DNA from: an uncultured Bacilli bacterium
GTDB taxonomy: Bacteria; Bacillota_I; Bacilli_A; RF39; UBA660
NCBI GenBank assembly: GCA_934130165.1
Contig: CAKOXO010000005.1
Span: 6,251 to 70,250, forward strand
DNA: 64,000 nucleotides
Reading direction: 5' to 3'
The notes beneath the pieces were generated by a model that saw only the letters and a list, made by a program, of their open reading frames with translations, ran no database searches and was not told where the DNA came from. The position numbers were made by a program, and so were the translations under genes. This document shows, one piece after another, positions 1-64,000 of this stretch; within the stretch, counting starts at the first letter, position 1, and each line of letters starts with the position of its first letter.

Positions 1-2523
1 GAAACATTAGAAGTTATTGAAAAAATATTTGATTATACATTAGAAGATATAATGGGTGAAAGATTTGGTTCATATTCCAAATATATTATTCAGGATCGTG
101 CTATTCCTGATGCTAGAGATGGATTAAAACCAGTTCAAAGAAGAATTTTATATTCAATGTATAAAGAAAAAAATACTTATGATAAAGGATATCGTAAAAG
201 TGCGAAAACTGTTGGAGATGTTATAGGTAATTATCATCCTCATGGGGATACATCAATATATGATGCTATGGTTAGAATGAGTCAACCATGGAAAACTAGA
301 CTTCCATATATTGATATGCATGGTAATAATGGTTCTATAGATGGAGATAGTCCTGCTGCTTATCGTTATACTGAGGCTAGACTTTCAAAGATATCTAATG
401 AAATGCTTCGTGATATAGATAAAAATACAGTTTTATTTTCACCTAACTTTGATGATACAACAGAAGAACCTACAGTATTGCCAGCAAGATTTCCAGCACT
501 TTTAGTATATGGAGCTCAAGGTATTTCAGCAGGATATGCAACTAATATTCCACCACACAATTTAGGTGAGATAATAGATGCGACAATTCATAGAATTGAT
601 AATCCTAATTGTAGTTTAGATACTTTAATGAAATATGTAAAAGGGCCTGATTTTCCAACAGGTGGTATTGTAGAAGGTCTTAGTGGAATTAAACAAGCAT
701 ATGAAACTGGAAAAGGTAAAATAGTAATTAGAAGTCGTTATACTTTAGAAGAAGAAAAAGGAAAAACTTCTATTATCATAACAGAGATTCCATTTGAATC
801 TAATAAAGCTAATATGGTTAAAAAGATGGATGATATTAGAATAGATAAAAAAATAGATGGAATAGCAGAAGTTAGAGATGAGTCAGCAGCTGATGTTCGT
901 GTTGTTATTGAACTAAAAAAAGGTGCTAATAAAGATTTAATTTTAAACTATTTACTAAAAAACACTGATATGCAAATAAGTTATAACTTTAATATGGTTT
1001 CTATAGTAAATAAAAGACCTAAACTATTAGGACTTTGTGGGGCACTTGATGCTTTTATTGCCCATCAAAAGGAAGTAGTTACTCGTCGTACAGAGTTTGA
1101 TCTTCATCATGCTGAAGCTAGGCTTCATATTGTTGAGGGTTTAATAAAATGTATTTCAATATTAGACGAGGTTATTAAGGTTATTCGTGCTAGTAAAAAT
1201 AAGGGAGATGCCAAAGTTAATTTAGTAAAAGAATTTGACTTTTCAGAACGTCAAGCTGAGGCTATAGTAATGTTACAACTATATAGATTAACTAATACTG
1301 ATGTAGTTGAATTAGAAGAAGAAATGGCTAAATTAAAGAAGATAATTGAAGGCTTAACCTCAATACTTGGAGATGTTGAAGTGTTAAAATCAGTAATGAA
1401 GAAAGAATTACGTGATGTTAAGAAAAATTATCCAACACCACGTATGACTGATATAAAAGAAGAAATTACAGAAATAAAGATTGATACAACTGAAATGATT
1501 CCAAAAGAAGATGTAATAGTTATGATAACTAATGATGGCTATATCAAACGTACTAGCTTTAGAAGTTATTCGGCAAGTAGTGATGATTTGCCAACATTAA
1601 AAGATAATGATTATATTATTGGACAATATGAAATGTCTACTCTAGATACATTGTTAGTATTTACAACAGGAGGAAATTATTTATATATTCCAGTACATAC
1701 TATCTTTGATATAAAATGGAAGGATATGGGAAAACATGTTTCTAATTTAATAGAAATAAATCCTGGAGAAAAAATAGTTTCTGCCATACCTATATATTCA
1801 TTTGATACAGATACTAATATAGTTATTGCTTCACAAAATGGTATGATTAAGCGTAGTAAAGTAAGTGATTTTAAATTAACTAGGTATTCCAAACCAGTTA
1901 GTTGTATGAAATTAAAAGATGATGATAAGGTAATTGATGCATTCCTAGAAAAGGAAAATACAGTTTTCTTAACTACAAACTCTGGATATGGATTAAGTTT
2001 TAAAACTTCTGATATACCTGTTGTAGGAGTAAAAGCTAGTGGTGTTAAATCTATGAAATTAAAAGATGATAAAATAGTTTCAATAAATAATTTTGATTAT
2101 AACAAGAGCGAATTTATCTCTATAATAACAGATAAGGGTACAGGAAAAAGAGTAAGATTAAATGAATTTCCTCTATCCTCTAGAGCGTTAAGAGGCTTAT
2201 TAGTATTAAGAGAGGTAAAAACTAATCCATATAAAGTATTAAAAACATTTATAATAGATAATAAAAAACATATAGGAATTAAAAATGGCGATATCAATGT
2301 ATTAAAAGTAACTGAACTTCCTATTCTTGATCGTTATTCTACAGGCAGTCAAATTTCAAAAAAAGAATTGGAAGATGCTTTTGTTATTAGTGAATTAGAA
2401 AAAAAAGAAGAAAATGTTTTAAGTGAGAAAGAAGAAACTGAAGAAGCAATTCCTAAAAGAGAGAAAATATCATTAAAAGAAATTGATGATAGATTAATGA
2501 CTATAGATGATTTTCTAAATTAA
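1..2523 (+). CDS. parC: DNA topoisomerase IV subunit A (ParC), 5'-truncated at window edge
   Basis: In-frame coding from nt 1. N-terminus ...LEDIMGERFGSYSKYIIQDRAIPDARDGLKPVQRRILY matches the ParC/GyrA N-terminal region. The frame is open upstream of the first ATG at 52. Confidence 0.85.
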   Translation, partial: ETLEVIEKIFDYTLEDIMGERFGSYSKYIIQDRAIPDARDGLKPVQRRILYSMYKEKNTYDKGYRKSAKTVGDVIGNYHPHGDTSIYDAMVRMSQPWKTRLPYIDMHGNNGSIDGDSPAAYRYTEARLSKISNEMLRDIDKNTVLFSPNFDDTTEEPTVLPARFPALLVYGAQGISAGYATNIPPHNLGEIIDATIHRIDNPNCSLDTLMKYVKGPDFPTGGIVEGLSGIKQAYETGKGKIVIRSRYTLEEEKGKTSIIITEIPFESNKANMVKKMDDIRIDKKIDGIAEVRDESAADVRVVIELKKGANKDLILNYLLKNTDMQISYNFNMVSIVNKRPKLLGLCGALDAFIAHQKEVVTRRTEFDLHHAEARLHIVEGLIKCISILDEVIKVIRASKNKGDAKVNLVKEFDFSERQAEAIVMLQLYRLTNTDVVELEEEMAKLKKIIEGLTSILGDVEVLKSVMKKELRDVKKNYPTPRMTDIKEEITEIKIDTTEMIPKEDVIVMITNDGYIKRTSFRSYSASSDDLPTLKDNDYIIGQYEMSTLDTLLVFTTGGNYLYIPVHTIFDIKWKDMGKHVSNLIEINPGEKIVSAIPIYSFDTDTNIVIASQNGMIKRSKVSDFKLTRYSKPVSCMKLKDDDKVIDAFLEKENTVFLTTNSGYGLSFKTSDIPVVGVKASGVKSMKLKDDKIVSINNFDYNKSEFISIITDKGTGKRVRLNEFPLSSRALRGLLVLREVKTNPYKVLKTFIIDNKKHIGIKNGDINVLKVTELPILDRYSTGSQISKKELEDAFVISELEKKEENVLSEKEETEEAIPKREKISLKEIDDRLMTIDDFLN

Positions 2524-2529
2524 TATAAA

Positions 2530-2557
2530 AATAAGTGGTAAGCACTTATTTTTTTTC
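2530..2557 (+). terminator. Rho-independent terminator after parC
   Basis: Stem ataagtg / cacttat with loop gtaag, followed by a T-run. Confidence 0.6.
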
Positions 2558-2579
2558 ATATATATTATTAGGTGATTAT

Positions 2580-2936
2580 ATGTCTAAAGATTTATTTAAA
2601 AAATTTGTAAGACTACATCCAGAATTAGGTAATAGTGTAATGGATAACAAAACAAGTTGGCAAAAATTATATGAATTATATGAAATGTATGGTGAAGAAA
2701 GTAATGTTTGGGATAAATATTTATCAACAAATAAAATAGTTGAGCAAACAAAATCAAATGAAACATCTTTTGGTGATTTAATAAATATGATAAGAAATGT
2801 TGATTTGGAGTCAGTTCAAAAGGGAGTAAATAACCTTCAAAAAACAATAGGATTACTTCAAGATATTGGTATAGGAACAAAGACTAAAACACCTAATTAT
2901 GAACCAAGACCAATGTATAGATACTTTGATGATTAA
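2580..2936 (+). CDS. hypothetical protein (118 aa)
   Basis: ATG at 2580 preceded by RBS AGGTGA, whereas the ORF-track start at 2535 lies inside the parC terminator. Its stop overlaps the next start (TAATG). Confidence 0.5.
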   Translation: MSKDLFKKFVRLHPELGNSVMDNKTSWQKLYELYEMYGEESNVWDKYLSTNKIVEQTKSNETSFGDLINMIRNVDLESVQKGVNNLQKTIGLLQDIGIGTKTKTPNYEPRPMYRYFDD

Positions 2937-3157
2937 TGGATGTTAAAACACAAATAATCATAAGAAGTAATCCTAATATTTATAAATATTTAAGAGAATA
3001 TTCCTATTGGTATAAAATGCTTAATAGAAATCCAGAAAGTATTAAAGATCTAGAAATAGAGATGAAAAATAAATATAAATTAACTACCGAAGATAAATTA
3101 GAAAAAATTAATAATAGTATGAGCCTAATCAGAAGTTTTATGGATGTATTAAAATAA
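2936..3157 (+). CDS. hypothetical small protein (73 aa)
   Basis: Translationally coupled to the upstream ORF through a TAATG overlap. A terminator follows immediately. Confidence 0.4.
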   Translation: MDVKTQIIIRSNPNIYKYLREYSYWYKMLNRNPESIKDLEIEMKNKYKLTTEDKLEKINNSMSLIRSFMDVLK

Positions 3158-3186
3158 AAGGAAATTGCTAAATTTCCTTTTATTTG
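3157..3186 (+). terminator. Rho-independent terminator
   Basis: Stem aaaggaaatt / aatttccttt with loop gcta, followed by tatttg. Confidence 0.6.
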
Positions 3187-3209
3187 TTATACTTTAAAAG
3201 GTGAATAAT

Positions 3210-3503
3210 ATGGAAGAGTTATTGAACAGATTAGACAAATTAAAAAAAGAACTAGATAATTTGCCTCTTTTTAAAGAACTTGATTTATGTAGACAAAATA
3301 TCAGTAATAATAAAGAACTTGTAGAAAAAATAGAAAAATATAATTTAACAAAAAATAATAGTTTAAGGCTTGAAATTTATAGTTATAAAGAAATTCAAGA
3401 ATATAAAGAAAAAGAAAATGAATTAAATTTAATGATATTAGAAATAAATAAGAAATTAAAAACCATTACTAATAAAAGGAGTTGTCATAATGAAAGTAAT
3501 TAG
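3210..3503 (+). CDS. hypothetical coiled-coil protein, possibly YlbF/YmcA-like
   Basis: ATG at 3210 with RBS AAAGGTGA 6 nt upstream (the track start at 3201 is a GTG inside the RBS). Helical, charged sequence. Family assignment is a weak guess. Confidence 0.4.
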   Translation: MEELLNRLDKLKKELDNLPLFKELDLCRQNISNNKELVEKIEKYNLTKNNSLRLEIYSYKEIQEYKEKENELNLMILEINKKLKTITNKRSCHNESN

Positions 3504-4032
3504 TGGTATTTTAAAGGGGAGAAAAATTGATGGGTATAATCTAGATGGCACAAGACCTACAATGGATAGAGTAAAAGAAAGTCTTTTTGCAATGATTCAA
3601 AATTATATAGATGAAAGTATCTGTCTTGATTTATTTGCTGGTAGTGGTAATCTAGGGATAGAAGCAATAAGTGAAGGCGCTAATTTTGTATACTTCAATG
3701 ATAACAATAAAAAAGCTGTTGAAGTGATAAAAAGTAATATAAAGAATTTTAATATCATAGAAAAATCTAAAGTTTTAAATATGAATTATAAAAAAGTGCT
3801 AAATGAATTAAATGGTCAAAAAATAGATATAATATTTCTTGATCCTCCGTATAAAACTAACTATATAGAGGAGAGTATAAAAATAATTAATTCTAATAAT
3901 TTATTAAGTAATACTGGTATTATTGTATGTGAAAGCAGTGATTTAAATAAAATAATATATACTGATGATTTTCAAATTTTAAAAGAAAAGAAATATGGAG
4001 ATAAGTGGGTAGTAATACTAGGAAAAATATGA
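3490..4032 (+). CDS. rsmD: 16S rRNA (guanine966-N2)-methyltransferase RsmD
   Basis: LFAGSGNLGIEAISEGA ... IIFLDPPY motifs of the RsmD family. Size about 180 aa. Confidence 0.8.
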   Translation: MKVISGILKGRKIDGYNLDGTRPTMDRVKESLFAMIQNYIDESICLDLFAGSGNLGIEAISEGANFVYFNDNNKKAVEVIKSNIKNFNIIEKSKVLNMNYKKVLNELNGQKIDIIFLDPPYKTNYIEESIKIINSNNLLSNTGIIVCESSDLNKIIYTDDFQILKEKKYGDKWVVILGKI

Positions 4033-4062
4033 TATTATTGTGATAATAGGGATAGTGATAGT

Positions 4063-5313
4063 GTGAGAAAATTAAATAATAAAGGCTTTGCTATAGGTAC
4101 AATTTTATATGGTTTATTAATAGTAATGGTACTTCTTATGTCATTATTAATGAGTACTATGGCATTTGGACGTAGCAATAGTAAAAAATATGTTGATGAA
4201 GTAATTGATAAACTAGAAATGAGATATGATACTCAAGGTAGATGTAATCTTGCCAGTGATAGCTTACAAATAATGGGATTGCCAGTTGGTGTAGAATGTA
4301 AATTATATGATTTAAGTAATAAAGAAATTGAATCAAGTAATAAATATTCCTGGACTATATATAACATATATAATCCAAACTACCCAACGCCAAAATTAAC
4401 CACAACACCTAAATTAGATAATACTGAAAACATTTATTTAATAAATTTACATGTAACACTAATACCTACAAGCAGAAAATATAAACGTGCTACAGCAAAT
4501 ATAGAAAATATAAGGTTAAAAAAAATATCAGGTAATATAGATTTAAATGGAGAAAATTCTAATACAGGAATATTCAAATCAAAAAAAGAGTGTGGAGATC
4601 AATATAACAGGTGTGATGATAGTTGGATACCTATTACAGATAAACCAAAGAAAGATGAAACTGGATTTCTATTTTACAAAGTTAATGAAAATGAGTCTCT
4701 TCCTTTTTATGTTATTGATCAAGAAAAATCTAATGGTGATATTTATTTAACACTAATTTCAGCAAAGGATATTACTCAGTCAATCTGGTATAGAGGTATT
4801 AATATAGCTGGACCAATAGCAGCAATGAATTCCCTTCAAAAAGCAACAGCATCATGGAATAATGTTTCACAAAATTCATTTAATATGGGTGTAGACGAAT
4901 TTAAAAATAACAAATTTACTGGGTGTAGTGATAATAAATGTACAAAAAATACATATACAAAAACTTTTTCTTCCCAAAAAGCTCGCTTGATTACAGTGCA
5001 AGAAGCAATGGATTTAGGTTGCAGATTTTGGAATGAAAGCAATTCACATGCGTCTTGCCCATTTTATTTGTATAACAATTTATTTTCATCTAAGAGTTAT
5101 AATGGTACTAGTAATGATACAACAGCAGGGATAGGATATTGGACAATGAATGCAGATAGCGAATATAAAAACAATGCTATAGCTATTTTTTCATCAGGTG
5201 ATATTGGTGGTAAGAATGCACACACTGGATGTTATGATTCAAATGAATGTGGCACTAATGAACACGCTAAAGGAATAAGACCTGTTATAAAAATTAAATA
5301 TACAGAAGATTAA
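4063..5313 (+). CDS. membrane-anchored Cys-rich protein with prepilin-like N-terminus (non-canonical)
   Basis: GTG start. N-terminus MRKLNNKG|FAIGTILYGLLIVMVLL resembles a prepilin leader plus hydrophobic helix but lacks Glu+5. It shares 15 identical nt (aataataaaggcttt) with the pilin gene at 24661. The C-terminal domain contains many Cys. Confidence 0.45.
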   Translation: MRKLNNKGFAIGTILYGLLIVMVLLMSLLMSTMAFGRSNSKKYVDEVIDKLEMRYDTQGRCNLASDSLQIMGLPVGVECKLYDLSNKEIESSNKYSWTIYNIYNPNYPTPKLTTTPKLDNTENIYLINLHVTLIPTSRKYKRATANIENIRLKKISGNIDLNGENSNTGIFKSKKECGDQYNRCDDSWIPITDKPKKDETGFLFYKVNENESLPFYVIDQEKSNGDIYLTLISAKDITQSIWYRGINIAGPIAAMNSLQKATASWNNVSQNSFNMGVDEFKNNKFTGCSDNKCTKNTYTKTFSSQKARLITVQEAMDLGCRFWNESNSHASCPFYLYNNLFSSKSYNGTSNDTTAGIGYWTMNADSEYKNNAIAIFSSGDIGGKNAHTGCYDSNECGTNEHAKGIRPVIKIKYTED

Positions 5314-5318
5314 ATTAA

Positions 5319-5346
5319 TTAGCACTTTGGTATTGACAAGTGCTAA
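5319..5346 (+). promoter_or_regulatory. CIRCE operator 1 (HrcA binding site) overlapping the -35 region
   Basis: TTAGCACTT-N10-AAGTGCTAA inverted repeat matching the CIRCE consensus TTAGCACTC-N9-GAGTGCTAA. Confidence 0.8.
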
Positions 5347-5362
5347 TTTTTTGTCATATAAT
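5333..5362 (+). promoter_or_regulatory. sigma-A type promoter of the hrcA operon
   Basis: TTGACA (5333-5338), 18 nt spacer, TATAAT (5357-5362). Confidence 0.7.
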
Positions 5363-5366
5363 ACAG

Positions 5367-5393
5367 TTAGCACTCATAAAATAATAGTGCTAG
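5367..5393 (+). promoter_or_regulatory. CIRCE operator 2
   Basis: TTAGCACTC-ATAAAATAA-TAGTGCTAG, a near-perfect CIRCE with 9-nt spacer, between the -10 and the RBS. Confidence 0.85.
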
Positions 5394-5403
5394 GAGGTGT
5401 AGA

Positions 5404-6402
5404 ATGTTAACTAAAAGACAAGAAGATATTCTAAAGCTGATAGTTGAACATTATATTAAACTAGCAAAACCAATTGGTTCAAAATTAATTTGTAAAAAAT
5501 TAAAGTGTTCAAGTGCTACAGTGAGAAATGAAATGGCAACACTTGAAAATGTTGGACTTTTGGAAAAAACACATACTTCCTCTGGTAGAATTCCTAGTGA
5601 AGAAGGTTACAGATATTATGTTGATAATCTAATGGAATTAAAAAAAATGAATGCTGAAGATATGCTGAAGCTTCAAATGATATTTAGAAATCAGCAATTA
5701 CCGTTAGCAGATTGTATTACCAAAAGTTTACAAATAATATCTGATATGACTAGTTATGCAACTATAGCTTTAGGAACAAATTCACATGAAAATTTACTTA
5801 AACAAATTGAAGCAGTCCCAATCGATGAAAATAATATAGTTGTAATTGTAATTACAGATAAAGGTCATGTAGAACACAAAGAAATGAGATTGGAAGATAT
5901 TTCTTTGGAAGAAATTAAAAAAACAGTTAACTTAATTAATAATCTTATAATAGGAACTCCAATAGATGAGGTTAGTGCTAAACTAGAATATGAAGTAAAA
6001 CCTATAATAGGAAAATATGTAGTTCAACATGAACAATTATATAATGCTTTCTACAACGTATTTTCTGATTTTTCGACTAAAAATAGTGATATAAATATAG
6101 TTGGTCGTACAAAATTCTTGGAACAACCTGAATTTGGAAATATTGAAAAAATTAAAAATATTTTTAATAAGTTGGATGATAGTGAAACTTTAAGAGAAAT
6201 TAGAGAAGATGGAGATAATAATATTAAAGTATTCATTGGTAGTGAAAATAATATTGATGATGATGTTACTGTTATTAAAACTAAATTCACTAATGGATTA
6301 GAGGAAGGAACTATTGCTATTGTAGGACCTAAGAGAATGGATTATGAAAGAGTTGTTTCAATGTTGGAATTTTTAAAAGAAAATATAGAAAGTGATAATT
6401 AA
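5404..6402 (+). CDS. hrcA: heat-inducible transcription repressor HrcA
   Basis: N-terminal winged-HTH region LTKRQEDILKLIVEHYIKLAKPIGSKLI...TVRNEMATLENVGLLEKTHTSSGRIPSEEGYRYYVD. CIRCE elements lie upstream and grpE-dnaK downstream. Confidence 0.9.
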   Translation: MLTKRQEDILKLIVEHYIKLAKPIGSKLICKKLKCSSATVRNEMATLENVGLLEKTHTSSGRIPSEEGYRYYVDNLMELKKMNAEDMLKLQMIFRNQQLPLADCITKSLQIISDMTSYATIALGTNSHENLLKQIEAVPIDENNIVVIVITDKGHVEHKEMRLEDISLEEIKKTVNLINNLIIGTPIDEVSAKLEYEVKPIIGKYVVQHEQLYNAFYNVFSDFSTKNSDINIVGRTKFLEQPEFGNIEKIKNIFNKLDDSETLREIREDGDNNIKVFIGSENNIDDDVTVIKTKFTNGLEEGTIAIVGPKRMDYERVVSMLEFLKENIESDN

Positions 6403-6415
6403 AAGAGGTGAAGAG

Positions 6416-8877
<2,462 letters not shown>

Positions 8878-8892
8878 TAATAAGTAACATAA

Positions 8893-8924
8893 GTGAAGTT
8901 CTAGGAAACTAGAACTTTTCACTG
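8893..8924 (+). terminator. putative terminator after dnaK
   Basis: Inverted repeat gtgaagttctag-gaaa-ctagaacttttcac. The T-run is weak. Confidence 0.45.
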
Positions 8925-8942
8925 ATATATGAAAGGATAATT

Positions 8943-10742
8943 ATGGAAATACTAACACGTAAAGAAATAAAAAAAGAAGATAAATGGAATATAGATGCGG
9001 TATATGGAAGTATTGAAGAATTTAATAATGATGTAGACTTATTAGAAAAAGAGTTAGATAAACTTGTCTATATGGAGAAAAATTTTCTTTCTAATTCAAA
9101 AGAATTTAGTAATTTTTTTATTCAGGATGAGAAAGTATCAAGATTACTTGAAAAACTTTATATTTACGCTAATTGTAAAAATGATGAGGATAAGGGAAAT
9201 AGTGTGTATCAAGAATTAAAGGGAAAAATAATTAATTTATTTGCTCTTTACAATGAAAAGACATCATCTGTTATTCCTAAAATTATACAAGAAGATACTG
9301 AAACTATTAATAGATATGTTTTAGAACAAGAGTCATTAAAACCATATAAACACTTCTTTGAAACTATTATCAATAGAAAAATTCATACTTTAGATGAAAA
9401 AGTAGAAAAAGTATTATCTATGTATCAGCCAGTTTTATCAGCCTCTGGTCAAACATCATCATATCTAACAAATGCAGATTTGAAGCTAGGGATGATTAAG
9501 GATGAAGATGGTAATGATGTTTCCTTAACAGAAGCAAATTACTCTACTTATATAAAATCACCTAATAGAGATGTTAGAAAACAAGCATTTAAGAATTTGT
9601 ATTCTGCATATAGTGGAGTTATTAATACTTTGTCATCAACATATTCAACTACTGTTAATATGGATTCTATAACCGCAAAACTTAGAAATTATGATAATTC
9701 TATTTCAATGTATTTAAATCCTAATAAAATACCAATTGAATTATATAATAATTTAATTAGTGTTGTAAGAAATAATTTAGATACTTTGTATGATTATTAT
9801 GACTTAAAGAAAGATATTTTGAATTTAGATGAATTTCATTTATATGACTCATATGCTAAAGTAATAAAGGATAATGATAGAAAGTATACTTTTGATGAAG
9901 CAAAAGATATTGTTATTAAAGCTTTAAGTGTTTATGGTGATGAGTATATTAATGTATTAAAAACGGCTTTTTCTGATGGTTGGATAGATAAATATCCTAA
10001 TAAGGGTAAAAAGTCAGGTGCATACTCTACGGGTAGTGTTGATACAATGCCTTATGTATTATTAAACTTTACTGGTGATTATAACGATGTTTCAACACTT
10101 GCTCATGAATTAGGTCATTCTATGCATTCATATTTTACAGTGAAAAATAATCCATATATAACTGCAGATTATCCTATCTTTTTAGCAGAAATCGCATCAA
10201 CTACTAATGAATTATTATTGAGTCATTATATGTATGAACATTCTACAAGTAAAGATGAAAAATTGTCTATTTTAAATGAAAAACTTGATTTATTTAAAGC
10301 AACAATTTATCGTCAAACCATGTTTGCTGAATTTGAAAAAAATGCTCATGATTATGTTGATAGTGGCAATATTCTAACGAAAGATTATTTAGATGATATG
10401 TATTATGATTTAAATAAAACATATTTTGGACCCAATGTAGTTATAGATGAAGATATAAAATATGAATGGGCTAGAATTCCACATTTCTATACTCCATTTT
10501 ACGTATATCAATATGCTACAAGTTTATCTATTTCATGTTATGTAGCTTTAAATATTATCAATAAAACTCCTGGATTTGTTGAAAAATATTTAGAATTTTT
10601 ACAATCAGGCGGAAGGGATTATCCTTTAGAAGTTTTGAAAATTATTGATGTTGATTTAAAAGATACTAAAGTATTTGAAAGTGCTTTGAAAGATTTTAAA
10701 AACACATTAGATGAATTTAAAAAAAATTATTATGAGAAGTAG
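8943..10742 (+). CDS. pepF: oligoendopeptidase F (M3B family)
   Basis: [11 protein letters not shown] HExxH zinc motif. The roughly 600 aa length and overall similarity are typical of PepF. Confidence 0.85.
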
Positions 10743-10753
10743 GAGGTATAAAA

Positions 10754-11896
10754 ATGGCAGATAAAAGAGATTATTATGAGGTTTTAGGGGTTAGTAAAAC
10801 TGCTTCTGAACAAGAAATAAAAAGTGCTTTTAGAAAAAAGGCTAAACAATACCATCCAGATTTAAATAAAGACAATCCAGATGCTGCTGAAAAGTTTAAA
10901 GAAGCTCAAGAAGCTTATGAAGTTTTATCTGATGAGCAAAAAAGAAAAATGTATGATCAATATGGCCATGCCGGTGTATCAGGATCAGCATCTTCAGGAT
11001 TTGGTGGTTTTGGTGGTGCCGGATTTGATGCTAGTGACTTTGATTTTGGTGATATTTTTGATAATATCTTCGGTGGTGGATTTGGTGGATTCACATCAAA
11101 CGGAAGAAGTTCAAAATCACGTGCTAGTAGAGGTTCAGATTTACTTATGAGAATAAATCTTAGTTTCGATGAGGCTATATATGGTTGTGAAAAAGATATA
11201 AACTTAGATGTAGTAGAAGAATGTAGTGAATGTCACGGAGAAGGAGGATTTGATCCTGAAACCTGTGAAAGATGTCATGGAAGTGGAACAATTACAACTG
11301 AACAACATACTATCTTAGGATCATTTGTTTCTAAAACTACTTGCCCTTCATGTCAAGGTGAAGGTAAAATCTTTAAAACAAAGTGTAACACTTGTCGTGG
11401 AAAGGGTAGAGTAAAGAAAAACAAAACCATAACCGTTAATGTTCCCGCAGGTATAGATAATGGTAATAGACTTAGAGTATCTGGAAAGGGAAATCCTGGA
11501 ACAAACGGGGGCCCTAATGGGGACTTATATTTAGAGTTCTATGTTGAGGAGCATGAATACTTTGTAAGAGATGGTGATGATATCTATCTAGAGGTACCAA
11601 TTACTATTACTGAGGCTATATTAGGTTGTAAAAAAACAATTCCTACATTATATGGCAATGTTAAATTAACAATACCAGCAGGAGTTGATTCAGGAGATAA
11701 ACAACGTATAAGAGGAAAAGGAATTGATAATAAAAATAAAGGCTCAAAAGGTAATATGTACGTAATTATGAAAGTCATTACACCTAAAAAACTTTCTAGA
11801 GAGCAAAAGAAACTTATAGAATCATTAAATAACACTAAATTGGATGATACTGTGATTAGTAAGTTTAATAAATTTACAGAAAAAAACGGAAAATAA
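10754..11896 (+). CDS. dnaJ: molecular chaperone DnaJ
   Basis: J-domain (DYYEVLGV...HPDLNK), a Gly/Phe-rich linker, and four CxxCxGxG zinc-finger repeats. Confidence 0.95.
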
Positions 11897-11945
11897 GCTA
11901 TTATTTTCTTTTTTTATTCCATAAAAAAACTAGCTTTGCTAGTAT

Positions 11946-12353
11946 TTATACTTCTTTATATAAAACTAGTTTCTTGCTAGAGTTTTGCATTTCTTTCTTC
12001 ATTTCAATATAATCAGCACCAAGTGCCTTTTGTGTAGGTTCATTACCTATTTCAACGATGGCAACATCTTCATCAGTATTTAAATTATCTAAACCATCAT
12101 GAAAGTATTCTTTAGCCTTTTTCCATCCAAATCTTAGGGAATAACAAGCTATTGCATGATATGTTTTATCATCTATATCTTTTGATATAACAGAGCCTAA
12201 TTTGTTAGAATCGCCTTTTTCTAATTCACTAAAGCCCATATCTACAAGCTTTCTTGTATATACTGAATCACTGATACCTTCCTTATTGATTGCAAAAACA
12301 ACGTGTTTTTCTTCACAGTTAAAAATAGATCCAAACTTGACTTTTTTAATCAT
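11946..12353 (-). CDS. hypothetical protein, possibly macro-domain-like
   Basis: 135 aa. Weak resemblance to the Af1521-type macro domain (GSIFNCEEKHVVFAINKEG ... HAIACYSL). Uncertain. Confidence 0.35.
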   Translation of the reverse strand: MIKKVKFGSIFNCEEKHVVFAINKEGISDSVYTRKLVDMGFSELEKGDSNKLGSVISKDIDDKTYHAIACYSLRFGWKKAKEYFHDGLDNLNTDEDVAIVEIGNEPTQKALGADYIEMKKEMQNSSKKLVLYKEV

Positions 12354-12384
12354 ATAAACCCTCCTGACAGTTCTATATTATACA

Positions 12385-13290
12385 TTAATATATCATTGTG
12401 TGCAATATTCTTTCAGTATTTTTAAAATTTAGTTTACATACTTCTTTTAATTTTTTTTCTCCGTATTTTGCAACTAATTCTTCACCAATTTTATCTACAT
12501 CTTTAGATGCTCCCTTTACTAATGGAAGTTTTACTTCATCACATAATTTATCAAACTCTTTTAAGAATATATACCTACTAATTATAGATGAACATGCTAC
12601 TGCTAAATTTTTATCTTCTGCTTTAGTCATAAATGTAATACCTTTTTGAATATTATTAATTCCTTTTAAATACTCATAATATCTTTTTTCTCTTGCAAAT
12701 TCATCAACTATAATATAATCATATTTTGGGTTTTCTTCATGAATTAATTGGTATAATACTTTGTTATGCATAATTGATTTAATCTTATTCATATTTACAT
12801 CTTTTGTGTATTTAGCATTGTACTCACTATTTGTTAATATTAAAGATCTATATTTTACTTTTTTTACAATTTCAGGAGCTATTTTTTTGATTTTTTCATC
12901 ATTAATCTTTTTAGAATCACCAACACCTAGTTTTTCTAAAAATGAAACATCTTCTTTTTTTACATAAGATGCAGTTACAACGATAGGTCCAAAATAATCT
13001 CCCGTACCAACTTCATCTGATCCAACAGATGAACAGTTATGATATAATGTAGTAGTTTTATCCTCTTTTTTTTCTTTTGCCTGTTCTGAAACTATTCCCC
13101 ACATTGATGCATCAACATCAGCACTTTTGCCTTGAAACATAACTTTTCCAGATTCATACATTGTTATAACTGTATCTTCTTCTTCAGCTTGAAAAACTAC
13201 ATAAGGAATCTTTTTATCTCTCATTTTATCTTTATAATATTCAATCATTTTTTCCTTTACTTCATCATTTACCTTTATTACAACGTTCAC
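12385..13290 (-). CDS. rnhC: ribonuclease HIII
   Basis: IGSDEVGTGDYFGP catalytic motif. The N-terminal RNase HIII-specific domain is present, as are IIVDEFA and STKAEDKNLAVACSSIISRY. Collinear with B. subtilis RnhC. Confidence 0.9.
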   Translation of the reverse strand: MNVVIKVNDEVKEKMIEYYKDKMRDKKIPYVVFQAEEEDTVITMYESGKVMFQGKSADVDASMWGIVSEQAKEKKEDKTTTLYHNCSSVGSDEVGTGDYFGPIVVTASYVKKEDVSFLEKLGVGDSKKINDEKIKKIAPEIVKKVKYRSLILTNSEYNAKYTKDVNMNKIKSIMHNKVLYQLIHEENPKYDYIIVDEFAREKRYYEYLKGINNIQKGITFMTKAEDKNLAVACSSIISRYIFLKEFDKLCDEVKLPLVKGASKDVDKIGEELVAKYGEKKLKEVCKLNFKNTERILHTMIY

Positions 13291-13363
13291 GTAATCACCT
13301 CAATTTAATTATAGCATATTTTTAAGTGATAAGTTATAATAAAAATAAAGGAGGAACTAATTT

Positions 13364-14053
13364 ATGAATATCTTAGATATCGTTATAATACTTTTGTTAT
13401 TACTTTCATTAATAACGGGTATGAAAAGAGGTTTATTAAAAGAAGGAGTAATGCTTATAGGGGTTATAGTTATATACATAATATCTTTTTGTTTGAAGGA
13501 TAAAATAGGGCTATTATTATGTAAAATATTACCGTTTTTTAAGTTTGATGGAATAGTAGCAATAAATATATTAATATATCAATTAATAGCTTTTGTTTTG
13601 ATAGCATCTATACTATTTAGTATTTATAGTATTGTTTTAAAATTAACTGGTATAATTCAAAAATTAGTTGATTTAACCATAATTCTAACCATACCATCAA
13701 AGATATTAGGAGCTATACTAGGACTTATTGAAGGTTATATTATAATATTTATTATTCTAATAACCTTATCAATTCCATTAGGTAGTACGGAAGTATTTTC
13801 AAGATCAAATCTAAATCAAAAAATCATGAAAGAAACACCAATTCTTAGTAATTCATTTAACAATATAAATAATCTTATTTTAGATATTTATGATGTTAAT
13901 AGTGATATTTCAAAAAAAGATGTAGATAAAACTAATACAAAATTACTTAATATGTATTTAAAATATGATATCTTAAATAAAAAACAATTAAATGATATAA
14001 TTACTACTGGAAAGTTAGATAATATAAGTAATATAGATAAATATAAAGCCTAA
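13364..14053 (+). CDS. CvpA family membrane protein
   Basis: N-terminus MNILDIVIILLLLLSLITGMKRGLLKEG is typical of CvpA/colicin V production family proteins. Multiple TM helices. It lies next to rnhC, as in Bacillus. Confidence 0.6.
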   Translation: MNILDIVIILLLLLSLITGMKRGLLKEGVMLIGVIVIYIISFCLKDKIGLLLCKILPFFKFDGIVAINILIYQLIAFVLIASILFSIYSIVLKLTGIIQKLVDLTIILTIPSKILGAILGLIEGYIIIFIILITLSIPLGSTEVFSRSNLNQKIMKETPILSNSFNNINNLILDIYDVNSDISKKDVDKTNTKLLNMYLKYDILNKKQLNDIITTGKLDNISNIDKYKA

Positions 14054-14137
14054 TGCAACTAATATTTTACAAAAAACAACCTAAAATAGGTAGAATGCAA
14101 CCATGTTATTTAGTATGATTTTTTTGAGGTGATCAAA

Positions 14138-15484
14138 ATGAATTTTTGTAACAATTTACAAAAACTGAGAAAAAATAAAAATATTTCTCAAGAACAATTA
14201 GCAGAGGAGTTAGGAGTTTCTAGACAAGCTGTTTCAAAATGGGAAAGCGGAGCTAGTTATCCTGAAATGGATAAACTAGTCCTGTTATGTAAAACATTTA
14301 ACTGTAATCTAGATGACTTAATAAATAAGGATATAACCCAGATTGAGGATTTATCTAGTTCGAAAAAAATACTTACTAATTTTATTAAAAGTATAGGTGA
14401 TGGAATTACTAAAACTATAAAGATGATTGAAAATTTTAGTTTTAAAGACCTTGTTAAGTTTATAATACAAATACTTGTAATAGTGCTTGTTATTGCAATA
14501 TGTAGAATTCCATTTTCACTAGTTGAGGATGCTGTTTATAATATATTATCAGAATATCAAAATAATGTAATATGTAATGTTTTCCTAACATTCTTTGAAT
14601 TTATTATTTCAATAGGATATAGTGTTTTTGCAATTATAACTTTCTTTTATATTTATAAAGTTAAATTTTTGAATGAAGCAGAAATAATAAAACAAGAAAA
14701 TAATGCCAAAACAAGTGATACGAATAAACAAATAAAATCTAGTGATAAATATATTATAAAATCAAATAAAATGACAATACTAGAATTTTTAACTATGTTA
14801 CTGATTTGGTTTTTAAAGTTTATGGTAATTGTTTTTATGATTCCAACACTTATATCTTTATTAACTACAATAGTATGTTTTACTTTATTTATTGTATTGT
14901 TATTTAAAGGATTATTACTAACTGGACCTATTCTAATTACAATTAGTCTTATAGTTTTTGGAGTAGTACTTCTAGAAATTATGTTTAATTTTATAGTAAA
15001 TAAGAAGTCTACCTATAAAAGGGTATTCATTGCTATGATATCTTCTATAGCAGTTTTTGGAATAGGTGTCTTATTCTCAATGATATACTTTTCTAATTTG
15101 AAATTAATGGATAGACCATCTCCTAAATTTAAAAATAAAAAAATGGAACAAGTAATTTCTATGAATGATAGTTTATTTATACATAACTATAATGGAAATA
15201 TTAATTATGAAGTTGATCCAAATATGTCTAATGATGAAGTTAAATTGGTGTTATCTTATTACAGCAATACCATTACACCTAAAGTAAATAAAAATGATGA
15301 TAATACATATTCTATAGGAGTAATTCAATCTAAATATTTTAGAATGCAGGATTACACAGATGATATAATTAATAATTTAAAGAAAAAGAGAGTATATACA
15401 TATTATGGAGTAAATGATATAAATGTTTCCGTTTTTGCATCAGAGGAAAATATCAATAAAATTAAGGAAAATTATTATAAATAA
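14138..15484 (+). CDS. XRE-family HTH transcriptional regulator fused to a multi-pass membrane domain
   Basis: ATG at 14138 with RBS GAGGTGA. N-terminal HTH reads NISQEQLAEELGVSRQAVSKWESG. The C-terminal roughly 350 aa are highly hydrophobic. Confidence 0.7.
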   Translation: MNFCNNLQKLRKNKNISQEQLAEELGVSRQAVSKWESGASYPEMDKLVLLCKTFNCNLDDLINKDITQIEDLSSSKKILTNFIKSIGDGITKTIKMIENFSFKDLVKFIIQILVIVLVIAICRIPFSLVEDAVYNILSEYQNNVICNVFLTFFEFIISIGYSVFAIITFFYIYKVKFLNEAEIIKQENNAKTSDTNKQIKSSDKYIIKSNKMTILEFLTMLLIWFLKFMVIVFMIPTLISLLTTIVCFTLFIVLLFKGLLLTGPILITISLIVFGVVLLEIMFNFIVNKKSTYKRVFIAMISSIAVFGIGVLFSMIYFSNLKLMDRPSPKFKNKKMEQVISMNDSLFIHNYNGNINYEVDPNMSNDEVKLVLSYYSNTITPKVNKNDDNTYSIGVIQSKYFRMQDYTDDIINNLKKKRVYTYYGVNDINVSVFASEENINKIKENYYK

Positions 15485-15492
15485 AAAAAGAG

Positions 15493-16071
15493 TTAACTCC
15501 TTTTTTCTATTAATATATTATCTAAAATTTTGTATGAATAGTTATCTAATTTATTAAGTATTTCATCCTTTATTTTTACCATGTAAGTTATTTTTACATC
15601 AAAATTTTTACTAACTATTTCTTCGTCTTTTAAAATATAGTTTATTTTATCTTGAATATCATAATCAAAAGTTAATTCTATTAATTTTCCATTTTGTAAT
15701 TTGTTAATATTTACTAAGGCTAATGTATCTTTAACACTTTTAGAATATGCTCTTACTAATCCTCCGGCACCCAATTTTATTCCACCAAAATATCTTACAA
15801 CTATTGCTAATATATTAGTTATTTTTTCTTTTTCTAAGACATTTAATATAGGCATACCGGCAGTTCCACCTGGTTCTCCATCATCACTTGATTTCTTGTT
15901 GGAATCAACAATATATGCATAACAATAATGAGTTGCTTTTGGATATGACTTTTTAATATTATCTAAAATGTCAGAAACGTCATTTTTAGATTTAATTTTA
16001 AAAAGGAGAGTAATGAATTTTGAATTTTTAATTATTGTTTCACCTTTTGTGTTTTTATCAATTGTATACAT
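15493..16071 (-). CDS. yigZ: YigZ/IMPACT family protein
   Basis: DDGEPGGTAGMPIL and VVRYFGGIKLGAGGLVRAYS motifs of the UPF0029/IMPACT family. Confidence 0.8.
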   Translation of the reverse strand: MYTIDKNTKGETIIKNSKFITLLFKIKSKNDVSDILDNIKKSYPKATHYCYAYIVDSNKKSSDDGEPGGTAGMPILNVLEKEKITNILAIVVRYFGGIKLGAGGLVRAYSKSVKDTLALVNINKLQNGKLIELTFDYDIQDKINYILKDEEIVSKNFDVKITYMVKIKDEILNKLDNYSYKILDNILIEKRS

Positions 16072-16146
16072 ATAACCTCACCAAGATAATTATATCTTAT
16101 AATAGTTAAAAATAATAGTATTTTCTTTGTAATACAATAATAGAAA

Positions 16147-16175
16147 TTGACAAAATCACAGTTTTATGGTATAAT
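16147..16175 (+). promoter_or_regulatory. sigma-A promoter
   Basis: TTGACA, 17 nt spacer, TATAAT, a perfect consensus, 30 nt upstream of the ORF at 16207. Confidence 0.7.
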
Positions 16176-16206
16176 GTGTTCACTTTAATAAGAGGGGGAA
16201 TTTATT

Positions 16207-16587
16207 ATGAAAATAGGTTTAGATCAAATATATAATGGTAATATTTCAGAGGTTGTTGATGTTGATATAGTTACAGAGTCAATTAGTCCTACAGTAGCTG
16301 TAGCTAAAAGCGTCCCTAAAACGCAATTAATAAAAGAGGATGCCTGTCTAATAAAAATCAAAGATGGACTATATGTTGATATTGATAATATTAGAAGTTT
16401 ATCTGACAGAGTTAAATTAAAAAGAGAGCTTAGAAGAGAAAAAAAGAAAAGAAACAATCTTTTAATACATACAACTGGTTCTTTAGTAGAACAATTAGTA
16501 GTTGATGATTCTGAAATTAAACCACTTTATCCAAATGAAAATAAAAAAATACCATTAAGAAAAATTAAAAAAATTAGAAATAAATAA
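16207..16587 (+). CDS. hypothetical basic protein (126 aa)
   Basis: RBS AGAGGGGGAA lies upstream. The C-terminus is Lys/Arg-rich. No recognisable family. Confidence 0.5.
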   Translation: MKIGLDQIYNGNISEVVDVDIVTESISPTVAVAKSVPKTQLIKEDACLIKIKDGLYVDIDNIRSLSDRVKLKRELRREKKKRNNLLIHTTGSLVEQLVVDDSEIKPLYPNENKKIPLRKIKKIRNK

Positions 16588-16593
16588 TTTTTA

Positions 16594-16633
16594 AAGAATA
16601 AACTTTAATTATGTAAATGTTTATTCTTTTTTG
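16594..16633 (+). terminator. Rho-independent terminator
   Basis: 10-bp stem aagaataaac / gtttattctt followed by tttttt. Confidence 0.75.
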
Positions 16634-16701
16634 TATAAGAAATTAAATACTAGAGATTATGAAATAAAGATTTATTTTTATCTTTTTGTTTCTTAATTTG
16701 A

Positions 16702-16729
16702 TTTACATAATGAATAAATATGATATAAT
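16702..16729 (+). promoter_or_regulatory. promoter with extended -10
   Basis: TTTACA, 16 nt spacer, TGaTATAAT, upstream of the transporter gene. Confidence 0.55.
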
Positions 16730-16744
16730 TAAAATGGTGATGAT

Positions 16745-17887
16745 ATGTTAAAAAAGGATAAAAAAATTGATGTTGAAAGTTTAAATGAACTTATATCAAC
16801 TGGTAAAAAAATATTAAGAGTTAGTTTTATAGCTATAATAATTGGGGTTATAGTGCTTGGATTATATTTGCTTAATTCCTTAAATGTTTTTAGAATAATA
16901 AAAGAATTATTAGTAGTCATTTCTCCAGTATTTATTGGTTTAATACTTGCCTGGCTGTTAGACCCAGTTGTTAAAATACTGCAAAGAAGAAAAATACCTA
17001 GGTTGGTTGCTTGTATTTTTGTATATTTAGTTTTTATTGGTTTAATTGTAACTTTATTGATAGTTATGATGCCATCATTTGTATCTCAAATAAAAGATTT
17101 TGTAAATACAATACCATCAATATTAACTGATTTAAAAATGCTTATATCTGATGTAGTTAATTCATTTAGTAGTAATAATGGAATAGATTTAGGTTATGTA
17201 AAAAAACAAATTTTTTCTACTATAAATTCGCTAAGTAATAACTTAACTAACAATTTACCTGATACATTAATAAATATCGCAACTAGTGTAATAAGTGGGG
17301 GAATGTTTGTAATTCTTGGTCTTATGATTGGTTTTTATATGTTATATGACTTTGATAAGGTTAGTGTTGGAATTATTAATATGTTACCTAAAACATGGAG
17401 AAGTGATGCTAGAGAGTTAACAAATAGAATAAATCATTCGTTAAGAGAGTATGTAACCGGAGTTTTATTAGTTATGTCACTTGTATTTATCACTCAAAGT
17501 ATTGGTCTTAGCATAGCTGGACTTAAATCTCCTCTTGTTTTTGCACTATTTTGTGCAATTACAGATGTAATACCATACTTTGGACCATATATAGGAGCAA
17601 TTCCAGCAGTTATTGTAGGATTTACAATTTCTCCTTGGGTTGGAATAGGGTGTGTTATTTCAATAGTTGTTGTACAAATATTAGAAAACAATTTTTATCA
17701 ACCACTTATAATGGGTCATACTATGAAGTTACATCCTGTTACAATTATGGCTGGACTATTGATTTTTGAACATTTCTTTGGTATTATAGGTATGATTGTT
17801 GCAACTCCTGTTATAGCATGTATAAAAGTAATTTTTACGTTTATTGATGAAAAGAAAAATGTAATGCAAAAAATAAAAGGTGAATAA
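16745..17887 (+). CDS. AI-2E family transporter (PerM/YdiK-like)
   Basis: Eight predicted TM helices. Conserved C-terminal motif FALFCAITDVIPYFGPYIGAIPAVIVGF is characteristic of the AI-2E/UPF0118 family. Confidence 0.8.
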   Translation: MLKKDKKIDVESLNELISTGKKILRVSFIAIIIGVIVLGLYLLNSLNVFRIIKELLVVISPVFIGLILAWLLDPVVKILQRRKIPRLVACIFVYLVFIGLIVTLLIVMMPSFVSQIKDFVNTIPSILTDLKMLISDVVNSFSSNNGIDLGYVKKQIFSTINSLSNNLTNNLPDTLINIATSVISGGMFVILGLMIGFYMLYDFDKVSVGIINMLPKTWRSDARELTNRINHSLREYVTGVLLVMSLVFITQSIGLSIAGLKSPLVFALFCAITDVIPYFGPYIGAIPAVIVGFTISPWVGIGCVISIVVVQILENNFYQPLIMGHTMKLHPVTIMAGLLIFEHFFGIIGMIVATPVIACIKVIFTFIDEKKNVMQKIKGE

Positions 17888-18010
17888 AACGTTGATAAAG
17901 ATAAGTAGTAAAATATTTTATTTAAGAGAGTTAATGGTTGGTGAAAATTAACATAAAAATTTTATGAAAGCTACTTTTGAGTTTTAAAGGGAGACCGTTA
18001 TCTAAATTAA

Positions 18011-18069
18011 GACCAAGTTAGGATGGTACCGGGTATTATTAATATCCTCCTAATCTGGTCTTTTATTTG
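18011..18069 (+). terminator. Rho-independent terminator (imperfect long stem)
   Basis: gaccaagttaggat ... atcctcctaatctggtc stem followed by ttttatttg. Lies between the transporter and the kinase-like gene. Confidence 0.55.
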
Positions 18070-18086
18070 TATAAAAGGAGAATAAT

Positions 18087-18632
18087 ATGAAAGTATATGT
18101 AATTGGTGGAAAAGCTGGAGTTGGAAAAAACACTTTGGCGCAATATTTAAAAGAAGAATTAGAAAATTATAATCATAAACCGTGTATTATACAGATAACG
18201 GAACCGTTATATTCATATGCTAGAAACTACTTTAATTGGGATGGTGATATTAATCATAAACCCAGAAAGTTTCTGCAGCAAATGGGAATTGAAATTATTA
18301 ATAAAAAACTAGGTAAAAAGGATTTCCTACTAAATAGATTATATGAAAATATAGAAATATTAAGTAACTATTTTGATGTATTTATAGTTCCTGATATAAG
18401 ACTAATTAATGAGTTTAATAGTATTAAAAATAAATATGATGAAGTCACTACCATAAAACTAGAACGAGATAATTATAATAATCACCTAACAGGTGAAGAA
18501 AGTAATCATATTACTGAAACAGAAATAGATAATTATAACGAATTTAGTTATATATTAAAAAACACCGATAAAAACAAATTAAAAAAAGATGCAATAAATA
18601 TAGTTAAAATGAGTGAAGAAAAGGAGAGATAG
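18087..18632 (+). CDS. P-loop NTPase, nucleoside/nucleotide kinase-like
   Basis: Walker A GGKAGVGKNT at the N-terminus. About 180 aa, the size of dNMP/adenylate-kinase-like proteins. Confidence 0.5.
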   Translation: MKVYVIGGKAGVGKNTLAQYLKEELENYNHKPCIIQITEPLYSYARNYFNWDGDINHKPRKFLQQMGIEIINKKLGKKDFLLNRLYENIEILSNYFDVFIVPDIRLINEFNSIKNKYDEVTTIKLERDNYNNHLTGEESNHITETEIDNYNEFSYILKNTDKNKLKKDAINIVKMSEEKER

Positions 18633-18633
18633 T

Positions 18634-19185
18634 ATGAATAAATTAATAGCAGTAGTTGGTATGAGTGGAACAGGAAAAAGTGTAATAACTGATTATTTAG
18701 AGGAAAATAACTGGAATAAATTATATTTTGGTGGTATTACATATAAACTTATGAAGGAAGCTGGAATAGAGCGAACAGCTGATGGCAAAGTAGAAAAGGA
18801 ATTTAGAGAAAAACTAAGAGAAGATCATGGCCCTGAATGTTATGCTAAGTTTTTAGAACCAGAGATAAGAGAAAAACTAGCCCAAGGAAATGTTGTATTA
18901 GATGGTTTATATTCTTGGTATGAGTATAAATATTTAATAGAGCGTTTTGAAAATTTAGTTTTAATATGTGTAGTAACCGATAAAAATATAAGATATAGTC
19001 GTGTAGCGAATAGACCAGATAGACCATTTGATAAAGATGCTATAGTCTATAGAGATTTATCAGAAATAGAGAATTTAGCTAAAGGTGGACCTATTGCTTA
19101 TGCTGACTATTATATTTTAAACAATGGTGAAATGAATGAAGAAATAAATAGATTAAAAGAAATACTTAAAGAGATAGGAGAGTAG
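18634..19185 (+). CDS. P-loop NTPase, nucleoside/nucleotide kinase-like (second copy)
   Basis: ATG at 18634 with RBS AAGGAGAG. Walker A GMSGTGKS. Paralogous in architecture to the upstream gene. Confidence 0.5.
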   Translation: MNKLIAVVGMSGTGKSVITDYLEENNWNKLYFGGITYKLMKEAGIERTADGKVEKEFREKLREDHGPECYAKFLEPEIREKLAQGNVVLDGLYSWYEYKYLIERFENLVLICVVTDKNIRYSRVANRPDRPFDKDAIVYRDLSEIENLAKGGPIAYADYYILNNGEMNEEINRLKEILKEIGE

Positions 19186-19188
19186 TAT

Positions 19189-21879
19189 ATGAAATATATG
19201 ACACACAATGAAATAAGAAAAACTTGGTTTAACTTTTTTGAAAATAAAGGCCACAAAAAGGTTGAAAGTGCATCTTTGATACCAGTTAATGATGATAGCT
19301 TATTATGGATAAATGCTGGGGTGGCTCCATTAAAAAAGTATTTTGATGGTACTGTAGTGCCAGAATCTAGAAGAATAGTAAATATCCAAAAATGTATTCG
19401 TACTAATGATATTGAAAATGTTGGTGTTACAAAACGTCATCAAACTTTCTTTGAAATGATGGGAAATTTCTCTATAGGGGACTATTTTAAAGATGAAGCA
19501 ATAGAATTTGCTTATGAACTTTTAACCTCGAATGAGTATTTTGCAATTGATAAAAATTTATTGTATGTAACGGTATATCCAGAAGATACAGAAGCTTATA
19601 ATAAATGGATTGAAGTTGGTATGGATGAAGATCATATTATAAAATTAGAAGAAAACTTTTGGGAAATCGGTGAAGGCCCTTGCGGACCAGATTCTGAAAT
19701 ATTCTTTGATCGAGGTGAAAAATATGACAAAGATGGTACTGCCTTTGATAAATTTATAAAAGACGAAGAACAAGAACGTTATATTGAAATTTGGAACAAC
19801 GTATTTAGTCAATTTAATTCCAAAAAAAATACTCCAAGAAGCAAATATAAAGAACTACCTTCAAAAAATATTGATACAGGTGCTGGTCTTGAAAGATGGT
19901 GTTTAATGTTTCAAAACGTTGACTCTAATTTTGACACAGACCTATTTACTCCAATAATCAGACATATTGAAGAATTATGTGGGATGTTATATGAATCACA
20001 AAAAGAATTTAAAGTAATTGCCGATCACATTAGAGCTATTACATTTGCTATCGCAGATCAAGCAAGTTTTGATAATGTTGGTCGAGGATATATTTTAAGA
20101 CGACTATTAAGAAGAAGTATTAGGATGGGAAAACATTTAGGATTAAATGAACCATTTATGTATAAATTGGTATCAGATGTTGTTGATATAATGAATGAAT
20201 CATATCCTTATTTAAAATCAAGAAGAAGCGACATTGAAGTTGCAGTATTAGAGGAAGAAAAATTATTCTTTAAAACTTTAGATGCGGGTGAAAAAAGACT
20301 TAACGAATTAGTTAAAAATAGCACTGATGGAAAGATAAGTGGAGAAGATGCATTTAAGTTATATGATACTTATGGTTTTCCTTTTGAATTAACATTAGAA
20401 TGTCTAGAAGAATTAGGTTATACAACAGATAAAGAAGAATTTGATAAATTTATGCAAATGCAAAAAGACCTAGCTAAAAAGAATTCAAAAACAAAAACTT
20501 CTATGGCATCACAAAAAAAGGTATTACTAGACTTTACAAAAGATTCTAAATTTGTTTATGGAATTTATAGATTGAAAAGTAATGTTTTAGCAATCTTTTC
20601 TAAGGATAGTTTAGAGAAAAAACTAAATCATGATGGATACATCGCTTTAAAAAGAACTTGTTTTTATGCAGAAAGTGGAGGACAAGTTAGTGATACAGGA
20701 ATGATCATTGGTAAAAACTTTAAAGCTAGAGTAGTAGATGTTTTTAAAGGTCCAAATGGACAACATATTCATAAAATAAGACTTTTAGATGGTGTTATTA
20801 ATGTTAATGATGATTGTGAAATAATTATTGATAAAGACAGAAGAAGAAGAATTGAAGCAAACCACTCTAGTGTACATATGTTACAGTATGCTCTACAACA
20901 AATAGTATCAAATAAAATTGCTCAAGCTGGTTCTTATGTTGATAATGAAAAATTAAGATTTGATTTTACATACTCTGGTAAAATAGATGATGAAGAAATA
21001 GTGAAAGTAGAAGAGTTCATAAATAATGAAATTAAAAAACATATAATAGTTTCAACAGAAATTATGCCATTTGATAAAGCCAAACAAATAGGTGCTATGG
21101 CATTATTCTCTGAAAAATATGGTGATACAGTTCGTGTTGTAAAAATAGGAAAATCAATTGAATTATGTGGTGGTACTCATGCTAACAACACATCAGATAT
21201 TAAACGTCTTGCAATTTATAATTTTGAATCTAAAGGAAGTAATGTATACAGAATTGAAGCCACAACAGGAAGTAGAATAGAAAATACACTATTTGATATC
21301 ATAAAGCCATATAACGACGAAATGATGCGACTACTAATTAAGGCAAAAGAAATTATAAATCAAGCAAAAAAGATGGATATAAAATTAGATTTTGATGTAG
21401 AAATAGATAATTCAGCACCTACTTCATATAAAGATATAATATTTAATAAAAATGAATTAAAATATATTCAAAACGAGGTAAAAGAGTTAGAAAAGAAATT
21501 TATTTCTGAAAAGGAGAAAAAAGCTCTAGATAATATAGATGTTTATAAAAAAGAAATAGTAGAAAATAATGAGTTTAAATATTTAGTAATGAAAACTATA
21601 GATAAAGATGTTACAGCTTTAAAATCAATTGCTGATAGTATTATTAATTATATGGAAAATGGTGTAGTATTTTTTGCTAATATTAAAAATAATAGTGTTA
21701 ATTTTATAGCAAAGAGTAATTGTTCAGTTAATGCAGGATATATTGTTAAAATGGCTTCTAATAAAGCTCTAGGTAATGGTGGAGGTAGTCCTACTTTTGC
21801 TCAAGGTGGAGGTCATGATATATCAGTAATTGATGATGTATTAGAACTAGTTACTAAGGAAATAAATGATGAAAAATAA
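19189..21879 (+). CDS. alaS: alanine--tRNA ligase
   Basis: 896 aa. N-terminal catalytic motifs EIRKTWFNFFENKGH and WINAGVAPLK, the HxxxH/CxxxH editing-domain motifs (HSSVHM ... CGGTHA) and a C-terminal DHHA1-like region. Confidence 0.95.
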   Translation: MKYMTHNEIRKTWFNFFENKGHKKVESASLIPVNDDSLLWINAGVAPLKKYFDGTVVPESRRIVNIQKCIRTNDIENVGVTKRHQTFFEMMGNFSIGDYFKDEAIEFAYELLTSNEYFAIDKNLLYVTVYPEDTEAYNKWIEVGMDEDHIIKLEENFWEIGEGPCGPDSEIFFDRGEKYDKDGTAFDKFIKDEEQERYIEIWNNVFSQFNSKKNTPRSKYKELPSKNIDTGAGLERWCLMFQNVDSNFDTDLFTPIIRHIEELCGMLYESQKEFKVIADHIRAITFAIADQASFDNVGRGYILRRLLRRSIRMGKHLGLNEPFMYKLVSDVVDIMNESYPYLKSRRSDIEVAVLEEEKLFFKTLDAGEKRLNELVKNSTDGKISGEDAFKLYDTYGFPFELTLECLEELGYTTDKEEFDKFMQMQKDLAKKNSKTKTSMASQKKVLLDFTKDSKFVYGIYRLKSNVLAIFSKDSLEKKLNHDGYIALKRTCFYAESGGQVSDTGMIIGKNFKARVVDVFKGPNGQHIHKIRLLDGVINVNDDCEIIIDKDRRRRIEANHSSVHMLQYALQQIVSNKIAQAGSYVDNEKLRFDFTYSGKIDDEEIVKVEEFINNEIKKHIIVSTEIMPFDKAKQIGAMALFSEKYGDTVRVVKIGKSIELCGGTHANNTSDIKRLAIYNFESKGSNVYRIEATTGSRIENTLFDIIKPYNDEMMRLLIKAKEIINQAKKMDIKLDFDVEIDNSAPTSYKDIIFNKNELKYIQNEVKELEKKFISEKEKKALDNIDVYKKEIVENNEFKYLVMKTIDKDVTALKSIADSIINYMENGVVFFANIKNNSVNFIAKSNCSVNAGYIVKMASNKALGNGGGSPTFAQGGGHDISVIDDVLELVTKEINDEK

Positions 21880-22804
21880 CTTTTTATTAGAAAGCAGTGA
21901 TGGTATAGTACTAGATAAAAAAATAGATAAAATTATATCTAGTACTAATTTTTCTAATGCGAGTAAAAGTAGTTACGATATAGAAGAAAAAGATCTAAGT
22001 GATGCCTTAGAGGATTTAGATACATATAGTTTTTTAAACGATAAAAAAATTATTATAATTAAGAATCCTTTTTGTAATTACAATGAAAAAAAGTTTAATC
22101 ACTTACTTAAATATATAGATAATCCAAATCCAGATAATCTCTTAATCTTAGTCTGTGAAAAGCTAGATAGTAGATTAACTGCAACAAAGAAACTTAAAAG
22201 TAGTAAAAATATTGAAATTTTAAAACTAGAAGTTAATCCATATCAATATGTTAAAAATATATTAAAGGATTTTAAAATAAGTGAAGATACTATTAATTTG
22301 TTAGTTGAAAAATGTAAAAGTGATATTACAAGACTTGATAGTGAATGTAATAAATTAATGCTTTATAAAGATAATTCTAAGGAAATTACTAATACAGATG
22401 TTTCAAATATGGTAATAGAAAAACTAGGTGAATCTAATGAGATATTATTTTCATTTGTAAATAGTTTATTATCCAAGGATACTACAAACTCATTTAAATA
22501 TTATAAAGATTTAGCAAGATATAATATTGATTCCAATTCAATAATTGGTCTAGTTACCTCACAAACAAGATTGATATATCAAGTTAAAACTTTAGCTGAT
22601 AAAGGTTTATCAAATGAATTGATAAAAGATACTTTAGGGGTAAAAAGTGTATTTCAAATAAAAAAGATTAAAAACTATATTTATCAGTATTCATATAAGG
22701 AATTGGCAAATTTAATCTCTAGTCTTGCTTTGGTTGATTTAAATATTAAAAGTGGCAAATTAGATGCAAATATGGCTATAGATATGTTATTAATAAATAT
22801 GTAA
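21866..22804 (+). CDS. holA: DNA polymerase III subunit delta (HolA-like)
   Basis: 312 aa with the delta-subunit pattern (LILVCEKLD...KLMLYKDNSKEIT...ILFSFVNSLLSKD...LVTSQTRLIYQVK). Overlaps the alaS stop. Confidence 0.55.
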   Translation: MMKNNFLLESSDGIVLDKKIDKIISSTNFSNASKSSYDIEEKDLSDALEDLDTYSFLNDKKIIIIKNPFCNYNEKKFNHLLKYIDNPNPDNLLILVCEKLDSRLTATKKLKSSKNIEILKLEVNPYQYVKNILKDFKISEDTINLLVEKCKSDITRLDSECNKLMLYKDNSKEITNTDVSNMVIEKLGESNEILFSFVNSLLSKDTTNSFKYYKDLARYNIDSNSIIGLVTSQTRLIYQVKTLADKGLSNELIKDTLGVKSVFQIKKIKNYIYQYSYKELANLISSLALVDLNIKSGKLDANMAIDMLLINM

Positions 22805-22862
22805 ATAAAGTAAATATAATTATTTTGCATTATTTTTATAGAAATTCAGGTTAGGTGATATC

Positions 22863-24626
22863 ATGAACAAATTCAAAGAAAAACTTGCTTTAGTGCCAAC
22901 TAAACCAGGTAGTTATCAAATGAAAAATAAAGATGGGATAATTATTTATGTCGGAAAAGCAAAGAATCTTCAAAGAAGACTTAGAAGTTATTTTACTAGA
23001 ACAGTAACAGGGAAAACAAAGTTATTAGTTGATGATATAGCTGATTTTGAATATATTGTAACATCTTCAGAGCTAGAATCTTTAATATTAGAAATAACTC
23101 TGATAAAAAAATACAATCCTAAATACAATATTTTACTAAAGGATGATAAATCATATCCATATATAGAGTTAACAAAAGAAAAATATCCTAAACTTAAAGT
23201 TGTACGTAATGTAAAAAGAAAAAAAGATAAAAACTTTTTATTTGGTCCATATCCCAATGTATATGCTGCAAGACGTACTGTAAATATGATAAATAGATTA
23301 TACCCACTAAGAAAATGCGACAAATTAAAAAAAGACTTATGCCTATATTATCACATTAATGAATGTCTAGGTTATTGTAAATATGATATAGATAAAGAAA
23401 CCATTGCAAATATGACTAAAGAAATTGTTAGTTTTTTAAGAGGCGACTATAAACATATTGAAGAAAAAATAACTAAAGAAATGAACCTAGCTAGTGAAAA
23501 ATTAAACTATGAAAAAGCTTTAGAATTAAAGGAAATGCTTGATGATGTTAAAATCACTCTAAATAAACAAAAAATAGATCTAAATAATAATTATAACTTT
23601 GATTTAATTAATTATTATAAAGATAAAAATTACTTATCAATACAAATTTTCTTTGTTAGAAATGGCCTATTGGTTGGAAGACATGAAGATATAGTACAAA
23701 CACTAGATAATGTAGAAGAAGACATAATTGAATATATTATTAAATTTTATGATAAAAACAATATATTACCAAATAAGATTTTAATATGTGATGATGTTTA
23801 TAAAGATTTACTTGAAAAATATTTAAATATTGAAGTATTTGTTCCTAAAAAAGGAAAATTAAAATCACTTATTGATTTAGCGTTGGAGAATGCTAAACAA
23901 AAATTAGAGTCAGAAGAGGAGACTTTATCAAAGAATGATGAAGCAAGAAAAAAAGCAATAGATGAGTTAAAAGAATTATTACATCTTGAGAAAGTATCTC
24001 GTATGGAATCATTTGATAATTCCCATTTGTTTGGTACATTTTATGTTGGTGGAATGGTTGTGTTTGATGATTTCTTACCACTTAAAGATGAGTATAGAAA
24101 GTATAAAATTTCTACAGATGTACGTGATGATACCAAAGCAATGAAAGAGGTTTTATATAGAAGATATTACAAAGTATTAATGGAAAACTTAGAAAAGCCT
24201 GATTTAATAGTGCTTGATGGCGGACATGCTCAAATTAAAATATGTAAAGAAATTATAACTGGATTAGGATTAAATATTCCAATAATTGGTTTAGTAAAAG
24301 ATAAAAAACATAGAACTAGTCAAATTATGAATCAAGACTATGAAATTTTACCAGTTTCCAAAGAAAGTAATTTATTCTTATTCTTTACCAGAATTCAAGA
24401 TGAGGTTCATAGATATGCGATAAGCTATCATAGAAATATTAAAAGTAAAGGTGCATTAAGTAGTCTATTAGATTTAGTTCCAGGTATAGGTGAGGTTAAA
24501 AGAAAAGAACTGCTTAGAAAATTCGGGTCATTAAAGAAAATAAAAGAAGCCTCTCTTGAGGAATTAGAACAAGTATTAAATAAAGATGTAGCACAAAATT
24601 TATTTTCATATTTAAAGGATATGTAG
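22863..24626 (+). CDS. uvrC: excinuclease ABC subunit C
   Basis: GIY-YIG domain (GIIIYVGKAKNLQRRLRSYF), UvrBC-interaction and Endo V domains, C-terminal HhH. Confidence 0.95.
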   Translation: MNKFKEKLALVPTKPGSYQMKNKDGIIIYVGKAKNLQRRLRSYFTRTVTGKTKLLVDDIADFEYIVTSSELESLILEITLIKKYNPKYNILLKDDKSYPYIELTKEKYPKLKVVRNVKRKKDKNFLFGPYPNVYAARRTVNMINRLYPLRKCDKLKKDLCLYYHINECLGYCKYDIDKETIANMTKEIVSFLRGDYKHIEEKITKEMNLASEKLNYEKALELKEMLDDVKITLNKQKIDLNNNYNFDLINYYKDKNYLSIQIFFVRNGLLVGRHEDIVQTLDNVEEDIIEYIIKFYDKNNILPNKILICDDVYKDLLEKYLNIEVFVPKKGKLKSLIDLALENAKQKLESEEETLSKNDEARKKAIDELKELLHLEKVSRMESFDNSHLFGTFYVGGMVVFDDFLPLKDEYRKYKISTDVRDDTKAMKEVLYRRYYKVLMENLEKPDLIVLDGGHAQIKICKEIITGLGLNIPIIGLVKDKKHRTSQIMNQDYEILPVSKESNLFLFFTRIQDEVHRYAISYHRNIKSKGALSSLLDLVPGIGEVKRKELLRKFGSLKKIKEASLEELEQVLNKDVAQNLFSYLKDM

Positions 24627-24660
24627 TATAATAAAAGAAATAATTAAGGTGAGTGATATA

Positions 24661-25098
24661 ATGAATAATAAAGGCTTTTCTTTAATAGAAATGTTAGCAA
24701 CAGTAGTAATTTTAGGAGTATTAGGAACTATCGCAGTTGTAGGTACAACAAAGTATATAAATAAATCTAGAAAAAAAGCTTATATAGTAATGTCTCAAAG
24801 TATATATGAGGCTGCCATGAACTGTCAAACAAAAGGGGACTGCACAACAGGTTTTTACGGTGCTAATAATAATAATTTTAAGGATTTAGTAGATCTTGGT
24901 TACCTTGATGAACTTAAAAACCCTATTTCAGGAAAAAAACATTGTGAAGGAATTGTCCGTATCAGTTCTACCCCCAATTCTACTAGTGAATACAAAAAGT
25001 ACTCATATGAAGTAAACTTAAGATGTCCTGGATTGAAAAAATGTGTTATTACTTGGCCAGACTACAAAAGTGATGAAAATAAAATAAAATGTTCTTAA
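24661..25098 (+). CDS. type IV prepilin-like protein (ComGC/pseudopilin-like)
   Basis: Classic class III signal: leader MNNKG | FSLIEMLATVVILGVLGTIAV with Phe+1 and Glu+5. 146 aa with C-terminal Cys pairs. No other pilus or competence genes lie nearby. Confidence 0.75.
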   Translation: MNNKGFSLIEMLATVVILGVLGTIAVVGTTKYINKSRKKAYIVMSQSIYEAAMNCQTKGDCTTGFYGANNNNFKDLVDLGYLDELKNPISGKKHCEGIVRISSTPNSTSEYKKYSYEVNLRCPGLKKCVITWPDYKSDENKIKCS

Positions 25099-25113
25099 TA
25101 GGTGGTATAAATA

Positions 25114-26886
25114 ATGTCAAATATTAAAATAATGGATGATGTTTTAGCTAATAAAATTGCCGCAGGAGAAGTTGTAGAAAAAACAATGAATGTTGTAAAG
25201 GAATTAGTTGAAAATAGTATTGATGCAGAAAGTTCTATAATAAGTATAGAGCTTATTGATTCTGGTGTTAAAGAAATAAAAGTAACAGATAATGGTAAAG
25301 GTATGGATAAAAATGATGCTAAACTTGCTTTTTCACGCCATGCAACATCAAAACTTACCGATGTAGAGGATTTATTTAATATTGAATCATTGGGATTTAG
25401 AGGTGAAGCATTACCTTCTATTGCTGCTGTTTCTAATGTTTCATTAAAAACTTCTGATGGTAAAAATGGTACACTCGTTACAATATCAGGAGGAAAAGAT
25501 TTAAAAGTAGAAAGTGCAGATTTACAAGATGGAACAACAATAACAGTTAGAGATTTATTTTATAATACTCCAGTTCGTTTAAAATACTTAAAAAACCTAT
25601 ATGTAGAACTTGCTAATATCACAGAATATGTAAATAAAATGGCCTTAGCATATCCAGATATAAAATTCACCTTAATAAATAACGATAAAAAATTACTATC
25701 TACTACTGGTGATGGTGATTTATTGAAAGTAATATATAATATTTATGGAATAGAAGTTGCAAAAAAAATGATTCCAATAGAATCAGAAAACGATGATTAC
25801 CATATAAGCGGTTTTATATCTTATCCGGAACTTAATAAGAGTAACAGAAATTATATGACAACCCTAATTAATGGTAGAGTTATAAAAAATAACGATTTAA
25901 ACAGAGCTATTATTGATTGTTACCATACTTATATGCATAAAGATAGATACCCAATAATTGTTTTAAATATAGATGTTGATCCAATTCTTGTTGATATAAA
26001 CATTCATCCAACGAAAATGGATGTAAAATTTTCTAAATTTGATATATTAAAAGACTTAATTACAAAAACCATTACTAAAAGACTTGAACAAATAAATCTA
26101 ATCCCAGATGCTATGGTTAGAAATATTAATAACTTTAGTGAAGTTAGACATCAAATAATAGATAAAAAAGAGGAAAATATTGTAGATGATGGGCAGCAAT
26201 ATGAAGAAATGACCCTAGACTTTGAAATAGCTGAAAATAATACTTCATATCTAGATAAAAAAGAAGAAAATGTAGAAGAAAAGACTACTGATGAAGCTAA
26301 TTATAAAATTAAGAAAATGATTTCTAGAGGTGTAGTTTTTCTTACCTATATTGTTGCAGAAAATGAAGATGGTATGTATTTAATAGATCAACATGCAGCA
26401 GCAGAAAGAATTAATTATGAAAAAATAATGAAGAAATTAAAAGAAAAACCAATGATTATAGACTTACTAGTTCCCCTAAAAATAGAATTAAGTAAAGATG
26501 AGTTTTTAATTGCAAAAGATAGAATCAATATTTTAACAGACTATGGCTTTGATATAGATGATTTCGGTTTTAATTCATTTATAGTTAGAAAATATCCTAA
26601 TTGGATTGATTCCAAAAAAGCACTGGATTGTATTAAAAAAATATTTGATATTATTTGTGATAAAAAAGAATTTAATTTTGATAAATTTATTTGGAGAATG
26701 GCTGCTACTACTGCCTGTCGTATGTCAGTAATGGCAAATGAGTATATATCACTAGATGAGCAACAATGGATCCTTGATAATATAAGAAAGTGTGAAAACC
26801 CATTTACTTGTCCACATGGTAGACCAACTATTATTACATATACTAAATATGATTTAGAAAAATTATTTAAACGTTCACTTGACTAA
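25114..26886 (+). CDS. mutL: DNA mismatch repair protein MutL
   Basis: GHKL ATPase motifs (ELVENSIDA, DNGKGM, GFRGEAL) and a C-terminal dimerisation domain. Confidence 0.93.
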   Translation: MSNIKIMDDVLANKIAAGEVVEKTMNVVKELVENSIDAESSIISIELIDSGVKEIKVTDNGKGMDKNDAKLAFSRHATSKLTDVEDLFNIESLGFRGEALPSIAAVSNVSLKTSDGKNGTLVTISGGKDLKVESADLQDGTTITVRDLFYNTPVRLKYLKNLYVELANITEYVNKMALAYPDIKFTLINNDKKLLSTTGDGDLLKVIYNIYGIEVAKKMIPIESENDDYHISGFISYPELNKSNRNYMTTLINGRVIKNNDLNRAIIDCYHTYMHKDRYPIIVLNIDVDPILVDINIHPTKMDVKFSKFDILKDLITKTITKRLEQINLIPDAMVRNINNFSEVRHQIIDKKEENIVDDGQQYEEMTLDFEIAENNTSYLDKKEENVEEKTTDEANYKIKKMISRGVVFLTYIVAENEDGMYLIDQHAAAERINYEKIMKKLKEKPMIIDLLVPLKIELSKDEFLIAKDRINILTDYGFDIDDFGFNSFIVRKYPNWIDSKKALDCIKKIFDIICDKKEFNFDKFIWRMAATTACRMSVMANEYISLDEQQWILDNIRKCENPFTCPHGRPTIITYTKYDLEKLFKRSLD

Positions 26887-26942
26887 AAATTTAAGCTATG
26901 CTATAGTAACCACTGCTTTATAAAAATGGGGTGGACTATACT

Positions 26943-27653
26943 ATGAATTTTAATGATTATATATATCCTTTCACAACAGAAATGATTTCAGGATACTTTG
27001 ATAAATTAGATTTAAAGGAAAAAACAGTCTTAACAGTAGGTTCTTCAATAGATCAGGGACTCAATGCTTTACTATTGGGCGCTAAAAATGTCACAGTTTT
27101 TGATATTAATCCAAATATAGAAGCTTTTTTCAAACAAAAAAGAAAATTAATTTTATCAAAAACTAGAAATGAACTTTATGATGCTGTTTTAGAAAGCAAT
27201 TTTTCGTATACCAAGAAAGATATCTTTAGTAAAAAAGCAGTTATGCTTATGAATACTTATTTAAATAACAATCAACAATATGAGAATTTAAGAGAAAAAT
27301 TAGAAAATTGTGATATTTCATTTATAATTGGTGATATTTTTGAAATGGAAGAAAGTGGCATAGAAGAGAAATTTGATAGAATTATATTATCAAATGCACT
27401 ACAATATTTACCAATATACGCTGATAATTCCTTTATCCTAAGAAATTTTGATACTTGGAATGATCATTTAGAAGATGAAGGAATTCTCCAACTATTGTAT
27501 TTATATTCATATCAACCAAACTTTGTAGATAAAAAGAATCTAAAAATACTTAATGCACTGCATTCTAAGCCTCTTGAAATAGAAAAATTTTATGATTCTT
27601 ATTTTAATGTTTCTGATGCAATAGTTACTTATAAGAAAACAAAAAGGAGATAA
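26943..27653 (+). CDS. hypothetical protein, methyltransferase-like fold with degenerate motif I
   Basis: ATG at 26943 (the track start is GTG). The pattern VLTVGSSIDQG ... VTVFDINP ... FDRIILSNALQYL resembles class I SAM-MTase motifs I, post-I and III but lacks the GxGxG loop. Confidence 0.35.
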   Translation: MNFNDYIYPFTTEMISGYFDKLDLKEKTVLTVGSSIDQGLNALLLGAKNVTVFDINPNIEAFFKQKRKLILSKTRNELYDAVLESNFSYTKKDIFSKKAVMLMNTYLNNNQQYENLREKLENCDISFIIGDIFEMEESGIEEKFDRIILSNALQYLPIYADNSFILRNFDTWNDHLEDEGILQLLYLYSYQPNFVDKKNLKILNALHSKPLEIEKFYDSYFNVSDAIVTYKKTKRR

Positions 27654-27659
27654 TTTGAT

Positions 27660-28529
27660 ATGAGGGATATTATCGTAATAGTTGGTCCAACCGGAGTTGG
27701 AAAAACAAAATTAAGTATAGAACTTGCAAAAAGACTAAACGGCGAAATTATAAATGGTGACTCTGTTAGCATTTATAAAAAACTAAATATTGCAAGTGCT
27801 AAACCAACAATAGAAGAAAGAGAAGGAATTAAGCATCATTTAGTTGATATTAAAGATATAAATGAAAAATATAGTGTATATGATTATCAAAATGATGCTA
27901 GAGAGAAAATTAATGAAATAAATAGTAAAAATAAAAGGGTAATTATTGTTGGAGGTACAGGTTTATATATAAAAGCTGCCTTATATAATTACAAATTTAC
28001 TAAAGGAACTACCTATAATACCTATGATAACTTATCCAATGAGCAACTATATTCAAAAATAAAAACACTAGATGATAATATAGAGATACATAAAAACAAT
28101 CGTAAAAGGTTAGTAAGGATTTTGAACAAATTAGAAAATAATGAAGAAATCTCTAACGATAAGGATGAACTACTTTATCCAGTAAAAATAATAGGCTTAA
28201 CAACAGATAGAAGCATTCTATATGAAAGAATTAATCAAAGAGTAGATAATATGATAAAAAATGGACTATTAGGTGAAATAGATTCATTAAAAGACTCGTA
28301 TAAAACCTCTAGGATATTAAATAGTGCAATCGGATATAAAGAATTTTACGATTATCTAGAAAATAATAAATCCTTAGAAGATGTAGTAAAAGAAATCAAA
28401 AAAAATTCTAGACATTATGCAAAAAGACAATATACCTTCTTTAATAACCAAATGAAAGTGGCTTGGTTTGATGTTGATTTTAATAATTTTGAAAGAACAA
28501 TAGATAAAGTTATTGATTATTTAAACTAA
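27660..28529 (+). CDS. miaA: tRNA dimethylallyltransferase MiaA
   Basis: P-loop IVGPTGVGKT, then GEIINGDSVSIYKKLNIASAKPT...HHLVDI, typical of MiaA. Confidence 0.9.
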   Translation: MRDIIVIVGPTGVGKTKLSIELAKRLNGEIINGDSVSIYKKLNIASAKPTIEEREGIKHHLVDIKDINEKYSVYDYQNDAREKINEINSKNKRVIIVGGTGLYIKAALYNYKFTKGTTYNTYDNLSNEQLYSKIKTLDDNIEIHKNNRKRLVRILNKLENNEEISNDKDELLYPVKIIGLTTDRSILYERINQRVDNMIKNGLLGEIDSLKDSYKTSRILNSAIGYKEFYDYLENNKSLEDVVKEIKKNSRHYAKRQYTFFNNQMKVAWFDVDFNNFERTIDKVIDYLN

Positions 28530-28562
28530 ATAGATTATAATAATTAACTAATGGAGGGTACT

Positions 28563-29096
28563 ATGAAGTTAAAAAGTATTATAAAAGATAAATACCAAAA
28601 TGGTAATTTAAAAGGACAGTTACAAACAGCTGCAGTGGTAACAGGAGTAGGTCTTTCTCTAGGTATAGGAATACGCTATGGAAAAGGTGACAATATAGCA
28701 AAAAACAACAATGTTGCAATAGAACAAGAGTCAAAAGATACAAACTATTCATACAATGAGTTAAAAGACTGTGTGCTATTAAGTGTTAAAAATAATAGTA
28801 ATGGTGAAAGTACCTTATATATAGCAAATAAAACTAAACCAGTACACAAATTTGATATTATATACACCGATTTATTTAGTAAAAAAGAACTAATAACGAT
28901 AAATTCCGTACATGAGCTTGATGGAATCACAAACAAAAATCAAAATTTATCATGTGCTGAAAAAGGAAACTTAACAGATTACTTAGTAACATCAGATAAT
29001 ATTAAAAATACATATACTAAAAGTGAGTTGGAAAGACTCTTAAATAGTGAAAAAGAGAAGGAAAAAGAAAAAAGTAATAAGCAATTGGTTAAATAA
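28563..29096 (+). CDS. hypothetical membrane-anchored protein
   Basis: ATG at 28563 after RBS GGAGGG. One N-terminal hydrophobic segment. No known family. Confidence 0.4.
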   Translation: MKLKSIIKDKYQNGNLKGQLQTAAVVTGVGLSLGIGIRYGKGDNIAKNNNVAIEQESKDTNYSYNELKDCVLLSVKNNSNGESTLYIANKTKPVHKFDIIYTDLFSKKELITINSVHELDGITNKNQNLSCAEKGNLTDYLVTSDNIKNTYTKSELERLLNSEKEKEKEKSNKQLVK

Positions 29097-29167
29097 TTGC
29101 TTTTTCTTTGGCAAAATATGGACTTATTATTTCAGTTTTGTTAAAATAAATAATAGTGGTGAAAATT

Positions 29168-31717
29168 ATGAAAAGAAGTACAGTTGATAGAAAAAAACTT
29201 AGCCCAATGATGGCACAATATATGGAATTAAAAGATAAATATGAAGATTGTATTGTTTTTTATCGTTTAGGGGATTTTTATGAAATGTTTTTTGAAGATG
29301 CAATTATTGCATCTCGTGAATTAGAACTTACCCTAACTGGTAAGAGCGCTGGCCTAGAAGAACGTGTTCCTATGTGTGGAATTCCACATCATGCTTATTC
29401 TTCATATATTGATCAGTTAATAGAAAAAGGGTACAAAGTAGCAATTGCAGAACAGTTAGAAGATCCAAAAACAACTAAAGGTACTGTAAAACGTGATGTA
29501 ATTCAAGTTATTACAAGAGGAACTAGACTTGATAATAATCTAGATAGTAAAAATAACAATTATATAGCTAATATTTATGATTTTGATTATTGCAAAGGTA
29601 TTGCTTACACAGATATTTCGACAGGTGAATTTTTTTGTGAGTTATTAGAAAAAGATAATGAAGAAGTAGAAAGAGAAATAATTAAAAGAGGATTTAGAGA
29701 ATTAATAGTTAGTGAAAATACAGATAGAGAACTTATTAATACACTAAGAGTTAATTATGGAATACTAATTTCTATTACCAAAGAATTATATGATGGTGAT
29801 GATTACAAATATATTTATGAAGATATTGATGATATTAGATTAGAAACTACTATAAAACATTTATTACACTATGTCCTAGATACTAAAAAAGGGGATTTAC
29901 ATCATCTAAAAAAATGTGAATTAATCACTAGATATCAAACTCTATTATTTGATAACAACACTAAGAAAAATTTGGAACTTGTAGAAACTATAAGATCAAG
30001 AGATAGACAATATAGTTTGCTATGGTTACTAGATAAATGTAAGACAGCAATGGGATCTAGATTTTTGAAACATCAAATTGAAAATCCGGTAACAGATAAA
30101 AAAGAATTGGAAAGAAGATATGATTTTGTAGAAAAAATATCTACTGAATTTATAATTAGAGATGATTTAAGAACTTCTTTAGATGCAGTATATGATTTAG
30201 AACGTTTGGTTGGCAGAATAAGCTATGGAAACTTAAATGCTAGAGATATGTTACAACTAAAAAGAAGCTTAAAAGAACTACCTAAGATAAAAGAGTTATT
30301 AAATAAGTTAGATTATGATAAAGAAATAGAACCACTTGAAGAAGTTGAGCAATTATTAGAAAAAACTATAAAAGAAGATCCACCCTTATCTTTAAAAGAG
30401 GGATCTATCATAAAGGATGGATATAATAGTGAACTTGATGAATTAAGAAGTGTAAGTAGTGGCTCAAAAGATTTTATTTTAAGTATAGAACAAAAAGAAA
30501 AAGAACGTACAGGAATAAAAAGCTTAAAAGTTGGCTTTAATAAAATATTTGGTTATTATATAGAGGTTAGTAAAGGTCAAAAAGCATTAGTAAAAGAAGA
30601 ATATGGTTATGAAAGAAGACAGACTCTTGCTAACTGTGAAAGATATATTACCAAAGAATTAAAAGAAAAAGAAAATATTATTTTAGGTGCAGAAGAAAAA
30701 ATAATTAATCTTGAATATAAACTTTTTATGGATATAAGGGAAATAGTTAAAAGATATATATCTAAAATTCAAGAAATATCTAAAATAATTAGTGAAGTAG
30801 ATATGCTATTATCATTTTCTATAGTAAGTGATGAAAATAAATTTATAAGACCTAAATTAGTAGAAACTAAAGAATTAAGACTAATTGAATGTCGCCATCC
30901 GGTTGTAGAAAAAGTTATAAAAGACAAATATGTATCAAATGATATTGTTATGGATAATAATACAAACATTTTACTTATAACTGGTCCTAATATGGCTGGT
31001 AAATCTACTTATATGAGACAATGTGCTATCACTATTATCATGGCCCAAATAGGATGTTTTGTTCCATGTAAAAGCGCCATTATGCCAATTTTTGATAAAA
31101 TCTTTACAAGAATTGGTGCTAGTGATGATTTAGTTAGTGGAGAATCAACTTTTATGATAGAAATGAAAGAAGCTAATTACGCCATCAGTGAAGCTACTGA
31201 AAATAGTTTAATTCTATTTGATGAGTTAGGAAGAGGAACTGCTACTTATGATGGTATGAGTCTAGCTCAAGCAATTCTAGAATATATTCATGATAAGATA
31301 GGCGCAAAAACCATGTTTTCTACTCATTATCATGAACTAACGGCACTAGAAAAAGATTTAAAGCACTTAAAAAATGTACATGTTTCAGCATCTGAAGAGG
31401 GCGGTAAACTAACATTCCTACATAAAGTTAAAGCTGGTGCAGTAGATAAGAGTTATGGTATAAATGTTGCATCCCTTGCCAAGCTTCCTCACGAGTTGAT
31501 TAAAAGAAGTGAAGAAATCCTAAATATATATGAAAATAGTAATAAGAAAAAGGAAGTATTTACTCAAACATCACTATTTGAATTAACAGAAGAAGAAGTT
31601 ACTGAAAATGAAAAAGTTAATGAAATAGAAGAAGAAATAAAAAGAATTAATCCTTTAGAAATGACACCAATGGATTCATTAAACTTCTTGTATGAGTTAA
31701 AGAAGAAGGTAAAATAA
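29168..31717 (+). CDS. mutS: DNA mismatch repair protein MutS
   Basis: N-terminal mismatch-binding motif (TPMMAQY...GDFYEMF), Walker A GPNMAGKSTYMRQ and the STF/HTH motifs. ATG at 29168 (the track start is GTG). Confidence 0.95.
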   Translation: MKRSTVDRKKLSPMMAQYMELKDKYEDCIVFYRLGDFYEMFFEDAIIASRELELTLTGKSAGLEERVPMCGIPHHAYSSYIDQLIEKGYKVAIAEQLEDPKTTKGTVKRDVIQVITRGTRLDNNLDSKNNNYIANIYDFDYCKGIAYTDISTGEFFCELLEKDNEEVEREIIKRGFRELIVSENTDRELINTLRVNYGILISITKELYDGDDYKYIYEDIDDIRLETTIKHLLHYVLDTKKGDLHHLKKCELITRYQTLLFDNNTKKNLELVETIRSRDRQYSLLWLLDKCKTAMGSRFLKHQIENPVTDKKELERRYDFVEKISTEFIIRDDLRTSLDAVYDLERLVGRISYGNLNARDMLQLKRSLKELPKIKELLNKLDYDKEIEPLEEVEQLLEKTIKEDPPLSLKEGSIIKDGYNSELDELRSVSSGSKDFILSIEQKEKERTGIKSLKVGFNKIFGYYIEVSKGQKALVKEEYGYERRQTLANCERYITKELKEKENIILGAEEKIINLEYKLFMDIREIVKRYISKIQEISKIISEVDMLLSFSIVSDENKFIRPKLVETKELRLIECRHPVVEKVIKDKYVSNDIVMDNNTNILLITGPNMAGKSTYMRQCAITIIMAQIGCFVPCKSAIMPIFDKIFTRIGASDDLVSGESTFMIEMKEANYAISEATENSLILFDELGRGTATYDGMSLAQAILEYIHDKIGAKTMFSTHYHELTALEKDLKHLKNVHVSASEEGGKLTFLHKVKAGAVDKSYGINVASLAKLPHELIKRSEEILNIYENSNKKKEVFTQTSLFELTEEEVTENEKVNEIEEEIKRINPLEMTPMDSLNFLYELKKKVK

Positions 31718-31755
31718 AACTACTAATCTAGGTAAAACTTATTAGTAGTTTTTTG
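31718..31755 (+). terminator. Rho-independent terminator after mutS
   Basis: 9-bp perfect stem actactaat / attagtagt followed by tttttt. Confidence 0.8.
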
Positions 31756-31767
31756 ATACTGTTTTTG

Positions 31768-31796
31768 CTGACATTTCAAATTTAGTGTGATAAAAT
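31768..31796 (+). promoter_or_regulatory. promoter of nusB-xseAB operon (extended -10)
   Basis: CTGACA, 17 nt spacer, TGaTAAAAT. Confidence 0.45.
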
Positions 31797-31815
31797 AGGA
31801 AAGAGGTGAAATCTT

Positions 31816-32223
31816 ATGAAAAACAGAAGTGAATTACGAGAACTTGCTATGAAAGTAATATATCAAATCAAGTTATTAAAAAAATCAAAACTAGATTATG
31901 ATATTGACGAATTAATAAAAGAACAACTAGAAATTAAAAATGACTTTATTTATGAATTAGTAAATGGATATTTAAATAATGAAGAAAATATTAATAAATT
32001 AGCTAACAAATATATGAAAGATTGGACTATAGAAAGACTAAATATGGTTGATCAAGCAATATTATCTATAGGTATTTACGAATTAGTATATACAAAAACA
32101 CCATCGATAGTATCAATAAATGAAGCAATTGAATTATCTAAAAAATACAGTGATTCAGACGTTACAAAGATGATAAATGGAGTTTTAGACAATATTTATC
32201 ATAGTGAGGCTACAAATGAATGA
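31816..32223 (+). CDS. nusB: transcription antitermination factor NusB
   Basis: RELAMKVIYQ start and the NusB helical fold, 135 aa. RBS AGAGGTGA. Confidence 0.85.
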   Translation: MKNRSELRELAMKVIYQIKLLKKSKLDYDIDELIKEQLEIKNDFIYELVNGYLNNEENINKLANKYMKDWTIERLNMVDQAILSIGIYELVYTKTPSIVSINEAIELSKKYSDSDVTKMINGVLDNIYHSEATNE

Positions 32224-33472
32224 TAAATATATTACAGTTACCCAATTAACTAGATATATTAAATATAAGATTGATAATGATGTAAATTTACAAGAGGTAT
32301 TTTTAAAAGGGGAAATTTCTAATTTTAAAGCTCATACTAGAGGACATTACTATTTTACGATAAAAGATGAAAACAGTAGAATAAATGCAATAATGTTTGC
32401 TAGTCAAACTAAAAAAATAAAATTCATTCCAAGTGATGGAATGAAAGTACTAATTACTGGAAAAATTAGTGTCTATGAAGCTAATGGTGGATATCAAATA
32501 TATGTTTCCGATATGTTAGAAGATGGTGTAGGTAACTTGTATGTTGCTTATGAACAATTAAAACAAAAACTTGAAAAAGAAGGATTGTTTGATCCTAATA
32601 AGAAAAAGAAAATTCCAAAAATCCCAAAAAGAATAGGGGTAGTAACTGCTCCAACTGGTGCAGCAATAAGAGATATATTATCAACGATTAAAAGGAGATT
32701 TCCTATCACAGAAGTAATAGTTTTTCCTGCTTTAGTTCAAGGTGCTGAAGCTGCTCCATCTATCATTAATCAAATCCAAAATGCCCAAAATTATGAACTT
32801 GACACTTTAATAATTGGTAGAGGTGGAGGAAGTATTGAAGACATGTGGTGTTTTAATGATGAAGAGGTAGCATATGCAATATATAAATGTCCAATCCCTA
32901 TCATTAGTGCTGTAGGACATGAAATTGACTTTACTATAGCTGACTTTGTTGCGGATCTACGTGCACCAACACCAACAGGAGCGGCAGAATTAGCAGTTCC
33001 AAATAAAATTGATGTCATTAATTATATAGAACAATTAACTATTAGAAGTAAGAAAGTTATGAAAAATAAAATTGACTTTTTAAATCAGAGATTAACAGAA
33101 ATAAAAAATAAATACATATTAAAGAATCCACTCTCTATATATGAAATAAAAGAGCAGCAGTTTGATACCTTAATAGAAAAACTAAAGTATAATATTGTTA
33201 ATTTATATAATATTAAAGAAAAAAGATATTTAAATATCACAAGTAGTTATATATTTAAAGAACCAAATAAATTAATCGATACTAAGAAAAATAAATACAT
33301 AAATATACTATCTAAATTAGAAACCTTGAGCCCCCTATCTACAATTAAAAGGGGATATTCAGTAGTAAGAAAAGATGAAAAAGTAATTACTAGTATAAAA
33401 GACTTAAAAAAACTAGATAAAATATCACTAGAATTAAGTGATGGTACAGTACAAGCAGAAATAATGGAATAA
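32216..33472 (+). CDS. xseA: exodeoxyribonuclease VII large subunit
   Basis: OB-fold N-terminus (ITVTQLTRYIKYKI...VFLKGEISNFKAHTRGHYYF) and the XseA catalytic region. ATG at 32216 overlaps the nusB stop. Confidence 0.9.
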   Translation: MNDKYITVTQLTRYIKYKIDNDVNLQEVFLKGEISNFKAHTRGHYYFTIKDENSRINAIMFASQTKKIKFIPSDGMKVLITGKISVYEANGGYQIYVSDMLEDGVGNLYVAYEQLKQKLEKEGLFDPNKKKKIPKIPKRIGVVTAPTGAAIRDILSTIKRRFPITEVIVFPALVQGAEAAPSIINQIQNAQNYELDTLIIGRGGGSIEDMWCFNDEEVAYAIYKCPIPIISAVGHEIDFTIADFVADLRAPTPTGAAELAVPNKIDVINYIEQLTIRSKKVMKNKIDFLNQRLTEIKNKYILKNPLSIYEIKEQQFDTLIEKLKYNIVNLYNIKEKRYLNITSSYIFKEPNKLIDTKKNKYINILSKLETLSPLSTIKRGYSVVRKDEKVITSIKDLKKLDKISLELSDGTVQAEIME

Positions 33473-33482
33473 GGAGAAAGAA

Positions 33483-33710
33483 ATGGCAGAGAAAAAAGAA
33501 AAAAGTTTTGAAGAAAATTTAGAAAACTTAGAAGAAATAGTAAAAAAATTAGAAAATGGAGATATTCCACTTGATGATGCAATCAAGGAATTCAATAAGG
33601 CTATGGAACTTGCTAAAGTATGTGATAAAAAATTAAAAGAAGCAGAAAAATCATTAACAAAAATTGTAAGTGAAGATAATACTTTAGAAGATTTCGATAC
33701 AAAAGAATAA
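33483..33710 (+). CDS. xseB: exodeoxyribonuclease VII small subunit
   Basis: SFEENLENLEEIVKKLENGDIPLDDAIKEFNKAMEL, the canonical XseB helix pair. Confidence 0.9.
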   Translation: MAEKKEKSFEENLENLEEIVKKLENGDIPLDDAIKEFNKAMELAKVCDKKLKEAEKSLTKIVSEDNTLEDFDTKE

Positions 33711-33737
33711 AAACTACTGAAAAATGTAGTTTTTTCT
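33711..33737 (+). terminator. Rho-independent terminator after xseB
   Basis: Stem aaactac / gtagttt with loop tgaaaaat, followed by ttttt. Confidence 0.75.
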
Positions 33738-33790
33738 TGTGTTTTTTTAAATTTTTTAGTATAATAGGCACTTATTAGAGGGGGTTATAT

Positions 33791-34813
33791 GTGATGGAAT
33801 TTATAAGAATTGATCCACATGAAGTAACTAGTGAAGAAATTGCTAAAGCTATTACATCTAATTGTAAAACTGTAAAACTAATGAAAAAAGAAATTGAAAA
33901 ATTAGAACAATTCAACCAAGACTATCATAATAGTGTTAAAACTAGTGAAAATGATAGTGGCAAAAGTATAGAAAAAGAAGAAAATATAGAAGAAGAAATT
34001 ACTAGTAATACACCAACAGACTTTGACAATAAAGTGGACTATTACTATTCTTTAATTGATTCAATACCTATATCAGAAAAACTTAATGAAGAAATAGAGA
34101 CTATCTTACCATCTAATAAGAATGTTGATTATAATGATATTATCATGAGATTAAAATTGGAATTTTTTAGGAATATTAAAGAATTAAAAGAATTCATCGA
34201 GGAAGAAGATTTATCAGTAGATGAGTTGAAAGAGTTCAAAGAAGAAATCAAAGCTAATCAATTAAAAATAGCTTCAATCGATTATATAAATAGTAAAAAA
34301 GAAGAAAATAAAAGTAATGACGATAGTAAAGAAAATAACTTGATTTTTGTTCCAACAGAGGGAGGAAACATAAGAGTAATTGATGAAATTAAGAATATTG
34401 ATGTAAGCTTTTTATCTGACTTTAAGAAATTATTTGACTCTATAAAAGATGGCACATTTAAAAATGTAAAAAGATACAACAATAGTAAAAACTTTTTAAC
34501 ATCAAGCGTTGCAGAAGTAAAAGATTTCAAAATAAGAGTTGTATTTGATAGAATTTCTAAAAATGACTATGCCTTAATAACAGCATTTATTAAGAAAAAT
34601 GATAATGATAAGGGATATAGAACTTCACTTGATTTAAAGATTATAAATTATTTAAAACAAAAGGATAGACTAAAGGAATTAGTTAATAACGATGAATATA
34701 TGGCTAAACAAGGTTTGTTAGAAAAAGAATTATATAGTTGTTTTGCAAATGATACTCTTACAAGAGAGGAGAATAAAAATGGATGCACTATTAAAACAAA
34801 TAGAAAAAAATAA
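33791..34813 (+). CDS. hypothetical acidic protein with possible RelE/ParE-like C-terminal region
   Basis: Own promoter (TATAAT about 33757) and RBS GAGGGGG. The N-terminal 230 aa are acidic and helical. C-terminal DFKIRVVFDRISKNDYALITAFIKKND...GY loosely resembles the RelE/ParE toxin-fold signature. No confident family. Confidence 0.4.
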   Translation: MMEFIRIDPHEVTSEEIAKAITSNCKTVKLMKKEIEKLEQFNQDYHNSVKTSENDSGKSIEKEENIEEEITSNTPTDFDNKVDYYYSLIDSIPISEKLNEEIETILPSNKNVDYNDIIMRLKLEFFRNIKELKEFIEEEDLSVDELKEFKEEIKANQLKIASIDYINSKKEENKSNDDSKENNLIFVPTEGGNIRVIDEIKNIDVSFLSDFKKLFDSIKDGTFKNVKRYNNSKNFLTSSVAEVKDFKIRVVFDRISKNDYALITAFIKKNDNDKGYRTSLDLKIINYLKQKDRLKELVNNDEYMAKQGLLEKELYSCFANDTLTREENKNGCTIKTNRKK

Positions 34814-36626
34814 AGATAATCTACAGGCCAAGTTAAACGAACCAAATGAAGAAAGTGATTTCTTTAGAGAATTCAGTAGTAAGCTATCCTTAAATGTTAT
34901 GAATAACCTTGTGAGGTTTGATATATTAGACTTTATAAAAGCAAGATTTCTTGCATCAATTAAAGACAAAAACTATGAAGAAATATCAGCTATTATCGAA
35001 GAGATAAGACCTTTATTCAATTTTCAAATGCAACCAATAGCATTTTTTAATCTTTTTGAAAACATAGCTAATTTAATAGTTAGTGTTGAAAAAGATGATT
35101 TATTAAACATAATAAAAAACAAAAAAAGAAAAAAGTTAAATAAAGATGACAAAAAAAGAGTTTTAACGATCGAAAATATTCAAAAAAATGCAAATATAAA
35201 TATAGAAAATTTTATCAGATTATGTTATGACCAAATTGAGATAGTAGCTAATACCATAGAACTTATGGTGGCTTTATATAAATTCAAAGAAACACACGAA
35301 TATTTTTCACAAATAAAAGCAGGTGCATTATCTAGTGAAGTAAAAAAACAATTAACAAAAGCAGAAAAAGAGTTTTTTGAATATGAATATAATACAAAAA
35401 GCATTGAAAAAGTAATCAAAGATATTCGAGAATATTCAGATAAAGTCATTTCAGAAGAGGAAACAAAAAAGAAAAAGATATCAAAAAGTTTTATGAATTA
35501 TACATATACTGAAAATTGGATAAGAAAAATTAAAGATGGTCAGGAAATAACTTCTATTCCAAGTAAAGTGATGCAATTAGATGATGAAGAATTAAAAAAG
35601 CAAATTTTAGAAAAAGTCTATAATAATAACATGAGTATATATACACAAATTGAGAAAAAATACAACGATTTATCATCTAATTCATATAATAGATACAGTT
35701 TATTACTAGGACAATATGGAATAGATATTTCTAAATATAATATAGATATTACAAATGATATAAATATTGTTAAAAAAATGCTAAAATTAATATCATCACT
35801 AGATATTAAAAATCCTTATAAAATTGTAGAAATAATTAATACCTCAAAATTAGAAATTGTAGAAAGCATAAATAATTTAGTAAAAAAAGGATATATTGAT
35901 AATGAATACGTAAATAATAATATTAATATATTTAGTGGTAGTTATACTGCTTTAATATCAAATATAGAAGAGTTTAAAAAAGAGGGATTATCATTATCTT
36001 CTATAAGTAAATTAAAAGATTCATTATGTGAAGATTCCGATACAATTCAAAGAAATATTGCAGTTTTGAAAGAGTATGGTTTATTTTCAAGCCTAGGTGA
36101 TTGCTCCTCAGCAAGTTTTTTAAATATTGAACAATTAGAGCAAAAAATTGATAAACTTTTAGAACTAGGTATGGAACAATTTTTAAAAGATGATTTATCC
36201 TTACTTAATTATGAAAATAGTCTATATGATAAAATTTTATTAGCATATAAATTAAATATTCCAATAGAAGATACTAATAGTTTGCATAATATTCTATCTT
36301 CACCTTTTGTTGTTTCTGATGATGATATAGATACTTATTTATTTAATGTTAGTAGAAAAAGCCTTGATAGTTTAGAAGATATAAATATAAATAAAACTGA
36401 TTTATTAGAATTATTAGGAAAAAAGCAGAGTAGTGAAAATGTATATGATTTTGATGGTGTTTTAATCTCTAAAAATAAAGTGTCAAGAAACTTAGAAAAT
36501 AGTGATGATGAAGTACCTTTAAAAACAGTTTTATTATGTATGATTGATGATAAAATTCTAGATACTGATGAATTAGAAAAAATTACTAAATCTCTATATC
36601 CTAAAGAAAAACAATATAAAAAATAA
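34779..36626 (+). CDS. hypothetical helical-repeat protein (615 aa)
   Basis: ATG at 34779 with RBS AGAGGAGAA 6 nt upstream, overlapping the preceding gene by 35 nt. Long, Lys/Glu-rich, no Walker or catalytic motifs seen. Confidence 0.45.
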   Translation: MDALLKQIEKNKDNLQAKLNEPNEESDFFREFSSKLSLNVMNNLVRFDILDFIKARFLASIKDKNYEEISAIIEEIRPLFNFQMQPIAFFNLFENIANLIVSVEKDDLLNIIKNKKRKKLNKDDKKRVLTIENIQKNANINIENFIRLCYDQIEIVANTIELMVALYKFKETHEYFSQIKAGALSSEVKKQLTKAEKEFFEYEYNTKSIEKVIKDIREYSDKVISEEETKKKKISKSFMNYTYTENWIRKIKDGQEITSIPSKVMQLDDEELKKQILEKVYNNNMSIYTQIEKKYNDLSSNSYNRYSLLLGQYGIDISKYNIDITNDINIVKKMLKLISSLDIKNPYKIVEIINTSKLEIVESINNLVKKGYIDNEYVNNNINIFSGSYTALISNIEEFKKEGLSLSSISKLKDSLCEDSDTIQRNIAVLKEYGLFSSLGDCSSASFLNIEQLEQKIDKLLELGMEQFLKDDLSLLNYENSLYDKILLAYKLNIPIEDTNSLHNILSSPFVVSDDDIDTYLFNVSRKSLDSLEDININKTDLLELLGKKQSSENVYDFDGVLISKNKVSRNLENSDDEVPLKTVLLCMIDDKILDTDELEKITKSLYPKEKQYKK

Positions 36627-36705
36627 TTGGTAAATTTTTAATAATATATTTTTTTAAATAAGGAAAAGGATAATAATGTAGTCAAGTTTTTAATGAGGTG
36701 ATTTT

Positions 36706-37689
36706 ATGAAAATTAAAAACAAACTACTAAATGCAATAATTCTCTTTTTACTTATTATACCACTAAATGTATTTGCTTATTCATCTTACATTATTCCAGG
36801 TGGGGAAACAATTGGAATAGAGGTTAATTCGAAAGGTGTATTAGTTGTAGGTTTTTATAAAGTAAACAACTCCTATATTGGACGTTCAGCTGGTTTTGAA
36901 GTTGGAGATAGAATAATTAAGTTAAATAATAAGGAAGTAAATAATATATCTTCAATGATAGAAACTATAAACAAAACAGACAATAATACAGTAGAATTTA
37001 CTATTTTAAGAGGAACCTCTGAAAAGAATATTAGCCTAAATCTATCTGAAGATGGTGATGGAGTATTAAAAACCGGATTATATGTAAAAGACAGTATCAA
37101 CGGAATTGGTACACTTACTTATATAGATCCATCTACTAATATATTTGGTGCTTTAGGGCATGAAATAATAGAAAAATCAACTGCTGAAAAATTCGAAATA
37201 AAAGATGGTATTATATTTGGAGCAAATGTAGTAGGAATAGAAAAAAGTACTAATGGAAATGCTGGAGAAAAGACAGCAACATATAACAAAACTGAAGTAT
37301 TTGGTAAAATTACTGGGAATGAAATATCTGGTATCTTTGGTAAATATACATCAAATGTAGAAGGTAAAGAAAAATTAGAGGTTGCTGAAAGTAAAGATAT
37401 AAAAACTGGAGAAGCAACTATCAGAACTGTTATAAAAGACGATAAAATAGAAGAATTTAAAATCAATATAATTAAACTAGATGATAACAGTGATACTAAA
37501 AATATTTTATTTGAAGTAGTTGATGACAGACTATTAAAAGAAGCAGGAGGAATTGTTCAGGGAATGAGTGGCTCTCCAATTATTCAGAATAATAAAATAA
37601 TAGGTGCAGTTACTCATGTAATTGTTAATGATACTACAAAAGGTTATGGTATATTTATTACAACTATGTTAAAAGAAGGAGAAAATTAA
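36706..37689 (+). CDS. spoIVB: stage IV sporulation protein B (SpoIVB peptidase, S55)
   Basis: Signal anchor, PDZ domain (GDRIIKLNNKEVNN...), then GIGTLTYIDPSTNIFGALGHEI and the catalytic-Ser region GMSGSPIIQNNKIIGAVTHVIVNDTTKGYGIFI, almost identical to the B. subtilis SpoIVB motif. Confidence 0.85.
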   Translation: MKIKNKLLNAIILFLLIIPLNVFAYSSYIIPGGETIGIEVNSKGVLVVGFYKVNNSYIGRSAGFEVGDRIIKLNNKEVNNISSMIETINKTDNNTVEFTILRGTSEKNISLNLSEDGDGVLKTGLYVKDSINGIGTLTYIDPSTNIFGALGHEIIEKSTAEKFEIKDGIIFGANVVGIEKSTNGNAGEKTATYNKTEVFGKITGNEISGIFGKYTSNVEGKEKLEVAESKDIKTGEATIRTVIKDDKIEEFKINIIKLDDNSDTKNILFEVVDDRLLKEAGGIVQGMSGSPIIQNNKIIGAVTHVIVNDTTKGYGIFITTMLKEGEN

Positions 37690-37711
37690 AAGGGAGAGAA
37701 TCCCTTTTTTT
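37688..37711 (+). terminator. Rho-independent terminator after spoIVB
   Basis: Stem aaaaggga / tccctttt with loop gagaa, followed by tttt. Confidence 0.7.
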
Positions 37712-37754
37712 GTATAAATAAATATTTTTAATTAATACTAATAATGGTGATAAT

Positions 37755-38471
37755 ATGAATATTGATTTTATAGAAGCATTCAAGATAATTCCTAGAAGTG
37801 TAGCCTCTTTAATTGTATTATTTTTAATAACAAAACTAATGGGAAAAAAACAAGTATCTGAACTTAGTTTATTTGATTACGTAATAGGAATATCTATTGG
37901 TAATTATACAGCTGAAATGGTAATGAATTTTGATTACCAATATATTAATGGAATTATTGCAATATTAACATTTGGAATAATTTCTTATTTAGTTTCTATT
38001 TTAACTATGAAAAGTATGTCATTAAGGCGTTTTTTAATAGGAGTACCTACAATCATTATAGATGAGGGAAAAATAAGCCTAGAGGCCCTTAAAAAGGCTA
38101 AATTAGATATTAATGATTTTTTAGAACAATGTAGAGGTGAAGGGTATTTTGATGTTTCTGAAATAAGTTCTGCAATATTAGAAGTAAATGGAAAAATAAG
38201 CATACTACCAAAAAGAGATTATCAAGTTCCTACACTAAAAGATTTAAAAATTAAAGCAAATAAAGAATATTTATCAGTAAATGTCATTATTGATGGAAAT
38301 TTAATGGAAAACAATTTAAAAAATTCTAATAAAAACAAAGCTTGGTTAGATAAAGAGTTAGAAAAACAAGGTTATAATGGTTATAAAAATATATTACTAG
38401 CTACTATCACTAATGATTCATTAAACATATTTGATAAAGATACAAAAACACCTAAAAAAGTTTTAGAATAA
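37755..38471 (+). CDS. DUF421 (YetF-like) membrane protein
   Basis: N-terminal TM region with LMGKKQVSELSLFDYVIGISIGNYTAEMV, the conserved DUF421 core. Common in spore-formers. Confidence 0.65.
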   Translation: MNIDFIEAFKIIPRSVASLIVLFLITKLMGKKQVSELSLFDYVIGISIGNYTAEMVMNFDYQYINGIIAILTFGIISYLVSILTMKSMSLRRFLIGVPTIIIDEGKISLEALKKAKLDINDFLEQCRGEGYFDVSEISSAILEVNGKISILPKRDYQVPTLKDLKIKANKEYLSVNVIIDGNLMENNLKNSNKNKAWLDKELEKQGYNGYKNILLATITNDSLNIFDKDTKTPKKVLE

Positions 38472-38531
38472 CCTTTAAAATTAGTTAATTTAGTAGTATA
38501 ATATTGTGTCATAGTGATTGGAAGTGTAATT

Positions 38532-38828
38532 ATGAAAGTATGGAAAAAAATAAGTTTAGAAAATAGTATTAAAGAAATAGATATTGTATCTAAAGCTTTA
38601 ACAAATTATATATATTCCAGTAAGACATTATCAGATATAACTTCAAAATATAATATTTCAGATGAAGATATTGAAAATCTTAATAAATATACTATGGATA
38701 GAGTAGCAGGACTCTTGTTACTATATGTTAGTAAAAATAACAAAAGGATAAATGACATAGTAAATAAATATAATACAAATAATAATTTAAAAGTTAAACC
38801 TATTGTTGAAGGTTATGTTGAAAAATAA
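38532..38828 (+). CDS. hypothetical protein (about 98 aa)
   Basis: ORF with a possible ATG at 38532 (the track start at 38514 is GTG). A strong terminator follows. Confidence 0.35.
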   Translation: MKVWKKISLENSIKEIDIVSKALTNYIYSSKTLSDITSKYNISDEDIENLNKYTMDRVAGLLLLYVSKNNKRINDIVNKYNTNNNLKVKPIVEGYVEK

Positions 38829-38856
38829 AAGAGCTCATTATTATTGAGCTCTTTTA
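38827..38856. terminator. bidirectional Rho-independent terminator
   Basis: Stem aaaagagctca / tgagctctttt with loop ttattat. It serves convergent genes on both strands. Confidence 0.8.
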
Positions 38857-38940
38857 AATATACATTAACACACTTAAGAATGTTATAAGCATTACTAAAA
38901 CCAATATTATAGAAACAATTTTTATTACTTTTTTATTCAT
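38854..38940 (-). CDS. unannotated small hydrophobic peptide (28 aa), putative small membrane protein
   Basis: On the minus strand: AGAGGTGAATAT-ATG, then MNKKVIKIVSIILVLVMLITFLSVLMYI-stop. Consensus RBS at 5 nt spacing. A TTACAA, 16 nt spacer, TATAAT promoter lies upstream. Too short for the ORF track. Confidence 0.45.
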   Translation of the reverse strand: MNKKVIKIVSIILVLVMLITFLSVLMYI

Positions 38941-39042
38941 ATATTCACCTCTTTTATAATTATAAAAGAATTGTCCTAAATTGTAAATCATTAATATTAA
39001 TAATTATAAACCTAGTCTAATATTATTGAATAGGTGAAATAT

Positions 39043-39639
39043 ATGAAAAAAGCTAGAAAAATAAGAAAAAGTAATAAGCTAATTTTAAAATTAATGATCA
39101 TATCAATAATCTCAGTCTTAATAGGTATATTTTATATTGCAATATTATCAAACAGCAATAAAGTATTAATAAAAGAAAATCTAGAAACATACTTTGAAAG
39201 TCTTAATAAGCTAAATTATATAAAGGCATTAATCAAATGTTTAACATCTAATATGATTACAATATCAAGTATATGGTTACTTGGAATATCTATAATCGGT
39301 GTTTTTTTAATTATTATAATTCTAATTATTAAAAGTTTTGCCTTAGGTTTTACAATAAGTAGTTTAATATATTTTTATAAGTTAAAAGGTATAATTATTT
39401 CTATAATATATATTATTCCTTTAATTATTAACTTATTTGTAATTATTATCTTAAGTTATTATGGAATAATTTTTTCCAAAAATCTAAATAGACTTTTATT
39501 TTTAAAAAAAGATGTTAACTTCAAAAATATAATGCGAAAATACATAAAAATTTTACTATTTTCTACTATATGTATAGTTATAAGTAGTTTAATAGAAATA
39601 TATATAGTTCCAAATATATTAAAACTTTTACAAATTTAA
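39043..39639 (+). CDS. spoIIM: stage II sporulation protein M
   Basis: Core motif ITISSIWLLGISIIGVFLIIIILIIKSFALGFTISSL is collinear with B. subtilis SpoIIM ([35 protein letters not shown]). About 200 aa, 5-6 TM helices. ATG at 39043 with RBS AGGTGA. Confidence 0.7.
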   Translation: MKKARKIRKSNKLILKLMIISIISVLIGIFYIAILSNSNKVLIKENLETYFESLNKLNYIKALIKCLTSNMITISSIWLLGISIIGVFLIIIILIIKSFALGFTISSLIYFYKLKGIIISIIYIIPLIINLFVIIILSYYGIIFSKNLNRLLFLKKDVNFKNIMRKYIKILLFSTICIVISSLIEIYIVPNILKLLQI

Positions 39640-39672
39640 ATTATTATTGTATAATACATGCAGGTGATTTAG

Positions 39673-40779
39673 ATGAAAAAAGTTATAATTGGAATGAGTG
39701 GTGGAGTAGATTCATCAGTAGCAGCACTTCTTTTAAAGGAGCAAGGATACATTGTAGAAGGTTTATTTATGAGAAATTGGGATTCTTCTTTAAATAATGA
39801 TATTATGGGAAATCCCAATATTAATAATAATGACATATGCCCTCAAGAACAAGATTATAATGATGCCTTAAAAGTTTGTGAGAAGTTAGAAATACCTCTT
39901 CACAGAATAGATTTTATTAAAGAGTATTGGGACAATGTCTTTACTTATTTTTTAGATGAATTAAAAAAGGGGAGAACTCCAAATCCAGATATAATGTGTA
40001 ATAAGTATATAAAGTTTGATTATTTTGTTAAGGAAGCTAAAAAGTTAGGAGCAGACTACATAGCTACAGGACACTATGCTAAAATGGAAGATGGATATTT
40101 AAAAAAAGCATACGATACCAATAAAGATCAAACATACTTTTTATCACAATTAAATCACGAACAACTACAAAATGTATTGTTTCCACTAGGAGATATGGAT
40201 AAAAAAGAAGTAAGAAAGATTGCATTAGAAAATGATTTAGTTACTGCTAATAAGAAAGATTCTACTGGTATATGTTTTATAGGTGAAAGAAATTTCAAAG
40301 AATTTTTAACTAATTACTTACCTGCTCAAAGTGGAGATGTTATAGATATTGCAACAAATAAGAAAGTAGGGGAGCATATTGGTTTAATGTACTACACTAT
40401 AGGACAAAGAAAAGGACTTAATATAGGTGGAAATAAAGATAAATTATTTGTAGTAGGAAAAAATTTAGAAAATAATATTTTGTATGTGTCTTTTGGTGAT
40501 AATGAATATTTATATTCTAATAGTTGTTTAGTAGATACCGTTAACTTTAATTGTGAATTAAGACCTACTAAAGCTTTTGCAAAGTTTAGATATCGTCAAG
40601 AAGATATTCCAGTTGAAATTGAATACTTAGATGATGGAAACATTATAGTTAAATATGATCATGTAAAATCAGTTACTCCAGGACAAGCTTGTGTTCTATA
40701 TTATAATGATATATGCATAGGTGGAGGAATAATAAAGGAAGTAAGAAAAGATAATAAAAAGCTTTGGTATTTATTGTAA
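39673..40779 (+). CDS. mnmA: tRNA-specific 2-thiouridylase MnmA
   Basis: PP-loop [14 protein letters not shown], catalytic Cys region [10 protein letters not shown] and a C-terminal barrel domain. Confidence 0.92.
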
Positions 40780-40803
40780 ATAGTTAATTATATCATGATA
40801 ATT

Positions 40804-40833
40804 AGTATGTAAAGTATTTTACATACTTTTTTC
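40804..40833 (+). terminator. Rho-independent terminator after mnmA
   Basis: Stem agtatgtaaa / tttacatact with loop gtat, followed by tttttt. Confidence 0.8.
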
Positions 40834-40862
40834 TTGACTATTTACGTAAACCAAGATAAAAT
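40834..40862 (+). promoter_or_regulatory. sigma-A promoter
   Basis: TTGACT, 17 nt spacer, TAAAAT, followed by RBS TAGGAGGGT and the ATG at 40885. Confidence 0.65.
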
Positions 40863-40884
40863 TATATTAGGAGGGTAAACAAAC

Positions 40885-41652
40885 ATGGAACAATTAAATA
40901 AATTACTAACTGAATTAGGAATAAGTAAGGTACGTTTAGCAAAATATTTAGGAGTTTCAAGACAAATGCTATATAATTATTTAGCACTTGATTCACTAAA
41001 TTCTTGGCCAAAGGAAAAAACTGTTAAATTATTAAGTTTACTAAATTTAAAAGAAATAGATGATATTAATTCATTAGAAGTAACTGGTGAATATATAATA
41101 GAAGTTGAATATAGATTAAATGAAGGTGTTAAAGATACATCAAATAAAGAAATATTAACTGATTTAAAAGGTTTTAATAAAAAGGAACAAGAAATATTAG
41201 CTGATATTATTAGCCTTTTAAAAGAAAAATTAGCCGATGATAAAACTAAAAATACATATACAACATATTGTTATTTATATCACTTTTTACAATCTATGGA
41301 AACAACACCAGAACTTAATTACATTTTAGCATATATGTCAAAATCATTAGGTTTCACAGAACCAATGGAATTCATTTATGATAAAGAGCAACAATTTATT
41401 TTTGAAAGTATTCTATTTAGTGGTATGACTTTATATAATAATGGTGGTGCTTCTAAAACAAAGTTAGCTCAATCACACCAACGTTTTGTTGAAGATATTG
41501 AACATAAAAACGAAGAAAAATTAAGTCGTACTCAAGAGTTAAATACTGCTAAAGTACAAGCATTAAAAGAATTAGGCTATACAGAAATAAATGAAAATAA
41601 TGCAAAGGAAGTATTAGAAAAAATAGCTGAAATTCAATCAAGAAAAGTTTAA
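40885..41652 (+). CDS. HTH-domain protein (XRE-like), putative regulator
   Basis: N-terminus LTELGISKVRLAKYLGVSRQMLYNYL is a helix-turn-helix. The remaining 200 aa are of unknown function. Confidence 0.55.
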   Translation: MEQLNKLLTELGISKVRLAKYLGVSRQMLYNYLALDSLNSWPKEKTVKLLSLLNLKEIDDINSLEVTGEYIIEVEYRLNEGVKDTSNKEILTDLKGFNKKEQEILADIISLLKEKLADDKTKNTYTTYCYLYHFLQSMETTPELNYILAYMSKSLGFTEPMEFIYDKEQQFIFESILFSGMTLYNNGGASKTKLAQSHQRFVEDIEHKNEEKLSRTQELNTAKVQALKELGYTEINENNAKEVLEKIAEIQSRKV

Positions 41653-42062
41653 ACAGTATATAGGCTAACTTCCTATAATTGATATTATGTTAACTTCTTA
41701 TTTGATGAATAATTAAAACAAGTAAAAATAATAGTATATACTCTTTCTATATTAATATATAGTCAATACATATAACTATTAATCACTTGTTTTTTTATTT
41801 TAAATGAATCTTTATTTAAAATAATTATTCTAAATTACTGTATATTACCAAATTAATAACTAAATTTTAGATATGTTTATTAATTTATATTATATATTAC
41901 TATATATTTATACTTATATTAGAATAAACATTAAAATTACATATATAATACAACATATACTTACTTATTTTTAATACACTACTCTCTTTTAAATTAAAAT
42001 AGGGTACTTTTATGTATATTATTATCAAATGGGAAAATAATAATATTAAGGAGGAGAGAATT

Positions 42063-42251
42063 ATGAAAAAAAATAAAAAGGGTAATGGTAATATAAGTTG
42101 TGATGTAGAAACTTGTAAACATAATAACTGTGAAGATGGTATGTGTGAATTAGAATCAATCCAAGTCACATGTACTTGTAATAATGATGAATGTGAATGT
42201 ACTGAAAGTACCGTTTGTGATAGTTTTGAATGTAGTAATGAAGACAAATAA
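42063..42251 (+). CDS. DUF1540-like small Cys-rich protein (62 aa)
   Basis: ATG at 42063 after RBS AAGGAGGAGAGAA. Sequence ISCDVETCKHNNCEDGMCELESIQVTCTCNNDECECTESTVCDSFEC fits the DUF1540 pattern (C-V-x-x-C-x-H-N...C...I-x-V...T-C-x-S-F-E). The family is typical of sporulating Firmicutes. Confidence 0.55.
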   Translation: MKKNKKGNGNISCDVETCKHNNCEDGMCELESIQVTCTCNNDECECTESTVCDSFECSNEDK

Positions 42252-42280
42252 AAACAGGAGAGTATCCTGTTTTTTTATAT
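42252..42280. terminator. bidirectional terminator shared by DUF1540 gene and deoB
   Basis: Stem aaacagga / tcctgttt with loop gagta, followed by tttttt. Flanked by an A-run on the opposite side. Confidence 0.75.
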
Positions 42281-43441
42281 TAATTTATCTAGTATACTTT
42301 CCCCTATTTCAGGAGTTTCTAGATCAAAGTTATCTGCAATAGTTGCACCAATATCTGCTAAGGTATTTAATACAGGTAATCTTTTAGGTTCAGAAAACGC
42401 TCTACTATAAAGTATAACTGGAACATTTTCTCTTGTGTGATCACAGCCTGCAAAAGTTGGATCATTACCATGATCAGCTGTAATTATTAGTAAGTCATCT
42501 ATTTCTAGTTTATTAAGCATTAAAGGAATTTCAACATCCAACTCCTCTATCGCTTTAGCATATCCTAAAGCATCACGTGTATGCCCATATAAACTATCAA
42601 AATCAGCTAAATTAACCATACAAAGTCCAGTGAATTTTTTATCCATTATATCTGAAAATTTATTAATTGCTTCTATATTACTAGTTGCTTTTATACTTTT
42701 ATTTATTCCTGTACCATCAAATATATCATTAATTTTACCTAAAGCAATTACATTATATTTATTTTCATTTAAACTATCAAGAATAGTTTTTTTAGGTGGT
42801 TTAACAGCATAATCCTTTCTTCCACTATTGGAAAAACGATAGTGTCCGCTTGTACCAATAAACGGTCTTGCTATTACTCTCCCTACTCTCCAATCTTCTT
42901 TTAATGTTATTGCTCTTATCTTTTCACAATATTTATATAGTGTTGAAACTGGAATAGCATCCTCATGAGCTGCTACTTGTAAATCAGAGTCAGCTGAGGT
43001 ATAAACAATCAAAGATCCGTAATTTAATTGACGATCTCCCAATTCTTTAATAATTGCATCATTATTACAACAGATATTTCCTATAACGTGCCTTCCTGTA
43101 ACTTGTTCTATACCATCTAATAATTCAGTAGGAAAACCATTATTAAATGTTTTAAATTCAATATTATTAGTAATTCCCATCATTTCATAATGTCCATTTA
43201 ATGTATCTTTACCGGCGTTATTAGGTTTAGCTATAGTATAGTAGGCATCAACATTTTCATTTTCACTCATATTAATTGTATCCAAAAAACCAATTTTCTT
43301 TAAGTTTGGAACGAATAGATCACAGTTTTCTTTAATATGGCCAAGGGTATTAGCACCACTATCTCCATATTTATAGGCATCTTCTGCCTCTCCTACTCCT
43401 AAAGAATCTAACACCATCAAAAATATTCTTTTAAATTTCAT
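42275..43441 (-). CDS. deoB: phosphopentomutase
   Basis: MKFKRIFLMVLDSLGVGEAEDAYKYGDSGANTLGHI N-terminus and the DHGNDP metal-binding motif. ATG at 43441 with RBS AAGGAGAG (the track start lies further upstream). Confidence 0.92.
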   Translation of the reverse strand: MKFKRIFLMVLDSLGVGEAEDAYKYGDSGANTLGHIKENCDLFVPNLKKIGFLDTINMSENENVDAYYTIAKPNNAGKDTLNGHYEMMGITNNIEFKTFNNGFPTELLDGIEQVTGRHVIGNICCNNDAIIKELGDRQLNYGSLIVYTSADSDLQVAAHEDAIPVSTLYKYCEKIRAITLKEDWRVGRVIARPFIGTSGHYRFSNSGRKDYAVKPPKKTILDSLNENKYNVIALGKINDIFDGTGINKSIKATSNIEAINKFSDIMDKKFTGLCMVNLADFDSLYGHTRDALGYAKAIEELDVEIPLMLNKLEIDDLLIITADHGNDPTFAGCDHTRENVPVILYSRAFSEPKRLPVLNTLADIGATIADNFDLETPEIGESILDKLI

Positions 43442-43445
43442 ATAT

Positions 43446-44351
43446 TTACTCTCCTTCATCTTTGTATTCTCTTGGATGATATTTTTTATAATCTTCACTT
43501 ACTTTTTCATCACTTACATGAGTATATATTCTAGTTGTTGCTATATCACTGTGTCCTAATAACTCCTGTATACTTCTTAAATCAGCACCATACTTTAATA
43601 GATGTGTTGCAAAAGAATGTCGTAATGTGTGGGGTGATATATTTTCATCTAAACCCTGCTTTTTTAACAATACCTTTAAATTTTTAAAGAAACCTTGTCT
43701 AGTCATTCTTTTACCATGATTATTTAAAAACAAAGCATTACAGTTTTCTTTTTTTAACATACTTTTTCTTTGATCTAAGTATAGTTTAACATAATATATA
43801 CTATACTCTCCAAGAGGTACTATTCTTTCTTTATCACCTTTACCTGTAATTCTAACTATACAGTTAGGAAAATCAATATCACATATATCAAGGTTAATTA
43901 ATTCAGATACACGTAATCCAGTACCATACATTAATTCTAACATAGCCTTATTTCTATAGTCAAATATAGTAGATAAATTAATATCTAATAACTTTTTCAT
44001 ATCTTCTACACTAATAACCCTAGGAATCTTTTTTTGTATTTTAGGTCTTGAAATAGATATAGATACATCACTTTTTGTTATCTTGTTTCGATATAAGTAA
44101 GAATGGAAATTCTTAATAACTGTTAGATTGTGGGCAATAGTAGTAGTCTTATCATTATCATTATTTCTCTGTTTTAAAAATTCTTCTATACATTTACTAG
44201 AGATATCTTTAACATCAGTAATATTTAATTTTTGTAAAAATTGCTTATATACCCTTAAATCATATTCGTAAGATTTTCTAGTTTTATCGGAAAGTCCCTT
44301 TTCAAAAGTACAATAATTAATAAAATCATCTACTGCAACATCTATATCCAT
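43446..44351 (-). CDS. xerD: site-specific tyrosine recombinase XerD
   Basis: N-terminal SAM-like domain (FINYCTFEKGLSDKTRKSYEYDLRVYKQFL). Catalytic R...HxxR...Y residues (GLRVSEL, HTLRHSFATHLL, TRIYTH). It lies next to deoB as in the B. subtilis ripX region. Confidence 0.85.
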   Translation of the reverse strand: MDIDVAVDDFINYCTFEKGLSDKTRKSYEYDLRVYKQFLQKLNITDVKDISSKCIEEFLKQRNNDNDKTTTIAHNLTVIKNFHSYLYRNKITKSDVSISISRPKIQKKIPRVISVEDMKKLLDINLSTIFDYRNKAMLELMYGTGLRVSELINLDICDIDFPNCIVRITGKGDKERIVPLGEYSIYYVKLYLDQRKSMLKKENCNALFLNNHGKRMTRQGFFKNLKVLLKKQGLDENISPHTLRHSFATHLLKYGADLRSIQELLGHSDIATTRIYTHVSDEKVSEDYKKYHPREYKDEGE

Positions 44352-44420
44352 AATCTTCACCACATATATTATATAACAATATAACATTTTTTACAAAAAC
44401 AGATTTAAAATAATAAAATA

Positions 44421-44429
44421 TGGTATAAT
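44421..44429 (+). promoter_or_regulatory. extended -10 promoter element
   Basis: TGgTATAAT, 17 nt upstream of the rarA start. Confidence 0.45.
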
Positions 44430-44445
44430 ATTGTTGGTGATTTAT

Positions 44446-45663
44446 ATGAATAAACCTTTAGCTTTAAAACTTGCACCTAAATCAATAAAAGATGTAATAG
44501 GACAAACACATTTGATAGGCAAAGATAAAATTTTAACTAATTTGGTAAAAAATAAAAAAGTATTTTCAATGATCTTATATGGAAAACCAGGAATTGGAAA
44601 AACATCTATTGCCAATGCTATAGTTAATGATTTAGGAGTTAAATATCGTTTTTTAAATGCAACAATTAACAATAAAAAGGACTTTGATATAGTTATAGAA
44701 GAAGCAAAAATGTATGATGGTTTAGTTTTAATAATGGATGAGATTCATAGATTAAATAAAGATAAACAAGATTTATTGTTACCACAATTAGAAAGTGGTT
44801 TAATAACTTTAATTGGAATGACTACATCAAATCCTTATCATGCTATAAATCCTGCAATAAGAAGTAGATGTCAATTATTTGAATTAAAAGAATTATCAGA
44901 AAGTGATATTATAAAAGGAATTAATAAAGCTATTAAACATCCGGATTTAAATGGGATAAAAATAGATAAAAAAGCTATATCTTTAATCGCTAAACTTTCT
45001 GGGAATGATTTGCGTTATGCATATAACCTACTTGAAATAGCCTTTTATTCGACCACTGATAAAGTTATTACTGAAGATGTAATAAAATCCATTAATAACA
45101 GACCCGTCTTTTTTTCAGATAAAAATGGTGAGGGACATTATGATGTATTATCAGGTCTTCAAAAGTCAATTAGAGGCAGTGATATTGATGCAGCACTACA
45201 CTATTTAGGAAGATTAATAATCGAAGGAGATTTAGATTCAATATATAGAAGGCTTAGTGTAATAGCATATGAAGATATAGGTCTTGCTAACCCTGCAATT
45301 GGTCCAAGATTAGACTCAGCAATCAATGCAGCTGAAAGAGTTGGCTTACCCGAAGCTAGAATCCCTTTAGGAACAATTGTTGCAGAAATGGCTTTATCTC
45401 CAAAAAGTAATACCGCTCATATTGCTTTTGATGAAGCTATTAGAGAAATAGAAGATGGAAACGTAGGAACTATTCCTAAACATATAAAAACAAATGCTCA
45501 AGATTATAAATATCCTCACGATTATAAGGGTGCGTATGTAGTTCAACAATACCTACCTGATAGAATTAAAAACCAAAAGTACTATCATCCAAAAGATATT
45601 GGATATGAAAGACAATTAAAAGATATATATGAAAAATTAGAAAAAATAAAGAATGCCAGTTAG
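44446..45663 (+). CDS. rarA: replication-associated recombination protein A (RarA/MgsA AAA+ ATPase)
   Basis: LAPKSIKDVIGQTHLIG, Walker A ILYGKPGIGKTSIA, Walker B LIMDEIHR, and the C-terminal MgsA helical domain. Confidence 0.92.
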   Translation: MNKPLALKLAPKSIKDVIGQTHLIGKDKILTNLVKNKKVFSMILYGKPGIGKTSIANAIVNDLGVKYRFLNATINNKKDFDIVIEEAKMYDGLVLIMDEIHRLNKDKQDLLLPQLESGLITLIGMTTSNPYHAINPAIRSRCQLFELKELSESDIIKGINKAIKHPDLNGIKIDKKAISLIAKLSGNDLRYAYNLLEIAFYSTTDKVITEDVIKSINNRPVFFSDKNGEGHYDVLSGLQKSIRGSDIDAALHYLGRLIIEGDLDSIYRRLSVIAYEDIGLANPAIGPRLDSAINAAERVGLPEARIPLGTIVAEMALSPKSNTAHIAFDEAIREIEDGNVGTIPKHIKTNAQDYKYPHDYKGAYVVQQYLPDRIKNQKYYHPKDIGYERQLKDIYEKLEKIKNAS

Positions 45664-45674
45664 CATTCTTTTTA
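45648..45674. terminator. bidirectional terminator between convergent rarA and yneF
   Basis: Stem aaagaatgc / gcattcttt with loop cagtta. T-run on plus, A-run on minus. Confidence 0.7.
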
Positions 45675-45881
45675 CATATATTTTTGCATATTTTTCATCA
45701 TTTGATTAATTTGTTTTTGATTAGGTTTTCTACCCATTTGCATCATTAATCCCTTAATCATTTCTTCATTTATTGGTGGATTTTTCTTTAAATACTTTTT
45801 CATTAAAGTTCTAGCTACTATAAATCCTATTATTAATCCTATAATTAATCCTAATAAAACCATCAATATATCATGTAACAT
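45672..45881 (-). CDS. yneF: UPF0154 family membrane protein YneF
   Basis: 69 aa. TM helix followed by [35 protein letters not shown], the conserved UPF0154 signature. Confidence 0.85.
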
Positions 45882-45923
45882 TTTATCATCTCCCTAATAA
45901 GTATTTTACTAAAATTTATACAC

Positions 45924-46349
45924 TTATACAAGGCTTTTTATTCCATCTATCCAAAAAAAATCTAAATATTCAAAATTGCAAGCAAAGAGATTACTATTTA
46001 TTTCACTTAAAATATCAAAAAAGTAAGAATCCCCATTTTCTATCTCTAGTTTTATATATGCCCTTTTTACTATTAATCTACTTATCTCATTTTTATAAAG
46101 ATTGTTTAGGTAATGAATATTATTTTTCTTACTATAATCCATTTTTTGATGGAATTTAATAAATATATAATTATCAACGTCATATTTATCAATACTATTT
46201 ACTAATTGATTAAATAGACTTTTTCCATATTTTATATCATCATCTTTTAAATAATATAATTGTTTTAAAATATTAAATAAAGATGATGGACTGTCCTTAT
46301 ATAAATATTTAAATTCAGGTTTTATATTAAAAATATAAAATACTCTCAT
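45924..46349 (-). CDS. sirA: sporulation inhibitor of replication SirA-like protein
   Basis: About 141 aa between tkt and yneF, the same position as B. subtilis sirA (yneE). N-terminal MRVFYIFNIKPEFKYLY parallels SirA MERHYYTYLIKEEFANHY. ATG at 46349 with RBS GGTGA. Confidence 0.5.
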   Translation of the reverse strand: MRVFYIFNIKPEFKYLYKDSPSSLFNILKQLYYLKDDDIKYGKSLFNQLVNSIDKYDVDNYIFIKFHQKMDYSKKNNIHYLNNLYKNEISRLIVKRAYIKLEIENGDSYFFDILSEINSNLFACNFEYLDFFWIDGIKSLV

Positions 46350-46406
46350 TCTAATCACCAAAATTATTATATTAGAATTAAGAGTATTTTTTTGTCGAAT
46401 AATATA

Positions 46407-48398
46407 TTATTTTAATAAATTTTCAACTTTTTCTTCTAAAGAATCAACATCGAATCCAAACTTTTTATATACATCTTCCCTACTGCCTGATAATCCGAAT
46501 TTATCTAAAGTTATTAGGTATTTGTCATTAAATACAATTCTATTCCATGGCATTGAAATACCAGCTTCAATAACTATTTTTCTAACTCCAACTGGTAGGA
46601 TTTCTTCTTTATAATCATCATTCATTGCTAGATATTTTTCCATACATGGCATGCTAACAACTCTAACGTCTATCCCTTTTATTTCTAGGCGTTTTGCAAC
46701 CTCAAGTGCAGAATGAACTTCTTCACCAGTTGAAATAATGATACCATCCATCTTTCTATTTGAATCCTTAAGGACATATGCACCATTTTGAATTTCATTT
46801 GCTTTAGCGTTTTCTAAAATAGGTAAATCCGTTTTAGAAAGACATATAACAGATACACCTTTAGATTTCTTTAATACTGTTTTATATGTTCCTATTACCT
46901 CATTTGCATCTGCTGGTCTATAAACTTCTACATTAGGTATAGCTCTTAGCTGTGTTAACTGTTCAATTGGCATATGAGTAGTACCATCTTCCCCTAAACT
47001 AATTGAATCGTGAGTGAAAATGTAAATAATAGGTAAATTAAGCATTGCAGCCATTCTAATAGCTGGGAATAAATATGTAGAGAATGCTAAAAATGTAGAA
47101 CCATAAACTCTAAATCCACATAAAGCTAATCCGTTTAGAATAGATCCCATTGCATGTTCTCTAACTCCAAAATAGATATTGGTACCTAAGTAGTTTTTAC
47201 TAGAATAATTTCCACCATCTTCAATATATGTTTTGTTACTGGCAAATAAATCAGCGCTGCCTCCTAACATATATGGATTATCTTTAACTATAGAGTTAAG
47301 AATTTTTGATGATGTATTTCTAGGAGACTCAATACTATCTTCAGGTTCATTATATTGAAGTTCTTTAAAAGGAATCGCTTTATCATTTCCCATAAGAAAT
47401 TTTAATTCGCCTTTGATATCTTCTGGAAGATTTTCTACCTTTTTATTAAATTCCTCTTCTACATTTTGGCATCTTTCATTTATTAAGTATTGGAAATCTT
47501 CTATAGTATCACTTGAAACATTAAATGTAATATCTCTAACCTTTAATTTTTCCTTTATATTAGTTGTATCTTCTTCTGATAATTTAGCACCATGGATTTT
47601 ATTAGTTCCCTCGTATGCTGAATATTTACCTATAGTTGTTTTAACCTCAATAATAGTTGGTTTATCGGTACTTTTTTTAGCATCATCTATCGCCTTAGAG
47701 ATTGCGTTATAATCTTCTCCATCCAAAACCTTTATATAATTAAAACCAATCGCTTCAAATCTCATTTGAATATCTTCTTTAAAAGATAAATCTTTACTAC
47801 CATCTAGGGTAATATCATTTGAATCATATAAAATTATTAGCTTATTTAATTTATTTAATCCTGCAAGTGAAAGTGCTTCGTAACTCACACCTTCCATTAA
47901 ATCTCCATCACTACACAATACATATGTATTAAAATCAATTAAATTTTTGGAATGCTTATTATATTTTTCACGAAGTTTAGCCTCAGCCATAGCAAAACCA
48001 ACGGCAGTAGCTATTCCTTGACCTAAAGGTCCTGTTGTCATATCAACCCCTGGAGTAACACCTAATTCAGGATGACCAGGGGTTTTAGAATTAATTTTTC
48101 TAAATGATTTTAAATCATCTATTTCTAAATCAAATCCTGCCATATATAGTGTTGCATAAAGTAGTGCAGAACCATGACCTGCTGACATTATAAACCTATC
48201 TCTATTATAGTAATTTGGATTCATAGGATTAATTCTAATGTGTTTTGCATATAAACTATACAAAATAGGTGCTGCCCCTAGAGTTATTCCTGGATGTCCA
48301 GTACCAGCTTCATTTATCATATCAATTCCTAATGCTCTAATTTGGTTAATAATTTTGATATCATTTATAGGATTGTCATTATTTTTTATTAGTCTCAT
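46407..48398 (-). CDS. tkt: transketolase
   Basis: 663 aa with the ThDP-binding motif (GHPG...GPLGQGIA...GDGDLMEGVS), a Pyr domain and a C-terminal domain. Confidence 0.95.
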   Translation of the reverse strand: MRLIKNNDNPINDIKIINQIRALGIDMINEAGTGHPGITLGAAPILYSLYAKHIRINPMNPNYYNRDRFIMSAGHGSALLYATLYMAGFDLEIDDLKSFRKINSKTPGHPELGVTPGVDMTTGPLGQGIATAVGFAMAEAKLREKYNKHSKNLIDFNTYVLCSDGDLMEGVSYEALSLAGLNKLNKLIILYDSNDITLDGSKDLSFKEDIQMRFEAIGFNYIKVLDGEDYNAISKAIDDAKKSTDKPTIIEVKTTIGKYSAYEGTNKIHGAKLSEEDTTNIKEKLKVRDITFNVSSDTIEDFQYLINERCQNVEEEFNKKVENLPEDIKGELKFLMGNDKAIPFKELQYNEPEDSIESPRNTSSKILNSIVKDNPYMLGGSADLFASNKTYIEDGGNYSSKNYLGTNIYFGVREHAMGSILNGLALCGFRVYGSTFLAFSTYLFPAIRMAAMLNLPIIYIFTHDSISLGEDGTTHMPIEQLTQLRAIPNVEVYRPADANEVIGTYKTVLKKSKGVSVICLSKTDLPILENAKANEIQNGAYVLKDSNRKMDGIIISTGEEVHSALEVAKRLEIKGIDVRVVSMPCMEKYLAMNDDYKEEILPVGVRKIVIEAGISMPWNRIVFNDKYLITLDKFGLSGSREDVYKKFGFDVDSLEEKVENLLK

Positions 48399-48426
48399 AA
48401 ATTCACTCCTTGTATAATTATATTAT

Positions 48427-50145
48427 CTACCCCACCATAGCTGCAAATTGCTGCATAGTTGTATTTTTATAAATTGGATATCTAGGTACTTTATATTTAT
48501 CATCACTCCTAGATGCTTTTCTGTTACCACCAACAAATGACATAGCAAAACCAGCTTCTTTTACTACCTCAATTGATTTTTGATCATAAGTATAGAACGG
48601 AAAGCAAAATGAGGTCTTATCACCTATTACGTTTATAGATTTGTTTAAATCATTAAGTAACTCATCATGGCTTGCACAAATAACTTGTGGCCTTCCACAC
48701 GTACCAGTATTATGCATATCAAAGGTATGAGATTGAATATCTAGATTTGGTGAACGATAATTATTTATATCCCACCAACCAGTTATTAAAAATAAAGTTG
48801 CATGCATATTATATTCTTCAATTATAGGTATTAGTTTATTACCATTATGTTTTCCTGTACCAGCTGCCCCATCATCTACAGTAATTAATACGCTTTTTGC
48901 TGGAACATCTATCTCACCATATAACCATTGTTTAAATTCTTTTATTGTCAAAGTTTTATAACCATTATTTTTCAAGTAATCTAGTTGTTCTCTAAAGTTT
49001 TTTGTATCAAGACAAATATTTTCATTACATGCTTCTCCAGCGGATGCATCATAGAAGAAATGATAGTTTAAAACTGCTACTTTTCCACCACCACTATTAG
49101 ATGCTGAATTAAATTGAGCCTCCACTTTTTCTTCAACATGATCACCCAAAACCATATGAATAAAATCATTTAGTGTGGTTTTTACTTTTACATTATATCT
49201 AGATAATTCACTAAGTTTGCTTTCTTTAGTTGTTTTATTATTATTATCAATAAATTTAACTTCATCATTAGAATTAACTATATTTAAACAATTATTGTAC
49301 TTAGTATTAATCGATTGAACTTCTGCTGTATCATTAGGTGTAATTAATAATATGGCTTTCTTTTTTAATCTAATATTACCTGCTAACCAATTTTTATATT
49401 CGTTAAATGTAATAGTATAATATCCATTTGTTGTTAAATAATTCATTTGTTCTTCAAAACTTGACATATTAACACAATTAGTATCATTACATTTATTTGC
49501 AATTACATTATAATTTATTACACTTATATAATCATTTTCTTCTTCTGTTGATACCTTTTCTTTATTTTCTTTAATAGTTTTTAAATCACCTTTGTTAACG
49601 CTAAATATTTTATTTAGATACTCAACATAATATTTATCATTATCAATAAATTTCAATTGAAAGCTTCCACCATCATTTAACTTTATTATTTCATTATCAT
49701 CTAAATTTAACTTAGTATTTTTCTTTGTTATAACTGTTTTATCTAAATTTATATAATTACTATACTTATCATCATTTACTAATTCTTTTATTTTTTTAAC
49801 ATCTTTGTAAAAAAGATAATAATTAGTTTCTTTTATTTTAAAATATTTATTTTCTTTATTTTTATTTTTTTCTATTTCTACATCAATACCTTTTTTTATT
49901 GTTCCCTTTATTTGATTTTTCTTATTATACAATTTAGCGTTTTTATTTAAAGTAACATATTTATTATAAGAATTATTTATCTCCTTGATAAGTTCTTTTT
50001 TTTCTCTTGCAAGTTTTTCTTTATGATATTTAACTCCTAATACAGTTCCAGTAACAATTAAAACAATAGCAGTTATTGCTACTATAATTATTATATGTTT
50101 TTCATTTATTTTTCTTTGTACTTCCAATCTCTTTTTTATTTTCAT
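48427..50145 (-). CDS. polysaccharide deacetylase family protein (NodB domain) with N-terminal membrane anchor and tandem NodB-like repeat
   Basis: ATG at 50145 with RBS GGTGA. One TM helix. C-terminal NodB motifs LITVDDGAAG...HTFDMH. An upstream degenerate copy (ITFNEYKNWLAGNI...LLITPND) lacks the DDG motif. Confidence 0.75.
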   Translation of the reverse strand: MKIKKRLEVQRKINEKHIIIIVAITAIVLIVTGTVLGVKYHKEKLAREKKELIKEINNSYNKYVTLNKNAKLYNKKNQIKGTIKKGIDVEIEKNKNKENKYFKIKETNYYLFYKDVKKIKELVNDDKYSNYINLDKTVITKKNTKLNLDDNEIIKLNDGGSFQLKFIDNDKYYVEYLNKIFSVNKGDLKTIKENKEKVSTEEENDYISVINYNVIANKCNDTNCVNMSSFEEQMNYLTTNGYYTITFNEYKNWLAGNIRLKKKAILLITPNDTAEVQSINTKYNNCLNIVNSNDEVKFIDNNNKTTKESKLSELSRYNVKVKTTLNDFIHMVLGDHVEEKVEAQFNSASNSGGGKVAVLNYHFFYDASAGEACNENICLDTKNFREQLDYLKNNGYKTLTIKEFKQWLYGEIDVPAKSVLITVDDGAAGTGKHNGNKLIPIIEEYNMHATLFLITGWWDINNYRSPNLDIQSHTFDMHNTGTCGRPQVICASHDELLNDLNKSINVIGDKTSFCFPFYTYDQKSIEVVKEAGFAMSFVGGNRKASRSDDKYKVPRYPIYKNTTMQQFAAMVG

Positions 50146-50274
50146 TATAATCACCCACTCATACCACACATACTATACATTAATATTATATATCATATTT
50201 TATAAATATGAAAGGAATATTTATAATTATTAATTATGAAAAAATCCTTATCTCAAATTTGATAAGGAATATAG

Positions 50275-51621
50275 TTATTTTTTAGAATATTCTACAATAT
50301 TGTACCAAGTTACTGGTTCTATAACACCTGTTGTATCTAAGTTATAAAGTGATTGTATTTTCATAACAGATTTTTCCATTATATCATCAAAAATACCGCT
50401 TACTCTTACTCCTGGAATGTTTTTAAATTTTTGACAAATCTTTAGAAGAAACTTTTGAATAGTTTTTACATCATCTCCTGTCATACCTAAAGCTAGAATT
50501 CTACCTGGAAAAAGCTCATCTTCATATATAGCATATTCCTTTGGAATATTATTAATAGTATTTACATAAACTTGGATAATTTTATCCCATGTATCAGCAT
50601 CAACCTCACCAGTAGTAGGTAATCCATATTTTTTCTGAAAGTTTATAACCATAGCTTTTGTGTTATCATTAAATGTTCCATTAACTCTTAATGAAGGTAA
50701 GTCATTATCAAAATACGATATAACTTGCAAAACATAGTGAAGAACTTGTACACCAATCCCTGTGTCTGAATATTTCAATTCATTTCCATAGTCAAAGATT
50801 GCTTCATCCTCACCAATACCTTCCGAATAAATATCATTAACTTTTTTTACAGCATTATAAATATACTTTATTTTATACCATGTTGAATAATCAACTATTC
50901 CATTAACGTTTAAGTTAAATATTTCTTGGAATTTTTTCACACTATCTTCTGTATATTTACCAAAAACACCATTTATTCTAGGAATTTTAGGTATTGCTGG
51001 ATAATTATTTGCAATTCTATTTAATTCTCTTTGAATTACTCTTACTTTATCTCCCGCGTTTCCTAGCTTTATAGGATATCCTGGATAAGCTCCGAATTGT
51101 TCGCCTGTAGGAGCATTTTCAAAAATATTAACATCATTTCCATAATAATATCTCAATATTTCAAGTGGAGTTTTATTCTGTTTTGCTAAATCAACACTAC
51201 CCCACTGTGAAAGACCGTTGCAAGTTGTTTTTTTACCATCACAGTATACAGCATTTAAAGGTTGAATTTGTCCTTCTCTATAAATATAATTATTAAATAT
51301 TTCATCTACCTTTCTGGAAATAATATCAAATATTTGTCTATCTTCAGTAAATGATTGATCATAAGATGGAAGGGATGTTATATCAAAAGTATAACCTCTA
51401 CTAGGATACCATTCATTATATATTCTATTTAGCACAAAAGAAATTTGAGCTAAAATATTAGCTTCTATTGCACTCTCTGGCCAAGTTGGATAAATTTCAT
51501 TTGATGCTACATTTTTTATATAATCAATGAATGAAATACTAATATTTTTACTAGCCTCATTAGGTGCACCCAAATGAACAACTATCTCTGTAGGAATAGT
51601 CGGATAATTAACACTAGCCAT
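50275..51621 (-). CDS. SpoIID/LytB-domain protein with two peptidoglycan-binding (PG_binding_1) domains
   Basis: YIKNVASNEIYPTWPESAIEANILAQISFVLNRI matches the SpoIID/LytB signature. Two repeats of GxxGDxVxxIQxxLNxI...G.FG..T...V..FQ....L..(N/T)G.....TW. ATG at 51621 with RBS GGGAGGAA, overlapping the upstream gene's stop (ATGGCTAG). Confidence 0.65.
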   Translation of the reverse strand: MASVNYPTIPTEIVVHLGAPNEASKNISISFIDYIKNVASNEIYPTWPESAIEANILAQISFVLNRIYNEWYPSRGYTFDITSLPSYDQSFTEDRQIFDIISRKVDEIFNNYIYREGQIQPLNAVYCDGKKTTCNGLSQWGSVDLAKQNKTPLEILRYYYGNDVNIFENAPTGEQFGAYPGYPIKLGNAGDKVRVIQRELNRIANNYPAIPKIPRINGVFGKYTEDSVKKFQEIFNLNVNGIVDYSTWYKIKYIYNAVKKVNDIYSEGIGEDEAIFDYGNELKYSDTGIGVQVLHYVLQVISYFDNDLPSLRVNGTFNDNTKAMVINFQKKYGLPTTGEVDADTWDKIIQVYVNTINNIPKEYAIYEDELFPGRILALGMTGDDVKTIQKFLLKICQKFKNIPGVRVSGIFDDIMEKSVMKIQSLYNLDTTGVIEPVTWYNIVEYSKK

Positions 51622-52021
51622 TATTAATTCCTCCCATTTCCTCACCCATTGTTGAAATTCTAATAGGTTGTATTACTTTTAAGTCATCAAAAATTCCTAT
51701 TTGGTAGTCTTTTGTTATATCACTTTTCGGGTATGTAATTGTTAACATATAATCAGTATAAATAATATCACTAGCTTCTTCTACATCTTTCTTTGATGGT
51801 TTAGCAGGTAATATAATATTATCTATAATGCCACTATTATCGGTAGTTCCTTTAAAAAATACTACCTTATCTCCATTAATTTCTTTCCATATTTCAACCT
51901 CAACTCCCGATAAGGGAAAAGCCTGATTAGCACCTGATACTTGAACTTTCAAAATTCCTGTTTTAGAATTTTCTGATGCAAAGTCAGGATAGCTCTCACT
52001 ACTATAAGTTTTCTCTTTCAT
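51614..52021 (-). CDS. hypothetical protein (135 aa), translationally coupled to the SpoIID-like gene
   Basis: Its stop TAG overlaps the ATG of the downstream gene. Predicted beta-rich sequence (KVQVSGANQAFPLSGVEVEIWKEINGDKVVFFKGTTDNSG), possibly carboxypeptidase-regulatory-like. No clear RBS. Confidence 0.4.
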   Translation of the reverse strand: MKEKTYSSESYPDFASENSKTGILKVQVSGANQAFPLSGVEVEIWKEINGDKVVFFKGTTDNSGIIDNIILPAKPSKKDVEEASDIIYTDYMLTITYPKSDITKDYQIGIFDDLKVIQPIRISTMGEEMGGINNG

Positions 52022-52112
52022 AACAATAAATAATTAACTACTATATTTGACAGTAAGAGAGATTTTACATAGTTATCAATTATAATAGTCAAACTCCTTT
52101 ACTTTTTTCTCT

Positions 52113-52946
52113 CTATATAAGTAATTCTTGCCCTATGCTTAATAAATTACTCTTTAAATTATTTTTCTGTTTTATAGCATCTGCGGTCGTTCCAAATTGT
52201 TTAGCAATACTATATAGACTATCTCCTTTTTTTACAGTATATGTAATAGTATTTGTAGGTATTTTCAATACTTGATTTAATGATAAATTATTACTAGTTA
52301 AATTATTTAGACTTTTTATCTTACTAACGGTAGTACCAAACTTTTTAGCAATACTATATAAATTATCACCACTTTTTACAGTATAGTTTATATAATCTTC
52401 AGCTGCAGAAAAATCCTCTCCATAACATTCTTCTATTGAAGAAATACCGGTATTATCCTCAATTAATAATGTTTGTCCTATAGTTAAAGTATTACTATCC
52501 ATATTGTTATCTTTCTTTATCTTATCTACCGTAGTACCAAATTTTTTAGCAATACCATACAAATTATCTCCTTTTTCTACTGTATATGAGGCATATTTAC
52601 TAATATTAGAACTACTACCATCACTATCATCCATATAACATGGAATCTTTAATTTTTGTCCTATACTTAGTAAATTACTAGTTAAATTATTATATCTTTT
52701 TATAGCATCTGCAGTACTATCATATTTTTTAGCAATACTATATAAGCTATCTCCTTTTTTTACAGTATATGTTACACATTCTGAAGGATTAGAATCACTA
52801 TTTTCAGAAATTATAAGAACTTGAGATGGATAAATAATATCGTTTTCTAAATTATTTAATTCTCTTATTCTTTGTGCACTCATATTATATTGTTTAGATA
52901 TACCATATAATGTATCTCCCGGTTGTACAACATATGTATTATTCAT
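52113..52946 (-). CDS. LysM-repeat protein (five LysM domains)
   Basis: Five repeats of Y-T/V-V-K/Q-x-G-D-(S/N/T)-L-Y-(S/G)-I-(A/S)-K-(K/Q)-(Y/F)...N-N-L. RBS GAGAGGAG. Confidence 0.85.
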   Translation of the reverse strand: MNNTYVVQPGDTLYGISKQYNMSAQRIRELNNLENDIIYPSQVLIISENSDSNPSECVTYTVKKGDSLYSIAKKYDSTADAIKRYNNLTSNLLSIGQKLKIPCYMDDSDGSSSNISKYASYTVEKGDNLYGIAKKFGTTVDKIKKDNNMDSNTLTIGQTLLIEDNTGISSIEECYGEDFSAAEDYINYTVKSGDNLYSIAKKFGTTVSKIKSLNNLTSNNLSLNQVLKIPTNTITYTVKKGDSLYSIAKQFGTTADAIKQKNNLKSNLLSIGQELLI

Positions 52947-53057
52947 AATATTACTCCTCTCATTAATTTATATGACATTAAAAAAAATCAATTCTAAAAA
53001 ATGAATTGATTTTATACATAATTGGCTCTGTTATACTATATAAAGTAATTATCTATT

Positions 53058-53312
53058 TTAAATTGTTCTTTTCTTTATTTTTCCTAGTCTTTTACAAAAT
53101 GGCTTTGGTTTACTATACACGATATTATTAATTTTATTTTCCATTCTATTTTTGCGTTCTTCCTTTGTTTCTCCAGCTATGTAATATCCATGTGTTGTTC
53201 TAATTTTGGTTCCTTTTTTAACTCTTATAAATGATTTATCTCCACCGCCTATCATAACAGGAACTGTATCATTGCTTCTATATTTACTCATTTTATTATT
53301 TTTAAAATTCAT
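53058..53312 (-). CDS. hypothetical basic protein (84 aa)
   Basis: Strong RBS AGGAGGGTG. Lys/Arg-rich. No recognisable family. Confidence 0.5.
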   Translation of the reverse strand: MNFKNNKMSKYRSNDTVPVMIGGGDKSFIRVKKGTKIRTTHGYYIAGETKEERKNRMENKINNIVYSKPKPFCKRLGKIKKRTI

Positions 53313-53370
53313 TATATTACACCCTCCTATTTCTTATTAACTTTGACTATTTATTTTTTTAGTTTTCAAC

Positions 53371-53676
53371 TCATTTTTTTCTAATCATGTATATTTTTAC
53401 TAGAAAATATACAGCAATCACACCTAAAATTAAATAATATATCCATCCTCCCACAAACAGTAAAAGTAATCCACCTACAAACACTTCCTCAAATGCATCT
53501 GATACAGACAATGGTTCTTCTAAAGGTTCACAATCAAATATACACAAAATATTTTCATGAGTACCAACAAGTGATATTGCCTTTATGCTAAGAAATATAC
53601 CCGGAATTAGGCAAAACAATAGAATGATATTTAGTCGTTTTTGATAATATTCTTCATTTTTATCAATCTTTTTCAT
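53371..53676 (-). CDS. hypothetical small membrane protein
   Basis: Two predicted TM helices. The start is ambiguous (the track start is TTG). Lies at the edge of a 650 nt non-coding region. Confidence 0.4.
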   Translation of the reverse strand: MKKIDKNEEYYQKRLNIILLFCLIPGIFLSIKAISLVGTHENILCIFDCEPLEEPLSVSDAFEEVFVGGLLLLFVGGWIYYLILGVIAVYFLVKIYMIRKK

Positions 53677-54341
53677 AATCACCAATCCTTTTTAAATAAT
53701 ATATTTTATATATTAATGCTTGTTTTGTAAATTTTCTAATACATTTATCCATTACCAAATAGTTGTTAATCACTATACAACAATAATACTATTGTACTCT
53801 AAAAGCCATTTGTACAAATAATGATTAAAATTTTCACCTCTTAAAACCTCATATATTCTTTCTACAAAGATATCATACAACAACTAATCATTGCAGATAT
53901 TTTACGAACTTTTTTAATACTTTATATTCGATTCAATAATATAAGTAAATTTCAATTTTTTATCTGCTAAATTAACTATGTGCTAACAACAGAAATGAAC
54001 ATCAGTTACTTATTAATTTTTTAGTGCTATGTTAGGTGAATAAATTTTTTTAATCGTTAAGATATATTAAAAAAATAGGGATAATTATAAATATTATTAT
54101 ATTCCTCAAAAAATTTAATCATTTTCACTTAATTACCTTTAGTGGAAAAATTGGTTACAATTATTCAACATAAAGACTATTGCCAATATAAGTCAACAAT
54201 TTAAGTATATAGCAATCCTAAATAAAAATATTATTTATACATATAATGACCATTTTTTAGCTTTGAATTTAATATATATTCTTAGATAAATTAATCTAAT
54301 ATATGTATCATAGTAGTCTATAGCATTTTTCTAAATATCAT

Positions 54342-54366
54342 AAAAAAACTAACTATTCCTAGTTAG
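54342..54366 (-). terminator. Rho-independent terminator (copy A of a duplicated terminator)
   Basis: On the minus strand: ctaact-aggaat-agttag followed by ttttttt. Part of a 37-nt near-identical repeat also found at 56488-56524. Confidence 0.7.
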
Positions 54367-54412
54367 CAAATCTATTACTGCTTGAACAAAAAGTTCAAAC
54401 ATCATATCAATT

Positions 54413-54449
54413 TGGTGCCAGTAAGGAGCAGGTCTAACAACTCCTAGGC
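54413..54449 (-). pseudogene. degenerate tRNA-Leu 3'-end-like remnant (att-like repeat)
   Basis: The minus-strand sequence reads ...ggagttgttagacctgctccttactggcacca, ending in GCACCA, and aligns with indels to the 3' part of tRNA-Leu at 56558-56642. It is followed by the same terminator as the intact tRNA and cannot fold as a complete tRNA. Confidence 0.5.
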
Positions 54450-54528
54450 AAAAAGATGATATTAAGTAATAAACTTACTAACTAACTACATTATACACAT
54501 TAACAAAACAAAAAGAAAGTATTTTATC

Positions 54529-55614
54529 CTACTTTCTTGTTTTCTTTAATATTGGTTTTTGTTCTTTTTCAAATTTATCATATGCTAATGTTGAATATTT
54601 TTCAAATTCATAATTACTGCTTTCAGGCAATTTTGAACTTCCTAAAATACTATTATCAGTTCTTATTAATTCAATTTGCTTCTTTGCTTCTTTTAAATCT
54701 TGTTTAGTTACATTTGGATTTAATCTTAATGATATTTTAGGTGTTTTAGTTAAAATTATTTTTGCTGATTTTTTTAATTGTTCGAGAGTATATTTTGTTA
54801 CGGGAATATCATAAAAATTAACTTTATAATTATTATGGTTAACAAAAAACATTTCAACACATTGAATAGAAATTTCCTCTTTGTTTGTTTTTATAATTAA
54901 TAGAGGATTATCATAAAGCGGTATTTCAAAAGCAATGTCACTAATATCAAAATCATATATTTTTTTCTGAATGAAATCTAAAAAACATGAATCTAAATTC
55001 AAATAGTCACCAACTACATTTGATGAATTACACTGAGTTTTAATATTTTCTTTTAAACTATCAACATTTTTTTGCATATATTCCTTAATAGATTGGACTA
55101 TCTTTTCTTCACTTTCTATTTTATATTCATTTTCTTGATATATCCCACCATTCAAATTAATAAAATATACATTATTATTTGAGTATGAAGTTTTATCTAA
55201 TAATTTTTCTAATTCATCTCTTGTTCTATAACCTGTTCTTTTAAAAATTGGCATAACTTTATTAATTAATAATGCTTCATCATTATCTTTTACAGCATAA
55301 CTTTCAATAATACTACCATCGACGATTCTAATATATGGTTTATCATATTCAAATAATTGATTTGCATAAATTCTTCTGTCAAATAATCCTACTCTTGAAT
55401 AATGTGTTGGTATATTTGAATAAGGAAATTGCTTTCTTCTTTCATCTTGTAAATATTTATTAATATAATAATTAGAGTTTTTTTTGTAATGAAATAAAAT
55501 GTCATCTTGACTCAATATTGTAATCCCATCTCTATATGGTGTCATAATTTGAATACAATCATCTGCTACATAACAACTTTTTATTCTTTGTATTATTTCA
55601 TTTGTTTTTTTCAC
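54529..55614 (-). CDS. hypothetical protein (361 aa), cargo of the tRNA-flanked cassette
   Basis: Long ORF, AT-rich codon usage, no recognisable motifs. Confidence 0.5.
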   Translation of the reverse strand: MKKTNEIIQRIKSCYVADDCIQIMTPYRDGITILSQDDILFHYKKNSNYYINKYLQDERRKQFPYSNIPTHYSRVGLFDRRIYANQLFEYDKPYIRIVDGSIIESYAVKDNDEALLINKVMPIFKRTGYRTRDELEKLLDKTSYSNNNVYFINLNGGIYQENEYKIESEEKIVQSIKEYMQKNVDSLKENIKTQCNSSNVVGDYLNLDSCFLDFIQKKIYDFDISDIAFEIPLYDNPLLIIKTNKEEISIQCVEMFFVNHNNYKVNFYDIPVTKYTLEQLKKSAKIILTKTPKISLRLNPNVTKQDLKEAKKQIELIRTDNSILGSSKLPESSNYEFEKYSTLAYDKFEKEQKPILKKTRK

Positions 55615-55689
55615 GACTAAACCTCCATTAAATTTTTGTTTAATATTATAACATACTTATAACTATTTTATCACAAATTATCTTATTTT

Positions 55690-56466
55690 TTATAATTCTA
55701 AGTCGTTATTTTTCTTTTTATCTTCTTTATAATCTTTTATAATAGGCAAATCATATATTTTCTTATATTCTTTTTCAGTTATTATATTATTTTCTCTTAA
55801 ATCATTTGCAACATCTTTATATTTACTTTTTAATATATTACCAAAGAACCCTTTAACTCTTTCAGATATAAAGTCTACAATTTCATTAACTCTTCGTTTC
55901 CATGATTCTACTTTTGCTTCAAACACAATTACTTTTTTATTTAAATCTTTTATTGTATTTTTTGCTACTATTAACAAACTTTCTTTTCCTTCTAATTTTA
56001 TTTTTAAATCTTCATTATCGTTGACTAAATTTCTAATAGTCTTATAATTATCATCTAAATCTTTTTTATCAGAGGATATTATCAAATTATTTTTTGATAA
56101 AGGTTGTTGTTTTAAGTTTTCTAATATTTCTTTAACCTCATTTGATTTATCATTTATCTTATCTACATTTTTATTTATTTCAGTTATTTTCTTATGTTGC
56201 TTGTTATAAGAATCTTTTAGTTTTATTTTCTCATTATAGCCATTTATAAAGACTTCTTCACTTTCTTCTAGTATTAAGTAATCATTTTCTTTAACTTTTA
56301 AAATGTGGAGTTTTGCATAGGCAATATTAGTGTTTTTAATTGATTTAATATTACCTGGTATAAATTCATATTTAACACAAGCAAACCGACATATCATATC
56401 TATCTTTCTATTAAGTTCATCACTTATTTTCAAATCTTTAGTTTCTATCTCAAACATAATCATCAC
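55690..56466 (-). CDS. hypothetical protein (258 aa) with N-terminal globular region and long coiled-coil
   Basis: Long ORF. Residues 90-200 are heptad-like (Lys/Glu/Asn-rich). No known family. Confidence 0.5.
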   Translation of the reverse strand: MMIMFEIETKDLKISDELNRKIDMICRFACVKYEFIPGNIKSIKNTNIAYAKLHILKVKENDYLILEESEEVFINGYNEKIKLKDSYNKQHKKITEINKNVDKINDKSNEVKEILENLKQQPLSKNNLIISSDKKDLDDNYKTIRNLVNDNEDLKIKLEGKESLLIVAKNTIKDLNKKVIVFEAKVESWKRRVNEIVDFISERVKGFFGNILKSKYKDVANDLRENNIITEKEYKKIYDLPIIKDYKEDKKKNNDLEL

Positions 56467-56487
56467 TCATCATTTCGTTTTAAGCAG

Positions 56488-56512
56488 AAAAAAACTAACT
56501 ATTTCTAGTTAG
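56488..56512 (-). terminator. Rho-independent terminator downstream of tRNA-Leu (copy B)
   Basis: On the minus strand: ctaact-agaaat-agttag followed by ttttttt. Confidence 0.7.
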
Positions 56513-56557
56513 TAATCTATTACTTAAACTCAGGGATTGTCCGAGTATCAATCAATA

Positions 56558-56642
56558 TGGTGCGGGTAACAGGAGTTGAACCTGCAAGGGTTGCCCCACT
56601 AGATCCTAAGTCTAGCGCGTCTGCCAATTCCGCCATACCCGC
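56558..56642 (-). tRNA. tRNA-Leu (anticodon TAG)
   Basis: Minus-strand sequence GCGGGTATGGCGGAATTGGCAGACGCGCTAGACTTAGGATCTAGTGGGGCAACCCTTGCAGGTTCAACTCCTGTTACCCGCACCA. It has a 7-bp acceptor stem, an anticodon stem CTAGA/TCTAG with loop CTTAGGA, a long variable arm, a T-loop TTCAACT and an encoded CCA. Confidence 0.9.
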
Positions 56643-56651
56643 AATAAAAAA

Positions 56652-56728
56652 TGGTGGACCCTATTGGACTCGAACCAATGACCGTTCGGTTATGAGCCGA
56701 ATGCTCTAACCAACTGAGCTAAGGGTCC
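56652..56728 (-). tRNA. tRNA-Met (anticodon CAT; elongator Met or Ile2-lysidine type)
   Basis: Minus-strand sequence GGACCCTTAGCTCAGTTGGTTAGAGCATTCGGCTCATAACCGAACGGTCATTGGTTCGAGTCCAATAGGGTCCACCA. It folds as a cloverleaf with a TTCGAGT T-loop and an encoded CCA. The anticodon stem lacks the initiator-type GGG/CCC. Confidence 0.9.
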
Positions 56729-56770
56729 ATCGCTATTTAATGATAGCATATTTTTTTTAATTGTGCAACA

Positions 56771-56800
56771 AAAAATAGAGATTTTTTTCTCTATTTTCCT
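56771..56800. terminator. bidirectional terminator
   Basis: Stem aatagaga / tctctatt with loop ttttttt, an A-run on the 5' side and a T-run on the 3' side. It overlaps the stop of the minus-strand gene 56791..57210 and separates it from the tRNA promoter. Confidence 0.7.
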
Positions 56801-57210
56801 AACATATTTAATAAATTGATTTTAAACATATCTCTTTCTGGATCGGTTTTTGAAATCATAACACCTTTGTATGTAGAAAGTTCAGCTCTATGTCCTTCAT
56901 CTAAAATTCCTTCTGGAGTGATATTAGTAAGTAGAATCACCTTTTTATCTGTATACACTGTATAATGTAATCTAATTTCACCATGAACTTTAACAAACAT
57001 TTTATCAGTTGGCAATTTTAATTCATAAGAAATTGTTTTAGCTTTTTCATCTTTGCTAATTTCTTCTCCTAAAAAGTTTCCTTTACGAATTTCTGGATAA
57101 AAGTTAAAAGTTAATTTCTTGTAAGCTAGCATGTTATACTTTCTTAAAGATCTTTCTTTTTTTCTAAAATCATTTTCATCCAAATACTCAAATATATAAG
57201 AATTATCCAT
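56791..57210 (-). CDS. hypothetical protein (139 aa), possible RelE/ParE-like fold at C-terminus
   Basis: Consensus promoter and RBS TAGGGGG upstream. C-terminal VHGEIRLHYTVYTDKKVILLTNITPEG resembles the g.yRiiYrvd.e.k.v.il.ig.R core of RelE/ParE toxins. Weak. Confidence 0.4.
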   Translation of the reverse strand: MDNSYIFEYLDENDFRKKERSLRKYNMLAYKKLTFNFYPEIRKGNFLGEEISKDEKAKTISYELKLPTDKMFVKVHGEIRLHYTVYTDKKVILLTNITPEGILDEGHRAELSTYKGVMISKTDPERDMFKINLLNMLGK

Positions 57211-57271
57211 ATATATTCAACCCCCTAAACATTATAGTATTGAAGACCCCTGCTATCTTCAAAGTACACAC

Positions 57272-57300
57272 ATTATAGCATAATATTAGTAATTTGTCAA
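57272..57300 (-). promoter_or_regulatory. consensus sigma-A promoter (minus strand)
   Basis: On the minus strand: TTGACA, 17 nt spacer, TATAAT, perfect hexamers, about 60 nt upstream of the ATG at 57210. Confidence 0.7.
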
Positions 57301-57339
57301 CATTTGTCATATAAATTGCCATTTATTATACACTTATTA

Positions 57340-58599
57340 TTAGTTTTTATCACTATTATATTTCCAATTTAATTGCTTTTTATATACTTTATTTTTACTA
57401 ATATCTCGCAAATCGAGATTATAGTTATTACCATCATTTAACTTTCTTAATGCTACATCTTTAAAAATGCTTACAGATGCATCTTCATCAGTTACTTTAT
57501 TTACAAGTTTGTAAGTTAAATATCTTTGGTAGTTTTCTTCTGTTTTAGCATCATATAATTTATTAAGTTTTACCTTTTCTTTTTTTGTTAAACTGTTAAC
57601 TCCTTTGGTGTTGTTACACATTATTTGCATAGCATCTATAATAGATTTAACAGATAAATAAGAATTAGAAATATTAGTTTTTCCCCTAAAATCATTTCTA
57701 ACCATTTTAAAGAATATATTGGCAAGTTTTTTCTTTCTACTAAAACTATTTTCTCTATTAAATTTAATTAGTGCATTCTCATATTTATAATAAACTTCCC
57801 TAGATTTTATATTTTGAATTAATGTGTTTGTAGAAAATGATTCAACCTGTACTATACGATATTTAATATCTTCTTTAATAGCAGCTTTATAGTTTTCTTT
57901 TAAAGATAAAACATCTAACTCACCATCCAAATAAATATCATTCATTTGTTCCTCGTCTAGCATATTAAACATTAAATATTCACTTTCTATCTCTTCATAT
58001 GAATGAGCTAGCTTTTGATTTTTATAGTTATATCTATTAGCTAAGAAAACATTATAATCCTTAAGACTTCTCCAAATATTAGAAATATATTTACTTTTAT
58101 TTAAATTAATGTTTCTCATTGCTAAAATTTCATATACATTACTATATTCATCAGCTGATTTCATTTTTCTTAAATAATCTTGTTCATTTCGATTTCTATT
58201 AAAAATGAAATCATACACATCTACCATTCGTAATTTTCCTTCTGTATTACTAAAAATTATTGCAATAAGTGCTGAATATAGGGCTAATTTTTTTATTCCA
58301 ATATGTTTTACAGTTATATCTGGTGCCTTTGTTTTAAAAGAATCTTTTTCTTTTTCAGTGCCCTTTTTTGTATCAAACTCTGCTACTTTTTTTAAAAGTT
58401 CCGTTTTAGTTAAAAATAATACATTATTTTTAACCCTAGAGTCAGACAATGATTTAATATTTTCTTGATTGCAGTATTCCTTTATTTTCTCCTTGCCTAT
58501 GTTTTCTGTAGTTTTTTGTATTTTATTATCACTATAGATTATTATTGATTTTCTCTTTTGGTTATCAGTATAAAATACTATCTGTTTTATTTTTTTCAT
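57340..58599 (-). CDS. hypothetical protein (419 aa)
   Basis: Long ORF, Lys/Asn-rich, no recognisable catalytic motifs. Confidence 0.5.
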   Translation of the reverse strand: MKKIKQIVFYTDNQKRKSIIIYSDNKIQKTTENIGKEKIKEYCNQENIKSLSDSRVKNNVLFLTKTELLKKVAEFDTKKGTEKEKDSFKTKAPDITVKHIGIKKLALYSALIAIIFSNTEGKLRMVDVYDFIFNRNRNEQDYLRKMKSADEYSNVYEILAMRNINLNKSKYISNIWRSLKDYNVFLANRYNYKNQKLAHSYEEIESEYLMFNMLDEEQMNDIYLDGELDVLSLKENYKAAIKEDIKYRIVQVESFSTNTLIQNIKSREVYYKYENALIKFNRENSFSRKKKLANIFFKMVRNDFRGKTNISNSYLSVKSIIDAMQIMCNNTKGVNSLTKKEKVKLNKLYDAKTEENYQRYLTYKLVNKVTDEDASVSIFKDVALRKLNDGNNYNLDLRDISKNKVYKKQLNWKYNSDKN

Positions 58600-58607
58600 T
58601 AGACTTC

Positions 58608-59900
58608 CTACTTCTTTAATTCCTTTTTGCCAGAGTACTTGTAACCATTATTCAATAAATATTTATTATCATAACTTGACCAAACATAAGAATATGAATT
58701 TAAAATATTTCTTGTTCTAGTCATTTTAGTACATATTTCCTCATTTTGAGATACAGTTATATTTTCTGCTTGATATGAATAACTATCTACCATTTTACTA
58801 ATATAACCATTACCGCAATAACTATTATAAGTGATACCATTATAAACATATTTATCAAAATATATTTCTCTATTTACAGATTTATTATTTAGAGTCTTAT
58901 TATATACATATTTTGTATTTAACGTATCTTTTGGTGGATAGGAATATTTTTCTGTTGATATATAGTTCCAATTACTAAGATTTGAATAATCGGATGAGAC
59001 TTTATATAAAGTATTATTGAATGAGATATAATCATATCCTTGGCATACTTTTAATAAATTAGAACCTACCTTTTTTATAGAAATTTTATTTAAATTAAAA
59101 AATTGTTTATTATTTTGTTTTTCTATTTTTTCCTCTTTTAGGCATATACTATCACTTTCACAATTAATATTAGTCGCAGAACATGAGATTATTCCGCTAT
59201 TAACCCAAGGGGACCATGAACTATACAAAATACTATTTTCCTTAACATACTGATATATATATTCTCTATTTGTAGTATCAACTATTTCAATACTACCTTT
59301 GTATGTTGTTATACGTCGTTTTTTTGTGGTTTTCTTTGCTTGAGATATTGATTGACTTGTTTTTTTAGTTGATTCTACATCATCATCTTCACTTGTATTT
59401 TCATTTTCTATTAAAGTTTCTTTATTTTGTTTTTTATTGTTATCTTTTTCACATAAAAATGTAGAACAAGTTCCATTATCTTCTAATTTTACTAAAATAT
59501 AATCTTTATCTTTATTGCATTTTAAAAATATTTTCATTTCATAACTAATAGTTGATGTTTTTCTCAAAGTTACGTATGAAGAAGTAGAATTACATGTTTT
59601 ATTGTTTGAGTCTTTTATAACCAATTTTTTATTTATTTCTTTTAAAGTAATCTTTTTATTAGAATCTATTATATCTTGAATATTTTCTTCAGTAAAATAT
59701 TTTAATGCCTCTTTTTTTATTGCTTGCAAATTATCAGAAAGAGTTTTAGCAGCATTTTTTTGATAATTTGAATTATTATTTTTAGAATTTTCTTTTCTTG
59801 TACATAAAAATACCACTAAAAACAAAGCTAAAATAATAATCATAAGTTTTATAAAAAAACGGCTTACTGGAAATAATTTTTCTCTATAACTATAATTCAT
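58608..59900 (-). CDS. hypothetical membrane-anchored, Cys/Asn/Tyr-rich extracytoplasmic protein
   Basis: ATG at 59900 with RBS GGAGAGGT 5 nt upstream (the track start lies further upstream). N-terminal TM FFIKLMIIILALFLVVFLC. The mature part contains about 20 Cys and many NxS/T and Tyr residues. Confidence 0.5.
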   Translation of the reverse strand: MNYSYREKLFPVSRFFIKLMIIILALFLVVFLCTRKENSKNNNSNYQKNAAKTLSDNLQAIKKEALKYFTEENIQDIIDSNKKITLKEINKKLVIKDSNNKTCNSTSSYVTLRKTSTISYEMKIFLKCNKDKDYILVKLEDNGTCSTFLCEKDNNKKQNKETLIENENTSEDDDVESTKKTSQSISQAKKTTKKRRITTYKGSIEIVDTTNREYIYQYVKENSILYSSWSPWVNSGIISCSATNINCESDSICLKEEKIEKQNNKQFFNLNKISIKKVGSNLLKVCQGYDYISFNNTLYKVSSDYSNLSNWNYISTEKYSYPPKDTLNTKYVYNKTLNNKSVNREIYFDKYVYNGITYNSYCGNGYISKMVDSYSYQAENITVSQNEEICTKMTRTRNILNSYSYVWSSYDNKYLLNNGYKYSGKKELKK

Positions 59901-59973
59901 AACTACCTCTCCTATCAAGTTATTTATACTACCATTATTAGTCTCTAAAGTCAATAATAGCAAAGAAAAACAA

Positions 59974-60228
59974 TTATAAATTTAACTCTATAATTGTTTG
60001 ACCTTCATTAAAATTATCTAATTTAAAACTTCTTACATTTTTGTTGTTTTTTAATTCGTTATGAACCGCTTTTTTTACTATTCCTTTACCAATTCCATGT
60101 ATTACAACTATTTTTTCATTTTTTAGTGTAATATTATCATTTACAAAATTTTTTACTAGAATCGCTGCTATATCTCCCGTTTCACCATGTAAATCAATAG
60201 TTGGTAAATTCTTATATAATATCATCAT
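59974..60228 (-). CDS. Smr-domain protein
   Basis: PTIDLHGETGDIAAILVKNFV...IVVIHGIGKGIVKKAVHNEL is the Smr (small MutS-related) signature. 84 aa. Confidence 0.7.
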   Translation of the reverse strand: MMILYKNLPTIDLHGETGDIAAILVKNFVNDNITLKNEKIVVIHGIGKGIVKKAVHNELKNNKNVRSFKLDNFNEGQTIIELNL

Positions 60229-61114
60229 TATACCTATTTAATACTTTCTCTAATTCTGGTATAGCAAATCTACTACCAATAACTTCTGTTGATAAAGCAG
60301 CTGTAATAGAAGCTAATTCAATTGACTCTTCTAATGCGTATCCATTAGATATGAAATAAGCAAAAGCTCCATGGAATATATCTCCTGCTCCAGTTGAATC
60401 AATCGGTTTAACCTTAATACTAGGAATAATTTTATAATCATCAATTTTGGTAAAACAGCCCTTATCTTCCAAAGTAATGATTACATTTGTTTTAAAATAT
60501 ATTTTCAAATATTCATATATAGAAATTAGTGATTCCTTATCGTTATAGTCAATTGTTTGATTAGTAAATATTTCTGCAAAATCCTTGGAACAGATTACAT
60601 AAGTTACCATTTTTCCTAATTCTTTTGTATATTCATTTACCCTTCCAGCATCCAATATACTTATTGCATTAGGATTATTAAGAATAACTTTTTTTGCTGT
60701 TTCATAGTGTTCTCCATCAACCAATAAAATATCAAAATCATTAACATCAACGTTTTTTTTAATACTTAGTGGTAAGCTTTCTTTAGCAGTTATAATAGTT
60801 CTACTACCATTTTTTAAATTAGATATTATATAGCTTGAATCTGTATTACATTCATCATTTTTTTCTATATAGGTTGTATCAACACCTATATTTTTAAATT
60901 CTTCTATGACCTTCTCCCCATAGTAATCATTACCAACAATTCCTACAAAAGTTGTATTAATACCCCATTTAGAAAGTAAATAAGCTGCATTGGAAGCAGG
61001 TCCACCACCACATTCAATTTTCTCTTTAATTCTATATTTAATATTTTCTTTTGGATACCCATTAATAGGTAGAGTTGTATCAAACGTTGCATGACCAACA
61101 CATACAGCTTTCAT
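60212..61114 (-). CDS. PfkB-family carbohydrate/nucleoside kinase (ribokinase-like)
   Basis: N-terminal GG motif (ECGGGPASNAAY) and C-terminal DSTGAGDIFHGAFAY anion-hole/ATP motif. Confidence 0.8.
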   Translation of the reverse strand: MKAVCVGHATFDTTLPINGYPKENIKYRIKEKIECGGGPASNAAYLLSKWGINTTFVGIVGNDYYGEKVIEEFKNIGVDTTYIEKNDECNTDSSYIISNLKNGSRTIITAKESLPLSIKKNVDVNDFDILLVDGEHYETAKKVILNNPNAISILDAGRVNEYTKELGKMVTYVICSKDFAEIFTNQTIDYNDKESLISIYEYLKIYFKTNVIITLEDKGCFTKIDDYKIIPSIKVKPIDSTGAGDIFHGAFAYFISNGYALEESIELASITAALSTEVIGSRFAIPELEKVLNRYNDDII

Positions 61115-61153
61115 ATTATCACCTCTATATTATATCAACACTATTTTACTGTT

Positions 61154-63778
61154 TTATTTTTTACTTTTAATTGCTGCTTGAGCTGCTGCTAATCTAGCAA
61201 CAGGAATTCTATATGGAGAAGCTGAAACATAGGTTAAACCTATCTTATGACAAAATTCAATTGATTTAGGATCTCCTCCATGTTCACCACATATACCTAA
61301 ACTAATATCTGGTCTACTCTTCTTTCCTAAAAGCACACCTAATTGTATTAGCCTACCAACACCATGTTGATCAATTGTTGCAAAAGGATCACTTTCAAAT
61401 ATGTTTTTAGCATAGTAATCTTTTAAGAATTTCGATGCATCATCCCTTGAAAAGCCGTAAGTCAATTGAGTTAAATCATTAGTACCAAAACTAAAGAATT
61501 CAGCCTCTTTTGCTATTTCATCAGCAATAGTTACAGCTCTTGGTATTTCAATCATTGTACCAACTTTGTATTTTAATGAGCTATTATTATCTTTTATTAT
61601 CTTATCAGCTGTTGTTGTAATAACTTTTTTTACATATTTCAACTCATTTATATCTCCAATTAATGGAATCATTATTTCAGGAGTAACACTTAATCCTTCC
61701 TTTTCTACATTAATTGCTGCTTCTATTACAGCTTTAGTTTGCATTACAGCAATTTCCGGATATGTTACATCTAATCTACATCCACGATGTCCCATCATTG
61801 GATTAAACTCTTTTAATGAATTAACTTTTTCCTTAAGAGAAGCAAAACTTATATTTAAAGAATTTGCTAGTACATCTATTTCTTGATCTGTATGTGGCAA
61901 GAACTCATGTAATGGTGGATCTAAGAATCTGATTGTAACCTCGTAACCATCCATAGCCCTAAATAATCCCTCAAAGTCTTTCCTTTGAAATGGTAATATT
62001 TCTTCTAATGCACTTATTCTAGCTTCCCTTCCAGTTGCACAAATCATCTTCCTAAAACTAAATAATCTGATAGGTTCAAAGAACATATGCTCTGTACGAC
62101 ATAGTCCGATTCCTTCAGCTCCAAACTTACGTGCTTTAATAGCATCTTTTGGAGTATCAGCATTAGTTCTAACTCCTAATACTTTAACCTCATCTGCCCA
62201 TGACATGAACGTTTTAAAATCTCCTGAAATTTCAGCTTCAACAGTAGTAATTTTTTCTCCATAAACATTTCCTGTTGTTCCGTCAAAACTCATATAACTT
62301 CCTTCATGAAACTCTAAATTATCTTTTGTTCTTAATATTTTATTAGCTTCATCTATTATTAAATCACTGCATCCAGAAACACAACAAGTTCCCATCCCAC
62401 GAGCAACTACTGCTGCATGAGAAGTCATTCCACCTCTAACGGTTAAGATACCATGGGCTACAGTCATTCCTTCAATATCTTCAGGTGATGTTTCAAGTCT
62501 AACTAATAATACATCTTTCTCTCCTTGTTCATATGCCTTCTTAGCATCACTTGCTGTAAAATATATTTTACCTGTTGCTGCTCCAGGAGATGCTGCTAAA
62601 CCATGAGCAATCACTTTTTTTGAATTTAATTCGTCCTTATCAAATGTAGGATGAAGCAATTGATCAAGTTGCTTAGCCTCAACTCTTAATAAAGCTTCTT
62701 CTTTAGTAATTTTACCCTCATTTACTAAGTCAACAGCTATTTTGATTGCAGCTTGAGCAGTTCTTTTTCCATTTCTAGTTTGTAACATAAATAATTTACT
62801 ATTTTCTATAGTAAATTCCATATCTTGCATATCTTTATAATGATCTTCTAAAATTTTACAGATTCTTTCAAATTCAAAATAACAATCTGGCATTACCTCT
62901 TTTAATGTATCAATAGATTGTGGAGTTCTAATTCCCGCTACAACATCTTCTCCTTGAGCATTAATTAGATATTCACCAAATAATTTTTTCTCACCTGTTG
63001 CTGGATTTCTAGTAAAAGCAACTCCAGTTCCAGAGTTATTTCCCATATTTCCATATACCATTTCTTGAACATTAACTGCAGTTCCCCAACTATCAGGTAT
63101 TTCATTTAACTTTCTATAAGTAATTGCTCTTTCATTATTCCAACTTCTAAATACAGCTTTAACGGCTTCTATTAATTGAATTTTTGGATCTTGTGGGAAT
63201 TCTACATTGGCATGTTTAAAATACTGACTTTTATAAATTTGAACAACCTCTTTCAAATCATCTGCAGTAAGTTCAGTATCACTATTAACATGTTTTGCCT
63301 CTTTGATTTTATCAAATAAATGTTCAAAATCACTTTTAGGAAATCCCATAACGACATCTGCAAACATCTGAATAAATCTTCTATATGAATCATAAACAAA
63401 TCTAGGATGATTAGTAATTTGACTAAAACTTTCAGCTACTTGGTCATTCATACCTAAATTTAGAACCGTATCCATCATACCAGGCATAGATGCTCTAGCA
63501 CCACTTCTAACAGACACTAATAAAGGATTAGTTCTATCTCCTAATTTTTTACCTGTAATACTTTCTAATTCACGTAATTTTTCATATATTTCATTTATAA
63601 TATCATTACTTAACGATTTATTATTTTCATAGTAGCTTGTACAAGCAAGAGTTGACACTGTAAATCCTCTTGGAACAGGTAAACCTAATTCGGTCATCTC
63701 TGCCAAATTAGCACCCTTTCCACCTAGGATTTCTCGCATATCTTTATTTCCTTCTCTAAATGAATAAACGTATTTCAT
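61154..63778 (-). CDS. ppdK: pyruvate, phosphate dikinase
   Basis: 874 aa. ATP-grasp N-terminus, phosphohistidine domain (GGMTSHAAVVARGMG) and a C-terminal PEP-utilising TIM barrel (GICGE...). RBS GGAGA. Confidence 0.95.
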   Translation of the reverse strand: MKYVYSFREGNKDMREILGGKGANLAEMTELGLPVPRGFTVSTLACTSYYENNKSLSNDIINEIYEKLRELESITGKKLGDRTNPLLVSVRSGARASMPGMMDTVLNLGMNDQVAESFSQITNHPRFVYDSYRRFIQMFADVVMGFPKSDFEHLFDKIKEAKHVNSDTELTADDLKEVVQIYKSQYFKHANVEFPQDPKIQLIEAVKAVFRSWNNERAITYRKLNEIPDSWGTAVNVQEMVYGNMGNNSGTGVAFTRNPATGEKKLFGEYLINAQGEDVVAGIRTPQSIDTLKEVMPDCYFEFERICKILEDHYKDMQDMEFTIENSKLFMLQTRNGKRTAQAAIKIAVDLVNEGKITKEEALLRVEAKQLDQLLHPTFDKDELNSKKVIAHGLAASPGAATGKIYFTASDAKKAYEQGEKDVLLVRLETSPEDIEGMTVAHGILTVRGGMTSHAAVVARGMGTCCVSGCSDLIIDEANKILRTKDNLEFHEGSYMSFDGTTGNVYGEKITTVEAEISGDFKTFMSWADEVKVLGVRTNADTPKDAIKARKFGAEGIGLCRTEHMFFEPIRLFSFRKMICATGREARISALEEILPFQRKDFEGLFRAMDGYEVTIRFLDPPLHEFLPHTDQEIDVLANSLNISFASLKEKVNSLKEFNPMMGHRGCRLDVTYPEIAVMQTKAVIEAAINVEKEGLSVTPEIMIPLIGDINELKYVKKVITTTADKIIKDNNSSLKYKVGTMIEIPRAVTIADEIAKEAEFFSFGTNDLTQLTYGFSRDDASKFLKDYYAKNIFESDPFATIDQHGVGRLIQLGVLLGKKSRPDISLGICGEHGGDPKSIEFCHKIGLTYVSASPYRIPVARLAAAQAAIKSKK

Positions 63779-63807
63779 ATCAATTTCTCCTTTTTATTCT
63801 TTATATA

Positions 63808-64000
63808 TTAGTTTTTACTATTTTTTAATTTTTCATAATAACATCTAGGACAAAGTGAATCATAAGTAACAATACCACCCTCATCTATTGCTACTTGGGA
63901 ACCAGAAAAAGTAAAACGTCCATTAACTTTACGACAATTAAATATAGCTTTTCTACCACACTCACAAATCGTTTTCAATTCTTCTATTGAATGGGCAATT
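63808..64000 (-). CDS. tdk: thymidine kinase, C-terminal part (gene continues beyond window end)
   Basis: The minus-strand translation ...ELKTICECGRKAIFNCRKVNGRFTFSGSQVAIDEGGIVTYDSLCPRCYYEKL-stop shows the zinc-ribbon CxxC...CxxC C-terminus of TK. Confidence 0.85.
   Translation of the reverse strand, partial: IAHSIEELKTICECGRKAIFNCRKVNGRFTFSGSQVAIDEGGIVTYDSLCPRCYYEKLKNSKN

Follow-up and report, generated by a model that had tools for sequence, protein, structure and literature searches.

The question raised by this locus is what kind of unit is encoded by the unnamed two-gene operon between xseB and spoIVB in an uncultured gut Bacilli lineage. The stretch of DNA that we analysed (the window, 64,000 nt) carries mutS, nusB, xseA and xseB on the 5′ side of the pair and spoIVB (36706-37689) on the 3′ side. 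The spoIVB gene is genuine, with a TIGR02860 score of 316.7 bits (cut-off 305.25) and a Peptidase_S55 domain. The first gene of the pair, ORF1, could start at GTG 33791 or at ATG 33794; because all homologues begin with MEF or MEY, we assigned the start to the ATG. It encodes an acidic protein (pI 5.1) and overlaps the second gene, ORF2, by 35 nt. Scanning Pfam and NCBIfam gave no assignment for either protein of the window. Thus, the earlier description of the locus as an acidic protein and an overlapping 615-aa protein lying directly in front of spoIVB, neither with an assignable motif, was borne out.

Table 1. Features of the two-gene locus (window coordinates)
Feature	Position	Strand	Details
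Terminator-like hairpin after xseB with U-rich tract	33700..33748	+	Core stem 33710-33717 / 33726-33733
Putative sigma-A promoter	33737..33765	+	-35 TTGTGT (33737-42), 17-nt spacer, -10 TATAAT (33760-65); read from sequence
ORF1	33794..34813	+	339 aa; RBS GAGGGGG at 33778-33784; AF2 model pLDDT 81.8
Acidic helical N-terminal domain of ORF1	33794..34318	+	aa 1-175; disordered acidic linker aa 51-71 (AF2)
HigB/Gp49-like (RelE/ParE superfamily) domain of ORF1	34331..34747	+	aa 180-318, long C-terminal helix included
Variable C-terminal tail of ORF1	34748..34813	+	aa 319-339; overlaps ORF2 start; low pLDDT
ORF2	34779..36626	+	615 aa; RBS GAGAGGAG at 34764-34771, ATG 7 nt downstream of it
Hypervariable N-terminal half of ORF2	34779..35528	+	aa 1-250; highest column entropy in family
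Conserved acidic C-terminal region of ORF2	35529..36503	+	aa 251-575; conservation profile; pI 4.9

In the AF2 model, the C-terminal part of ORF1 forms a confidently predicted domain (pLDDT ~84-93) with a strand (aa 182-185), two helices (194-200 and 204-219), three strands (239-244, 247-253 and 258-266) and a helix (273-296). This is the compact β-α-α-β-β-β arrangement with a long C-terminal helix that defines the BECR fold. Performing Foldseek searches against the PDB, we find S. pneumoniae HigB (6af3/6af4; E 2e-4 to 9e-4, prob 1.0, TMt 0.56-0.68), and also RelE 3g5o (TMt 0.74), 2khe and 3bpq. PF05973 (Gp49) was matched by 15 of 42 ORF1 family members at E ≤ 1 (best 2e-5), and a PF05973 match is precomputed for a single homologue, P0142; the window's own ORF1 scored below every Pfam threshold, PF05973 included. 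Across Pfam, NCBIfam, PADLOC and PHROGs, Gp49, in some ORF1 relatives, was the only family returned for ORF1, ORF2 and their relatives, and sequence-profile searches of the PDB with four alignments and with P0142 returned no relatives. Taking the model and the family profile together, ORF1 aa ~180-318 is predicted to fold as a Gp49-type HigB toxin. The RelE/ParE-like C-terminus suspected at the outset was correct for aa ~180-320, and the structure prediction proposed as its check located the fold at aa ~180-318. The Gp49-type HigB fold belongs to the ribosome-dependent mRNA endonucleases of the RelE/ParE superfamily.

We also compared the domain with M. tuberculosis HigB-TAC, for which the roles of the pocket residues K58, E66, R68, N73, R77, F93, K95, Q98 and K99 have been described (PMC9098466). 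In the hhalign alignment, for which the HigB-TAC sequence was verified at the residues quoted in PMC9098466, ORF1 K223, E241, K243, R248, F265 and K267 correspond to K58, E66, R68, R77, F93 and K95. These six residues are invariant or nearly so in 42 diverse homologues (K243 alternates with R), giving a conserved ORF1 match at six of the nine pocket positions; N73, Q98 and K99 lack a conserved equivalent. Mutating the residues of HigB-TAC aligned to these six abolished its toxicity (PMC9098466). The domain is basic (pI ~9), retains the long basic α3 helix and evolves under strong purifying selection (dN/dS 0.08).

The N-terminal domain of ORF1 has a pI of 4.6 across the family and conserved positions at N23, Y83, Y84, P106 and K129; no fold or family match was found for it. 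Between alleles, residues 1-75 are variable (dN/dS 0.6) and the C-terminal tail is 59-72% identical. The 239 ORF1 homologues are 320-350 aa long.

ORF2 is predicted to be nearly all-helical, in agreement with the original prediction save for one small β-hairpin at aa 555-564 (AF2). The model was built from 9 sequences and is confident for aa 300-480 only (pLDDT 77-92). The family comprises 449 clusters at 50% identity, the best 150 of which are nearly all 580-690 aa long; a profile-based word search found no ORF2 homologues beyond the same 52 proteins. Sequence searches of Pfam, NCBIfam, PADLOC, PHROGs and the PDB detected no relatives of ORF2, and fold searches against the PDB and BFVD produced no significant match. 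No HTH or antitoxin family was common to its members, 45 of which were scanned whole and 8 as C-terminal regions at E = 10. Judged by these scans, ORF2 is not a recognisable antitoxin, having no HTH and no known family, and a 615-aa protein does not correspond to the small, labile, DNA-binding antitoxin that is expected of a toxin-antitoxin (TA) module.

Within the conserved region of ORF2, aa 358-480 are predicted to form four ~31-aa units in which a long helix is combined with two short ones, the long helices ending in L-x3-G-[LIF]. A small α/β element with the motif RTYxxxGVLISKNKVxRNL follows at aa ~550-575. The four units bear a likeness to mTERF-type α-solenoids, and MTERF1 and MTERF4 were among the top Foldseek hits of ORF2, at non-significant values (E 1.1-3.5, TMt 0.17-0.40). 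PF02536, the mTERF family of Pfam, was not matched by ORF2 even at E = 10, and the internal repeat signal was weak (best hhalign self-match probability 41%). Unlike nucleic-acid-binding solenoids, this region is acidic, which argues against nucleic-acid binding by the repeats. With weak fold hits, that self-match and motif inspection behind them, we treat mTERF-like repeats as a lead and not as a finding. Diverged RecN, SbcCD, DnaD/DnaB or EzrA was rejected by eye because Walker and phosphoesterase motifs, transmembrane segments and family hits were absent.

Next to the 35-nt overlap, coupled RBS-ATG-stop junctions of the ATGA or ATGAnTAA type, with the RBS embedded, are kept in ~60 pairs. These features indicate that the two genes are translationally coupled, as had been suggested, and give them the adjacent, apparently co-transcribed arrangement of TA genes. 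A programmed frameshift or transcriptional slippage at the A7 run (34804-34810), leading to an ORF1-ORF2 fusion, was rejected because neither the frame relation nor the A-runs are conserved across loci. Upstream, the AU-rich hairpin after xseB (8 bp plus a U-run) folds at -10.4 kcal/mol, with z = -2.7 against shuffled sequences. The consensus terminator scanner left it unflagged because its stem has fewer than three G-C pairs, and an equivalent hairpin lies 5′ of ORF1 in many related loci. The "strong terminator" claimed here is thus plausible as a hairpin but not strong. Similarly, the putative promoter of ORF1 scores under the scanner threshold in this window, but at the same position the sister allele (L056) and many distant loci carry a strong extended -10 promoter, TTGCAx-17-TGnTATAAT, followed in many related loci by an AAGGGGG ribosome-binding site.

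Two strains carry a natural in-frame fusion, ORF1(1-311)-ORF2(190-621), of 739 aa. The underlying deletion is bounded by 13-nt direct repeats and removes ORF1 from aa ~312, tail included, and ORF2 aa 1-189 (class-B numbering). The two fusion alleles are 80 nt apart with a dN/dS of 0.20, and this continuing purifying selection suggests that ORF1 and ORF2 act as one unit. Since fusion alleles without it persist, the N-terminus of ORF2 cannot be the sole neutraliser.

Our tentative preference is that the pair may be a fixed, vertically inherited, fast-diversifying toxin-partner unit that works like HigBA or an abortive-infection switch. ORF1 combines the acidic helical N-domain with a complete Gp49-type HigB domain, and ORF2 would be its coupled, obligate partner. 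The basic HigB-like domain would be able to gain access to the ribosomal A site and cleave mRNA, but would normally be held inactive by acidic parts, namely the ORF1 N-domain and/or the conserved C-terminal region of ORF2. Segments that are hypervariable (ORF1 1-75 and tail, ORF2 N-half) could serve as a cognate docking surface, a trigger-sensing surface or both, and release of the RNase would arrest translation. The charge contrast between the basic HigB-like domain and the acidic ORF1 N-domain and ORF2 C-half speaks for this toxin-partner reading. Against it, ORF2 lacks a DNA-binding domain of the antitoxin type and is ten times as large as a typical antitoxin; TA or defence modules seldom keep a fixed housekeeping position, which is seen here in all strains of the species examined and in 53 species; PADLOC is blank, viral, phage and plasmid relatives were not found and dN/dS exceeds 1 in one tail comparison only; and the T-Q-K that follows F-x-K-K in Gp49 toxins, and supplies Q98/K99 in HigB-TAC, becomes S-D-N-D-K in ORF1.

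Gp49-type HigBA (PF05973; 6af3/6af4; HigB-TAC) is the closest comparison. The β-α-α-β-β-β-α fold with a long C-terminal helix is shared, the pocket K, E-x-[KR], R and F-x-K-K align in ORF1, and the domain is likewise basic. ORF1 also precedes and overlaps its partner gene, matching the toxin-first order that is the rule for Gp49/HigB modules (PMC11980606). Unlike in HigBA, however, the toxin domain makes up the C-terminal third of ORF1 (339 aa), behind a conserved acidic helical N-domain, the residues after F-x-K-K differ as noted, the partner, helical and 615 aa long, has no HTH, and the pair keeps fixed housekeeping positions instead of a patchy or mobile distribution. [quoted passage not shown] In the present pair, by contrast, the order is N-extension then toxin, and the partner fused to it is not an antitoxin of the HTH type. 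The architecture of ORF1 and ORF2 is absent from the main-text listing of the survey (PMC11980606). A conserved effector joined to a hypervariable regulatory part is a further likeness between fused toxins and this pair. Fused toxin-antitoxin defence proteins such as CapRel-SJ46 belong to the same comparison.

The distribution of the pair bears directly on the choice between readings. The two genes occur together, ORF1 first, throughout 53 species genomes; among 55 loci, ORF1 is followed by ORF2 in all but 2, the exceptions being a locus with a shortened ORF1 (L053) and one on a short contig (L055). In 10 of 10 strain contigs with identical XseB, the xseB-spoIVB slot is filled by the pair or its fusion, and relatives with flanks 70-83% identical carry the pair in the same slot. 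In 37 further loci, homologous pairs occupy another conserved housekeeping setting, addBA-pair-rplU-rpmA-obg, which is the most frequent one. The GC content of the pair equals that of its flanks, neither flanking repeats nor an integrase was found at the pair, and viral contigs, phage records and plasmids yielded no relatives. PADLOC-DB 2.0 returned chance-level matches only (DpdA, E 0.0027; NsnC, E 0.0014; one protein each), and no defence-system model was matched. The identity of ORF1 rises with that of Obg (Spearman 0.69), pointing to vertical descent. A distribution that is patchy, mobile or accessory, as is typical of TA modules, is thus not seen across the 10 contigs and the 53 species, and the original view that an inserted module fills a break in synteny is not supported: synteny with relatives places the pair at a fixed housekeeping position. 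Here, the gene order of B. subtilis does not represent the ancestral one.

These observations would also suit a domesticated RelE-fold factor, that is, a HigB-like domain that binds ribosomes or RNA, or is mildly nucleolytic, within a constitutive ORF1-ORF2 complex whose role is to adjust translation or RNA turnover. Presence of the pair in every strain and species examined, the strong constitutive-looking sigma-A promoter and RBS 5′ of many loci, the missing mobility signal, the correlation with Obg and the viability of fusion alleles are all in its favour, and rapid divergence would then reflect weak constraint on helical linkers in an AT-rich reduced genome. The within-species comparison, however, makes this account somewhat unlikely. 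In one species, flanks are 97-100% identical, in contrast to 80% for ORF1 and 74% for ORF2; between two alleles of one species, ORF2 aa 61-250 are 43% identical (dN 0.40, dS 0.78). Within-species dS is 0.01-0.11 in the flanks versus 0.34-0.43 in the pair; synonymous divergence, and not that of the protein alone, is raised 4-8 fold over the flanks. The alleles are recombination mosaics, and several genomes keep deeply diverged tandem pairs (24-43% identity). Known housekeeping families match neither protein.

Raised dS, mosaicism and tandem copies are better accounted for by balancing or diversifying selection than by relaxed constraint; dN/dS exceeds 1 in no region, one 39-codon tail comparison excepted. 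Allelic depth within species, mosaic recombination and divergent tandem copies are also what the TA- or defence-like character first ascribed to the pair leads one to expect. The more specific form of the toxin-partner reading, a core-genome, balancing-selected abortive-infection or self-recognition system in which ORF2, as a new kind of antitoxin/sensor, would restrain a HigB-type RNase encoded permanently beside ribosomal-protein and repair genes, and its hypervariable half, kept as deep alleles and reshuffled by recombination, would recognise a changing trigger such as phage proteins, we regard as unlikely.

Still more doubtful is a catalytically inert scaffold, in which the RelE fold would be kept only for protein binding in a structural or adaptor complex that cleaves no RNA. 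The missing Q98 and K99 equivalents and an acidic partner of no antitoxin type would suit it, as would the M. tuberculosis relatives HigB2 and HigB3, in which several pocket residues are missing and which are not toxic (PMC9098466). However, the six pocket residues kept across the 42 homologues (K/R at 243), the basic surface and the long basic α3 helix argue against it. The reading first proposed, in which a mobile defence or TA island was inserted recently and took the place of ispA...recN, has its own putative promoter, a position after a terminator-like hairpin and a toxin fold in its favour, but it is extremely improbable and already contradicted by the 10 contigs, the slot shared by relatives, the matching GC content, the absence of repeats and integrase and the empty viral, phage and plasmid collections.

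If the toxin-partner reading is true, an acidic N-terminal domain, a Gp49/HigB domain and a ~620-aa partner would make a new RelE/ParE superfamily architecture, with a partner family that has no known relatives and already spans 449 clusters. A core-like position and vertical descent, yet with deep, mosaic and sometimes tandem alleles, is rarely documented for TA-like loci. This pattern would make the purpose of chromosomal TA modules directly testable in a defined family, with the fusion alleles as a ready-made natural genetic experiment on the parts needed. The locus could also be used as a strain-level marker for these gut bacteria.

A third conserved component, such as a chaperone or regulator, was considered and set aside, the neighbours being housekeeping-like by eye and none constant across loci. 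Among these neighbours we noticed, by eye, UMP kinase-like proteins, a DinG-like helicase and an EEP-family nuclease-like protein.

The ORF1-ORF2 pair, situated between xseB and spoIVB, is unusual in combining a core position with a hypervariable sequence. The two coupled plus-strand genes of the original prediction, at 33.7-36.7 kb, were correctly described; they overlap by 35 nt. On the 5′ side lie mutS, nusB, xseA and xseB, and on the 3′ side a genuine spoIVB (TIGR02860, 316.7 bits; cut-off 305.25), a YetF/DUF421 gene and SpoIIM. The "strong terminator" claimed after xseB was overstated (table), and no terminator was found on the 3′ side of ORF2. Neither ORF of the window received an assignment from Pfam or NCBIfam, and neither has a transmembrane segment.

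Features of the pair and its surroundings (window positions unless a related locus, L-number, is named)
Feature	Position	Strand	Details
ORF1	33794-34813	+	ATG start; 339 aa, pI 5.1
ORF2	34779-36626	+	ATG start, 7 nt past GAGAGGAG; 615 aa
Hairpin and U-tract	3′ of xseB		AU-rich; -10.4 kcal/mol, z -2.7
Putative promoter	3′ of the xseB hairpin		TTGTGT-17-TATAAT
A7 run	34804-34810		inside the overlap, just 5′ of the ORF1 stop
Fusion ORF	L068:5312-7531 and L069:5312-7531		739 aa; same slot as window 33794-36626
Extra gene	L006:10865-12235 (also in L007, L010)		454-456 aa; between ORF2 and spoIVB, absent from the window
SpoIVB, SpoIIM, SirA, DUF1540 genes	36706-39639 and L056:14282-21599		sporulation
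Small ORF	38514-38828		104 aa; 3′ of the YetF-like gene
HTH_3-like protein	40885-41652		255 aa; weak N-terminal match

Many related loci carry, 5′ of ORF1, a terminator followed by a strong TTGCAx-17-TGnTATAAT promoter and an AAGGGGG ribosome-binding site. About 60 pairs show a classic coupling junction: the ribosome-binding site lies within ORF1, and the overlap is ATGA or ATGAnTAA. Short repeats or palindromes coincide in part with the -35 region of the ORF1 promoter in some alleles, for example TTGCATTTTTTTGCATTTTTTGGTATAAT upstream of L056:9022-11866 (L056 is the sister allele from the same species) and CTTGCAAAAACAAG in L004. They could be operator sites, although other loci do not share the pattern consistently. 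If the A7 run lost one A, ORF1 would be fused to the frame of ORF2. Other loci conserve neither the run nor the relation between the two frames, so the run is probably incidental.

For ORF1, 239 homologues of 320-350 aa were detected, and its AlphaFold2 model was built on 42 of them (pLDDT 81.8). In the model a helical N-terminal region (aa 13-171), within which aa 51-71 form a disordered acidic linker, is followed by a beta-alpha-alpha-beta-beta-beta unit (aa 182-266) and two long helices (aa 273-318). Searching the PDB with Foldseek, we matched only the C-terminal unit, first to S. pneumoniae HigB (6af4/6af3, E 2e-4 to 9e-4, prob 1.0) and next to the RelE structures 3g5o, 2khe and 3bpq. Pfam PF05973 (Gp49) was matched by 15 of 42 relatives (best E 2e-5), and the ORF1 of the window itself gave no match. 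As modelled, ORF1 carries a HigB/Gp49-type toxin domain, which bears out the RelE fold first proposed for it. This domain is basic, with a median pI of 8.7 across the family, whereas the N-domain, at pI 4.6, is acidic; between alleles, dN/dS of the toxin-type domain is 0.08.

We aligned ORF1 by profile to M. tuberculosis HigB-TAC, using a sequence that agrees with PMC9098466 at the residues and numbers quoted there. ORF1 K223, E241, K243, R248, F265 and K267 align with HigB-TAC K58, E66, R68, R77, F93 and K95, respectively. The latter line the catalytic pocket, and mutation of most of them abolishes toxicity (PMC9098466). In the ORF1 family these positions are invariant or nearly so, except that K243 alternates with R. 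The positions of HigB-TAC Q98/K99 are not conserved, the family having S-D-N-D-K there instead of T-Q-K. Gp49-family toxins are ribosome-dependent mRNases encoded toxin-first (PMC11980606), and the order ORF1-ORF2 agrees with this.

Exhaustive HMMER searching (E <= 1e-3) placed ORF2 homologues in 449 clusters at 50% identity; among the best 150 of these, nearly all are 580-690 aa long. No relative was found in Pfam, PADLOC, PHROGs or PDB sequence searches, and ORF2, judged by sequence, is a new family. Variability is greatest in the first 250 residues, whereas the stretch 251-575 is conserved and has motifs including KIDxxLELGxE...LxLLN and RTYxxxGVLISKNKVxRNL. The AlphaFold2 model drew on 9 sequences only (pLDDT 64 overall) and is confident solely at residues 300-480, where four units of about 31 aa each contain one long and two short helices. 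MTERF4 and MTERF1 were among its non-significant Foldseek matches (E 1.1-3.5), the repeat signal in the sequence is weak and the region is acidic (pI 4.9). An mTERF-like solenoid is thus a lead only, and this region more likely binds protein than nucleic acid.

In all ten contigs with an XseB identical to that of the window the slot is occupied, by class A (339 + 615 aa), class B (337 + 621 aa) or a 739-aa single ORF. The last arose when a deletion between two 13-nt direct repeats, GAAAAAGAATTAT, joined ORF1(1-311) in frame with ORF2(190-621). The two fusion alleles, from two samples, differ at 80 of 2220 nt; their dN/dS of 0.20 and flank-like dS of 0.11 imply that the fusion persists under purifying selection. 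As Rosetta-stone evidence, the fusion indicates that the two proteins function as a single physical unit. It shows, too, that tethered chains can dispense with the segments that vary most, namely the tail of ORF1 and the N-terminal 189 residues of ORF2. We predict that these segments form the cognate docking interface, a role that would explain their co-diversification and the coexistence of paralogous tandem pairs.

Full ORF1-ORF2-ORF1-ORF2 arrays stand upstream of rplU at seven loci from six distinct genomes (L004, L009, L020, L023, L024, L029, L038), and partial arrays at two more (L011, L012); tandem copies share 35-43% identity in ORF1 and 24-37% in ORF2. From one sublineage to another, identity is 68-83% for flanking proteins, 42-43% for ORF1 and 25-31% for ORF2. 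At rplU-context loci, Obg identities of 85-96% accompany 31-87% for ORF1 and 18-87% for ORF2. Comparing the window with L056, we found flanks of 97-100% amino acid identity (dN <= 0.009, dS 0.01-0.11), ORF1 at 80% (0.10, 0.43), ORF2 at 74% (0.16, 0.34) and ORF2 residues 61-250 at 43% (0.40, 0.78). Since synonymous divergence is also raised, the alleles must be old, and relaxed constraint on the proteins does not by itself explain the difference. Values of dN/dS are 0.2-0.6, exceeding 1 in no sizeable region. In the mosaic L062, class B sequence extends to 35619, gives way to class A as far as 36219 and then resumes; L061 has further foreign patches. Such allelic patterns point to frequency-dependent selection, with phage as one possible source.

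Scanning one genome per species, we detected relatives of ORF1 in 53 species, every one of them represented by uncultured gut MAGs ('Bacilli bacterium', 'Tenericutes', 'Mycoplasma sp. CAG:877' and Ca. Faecimonas MAGs). Of 55 loci, all but two have ORF1 and then an ORF2 homologue, the exceptions being L053 (ORF1 a 76-aa truncated remnant) and L055 (contig end). The context is addB-addA-(variable)-pair-rplU-prp-rpmA-obg at 37 loci and xseB-pair-spoIVB in the sublineage of the window; L006, L007 and L010 have xseB 5′ of the pair, L013 shares only the spoIVB side, and L021, L028, L030 and L032 form a third recurrent context. By eye, the neighbours look housekeeping (UMP kinase-like, DinG-like helicase, EEP-family nuclease-like).

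The most likely reading, to which we give slightly less than an even chance, is that the pair behaves as a toxin-partner switch similar to HigBA. A basic ribosome-dependent RNase domain in ORF1 would be restrained by acidic partner surfaces until some trigger frees it and translation stops. Against this count the fixation of the pair in the core genome, a partner unlike any antitoxin and the lack of a PADLOC match to known defence systems. A domesticated ribosome- or RNA-associated housekeeping complex is possible, if less probable, and an inert scaffold is improbable. The mobile insertion originally proposed is scarcely credible and was wrong as a reading: the contexts are conserved, no relatives occur in 2.9 million viral contigs, phage records or plasmids, no flanking repeats were found, and GC content (0.20-0.26) is like that of the flanks. 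We regard the pair as a multidomain module of the RelE/ParE superfamily that is so far uncharacterised, whose large partner belongs to a novel family and whose evolutionary regime is unusual.

Its organism is probably a spore-former, given the SpoIVB, SpoIIM, SirA and DUF1540 genes. In L001, a rplU-context locus, the response regulator 3′ of obg gave no Spo0A_C match and its N-terminus looks HPt-like by eye, so the pair is probably not tied to sporulation. The extra gene of L006 shows, by eye, a transglutaminase-like C...H...D pattern (VCLGYAQVF...GHARN). The HTH_3-like protein is 75-100% conserved at its position in relatives. The 104-aa ORF, with weak Sigma70_r4 and Spo16_C matches, is 48-50% identical in relatives compared with 70-83% for adjoining genes, and is thus another fast-evolving small protein.

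Follow-up and report, generated by a model that had tools for sequence, protein, structure and literature searches.

The cassette behind tRNA-Leu(UAG), at 54413-56557 of the window (the whole 64-kb stretch of DNA that was analysed), is very probably an internally deleted derivative of an integrative and mobilizable element (IME), and it fits the description of a cis-mobilizable element (CIME; Table 1). It is flanked by attL and attR, both of its ends being 86-98% identical to the ends of intact or other copies; it lacks recombination and transfer genes of its own; and its alignment with an intact relative, L095, traces it to an IME by deletion. As for the features of an autonomous IME, the window copy has no site-specific recombinase, and of a relaxase and/or oriT it retains only Mob residues 250-458. 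The first-pass annotation had reported two minus-strand ORFs of 361 and 258 aa and no integrase, and both observations hold. The ORFs are present, neither contains a recombinase domain (Resolvase, Recombinase, Phage_integrase) or PF01076, and no homolog of the family's serine recombinase was found within the 64-kb window.

Table 1. Features of the tRNA-Leu locus and the adjoining island, in window coordinates.
Feature	Position	Strand	Remarks
Remaining strain-variable island	53016-54331	-	blastn against L014-L023
84-aa ORF	53058-53312	-	
Membrane-like ORF, 104/101 aa	53371-53685	-	
AT-rich non-coding stretch	53686-54331		650 nt, 20% G+C
Distal trailer	54332-54412	-	AATTGATATGATG, hairpin 1 (54379-54401), hairpin 2/U-run (54341-54367)
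Conserved element right end	54413-54520	-	86-92% identical to right ends in L024, L095, L088, L104, L109 and L096
p361, 361 aa, last gene of the element, orphan family	54529-55614	-	intact; cargo slot between mob and right end
Fusion ORF, 255 aa from ATG 56457 or 258 aa from GTG 56466	55690-56466	-	relaxase-tail remnant
Deletion junction	56211-56223	-	two L095-aligned blocks overlap by 13 nt
Element left end (trailer)	56478-56557	-	about 11 nt TATTGATTGAT, hairpin 1 (56528-56546), hairpin 2/U-run (56488-56513)
tRNA-Leu(UAG), host target of the element	56558-56642	-	ARAGORN (tag anticodon) and Rfam
tRNA-Met(CAU), co-oriented upstream partner of tRNA-Leu	56652-56728	-	ARAGORN and Rfam

The tRNA-Leu gene was confirmed by both programs used, and an insertion at its 3' end, as first proposed, is supported by comparison with cassette-less strains of the same species (blastn, L014-L023). 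Identity to these strains, 98-99%, ends exactly at 56558, the 3' CCA of tRNA-Leu, which forms attL, the left junction of the inserted element; high identity picks up again at 53015. Between tRNA-Leu and the counterpart of 53015 the cassette-less strains carry other gene sets, and a different trailer follows their tRNA-Leu. A search for an empty site bordered by the distal flank seen in the window was negative, every contig that has the 101-aa allele either containing the cassette or breaking off close to it. An integron-like array throughout the locus was considered and dropped, the other strain-variable genes of one strain (L018) not being bounded by modules of CCA and trailer.

The second, near-identical copy of the hairpin sequence is real. 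The two repeats (54339-54379 and 56485-56524) align over about 40 nt, differ by 3 mismatches and 1 indel, and give a local alignment score of 60; random 74-mers drawn from the window score 15 on average (sd 2.9, maximum 35), and 0 of 5000 reach 60. Both copies fold into two hairpins followed by a U-run (z = -4.2 for the proximal and -4.5 for the distal copy), but with only 2 G-C pairs per stem neither is called by a simple terminator scan. That these flanking repeats mark the boundaries of an element is likewise supported. The proximal hairpin, however, had been taken for the terminator belonging to the tRNA, and it proves to be the left end of the element instead: the same trailer lies behind the CCA of tmRNA genes elsewhere (L024-L028), where it is 98% identical, and behind pseudo-ends (L029, L089). 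It is predicted to act, probably, as a replacement terminator for the tRNA operon. The apparent puzzle that the terminator had been kept better than the tRNA part dissolves accordingly into two different relationships. The hairpins are homologous left ends of elements, and the tRNA parts are not homologous copies because one is the host tRNA and the other the terminus of the element; the only sequence that the two share is the GCACCA junction core.

Where does the second hairpin come from? The distal trailer is of the same subfamily as the element's own left end and is unlike the tRNA-Leu trailer of the cassette-less strains, and most likely it represents an older sibling element's left end. 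A single, simple insertion would give the same geometry, exactly that of attL and attR, if the distal hairpin at 54332-54412 were the native trailer of tRNA-Leu, pushed away from its gene when the element inserted (attB'). This account is possible but doubtful. It would explain why attL and attR share GCACCAnATTGAT, which is longer than the 6-nt core at other junctions, and tblastx found no gene remnants behind the distal trailer (AT-rich spacer, 53681-54345). The cassette-less strains of the same species nevertheless have a different trailer in this place, at tmRNA and elsewhere the element is accompanied by trailers of the distal subfamily (L036, L090, L093), and the segment 53016-54412 either reaches no more than 75-78% identity with other strains or cannot be aligned with them. 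A displaced trailer predicts a cassette-less site in which tRNA-Leu...GCACCA runs directly into AATTGATATGATGTTTGAAC.

At the other side of the cassette, the right end closes with a tRNA-minihelix-like terminus, GGAGTTGTTAGACCTGCTCCTTACTGGCACCA (54413-54444), and attR lies after 54413. The first-pass annotation had placed here, at 54413-54449, a degenerate copy of the tRNA-Leu 3' end. The position was right, as was the ending in GGCACCA, and the distance from this piece to its hairpin equals that between the real tRNA end and its own; the derivation from tRNA-Leu did not hold. The alignment of the two (CTCC--TTACnnGCACCA) scores 15, a value attained by 2% of random 41-mers, and neither ARAGORN nor Rfam matched a tRNA gene or pseudogene model to the piece. 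A 24-nt core of the right end was found in 24 metagenome contigs, always continuing into CACCA and then into one of at least 15 different, unrelated trailer sequences. The tRNA-like piece is thus a conserved terminus of the element and was not copied from tRNA-Leu. An alternative in which the 3' end of tRNA-Leu and its terminator were partially duplicated in tandem and then decayed, with genes caught in between, had also been considered, and the similar spacing in the two units and the hairpin common to both are what it would produce. We reject it as exceedingly improbable, since both repeat components occur at unrelated loci: element termini beside other tRNA genes and tmRNA match the tRNA-like piece at 86-92% identity, the match of this piece to tRNA-Leu is as weak as the random 41-mers indicate, and the hairpin is borne by the element.

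What was lost from the cassette can be read from L095, which follows tRNA-Thr(cgt) and contains, in this order, a 93-aa ORF, a large serine recombinase (LSR; PF00239, PF07508 and PF13408, CcrB/XisF-like), a Mob_Pre gene, a p361 homolog (91% identical) and the same right end. The window aligns with it in three blocks of 91-96% identity around a missing 3,029 bp; in blastn, window positions 56587-56211 correspond to L095 4267-4641 (91%) and 56223-56059 to L095 7671-7835 (96%). The missing DNA comprises the rest of the 93-aa ORF, the LSR and the N-terminal (catalytic) domain of the relaxase. With the L095 proteins as tblastn queries, the 255/258-aa ORF resolves into two parts, residues 1-85 of the 93-aa ORF that opens the element and, joined to them, residues 250-458 of the element's MobV/Mob_Pre relaxase. 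It keeps only the Mob coiled-coil tail, the HxDE...PHxH region of P0138 and P0155 being absent; it matched nothing in Pfam or NCBIfam, including the N-terminal relaxase domain (PF01076/NF041497), and its homology to full-length PF01076 (Mob_Pre) proteins is confined to their C-terminal part. The fusion ORF is thus a remnant generated by the deletion and no cargo gene.

This origin bears directly on the earlier suggestion that the two ORFs form a functional cargo module for toxin-antitoxin, defence or adaptation functions, which we now regard as very improbable. Both ORFs are intact and co-oriented, and different strains share the fusion ORF at 97-100%, as might be expected of such a module. 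One of the pair, however, is the in-frame deletion product of two element genes, and the weak PADLOC matches that could be cited in its favour are to low-complexity, coiled-coil regions of LmuB and DruC at E > 1e-3. Nor do the two travel together: elsewhere the fusion ORF neighbours a different gene, p358, or is found in further-decayed forms of 153, 176 and 223 aa, and p361 occurs without it in most of 52 genomes. The dN/dS ratios, 0.45-0.49 for the mob remnant and 0.22-0.48 for p361, are mildly informative only.

The deleted form is not confined to this locus. Its left end and fused ORF are 98% identical over 563 nt to copies at the CCA of tmRNA (L024-L028) and at the termini of other elements (L029, L089), and all of these have identical breakpoints, with residues 1-85 of the 93-aa ORF joined to Mob from residue 250; one deletion derivative is therefore present at three or more sites, namely tRNA-Leu, tmRNA and element ends. 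Such a distribution hints indirectly at mobilisation in trans, but homologous recombination among related elements already in residence could account for it instead. Members of the family as a whole are found at no fewer than three different tRNA species and at several tmRNA genes. For a sibling IME the empty site is available: in L049, tRNA-Thr(ggt) ends in ...GGCACCA and continues with GATTTAGATAAT..., which is exactly what trails the right end of the IME in L013. A repeat search on L013 did not reveal the ends of that IME, which share only the 6-nt core. A junction of right end and left end in L090, examined as a possible circle, sits in a 208-kb contig and represents a tandem array.

Which protein inserts these elements? 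An LSR is present in the relatives L095, L088, L104, L096 and L013, and every intact unit has one. L096 has the same ends and an LSR but no Mob, and L011 unit A, whose trailer and CGCACCA terminus repeat the architecture in different sequences, has neither LSR nor Mob; the ends thus track the recombinase rather than the relaxase. We infer that the serine recombinase is the integrase and that the crossover falls within GCACCA. The anatomy of the elements is reminiscent of HUH transposons, in that they lie precisely 3' of CACCA, end in CACCA and have subterminal hairpins, and the left-end hairpins, just upstream of the first ORF, could hold an oriT. One may accordingly imagine the MobV (HUH-type) relaxase integrating after CCA through an oriT-like nick, in the manner of IS200/IS91 single-strand integration. 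Given the Mob-less units and the LSR in every intact one, we consider this very improbable, and islands with serine recombinases have a documented precedent at the tmRNA 3' end (PMC3146451). If the LSR is the integrase, the attP of the element is predicted to read ...CTTACTGGCACCA on one side of the crossover and TATTGATTGATACTCGG... on the other; the predicted circle junction joins ...GACCTGCTCCTTACTGGCACCA to TATTGATTGATACTCGGACAATCC..., and the predicted restored site joins ...CTCCTGTTACCCGCACCA to AATTGATATGATGTTTGAAC.... When the att sites were searched for the imperfect dyad symmetry around a central crossover dinucleotide that is typical of LSR sites, the best dyads scored 12-14 of 30 matches at varying centres, which is near background in AT-rich DNA.

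Taken together, we propose the following history. The parent type of IME consists of a left-end trailer, the 93-aa ORF, the LSR (627 aa), a MobV relaxase (~460 aa), cargo, and a right end of ~110 nt closing in a tRNA-like ...GGCACCA. Members of the family sit directly behind the CCA of a tRNA or tmRNA gene, or behind the CACCA with which a previously inserted element closes, and in this way build up tandem arrays. Insertion cuts the tRNA off from what used to lie downstream of it, and the element therefore brings along a two-hairpin trailer with a U-run, which probably takes over termination. From the window copy, a deletion of 3.0 kb has removed the recombinase and the catalytic domain of the relaxase, joining the first ORF to the tail of the relaxase and leaving both ends and the cargo gene p361; the second hairpin, beyond the right end, was most likely contributed by the older sibling. 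The cassette may still be moved in trans.

The cargo gene itself belongs to a widespread family, with homologs in 402 clusters at 50% identity, and is preceded by an extended -10-like (promoter-like) site at 55645-55674. No family match was obtained in Pfam, PADLOC, PHROGs or NCBIfam, no PADLOC-DB v2 defence-protein model matched, and a PDB sequence-profile search returned no match; scanning all 37 members of the p361 alignment did not reveal any weak family consistent among them. The structure model (pLDDT 83.8) likewise had no fold match in structure comparisons. Homologs of p361 lie just downstream of at least 10 different tRNA/tmRNA genes, a distribution for which we dropped the idea of a syntenic core gene. 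That idea had been prompted by three loci (L030, L053, L059) in which p361 stands beside an inverted tRNA-Met/Leu pair with a p139 homolog.

The homologs are usually the last gene, beside a right-end motif AAAAGTTGTAGATAAC...CGCACCA, and in L039 the 93-aa ORF, LSR, Mob and p361 are all 37-49% identical to their counterparts, indicating co-divergence of cargo and backbone. Together with invariant residues that include Y, R, D, H and C (Y54, D57, R59, Y65 and H71 among them), these observations could point to p361 as a novel factor in recombination or maintenance, one that links small cassettes with the 3' ends of tRNA genes. We hold such a role to be highly unlikely: several elements with identical ends have different cargo and lack p361 (L024, L088, L096, L104, L109), the model bears no resemblance to recombinase, nuclease or DNA-binding folds, and the intact parent already encodes a recombinase. 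In sibling elements the p361 slot is occupied by AbiD (as in L088), PDC-S22 or PDC-M66A/B, and this position suggests that p361 is host-beneficial cargo, possibly with a role in defence. More tentatively, we speculate that p361 is a new-fold effector, most plausibly a single-gene anti-phage or abortive-infection protein, that is shuttled between the CCA ends of many tRNA/tmRNA genes by an LSR family reading the generic acceptor/T-arm end, the recombinase-less window cassette still being moved in trans; as a whole, this scenario strikes us as rather unlikely.

How do these elements relate to known systems? The clostridial IMEs Tn4451 and Tn4453 encode the LSR TnpX and the Mob/Pre-type protein TnpZ, and Tn4451 carries catP and uses loosely defined insertion sites with a GA crossover, not tRNA ends. 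They resemble the window family as small mobilizable elements with an LSR, a Mob_Pre-family relaxase and short cargo, but Tn4451 lacks both the tRNA-like terminus and the terminator at the left end. SCCmec and pseudo-SCC elements depend on the LSRs CcrAB or CcrC at the 3' end of rlmH/orfX. They, too, are LSR cassettes sited at a conserved gene's 3' end and arranged in tandem arrays that include ccr-less cassettes with their flanking repeats; they differ in target and host and have no relaxase. The L095 recombinase reaches 124 bits against the CcrB NCBIfam model, for which the cut-off is 900, and falls far below the cut-offs for CcrC and CcrA as well; it is therefore not a Ccr ortholog. Tn4451 has been cited as the serine-recombinase IME (PMC5704250). 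According to a 2017 review, IMEs of this kind usually insert inside protein genes, which makes a specificity for tRNA ends atypical.

CIMEs and tandem accretion were defined on ICESt1 and ICESt3 of Streptococcus thermophilus (Pavlovic 2004; Bellanger 2011; reviewed in PMC5704250). The window element is like them in standing in tandem with related elements at a single target, the 3' end of a conserved gene. It differs in that its parent is an IME with an LSR and MobV, not an ICE with a tyrosine integrase, and in that the family has its junctions right at the CCA with which many different tRNA/tmRNA genes close; the mobility of the remnant is putative. The ssrA islands of Dehalococcoides, which have the CcrB-like serine recombinase DsiB, form tandem stacks at the 3' end of tmRNA (PMC3146451). 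These are also IME-like, with 3'-end repeats downstream of an RNA gene, recombinase-less units and accessory cargo. Their insertion point is the T-loop of tmRNA, their only target, and they have a 20-bp repeat and an integrase beside attL on the reverse strand (PMC3146451), unlike the window family with its ~6-nt GCACCA core at the CCA end, its several targets and its MobV relaxase. Islands formed by tyrosine integrases at tRNA and tmRNA genes (Islander, PMC4383910) likewise target the tRNA 3' end, keep the tRNA intact and leave a displaced tRNA-like fragment at the far end, but there a real tRNA segment of ~15-60 nt is duplicated. In the window the far-end fragment is the element's own terminus, with only GCACCA in common with the target, and the recombinase is a serine recombinase.

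What, then, does the locus tell us? In itself the feature is best regarded as an ordinary decayed mobile element, not a new two-gene system. Through it, a family of small serine-recombinase/MobV elements is exposed in uncultured gut Bacilli, a description of which we did not find in the literature searched. Its members sit precisely after the CCA of several tRNAs and of tmRNA, with a terminator of their own and an end that mimics a tRNA. If the recombinase reads the generic tRNA end, its specificity would be unusual for an LSR and might be of use in genome engineering. As the commonest occupant of the cargo slot, with a confident model and no known fold, p361 is a reasonable candidate for defence screening. 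The slot in the stacked arrays holds AbiD, PDC-S22, HipA/DUF3037 (PDC-M66) and genes of unknown function, and these elements thus behave like compact shuttles for defence genes.

The two ORFs of the cassette lie 3' of tRNA-Leu(UAG) on the minus strand, like the tRNAs themselves, and the repeats, ORFs and tRNA-like piece described in the first-pass annotation are all present where it had placed them. The repeat of about 40 nt (54339-54379 against 56485-56524) carries three mismatches and one indel and aligns with a score of 60, a value reached by 0 of 5000 random 74-mers from the window (maximum 35). Each copy is the second hairpin and U-run of an 80-nt two-hairpin unit (fold z = -4.2 and -4.5), and neither was called in a strict terminator scan because the stems are AT-rich. 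The tRNA-like piece at 54413-54449 terminates in GGCACCA, with the same spacing to its hairpin as at the real tRNA end; its likeness to tRNA-Leu is weak taken alone, being matched by 2% of random 41-mers. A sub-threshold Rfam match to the Plastid-ycf2 5'UTR at 56654-56728 (plus strand; 34 bits against a gathering score of 65.7) falls on the antisense strand of tRNA-Met and is almost certainly spurious. Upstream of the tRNAs (57340-59963, minus strand), two large conserved ORFs of 419 and 451 aa occur in every strain examined and match no Pfam model above threshold.

Features of the tRNA-Leu(UAG) locus, its alignment with the intact relative L095, and cargo of sibling elements
Feature	Position or locus	Strand	Remark
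tRNA-Met	56652-56728	-	
tRNA-Leu(UAG)	56558-56642	-	
258-aa ORF	55690-56466	-	258 aa from GTG; 255 aa from ATG at 56457
p361	54529-55614	-	361 aa
Alignment block 1	window 56587-56211 = L095 4267-4641		91%
Alignment block 2	window 56223-56059 = L095 7671-7835		96%
Alignment block 3	window 56067-54413 = L095 7923-9604		92%
Cargo slot	L088, L104		AbiD/Abi_2
Cargo slot	L096		KilA-N, matches PADLOC PDC-S22
Cargo slot	L109		HipA_2 + DUF3037, matches PDC-M66A/B
Cargo slot	L024		unrelated 358-aa protein
Abi_2 region	L013 5524-6498		listed with sibling cargo slots

The source is an uncultured, AT-rich gut bacterium (26% G+C) whose relatives have been submitted under the names "Bacilli bacterium" (MAGs), Clostridium sp. 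CAG:433 and Candidatus Faecisoma. Contigs of other strains, which encode a flanking 139-aa protein identical to the window's, match the window at 98-99% identity as far as 56558, where the tRNA-Leu CCA ends, and identity (98%) returns only from 53015 onward. The interval 53016-56557, from tRNA-Leu to a LysM gene, varies between strains of one species (L014-L023), with alternative contents of 192 + 85 aa, 151-152 aa, 41 aa, or 192 + 37 + 116 aa, a HAD hydrolase and 85 aa; even the small ORFs common to strains (104/116/151 aa and 84/85 aa) are just 75-78% identical, against 98-99% in the flanks. These cassette-less strains carry different genes there and a different two-hairpin trailer after the tRNA, so the window's hairpin beside tRNA-Leu is not the ancestral terminator of this tRNA.

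Both ends of the cassette are ends of a mobile element. At the left end, a 563-nt stretch (56562 to 56001, taking in the trailer and the beginning of the 258-aa ORF) is 98% identical to the sequence directly after the tmRNA CCA in five loci (L024-L028), and in L029 and L089 it follows a tRNA-less "...ATCGCACCA". The 14 distinct upstream contexts of this left-end type, namely tRNA-Leu(UAG), four tmRNA variants, tRNA-Thr(CGU), another tRNA and seven element termini, all end in [C/G]CACCA. The right-end block (54413-54520) is 86-92% identical to its counterpart in loci sharing the left end, and homology breaks exactly after ...GG(C/T)ACCA. In an exact-match scan, its 24-nt core occurred in 24 metagenome contigs; CACCA came next in all of them, and the trailers beyond it were of at least 15 unrelated kinds. 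What had been read as a degenerate tRNA-Leu 3' end is therefore the element's own conserved terminus. On paper this terminus adopts a small minihelix that resembles an acceptor/T-arm and has a 3' CCA, a fold that is not statistically significant.

The origin of the cassette is revealed by an intact relative, L095, in which tRNA-Thr(CGU) is followed by a trailer, a 93-aa ORF (orf93), a large serine recombinase (LSR), a Mob_Pre/MobV relaxase of 458 aa, p361 (91% identical to the window's), the same right end, and then the next element. Its 627-aa LSR (Resolvase, Recombinase and Zn-ribbon) is CcrB/XisF-like, yet far under the cut-offs of those models. Relative to L095 the window lacks 3,029 bp, covering the end of orf93, the entire recombinase and relaxase residues 1-249, with a 13-nt overlap of the blocks at the junction, as well as an in-frame stretch of 87 bp. 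The 258-aa ORF hence encodes residues 1-85 of orf93 fused to residues 250-458 of Mob, which explains why its relatives include both full-length PF01076 proteins and shorter or chimeric ones; the HxDE...PHxH region is absent and no Pfam model matches. The insertion at the tRNA 3' end was correctly recognized. The evidence does not support a novel two-gene module: of the two genes, one is wreckage of the element's own machinery. Since the tmRNA copies (L024-L028) and the L029 copy share the window's breakpoints, one deletion derivative occupies several chromosomal sites. Among database proteins (P0173, P0190, P0193, P0126, P0127), the orf93 N-terminus is joined to a serine-recombinase C-terminus (P0173) or a Mob_Pre domain (P0193), and a Resolvase N-terminus to Mob_Pre (P0190). 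Internal deletions joining one element gene to another seem to have arisen repeatedly, although some chimeras could be assembly artefacts.

How might such elements integrate? A sibling integrative and mobilizable element (IME) in L013 (186-6788, 6.6 kb) follows tRNA-Thr(GGU) and encodes, in order, 90 aa, 70 aa, LSR, 82 aa, Mob_Pre, 374 aa and Abi_2, ending ...CTATCGCACCA. The sequence 3' of it (GATTTAGATAAT...) directly follows the tRNA-Thr(GGU) CCA in L049 (around 2788), which therefore represents the empty site; the two junctions have only GCACCA in common, placing the insertion within or beside this shared motif. In L011, tRNA-Leu(CAA) and an IME flank a recombinase-less unit (an acetyltransferase and two ORFs); this unit and the IME are both delimited like the L013 IME. 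Element-after-element arrays also occur in L029, L089, L090, L095 and L063. In L090 (around 1117-1250; contig VOFC01001815.1, 208 kb), a right end ...CTTACTGGCACCA is joined straight to a window-type left end (GAATGATTGATACTCGGACAATCTCTGAG...CTAACTAGAAATAGTTAG), a head-to-tail tandem with the sequence expected of attP, the junction of an element's own ends. L096 has both ends and an LSR without Mob. Since the ends go with the recombinase, not the relaxase, we infer that the LSR is the candidate integrase, with crossover inside GCACCA. Insertion severs the tRNA from its downstream sequence, so the left-end hairpin and U-run would most likely terminate the tRNA operon and shield the element genes, a role that would hold the hairpin under selection.

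The distal hairpin belongs to a trailer subfamily that travels with window-type elements elsewhere (L036, L090, L093) and is unlike the trailer of cassette-less strains; we therefore favour an origin as the left end of an older sibling element, the body of which has decayed. A search of the AT-rich, ORF-free stretch at 53686-54331 for remnants found none. That the hairpin is instead a displaced native trailer we consider less likely. With both repeats read as element ends, not as copies of a tRNA-Leu 3' end and terminator, the better conservation of the terminator part is explained: the hairpins are homologous left ends, whereas of the tRNA parts one belongs to the host and the other is a mimic at the element's end, with only the junction core in common.

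What is the relevance of p361? In elements with the same ends and recombinases 87-97% identical, other genes occupy its slot, and p361 is therefore exchangeable cargo, not needed for the ends. Several proteins without annotation, 177-634 aa long, are also carried by sibling elements. The slot is enriched for defence genes, and the family behaves like a small shuttle for them; by position only, a role of p361 itself in defence or abortive infection is proposed tentatively. The protein belongs to an orphan family (about 300-320 aa; 122 matches at 90% clustering, 402 clusters at 50% identity, 52 species-level genomes) with strongly conserved motifs such as INKYLEDERRKQFPYSNIPTHY, and matches no Pfam, NCBIfam, PHROG or PADLOC model. 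Its AlphaFold model is confident (pLDDT 83.8, pTM 0.78), and comparison of the whole protein and of its beta-rich N-domain with solved folds gave nothing beyond generic noise. A dN/dS of 0.22-0.48 suggests some constraint. In one Logan assembly (L113, 972-2056; otherwise 99.8% identical), a single-base indel splits p361 into ORFs of 74 and 241 aa; either the gene has become a pseudogene in one strain or the assembly is in error there. Homologs usually lie just 3' of a tRNA or tmRNA gene, with many kinds represented, and no further gene separates them from the right-end motif (AAAAGTTGTAGATAAC...CGCACCA). L039 has a complete, diverged element (orf93, LSR, Mob, p361; 37-49% identity) after the same tRNA-Met/tRNA-Leu(UAG) pair. 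In three more distant MAGs (L030 6659-7957, L053, L059), a homolog stands beside homologs of the 139-aa and PfkB genes of the window and upstream of the tRNA-Met/tRNA-Leu(UAG) pair, which is inverted there; this arrangement suggests that the pair was turned round or that an old insertion became fixed in the same neighbourhood. Three contigs with homologs (L038, L043, L066) are labelled "uncultured Muribaculaceae bacterium" and are probably mis-binned, as all other matches are Bacilli-type MAGs.

The family resembles Tn4451 in pairing an LSR with Mob_Pre, and pseudo-SCC elements in having ccr-less cassettes. The cassette itself arose from an IME by deletion, losing its genes for recombination and transfer while its att sites were retained, as in cis-mobilizable elements (PMC5704250); it does not qualify as an autonomous IME. 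Classical tRNA islands differ in using tyrosine integrases and duplicating a real tRNA segment (PMC4383910), and LSRs acting at tRNA CCA ends appear unusual against a review of IMEs (PMC5704250). The family's closest described analogue is the set of ssrA islands of Dehalococcoides, which encode a CcrB-like serine recombinase, stand in tandem and include members lacking the recombinase, but have a single target in the tmRNA T-loop and a 20-bp repeat (PMC3146451), whereas the present family uses the CCA end of tRNAs and tmRNA. Two leads emerge: p361 as a fold-orphan cargo protein, and a serine-recombinase IME family that targets many tRNAs and tmRNA at their CCA end.

Follow-up and report, generated by a model that had tools for sequence, protein, structure and literature searches.

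Several described systems resemble the locus analysed here. RelE, YoeB and HigB are ribosome-dependent mRNA endonuclease toxins of type II toxin-antitoxin systems, with catalytic sets K52/K54/R61/R81/Y87 in RelE and E46/R65/H83/Y84 in YoeB; ParE-type members of the same RelE/ParE fold are not nucleases. RegB of phage T4 is dispensable and, to our knowledge, RegB is confined to T4-like phages. It has a RelE/YoeB-type fold with two catalytic histidines but does not resemble the toxins in sequence; no antitoxin is known for it, and it cleaves GGAG Shine-Dalgarno (SD) sequences, including that of its own mRNA (PMC3014915). In Bacillus, STAB-SD or strong-SD elements act as 5' stabilisers (cryIIIA STAB-SD; hbs mRNA); initiating or bound ribosomes are reported to block RNase J1 (PMC5737220; Agaisse and Lereclus, 1996, as cited there). 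Finally, tRNA-linked islands and integrative elements adjoin tRNA genes. The locus recalls all of these, and we read it as two unrelated units, one of which is a small protein, p139. With somewhat better than even confidence, we take p139 to be a RelE-fold factor that has been domesticated, has no antitoxin and targets RNA, probably at the ribosome or close to it.

A vertically inherited block of two unrelated units

The window, meaning the whole 64-kb stretch of DNA analysed, carries three minus-strand ORFs in the same orientation at 56791-57210 (139 aa), 57340-58599 (419 aa) and 58608-59963. The third most likely starts at ATG 59900, which has the ribosome-binding site GGAGAGG in front of it. 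This gives 430 aa, the length of the same gene as called in other strains, rather than the 451-aa TTG ORF of the initial annotation. The block and its neighbours are as follows.

59974..60228, minus strand: Smr-domain protein (PF01713, E = 5.6e-14), by synteny the conserved anchor upstream of the P430-P419 pair
58608..59900, minus strand: P430 (430 aa; the former 451-aa ORF), from ORF and homologs; 8-nt gap to P419, translationally close
57340..58599, minus strand: P419 (419 aa), a lineage-specific protein, from ORF and homologs
56791..57210, minus strand: p139, a 139-aa stand-alone protein of predicted RelE/ParE-like fold and a core gene across a large uncultured clade of gut Bacilli, from ORF, homologs, AF2 model and PDB fold matches
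56652..56728, minus strand: tRNA with CAT anticodon (Met by ARAGORN), 62 nt downstream of p139
56558..56642, minus strand: tRNA-Leu(TAG), from tRNA search
53058..56466, minus strand: strain-variable cassette beyond the tRNAs and outside the conserved block, with ORFs of 258, 361, 104 and 84 aa, from strain comparison

The initial annotation described three genes of no recognisable family among conserved core genes, which together with the cassette formed a tRNA-associated accessory island of roughly 7 kb. The ORFs were confirmed, and searches of Pfam, NCBIfam, PHROG and PADLOC with p139, P419 and P430 gave no family for any of the three. The flanks are also as described: Smr, PfkB, PPDK and TK border the block at one end, and LysM lies at the opposite end. 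The island, by comparison, did not hold up. The arrangement Smr-430-419-139-tRNAs is present in all strains examined (six strain contexts, standing for 14 similar places), and between-strain variation is restricted to DNA on the far side of the tRNAs (∼53.0-56.5 kb). At the cassette site, conspecific strains have genes of 192+85 aa, 152 aa or 41 aa instead, and homologs of the cassette are nearly absent from other species. Searching species-representative genomes with p139 gave at least 525 matching stretches, the best 80 of which, with 78-94% identity, each lie in a different assembly. Within these best 80 loci, the P430 cluster is found at 49, P419 at 47, pfkB at 47 and Smr at 46, and the order pfkB-Smr-430aa-419aa-139aa is syntenic in ∼47 of the 80 species-representative genomes of uncultured gut Bacilli. 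Thus, across related genomes, accessory status is not borne out: the genes lie behind pfkB-Smr in dozens of species, and the cassette alone varies.

It is tempting to see in such a place a true type II toxin or abortive-infection effector, p139, kept in check by P419 or by some antitoxin that is unlinked or has escaped recognition, with the block as a tRNA-associated defence or addiction island. We consider this very unlikely. The tRNA pair that adjoins the block and the strain-variable DNA beyond it do resemble tRNA-linked islands, and the GC content of 0.20-0.25 at 57.0-60.0 kb, below the 0.27-0.36 of the flanking pfkB/PPDK genes, could be taken the same way; at 52-56 kb, LysM and further non-metabolic genes have a similar GC content. 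However, p139, P419 and P430 lie on the 5' side of the tRNAs, in all strains and in conserved order across species. Family scans of the three proteins and their neighbours found no integrase or mobility gene in 56.8-60.0 kb, and none of the three matched a PADLOC defence model at E≤1. One relative has genes for a restriction enzyme and an integrase immediately after its p139 homolog.

The three proteins are also not one system, because p139 occurs apart from P430/P419 in at least three other chromosomal contexts. Its alternative upstream neighbours are c8-c6 (AddB/AddA-like by eye), c42 (GerM-like by eye) and c81/c32 (ThyA- and PBP2-like by eye); in these contexts p139 keeps its promoter and usually the downstream tRNA pair. 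The block is ordinary chromosome, inherited vertically and made up of two unrelated units, P430+P419 and p139.

An abortive-infection, toxin-immunity or receptor system, as suggested in the initial annotation, is not supported: p139, P419 and P430 are vertically inherited and syntenic, and p139 has no adjacent antitoxin and occurs apart from the other two.

P430 and P419 are predicted to be single-pass membrane proteins with large non-cytoplasmic domains, lineage-specific and fast-evolving. P430 has a short N-terminal tail, a TM anchor, a conserved membrane-proximal domain and, after a hypervariable linker of low complexity, a conserved C-terminal domain of ∼250 aa rich in Cys, Tyr and Trp; the anchor is the most conserved part of the family. 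The earlier picture of an anchored, Cys/Tyr/Asn-rich surface protein thus survives in outline (Asn 11.8%, Tyr 8.1%; probably outward-facing), but with 11 Cys rather than about 20. P419 is a short member of a family usually of 500-1150 aa. Its AF2 model is unusable (pLDDT 39.5) and gives secondary structure only: an N-terminal ∼90-aa beta/alpha domain, a hydrophobic helix (residues ∼104-118) and an all-helical ∼290-aa domain. Pfam found no domain in 10 P419 homologs and none above threshold in 10 P430 homologs. Identity between species is 24-33% for P430 and 24-36% for P419. Within the species the pair has divergent alleles and forms a divergence hotspot: its pN/pS is 0.22-0.27 with raised pS, and P419 has pN 0.06 and pS 0.22, versus flank pS of 0.04-0.08. 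The architecture and evolutionary rate suggest that both may lie exposed in the envelope and respond to pressure from host or phage.

Conservation and predicted fold of p139

Searches gave more than 3,100 p139 homolog clusters and, at 50% identity, 341 clusters. At least 80 species of uncultured gut bacteria have the protein, and the true number is probably several hundred. There is one copy per genome in the loci examined and no paralog in the window; searches of plasmids and INPHARED phages gave no p139 match. Mean identity between species is 84.9% for p139 (40 species loci), 72.0 for PPDK, 60.3 for pfkB, 51.1 for Smr, 29.1 for P419 and 27.1 for P430. The dN values run in a similar order: 0.088 for p139, half that of PPDK (0.183), then 0.305 for pfkB, 0.39 for Smr, 0.66 for P430 and 0.75 for P419. 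Within the species, p139 has zero non-synonymous differences. No other gene of the neighbourhood is as conserved, and purifying selection acts on it more strongly than on PPDK.

RelE/ParE toxins of toxin-antitoxin systems are patchy, often multi-copy, mobile and weakly conserved, whereas p139 occupies one locus per genome and is fixed and ultra-conserved. Its fixation, synteny and selection in the best 80 species-level loci are the opposite of what is seen in toxin-antitoxin or defence genes. Further points against a toxin are its own constitutive consensus promoter with no co-transcribed small gene, the at least 25 loci at which it stands without an adjoining P419, and the ∼8-fold faster divergence of P419. 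Because p139 sits at a single locus, is fixed across species, is more strongly constrained than PPDK and lacks an antitoxin gene beside it, we do not regard it as a selfish toxin. It would instead be domesticated, retaining a RelE/ParE-type fold without the selfish role.

The fold does favour a toxin. The AlphaFold (AF2) model of p139 (pLDDT 91.2) has the compact alpha/beta form of RelE/ParE proteins, with an N-terminal strand, a two-helix hairpin, an antiparallel 3-5 stranded sheet and a C-terminal helix, and its beta-alpha-alpha-beta-beta-(alpha)-beta-beta topology matches the RelE superfamily. In Foldseek searches of the PDB, 15 of the 20 best chains belong to that superfamily (HigB2, RelE, YoeB), with probability up to 0.99, rmsd of 3-4 Å over ∼96 columns and target-normalised TM of 0.57-0.68; query-normalised TM is only 0.33-0.46, and the E-values are weak (0.018-0.1, none ≤1e-3). 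The RelE/ParE likeness first read from the motif GEIRLHYTVYTDKKVILLTNIT (residues 77-98) is thus upheld by the fold but not by any sequence model. Pfam and NCBIfam gave no match for p139 or 30 diverse family members, no sequence-level link was found to any RelE, ParE, HigB, YoeB or RegB model, and PDB sequence and profile searches gave no toxin match. The hhalign probability is 1.3% against E. coli RelE and 0.1% against YoeB; the sole aligned segment is a topologically equivalent strand pair, YELKLP...IRLHYTVY of p139 against YKIKLRSSGYRLVYQV of RelE. The initial annotation had set conserved presence in the same context, together with the lack of a RelE-like fold, against its own proposal; we found the conserved context and also the RelE-like fold.

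Compared with RelE/YoeB/HigB toxins, p139 is alike in predicted fold and strand/helix order, small size, moderately basic character and the strand motif YxxKL...(I/Y)RLxYxV...vvvl.i. It differs in an extra helix between strands (residues 70-76), a 35-residue C-terminal extension, the absence of a match to any curated family model, the lack of an adjacent antitoxin, and a monocistronic setting with a consensus promoter, in which the upstream neighbour changes between clades (P419, AddA-like, GerM-like, PBP2-like).

Could the likeness be a coincidence of small alpha/beta folds? In that case p139 would have no kinship with RelE and would serve a lineage-specific housekeeping or developmental role, e.g., in sporulation or tRNA metabolism, and its place beside the tRNAs would reflect function. 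The E-values (≥0.018), the query-normalised TM and the hhalign probability of ∼1% leave room for this, and the link to the tRNA(CAT)-tRNA-Leu(TAG) pair survives changes of upstream context. The genome that carries the window is also spore-former-like (SirA, LysM, sigma factor), in keeping with a developmental role. However, a single superfamily supplies 15 of the 20 best matches, the topology agrees, and the one aligned segment falls on the equivalent strands. Moreover, the order p139, tRNA(CAT), tRNA-Leu(TAG) is found at 51 of the best 80 GTDB loci, while 9 others lack room and 20 are without tRNAs, as are all phage loci of the family; the p139 promoter is of sigma-A consensus, not of a sporulation-sigma type. 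We consider coincidence quite unlikely.

R80 of p139 aligns with RelE R61 and YoeB R65 in a low-probability hhalign alignment and is K/R in 16 of 30 family members; position 63 is E in 17/30 and position 107 is H in 16/30. Y62, Y83, K115 and K130 are conserved; Y62 and K130 are also among the near-invariant residues, most of which are Gly, Pro or hydrophobic. No His, Glu or Arg is invariant, and positions equivalent to the RelE/YoeB catalytic residues, as placed by that low-probability alignment, are not conserved across the family. Nuclease activity is therefore putative, and with these residues a purely binding role is equally compatible. An abundant non-catalytic binder on a RelE/ParE scaffold, such as a ParE-like modulator of a housekeeping enzyme (e.g., gyrase), an adaptor or a nucleic-acid binder, would fit the lack of an invariant His, Glu or Arg, the non-nuclease ParE-type members of the fold, and a protein that is only mildly basic (pI 8.9). 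All the same, we find it rather unlikely: in structure p139 comes closest to RelE, YoeB and HigB2, which are ribosome-dependent RNases, and not to ParE; the conserved basic and aromatic residues R/K20, Y62, Y/H76, K/R80 (16/30), Y83, K115 and K130 resemble the Lys/Arg/Tyr-type site of RelE; and the context names no partner or target.

Promoter and leader of p139

The signals around p139 are as follows.

57272..57300, minus strand: sigma-A-type promoter, perfect TTGACA-17-TATAAT with TG extended -10 (TGcTATAAT), from pattern scan
57240..57262, minus strand: 5'-proximal leader hairpin TTGAAGA / loop TAGCAGGGG / TCTTCAA, with a second SD-like G-run (GGGG 57247-57250), from sequence
57221..57226, minus strand: strong SD AGGGGG, followed by a conserved TTGAATAT spacer and ATG 57210, from sequence and leader comparison
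56740..56767, minus strand: weaker promoter-like site TGCACA-16-TATCAT with TG extended -10, between p139 and the tRNAs (9/12 match)
56487..56513, minus strand: AT-rich hairpin ACTAACTA-GAAA-TAGTTAGT plus T7 past tRNA-Leu, by eye a likely terminator closing the p139/tRNA unit

The perfect consensus promoter noted in the initial annotation is confirmed as TTGACA-17-TGcTATAAT at 57300-57272. The exact pattern occurs twice in the window against 0.10 expected, and it matches 12/12 in 77 of 86 p139 loci and 11/12 in 6 more, in four different upstream gene contexts. p139 is monocistronic, with a 129-nt intergenic region and its own promoter upstream and the tRNAs downstream. The scan gave no terminator separating p139 from the tRNAs, so transcription from the p139 promoter may run on into them; the terminator at 56487..56513 is a putative one, since its GC content is too low for the scan.

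In 66 of 72 unique leaders the hairpin begins ≤4 nt from the assumed +1. Mean MFE z is -1.26, against a control that is not clean (z = -0.99); compensatory variants in the stems are visible by eye, and an alignment-based covariation test failed. No Rfam family matches the leader. Of 76 leaders, 56 have an upstream run of G≥4 (6.6 expected), which occupies a fixed place ∼20 nt past the -10 box, and 74 have a G-run ≤14 nt from the ATG, most commonly as AGGGGGTTGAATAT. In many leaders the upstream G-run falls in the loop or 3' side of the hairpin; it could equally be a protein-binding or cleavage site.

Like the Bacillus stabilisers, the p139 leader has a 5'-near SD-like G-rich element. It combines this with a 5' hairpin and a strong true SD, all on the mRNA of a small, probably abundant protein. 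The G-rich element may be a plain mRNA stabiliser of STAB-SD type or a site of feedback control. Given the perfect promoter, 5' hairpin, G-run and strong SD, p139 is probably among the most highly expressed genes of the cell; signals this strong would suit a stoichiometric binder too.

Phage relatives and the possible role of p139

Diverged p139 relatives sit in replication and regulation modules of phages. They were found on 27 IMG/VR contigs, with a conserved block of a DnaD-like loader, G39P-like protein, regulator, small ORF, p139 homolog and NTP-pyrophosphohydrolase; on large phage-like contigs the homolog occurs together with a Dda-like helicase. Phage carriage would suit a toxin, but the small upstream ORF comes from several unrelated clusters and is not a consistent family.

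In our preferred reading of p139 as a domesticated RNA-directed factor, the closest analogy is RegB. The two share a RelE/YoeB-like fold (predicted for p139), no antitoxin and similar size (153 aa for RegB, 125-160 aa for the p139 family). RegB is phage-encoded, and the phage branch of p139 lies among early, replication and regulatory genes; RegB cuts its own SD, and the p139 leader has a conserved extra SD-like G-run. However, a profile search of all PDB sequences with p139 did not retrieve RegB, the p139 family lacks an invariant His in place of the two catalytic histidines, and RegB belongs to T4-like phages whereas a bacterial clade carries p139 on its chromosomes as a core gene. By this analogy p139 may act on RNA, probably on or near the ribosome.

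A bolder form of this reading is possible, and we put it forward tentatively. p139 would found an undescribed family of antitoxin-less RelE-fold proteins: an essential, abundant ribosome-associated mRNA endonuclease or A-site factor of an order-level clade of gut Bacilli, with RegB-like feedback on its own G-rich leader. If so, p139 would control global mRNA turnover or translation throughout an order-level clade of uncultured gut Bacilli, and phages would carry diverged copies to manipulate the same process as p139 in their hosts.

Gene layout and synteny of the block

Three minus-strand ORFs lie beside a tRNA pair in the window, with a variable cassette beyond it:

57300-57272, minus strand: p139 promoter, a perfect match to TTGACA-17-TATAAT with a TG extended -10
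56791-57210, minus strand: p139, an ORF of 139 aa
57340-58599, minus strand: P419, an ORF of 419 aa
58608-59963 as an ORF, minus strand: P430, the third ORF, with a probable start at ATG 59900 and a GGAGAGG ribosome-binding site 5' of that ATG
56652-56728, minus strand: tRNA(CAT), directly downstream of p139
56558-56642, minus strand: tRNA-Leu(TAG), downstream of p139
53058-56466, minus strand: strain-variable cassette encoding a 258-aa coiled-coil protein and ORFs of 361, 104 and 84 aa

The initial annotation recognised no family in the three ORFs, and we confirmed this: no Pfam, NCBIfam, PHROG or PADLOC model matched p139, P419 or P430, and no match passed the threshold when these searches were run with their neighbours and 20 larger homologs. 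Family searches of the cassette likewise gave no match above threshold. With Rfam, the region yielded the two tRNAs only, and the p139 leader (the 5' untranslated stretch between promoter and ATG) matched no family. The tRNA(CAT), which starts GGACCCTTAGCTCAGTTGGTTAGAGC and has the anticodon loop CTCATAA, may be a tRNA-Ile2 (lysidine-modified CAU), which it seems to resemble more closely than elongator or initiator tRNA-Met; as such it would be the AUA decoder in so AT-rich a genome. The third ORF most likely begins at ATG 59900, giving 430 aa, the length called in other strains. Its predicted membrane anchor stands, but the Cys count is 11 and not the roughly 20 first given; Asn makes up 11.8% of the residues and Tyr 8.1%. 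P430 and P419 are spaced 8 nt apart.

The block had been read, with the DNA beyond the tRNAs, as a tRNA-associated accessory island of roughly 7 kb, a likely site for toxin-immunity, abortive infection or a receptor. We scanned one genome per GTDB species for the p139 family, found at least 525 matching stretches, and compared the best 80, from 80 different assemblies. All 80 are from uncultured gut "Bacilli," labeled Tenericutes, Mycoplasma sp. CAG:877, Erysipelotrichaceae, Ca. Faecimonas or Ca. Onthousia. When all ORFs of these loci were clustered, the P430 cluster occurred in 49/80, P419 and pfkB in 47/80 each and Smr in 46/80, and where these clusters occur the order is invariably pfkB-Smr-P430-P419-p139. 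The tRNA(CAT)-tRNA-Leu(TAG) pair lies 3' of p139 in 51 of the 80 loci and is absent from 20; the other 9 are too short to show it. Every strain with an identical p139 has the order Smr-430-419-139-tRNAs. These strains differ in the DNA beyond the tRNAs, where in other members of the species unrelated genes of 192 and 85 aa, of 152 aa or of 41 aa replace the window's ORFs. There is no integrase or other mobility gene within 56.8-60.0 kb, and the GC content of the block (0.20-0.25) is below that of the metabolic genes and similar to that of other nearby non-metabolic genes. The block is thus present in all strains compared and syntenic in about 47/80 species loci, and the observed facts rule out a conventional toxin-antitoxin, abortive-infection or island reading. 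This negative outcome itself matters: the block is not a defence or addiction island.

The three genes are also not one system, since p139 is found behind differing genes. In other clades its upstream neighbours are AddB- and AddA-like by eye (clusters c8 and c6, about 17 loci), GerM-like by eye (c42, 5 loci), or ThyA- and PBP2-like by eye (c81 and c32, 3 loci). In every upstream context, p139 keeps its own promoter.

Divergence of the block's genes and the P430/P419 pair

As observed across species, p139 is the best-conserved gene of the neighbourhood, and within the window's species it shows zero non-synonymous changes.

Conservation of p139 and neighbouring genes. Identity is the mean over 40 species loci; dN comes from comparison with eight species; dS was close to 1 for every gene.
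p139: identity 84.9%, dN 0.088
PPDK: identity 72.0%, dN 0.183
pfkB: identity 60.3%, dN 0.305
Smr: identity 51.1%, dN 0.39
P430: identity 27.1%, dN 0.66
P419: identity 29.1%, dN 0.75

Where strains of one species show a flank pS of 0.04-0.08 and a flank pN no higher than 0.005, P419 reaches pS 0.22-0.23 and pN of about 0.06 (pN/pS 0.27), and P430 reaches pS 0.11 and pN 0.025. Such values point to old, divergent alleles being exchanged under relaxed constraint rather than to positive selection as such.

The N-terminus of the P430 homologs is highly conserved (MYTEEYExRGFPFRDFLLKLILIIIFVFLLVWLLPKF) and consists of a short tail and a transmembrane anchor. It is followed by a conserved membrane-proximal domain, a hypervariable low-complexity linker and a conserved Cys/Tyr/Trp-rich domain of about 250 aa (YxYEY...WSxWSxW...C). 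We rejected a prepilin-like reading of the N-terminus (RGF-P-F-R-D): the window's own clade does not conserve the Gly, and N_methyl gave no match. In some homologs, such as those at L022 5733-7586 and L040 5803-7467, the linker has grown into tandem Cys-containing repeats (CxxVNGKYYxKxGxVVxKxxYExxC) that raise the Cys count to 17-28; the sole family match is weak, sub-threshold and MORN_2-like. Separately, six loci of the window's species (L001-L006) have a gene (629-2728 in L001) upstream of tdk, between it and a sigma-factor gene; the encoded protein of 666-707 aa has a weak prepilin N-methylation-site match and differs in length between strains.

P419 homologs have an N-terminal domain of about 90 aa (NIVFY...QACIFYxDGTV), a charged linker, a hydrophobic segment and a conserved helical domain of about 290 aa. 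Most are 500-1150 aa long; the additional coiled-coil and acidic tail that these carry are missing from the window's copy. The sequence pattern of the N-terminal domain had suggested an RsgI-like anti-sigma protein, a reading dropped because it had no Pfam support. The structure model, built from a shallow alignment, reached a pLDDT of 39.5. From these architectures, P430 and P419 read as probable exposed envelope proteins. The related uncultured orders RFN20 and ML615J-28 reportedly lack sortases (PMC10868615), so N-terminal anchoring would be the expected route of protein display there. P430 and P419 are candidate exposed envelope proteins of the lineage, possibly phage receptors or immune targets.

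Predicted fold and expression signals of p139

An AlphaFold model built with 30 diverse p139-family members (34-60% identity) reached a pLDDT of 91.2 and a pTM of 0.81, with the topology beta-alpha-alpha-beta-beta-alpha-beta-beta-alpha-alpha. In a Foldseek search of the PDB, RelE-superfamily toxins ranked first and made up 15 of the top 20 matches, including HigB2, the P. horikoshii and E. coli RelE, M. tuberculosis RelE2 and S. aureus YoeB. Probabilities were up to 0.99 and target-normalised TM scores 0.57-0.68 (rmsd 3-4 A over about 96 columns), with E-values of only 0.02-0.1. Sequence-level searches with p139 found nothing significant. PDB sequence and profile searches gave only chance matches, to a sortase and to histone H1, the latter rejected because its secondary structure does not fit. 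When p139 was aligned by hhalign with E. coli RelE (RelE sequence checked against 4FXE), the probability was 1.3%. The sole aligned segment pairs p139 YELKLP-[9-residue insertion, KMFVKVHGE]-IRLHYTVY with RelE YKIKLRSSG-YRLVYQV. The RelE/ParE-like motif first noticed in p139 is thus the strand pair equivalent to RelE's, which makes the fold call reasonable; the likeness holds for the predicted fold and not for family membership by sequence.

The main rival to an RNA-directed activity is that p139 is a non-catalytic binder on a RelE/ParE scaffold. Positions that match the catalytic residues of RelE and YoeB vary across the family; its conserved polar positions are R/K20, Y62, Y/H76, Y83, K115 and K130. 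The only extra domains in longer members, one DUF6020 and one zinc ribbon, are possibly gene-call fusions.

The perfect consensus promoter ascribed to p139 is borne out at 57300-57272. Exact TTGACA-17-TATAAT patterns number 2 in the 64-kb window against 0.10 expected, and the p139 promoter is kept at 12/12 positions in 77/86 loci and at 11/12 in 6 more, mostly with the TG. The leaders have a median length of 62 nt and a conserved ACTTTGAAGRTA at the start, and in 66/72 unique leaders a hairpin starts within 4 nt of the assumed transcript start. Stem variants look compensatory by eye (TTGAAG:CTTCAA, TTGATG:CATCAA, TTGAGG:CCTTAA). RNAalifold found no consensus structure in the ungapped leader alignment, because the offset of the 3' arm varies there, and the mean MFE z was -1.26 against -0.99 in a control region that is itself structured. 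Firmer evidence than these weak formal tests of the hairpin is a second run of at least four G, found in 56/76 leaders at a fixed distance of about 20 nt after the -10 box (IQR 20-21); under shuffling it occurred in a mean of 6.6 leaders and a maximum of 14. The true Shine-Dalgarno (SD) region is AGGGGGTTGAATAT. The p139 leader features resemble the STAB-SD and strong-SD 5' mRNA stabilisers known from Bacillus (PMC5737220). Judged from such signals, which suggest high expression, the p139 product may be very abundant.

The only other perfect promoter in the window, also with a TG, lies at 16147-16175 (plus strand). Behind it, the ORF at 16207-16587 (plus strand) encodes a 126-aa protein without a Pfam family, and the start of its leader (GTGTTCACTTTAA...GAGGGGG) resembles that of p139. 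This gene may be a second highly expressed orphan.

The wider p139 family and its possible role

The window holds no p139 paralog, and the genomes of the loci examined have a single locus each. Over 3,000 clusters at 90% identity make up the family, whose named members are all called "hypothetical protein." No member was found among INPHARED phages and plasmids. In IMG/VR, 27 contigs carry relatives at 29-60% identity, and in most of them the homolog is tightly coupled in one block:

gene 1: DnaD-like loader (phrog_5708, E = 2e-49)
gene 2: G39P-like loader (PF11417)
gene 3: transcriptional regulator (phrog_36)
gene 4: small variable ORF
gene 5: p139 homolog
gene 6: NTP pyrophosphohydrolase (phrog_2245)

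We rejected the small upstream ORF as an antitoxin: it falls into several unrelated clusters and so is not a fixed antitoxin. The distant members P0358 and P0367 lie within long arrays of small co-oriented genes that carry a chaperonin, a Dda-like helicase (phrog_325, E = 3e-69) and a RuvC-like resolvase. Two ENA contigs (L090, 120 kb; L092, 43 kb) are large and phage-like, with most genes lacking a family; they encode a Cpn60/GroEL-type chaperonin, a Dda-like/PIF1 helicase, a phosphoribosyltransferase and a dCMP deaminase, and their p139 homolog carries an N-terminal extension.

The homologs P0189 and L096, at 53-60% identity, have chromosomal contexts. In L096 (IMGVR_UViG_3300031555_010520, 1387-4063), a restriction endonuclease of the MvaI/BcnI family lies at most 27 nt 3' of the 60%-identical chromosomal-type homolog, and a phage-type integrase comes next. 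The stretch immediately 3' of p139 thus seems to be an insertion hotspot, probably used recurrently in different lineages.

Altogether, p139 is fixed, unusually well conserved, probably abundant, without an adjacent partner gene and shared with phages. To our knowledge, nearly all described proteins with the RelE/ParE fold are selfish toxins of patchy distribution that antitoxins keep in check, with T4 RegB the lone well-studied exception. In contrast to such toxins, p139 is core, at one locus per genome examined, exceeds a central glycolytic enzyme in conservation and has no antidote gene; these features suggest that a RelE-fold protein has been domesticated. In function, the nearest precedent is T4 RegB, which cleaves GGAG Shine-Dalgarno sequences, its own included (PMC3014915). 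On this precedent, we infer that the target of p139 would be RNA, on the ribosome or close to it, and that the G-rich p139 leader may be a stabiliser or feedback site.

With p139, a known fold takes an unusual role in a sequence family that is new. Its promoter has survived several genome rearrangements and persists in dozens of species, and its relatives are found in phage early regions. Because the family is absent from Pfam, NCBIfam and PHROGs, defining it is already useful. If p139 is inert, it would be an example of scaffold re-use. If its activity is directed at RNA or the ribosome, it would clearly exemplify the domestication of a toxin fold for housekeeping, and would offer a way into the physiology of a gut lineage that is large, uncultured and of reduced genome size.
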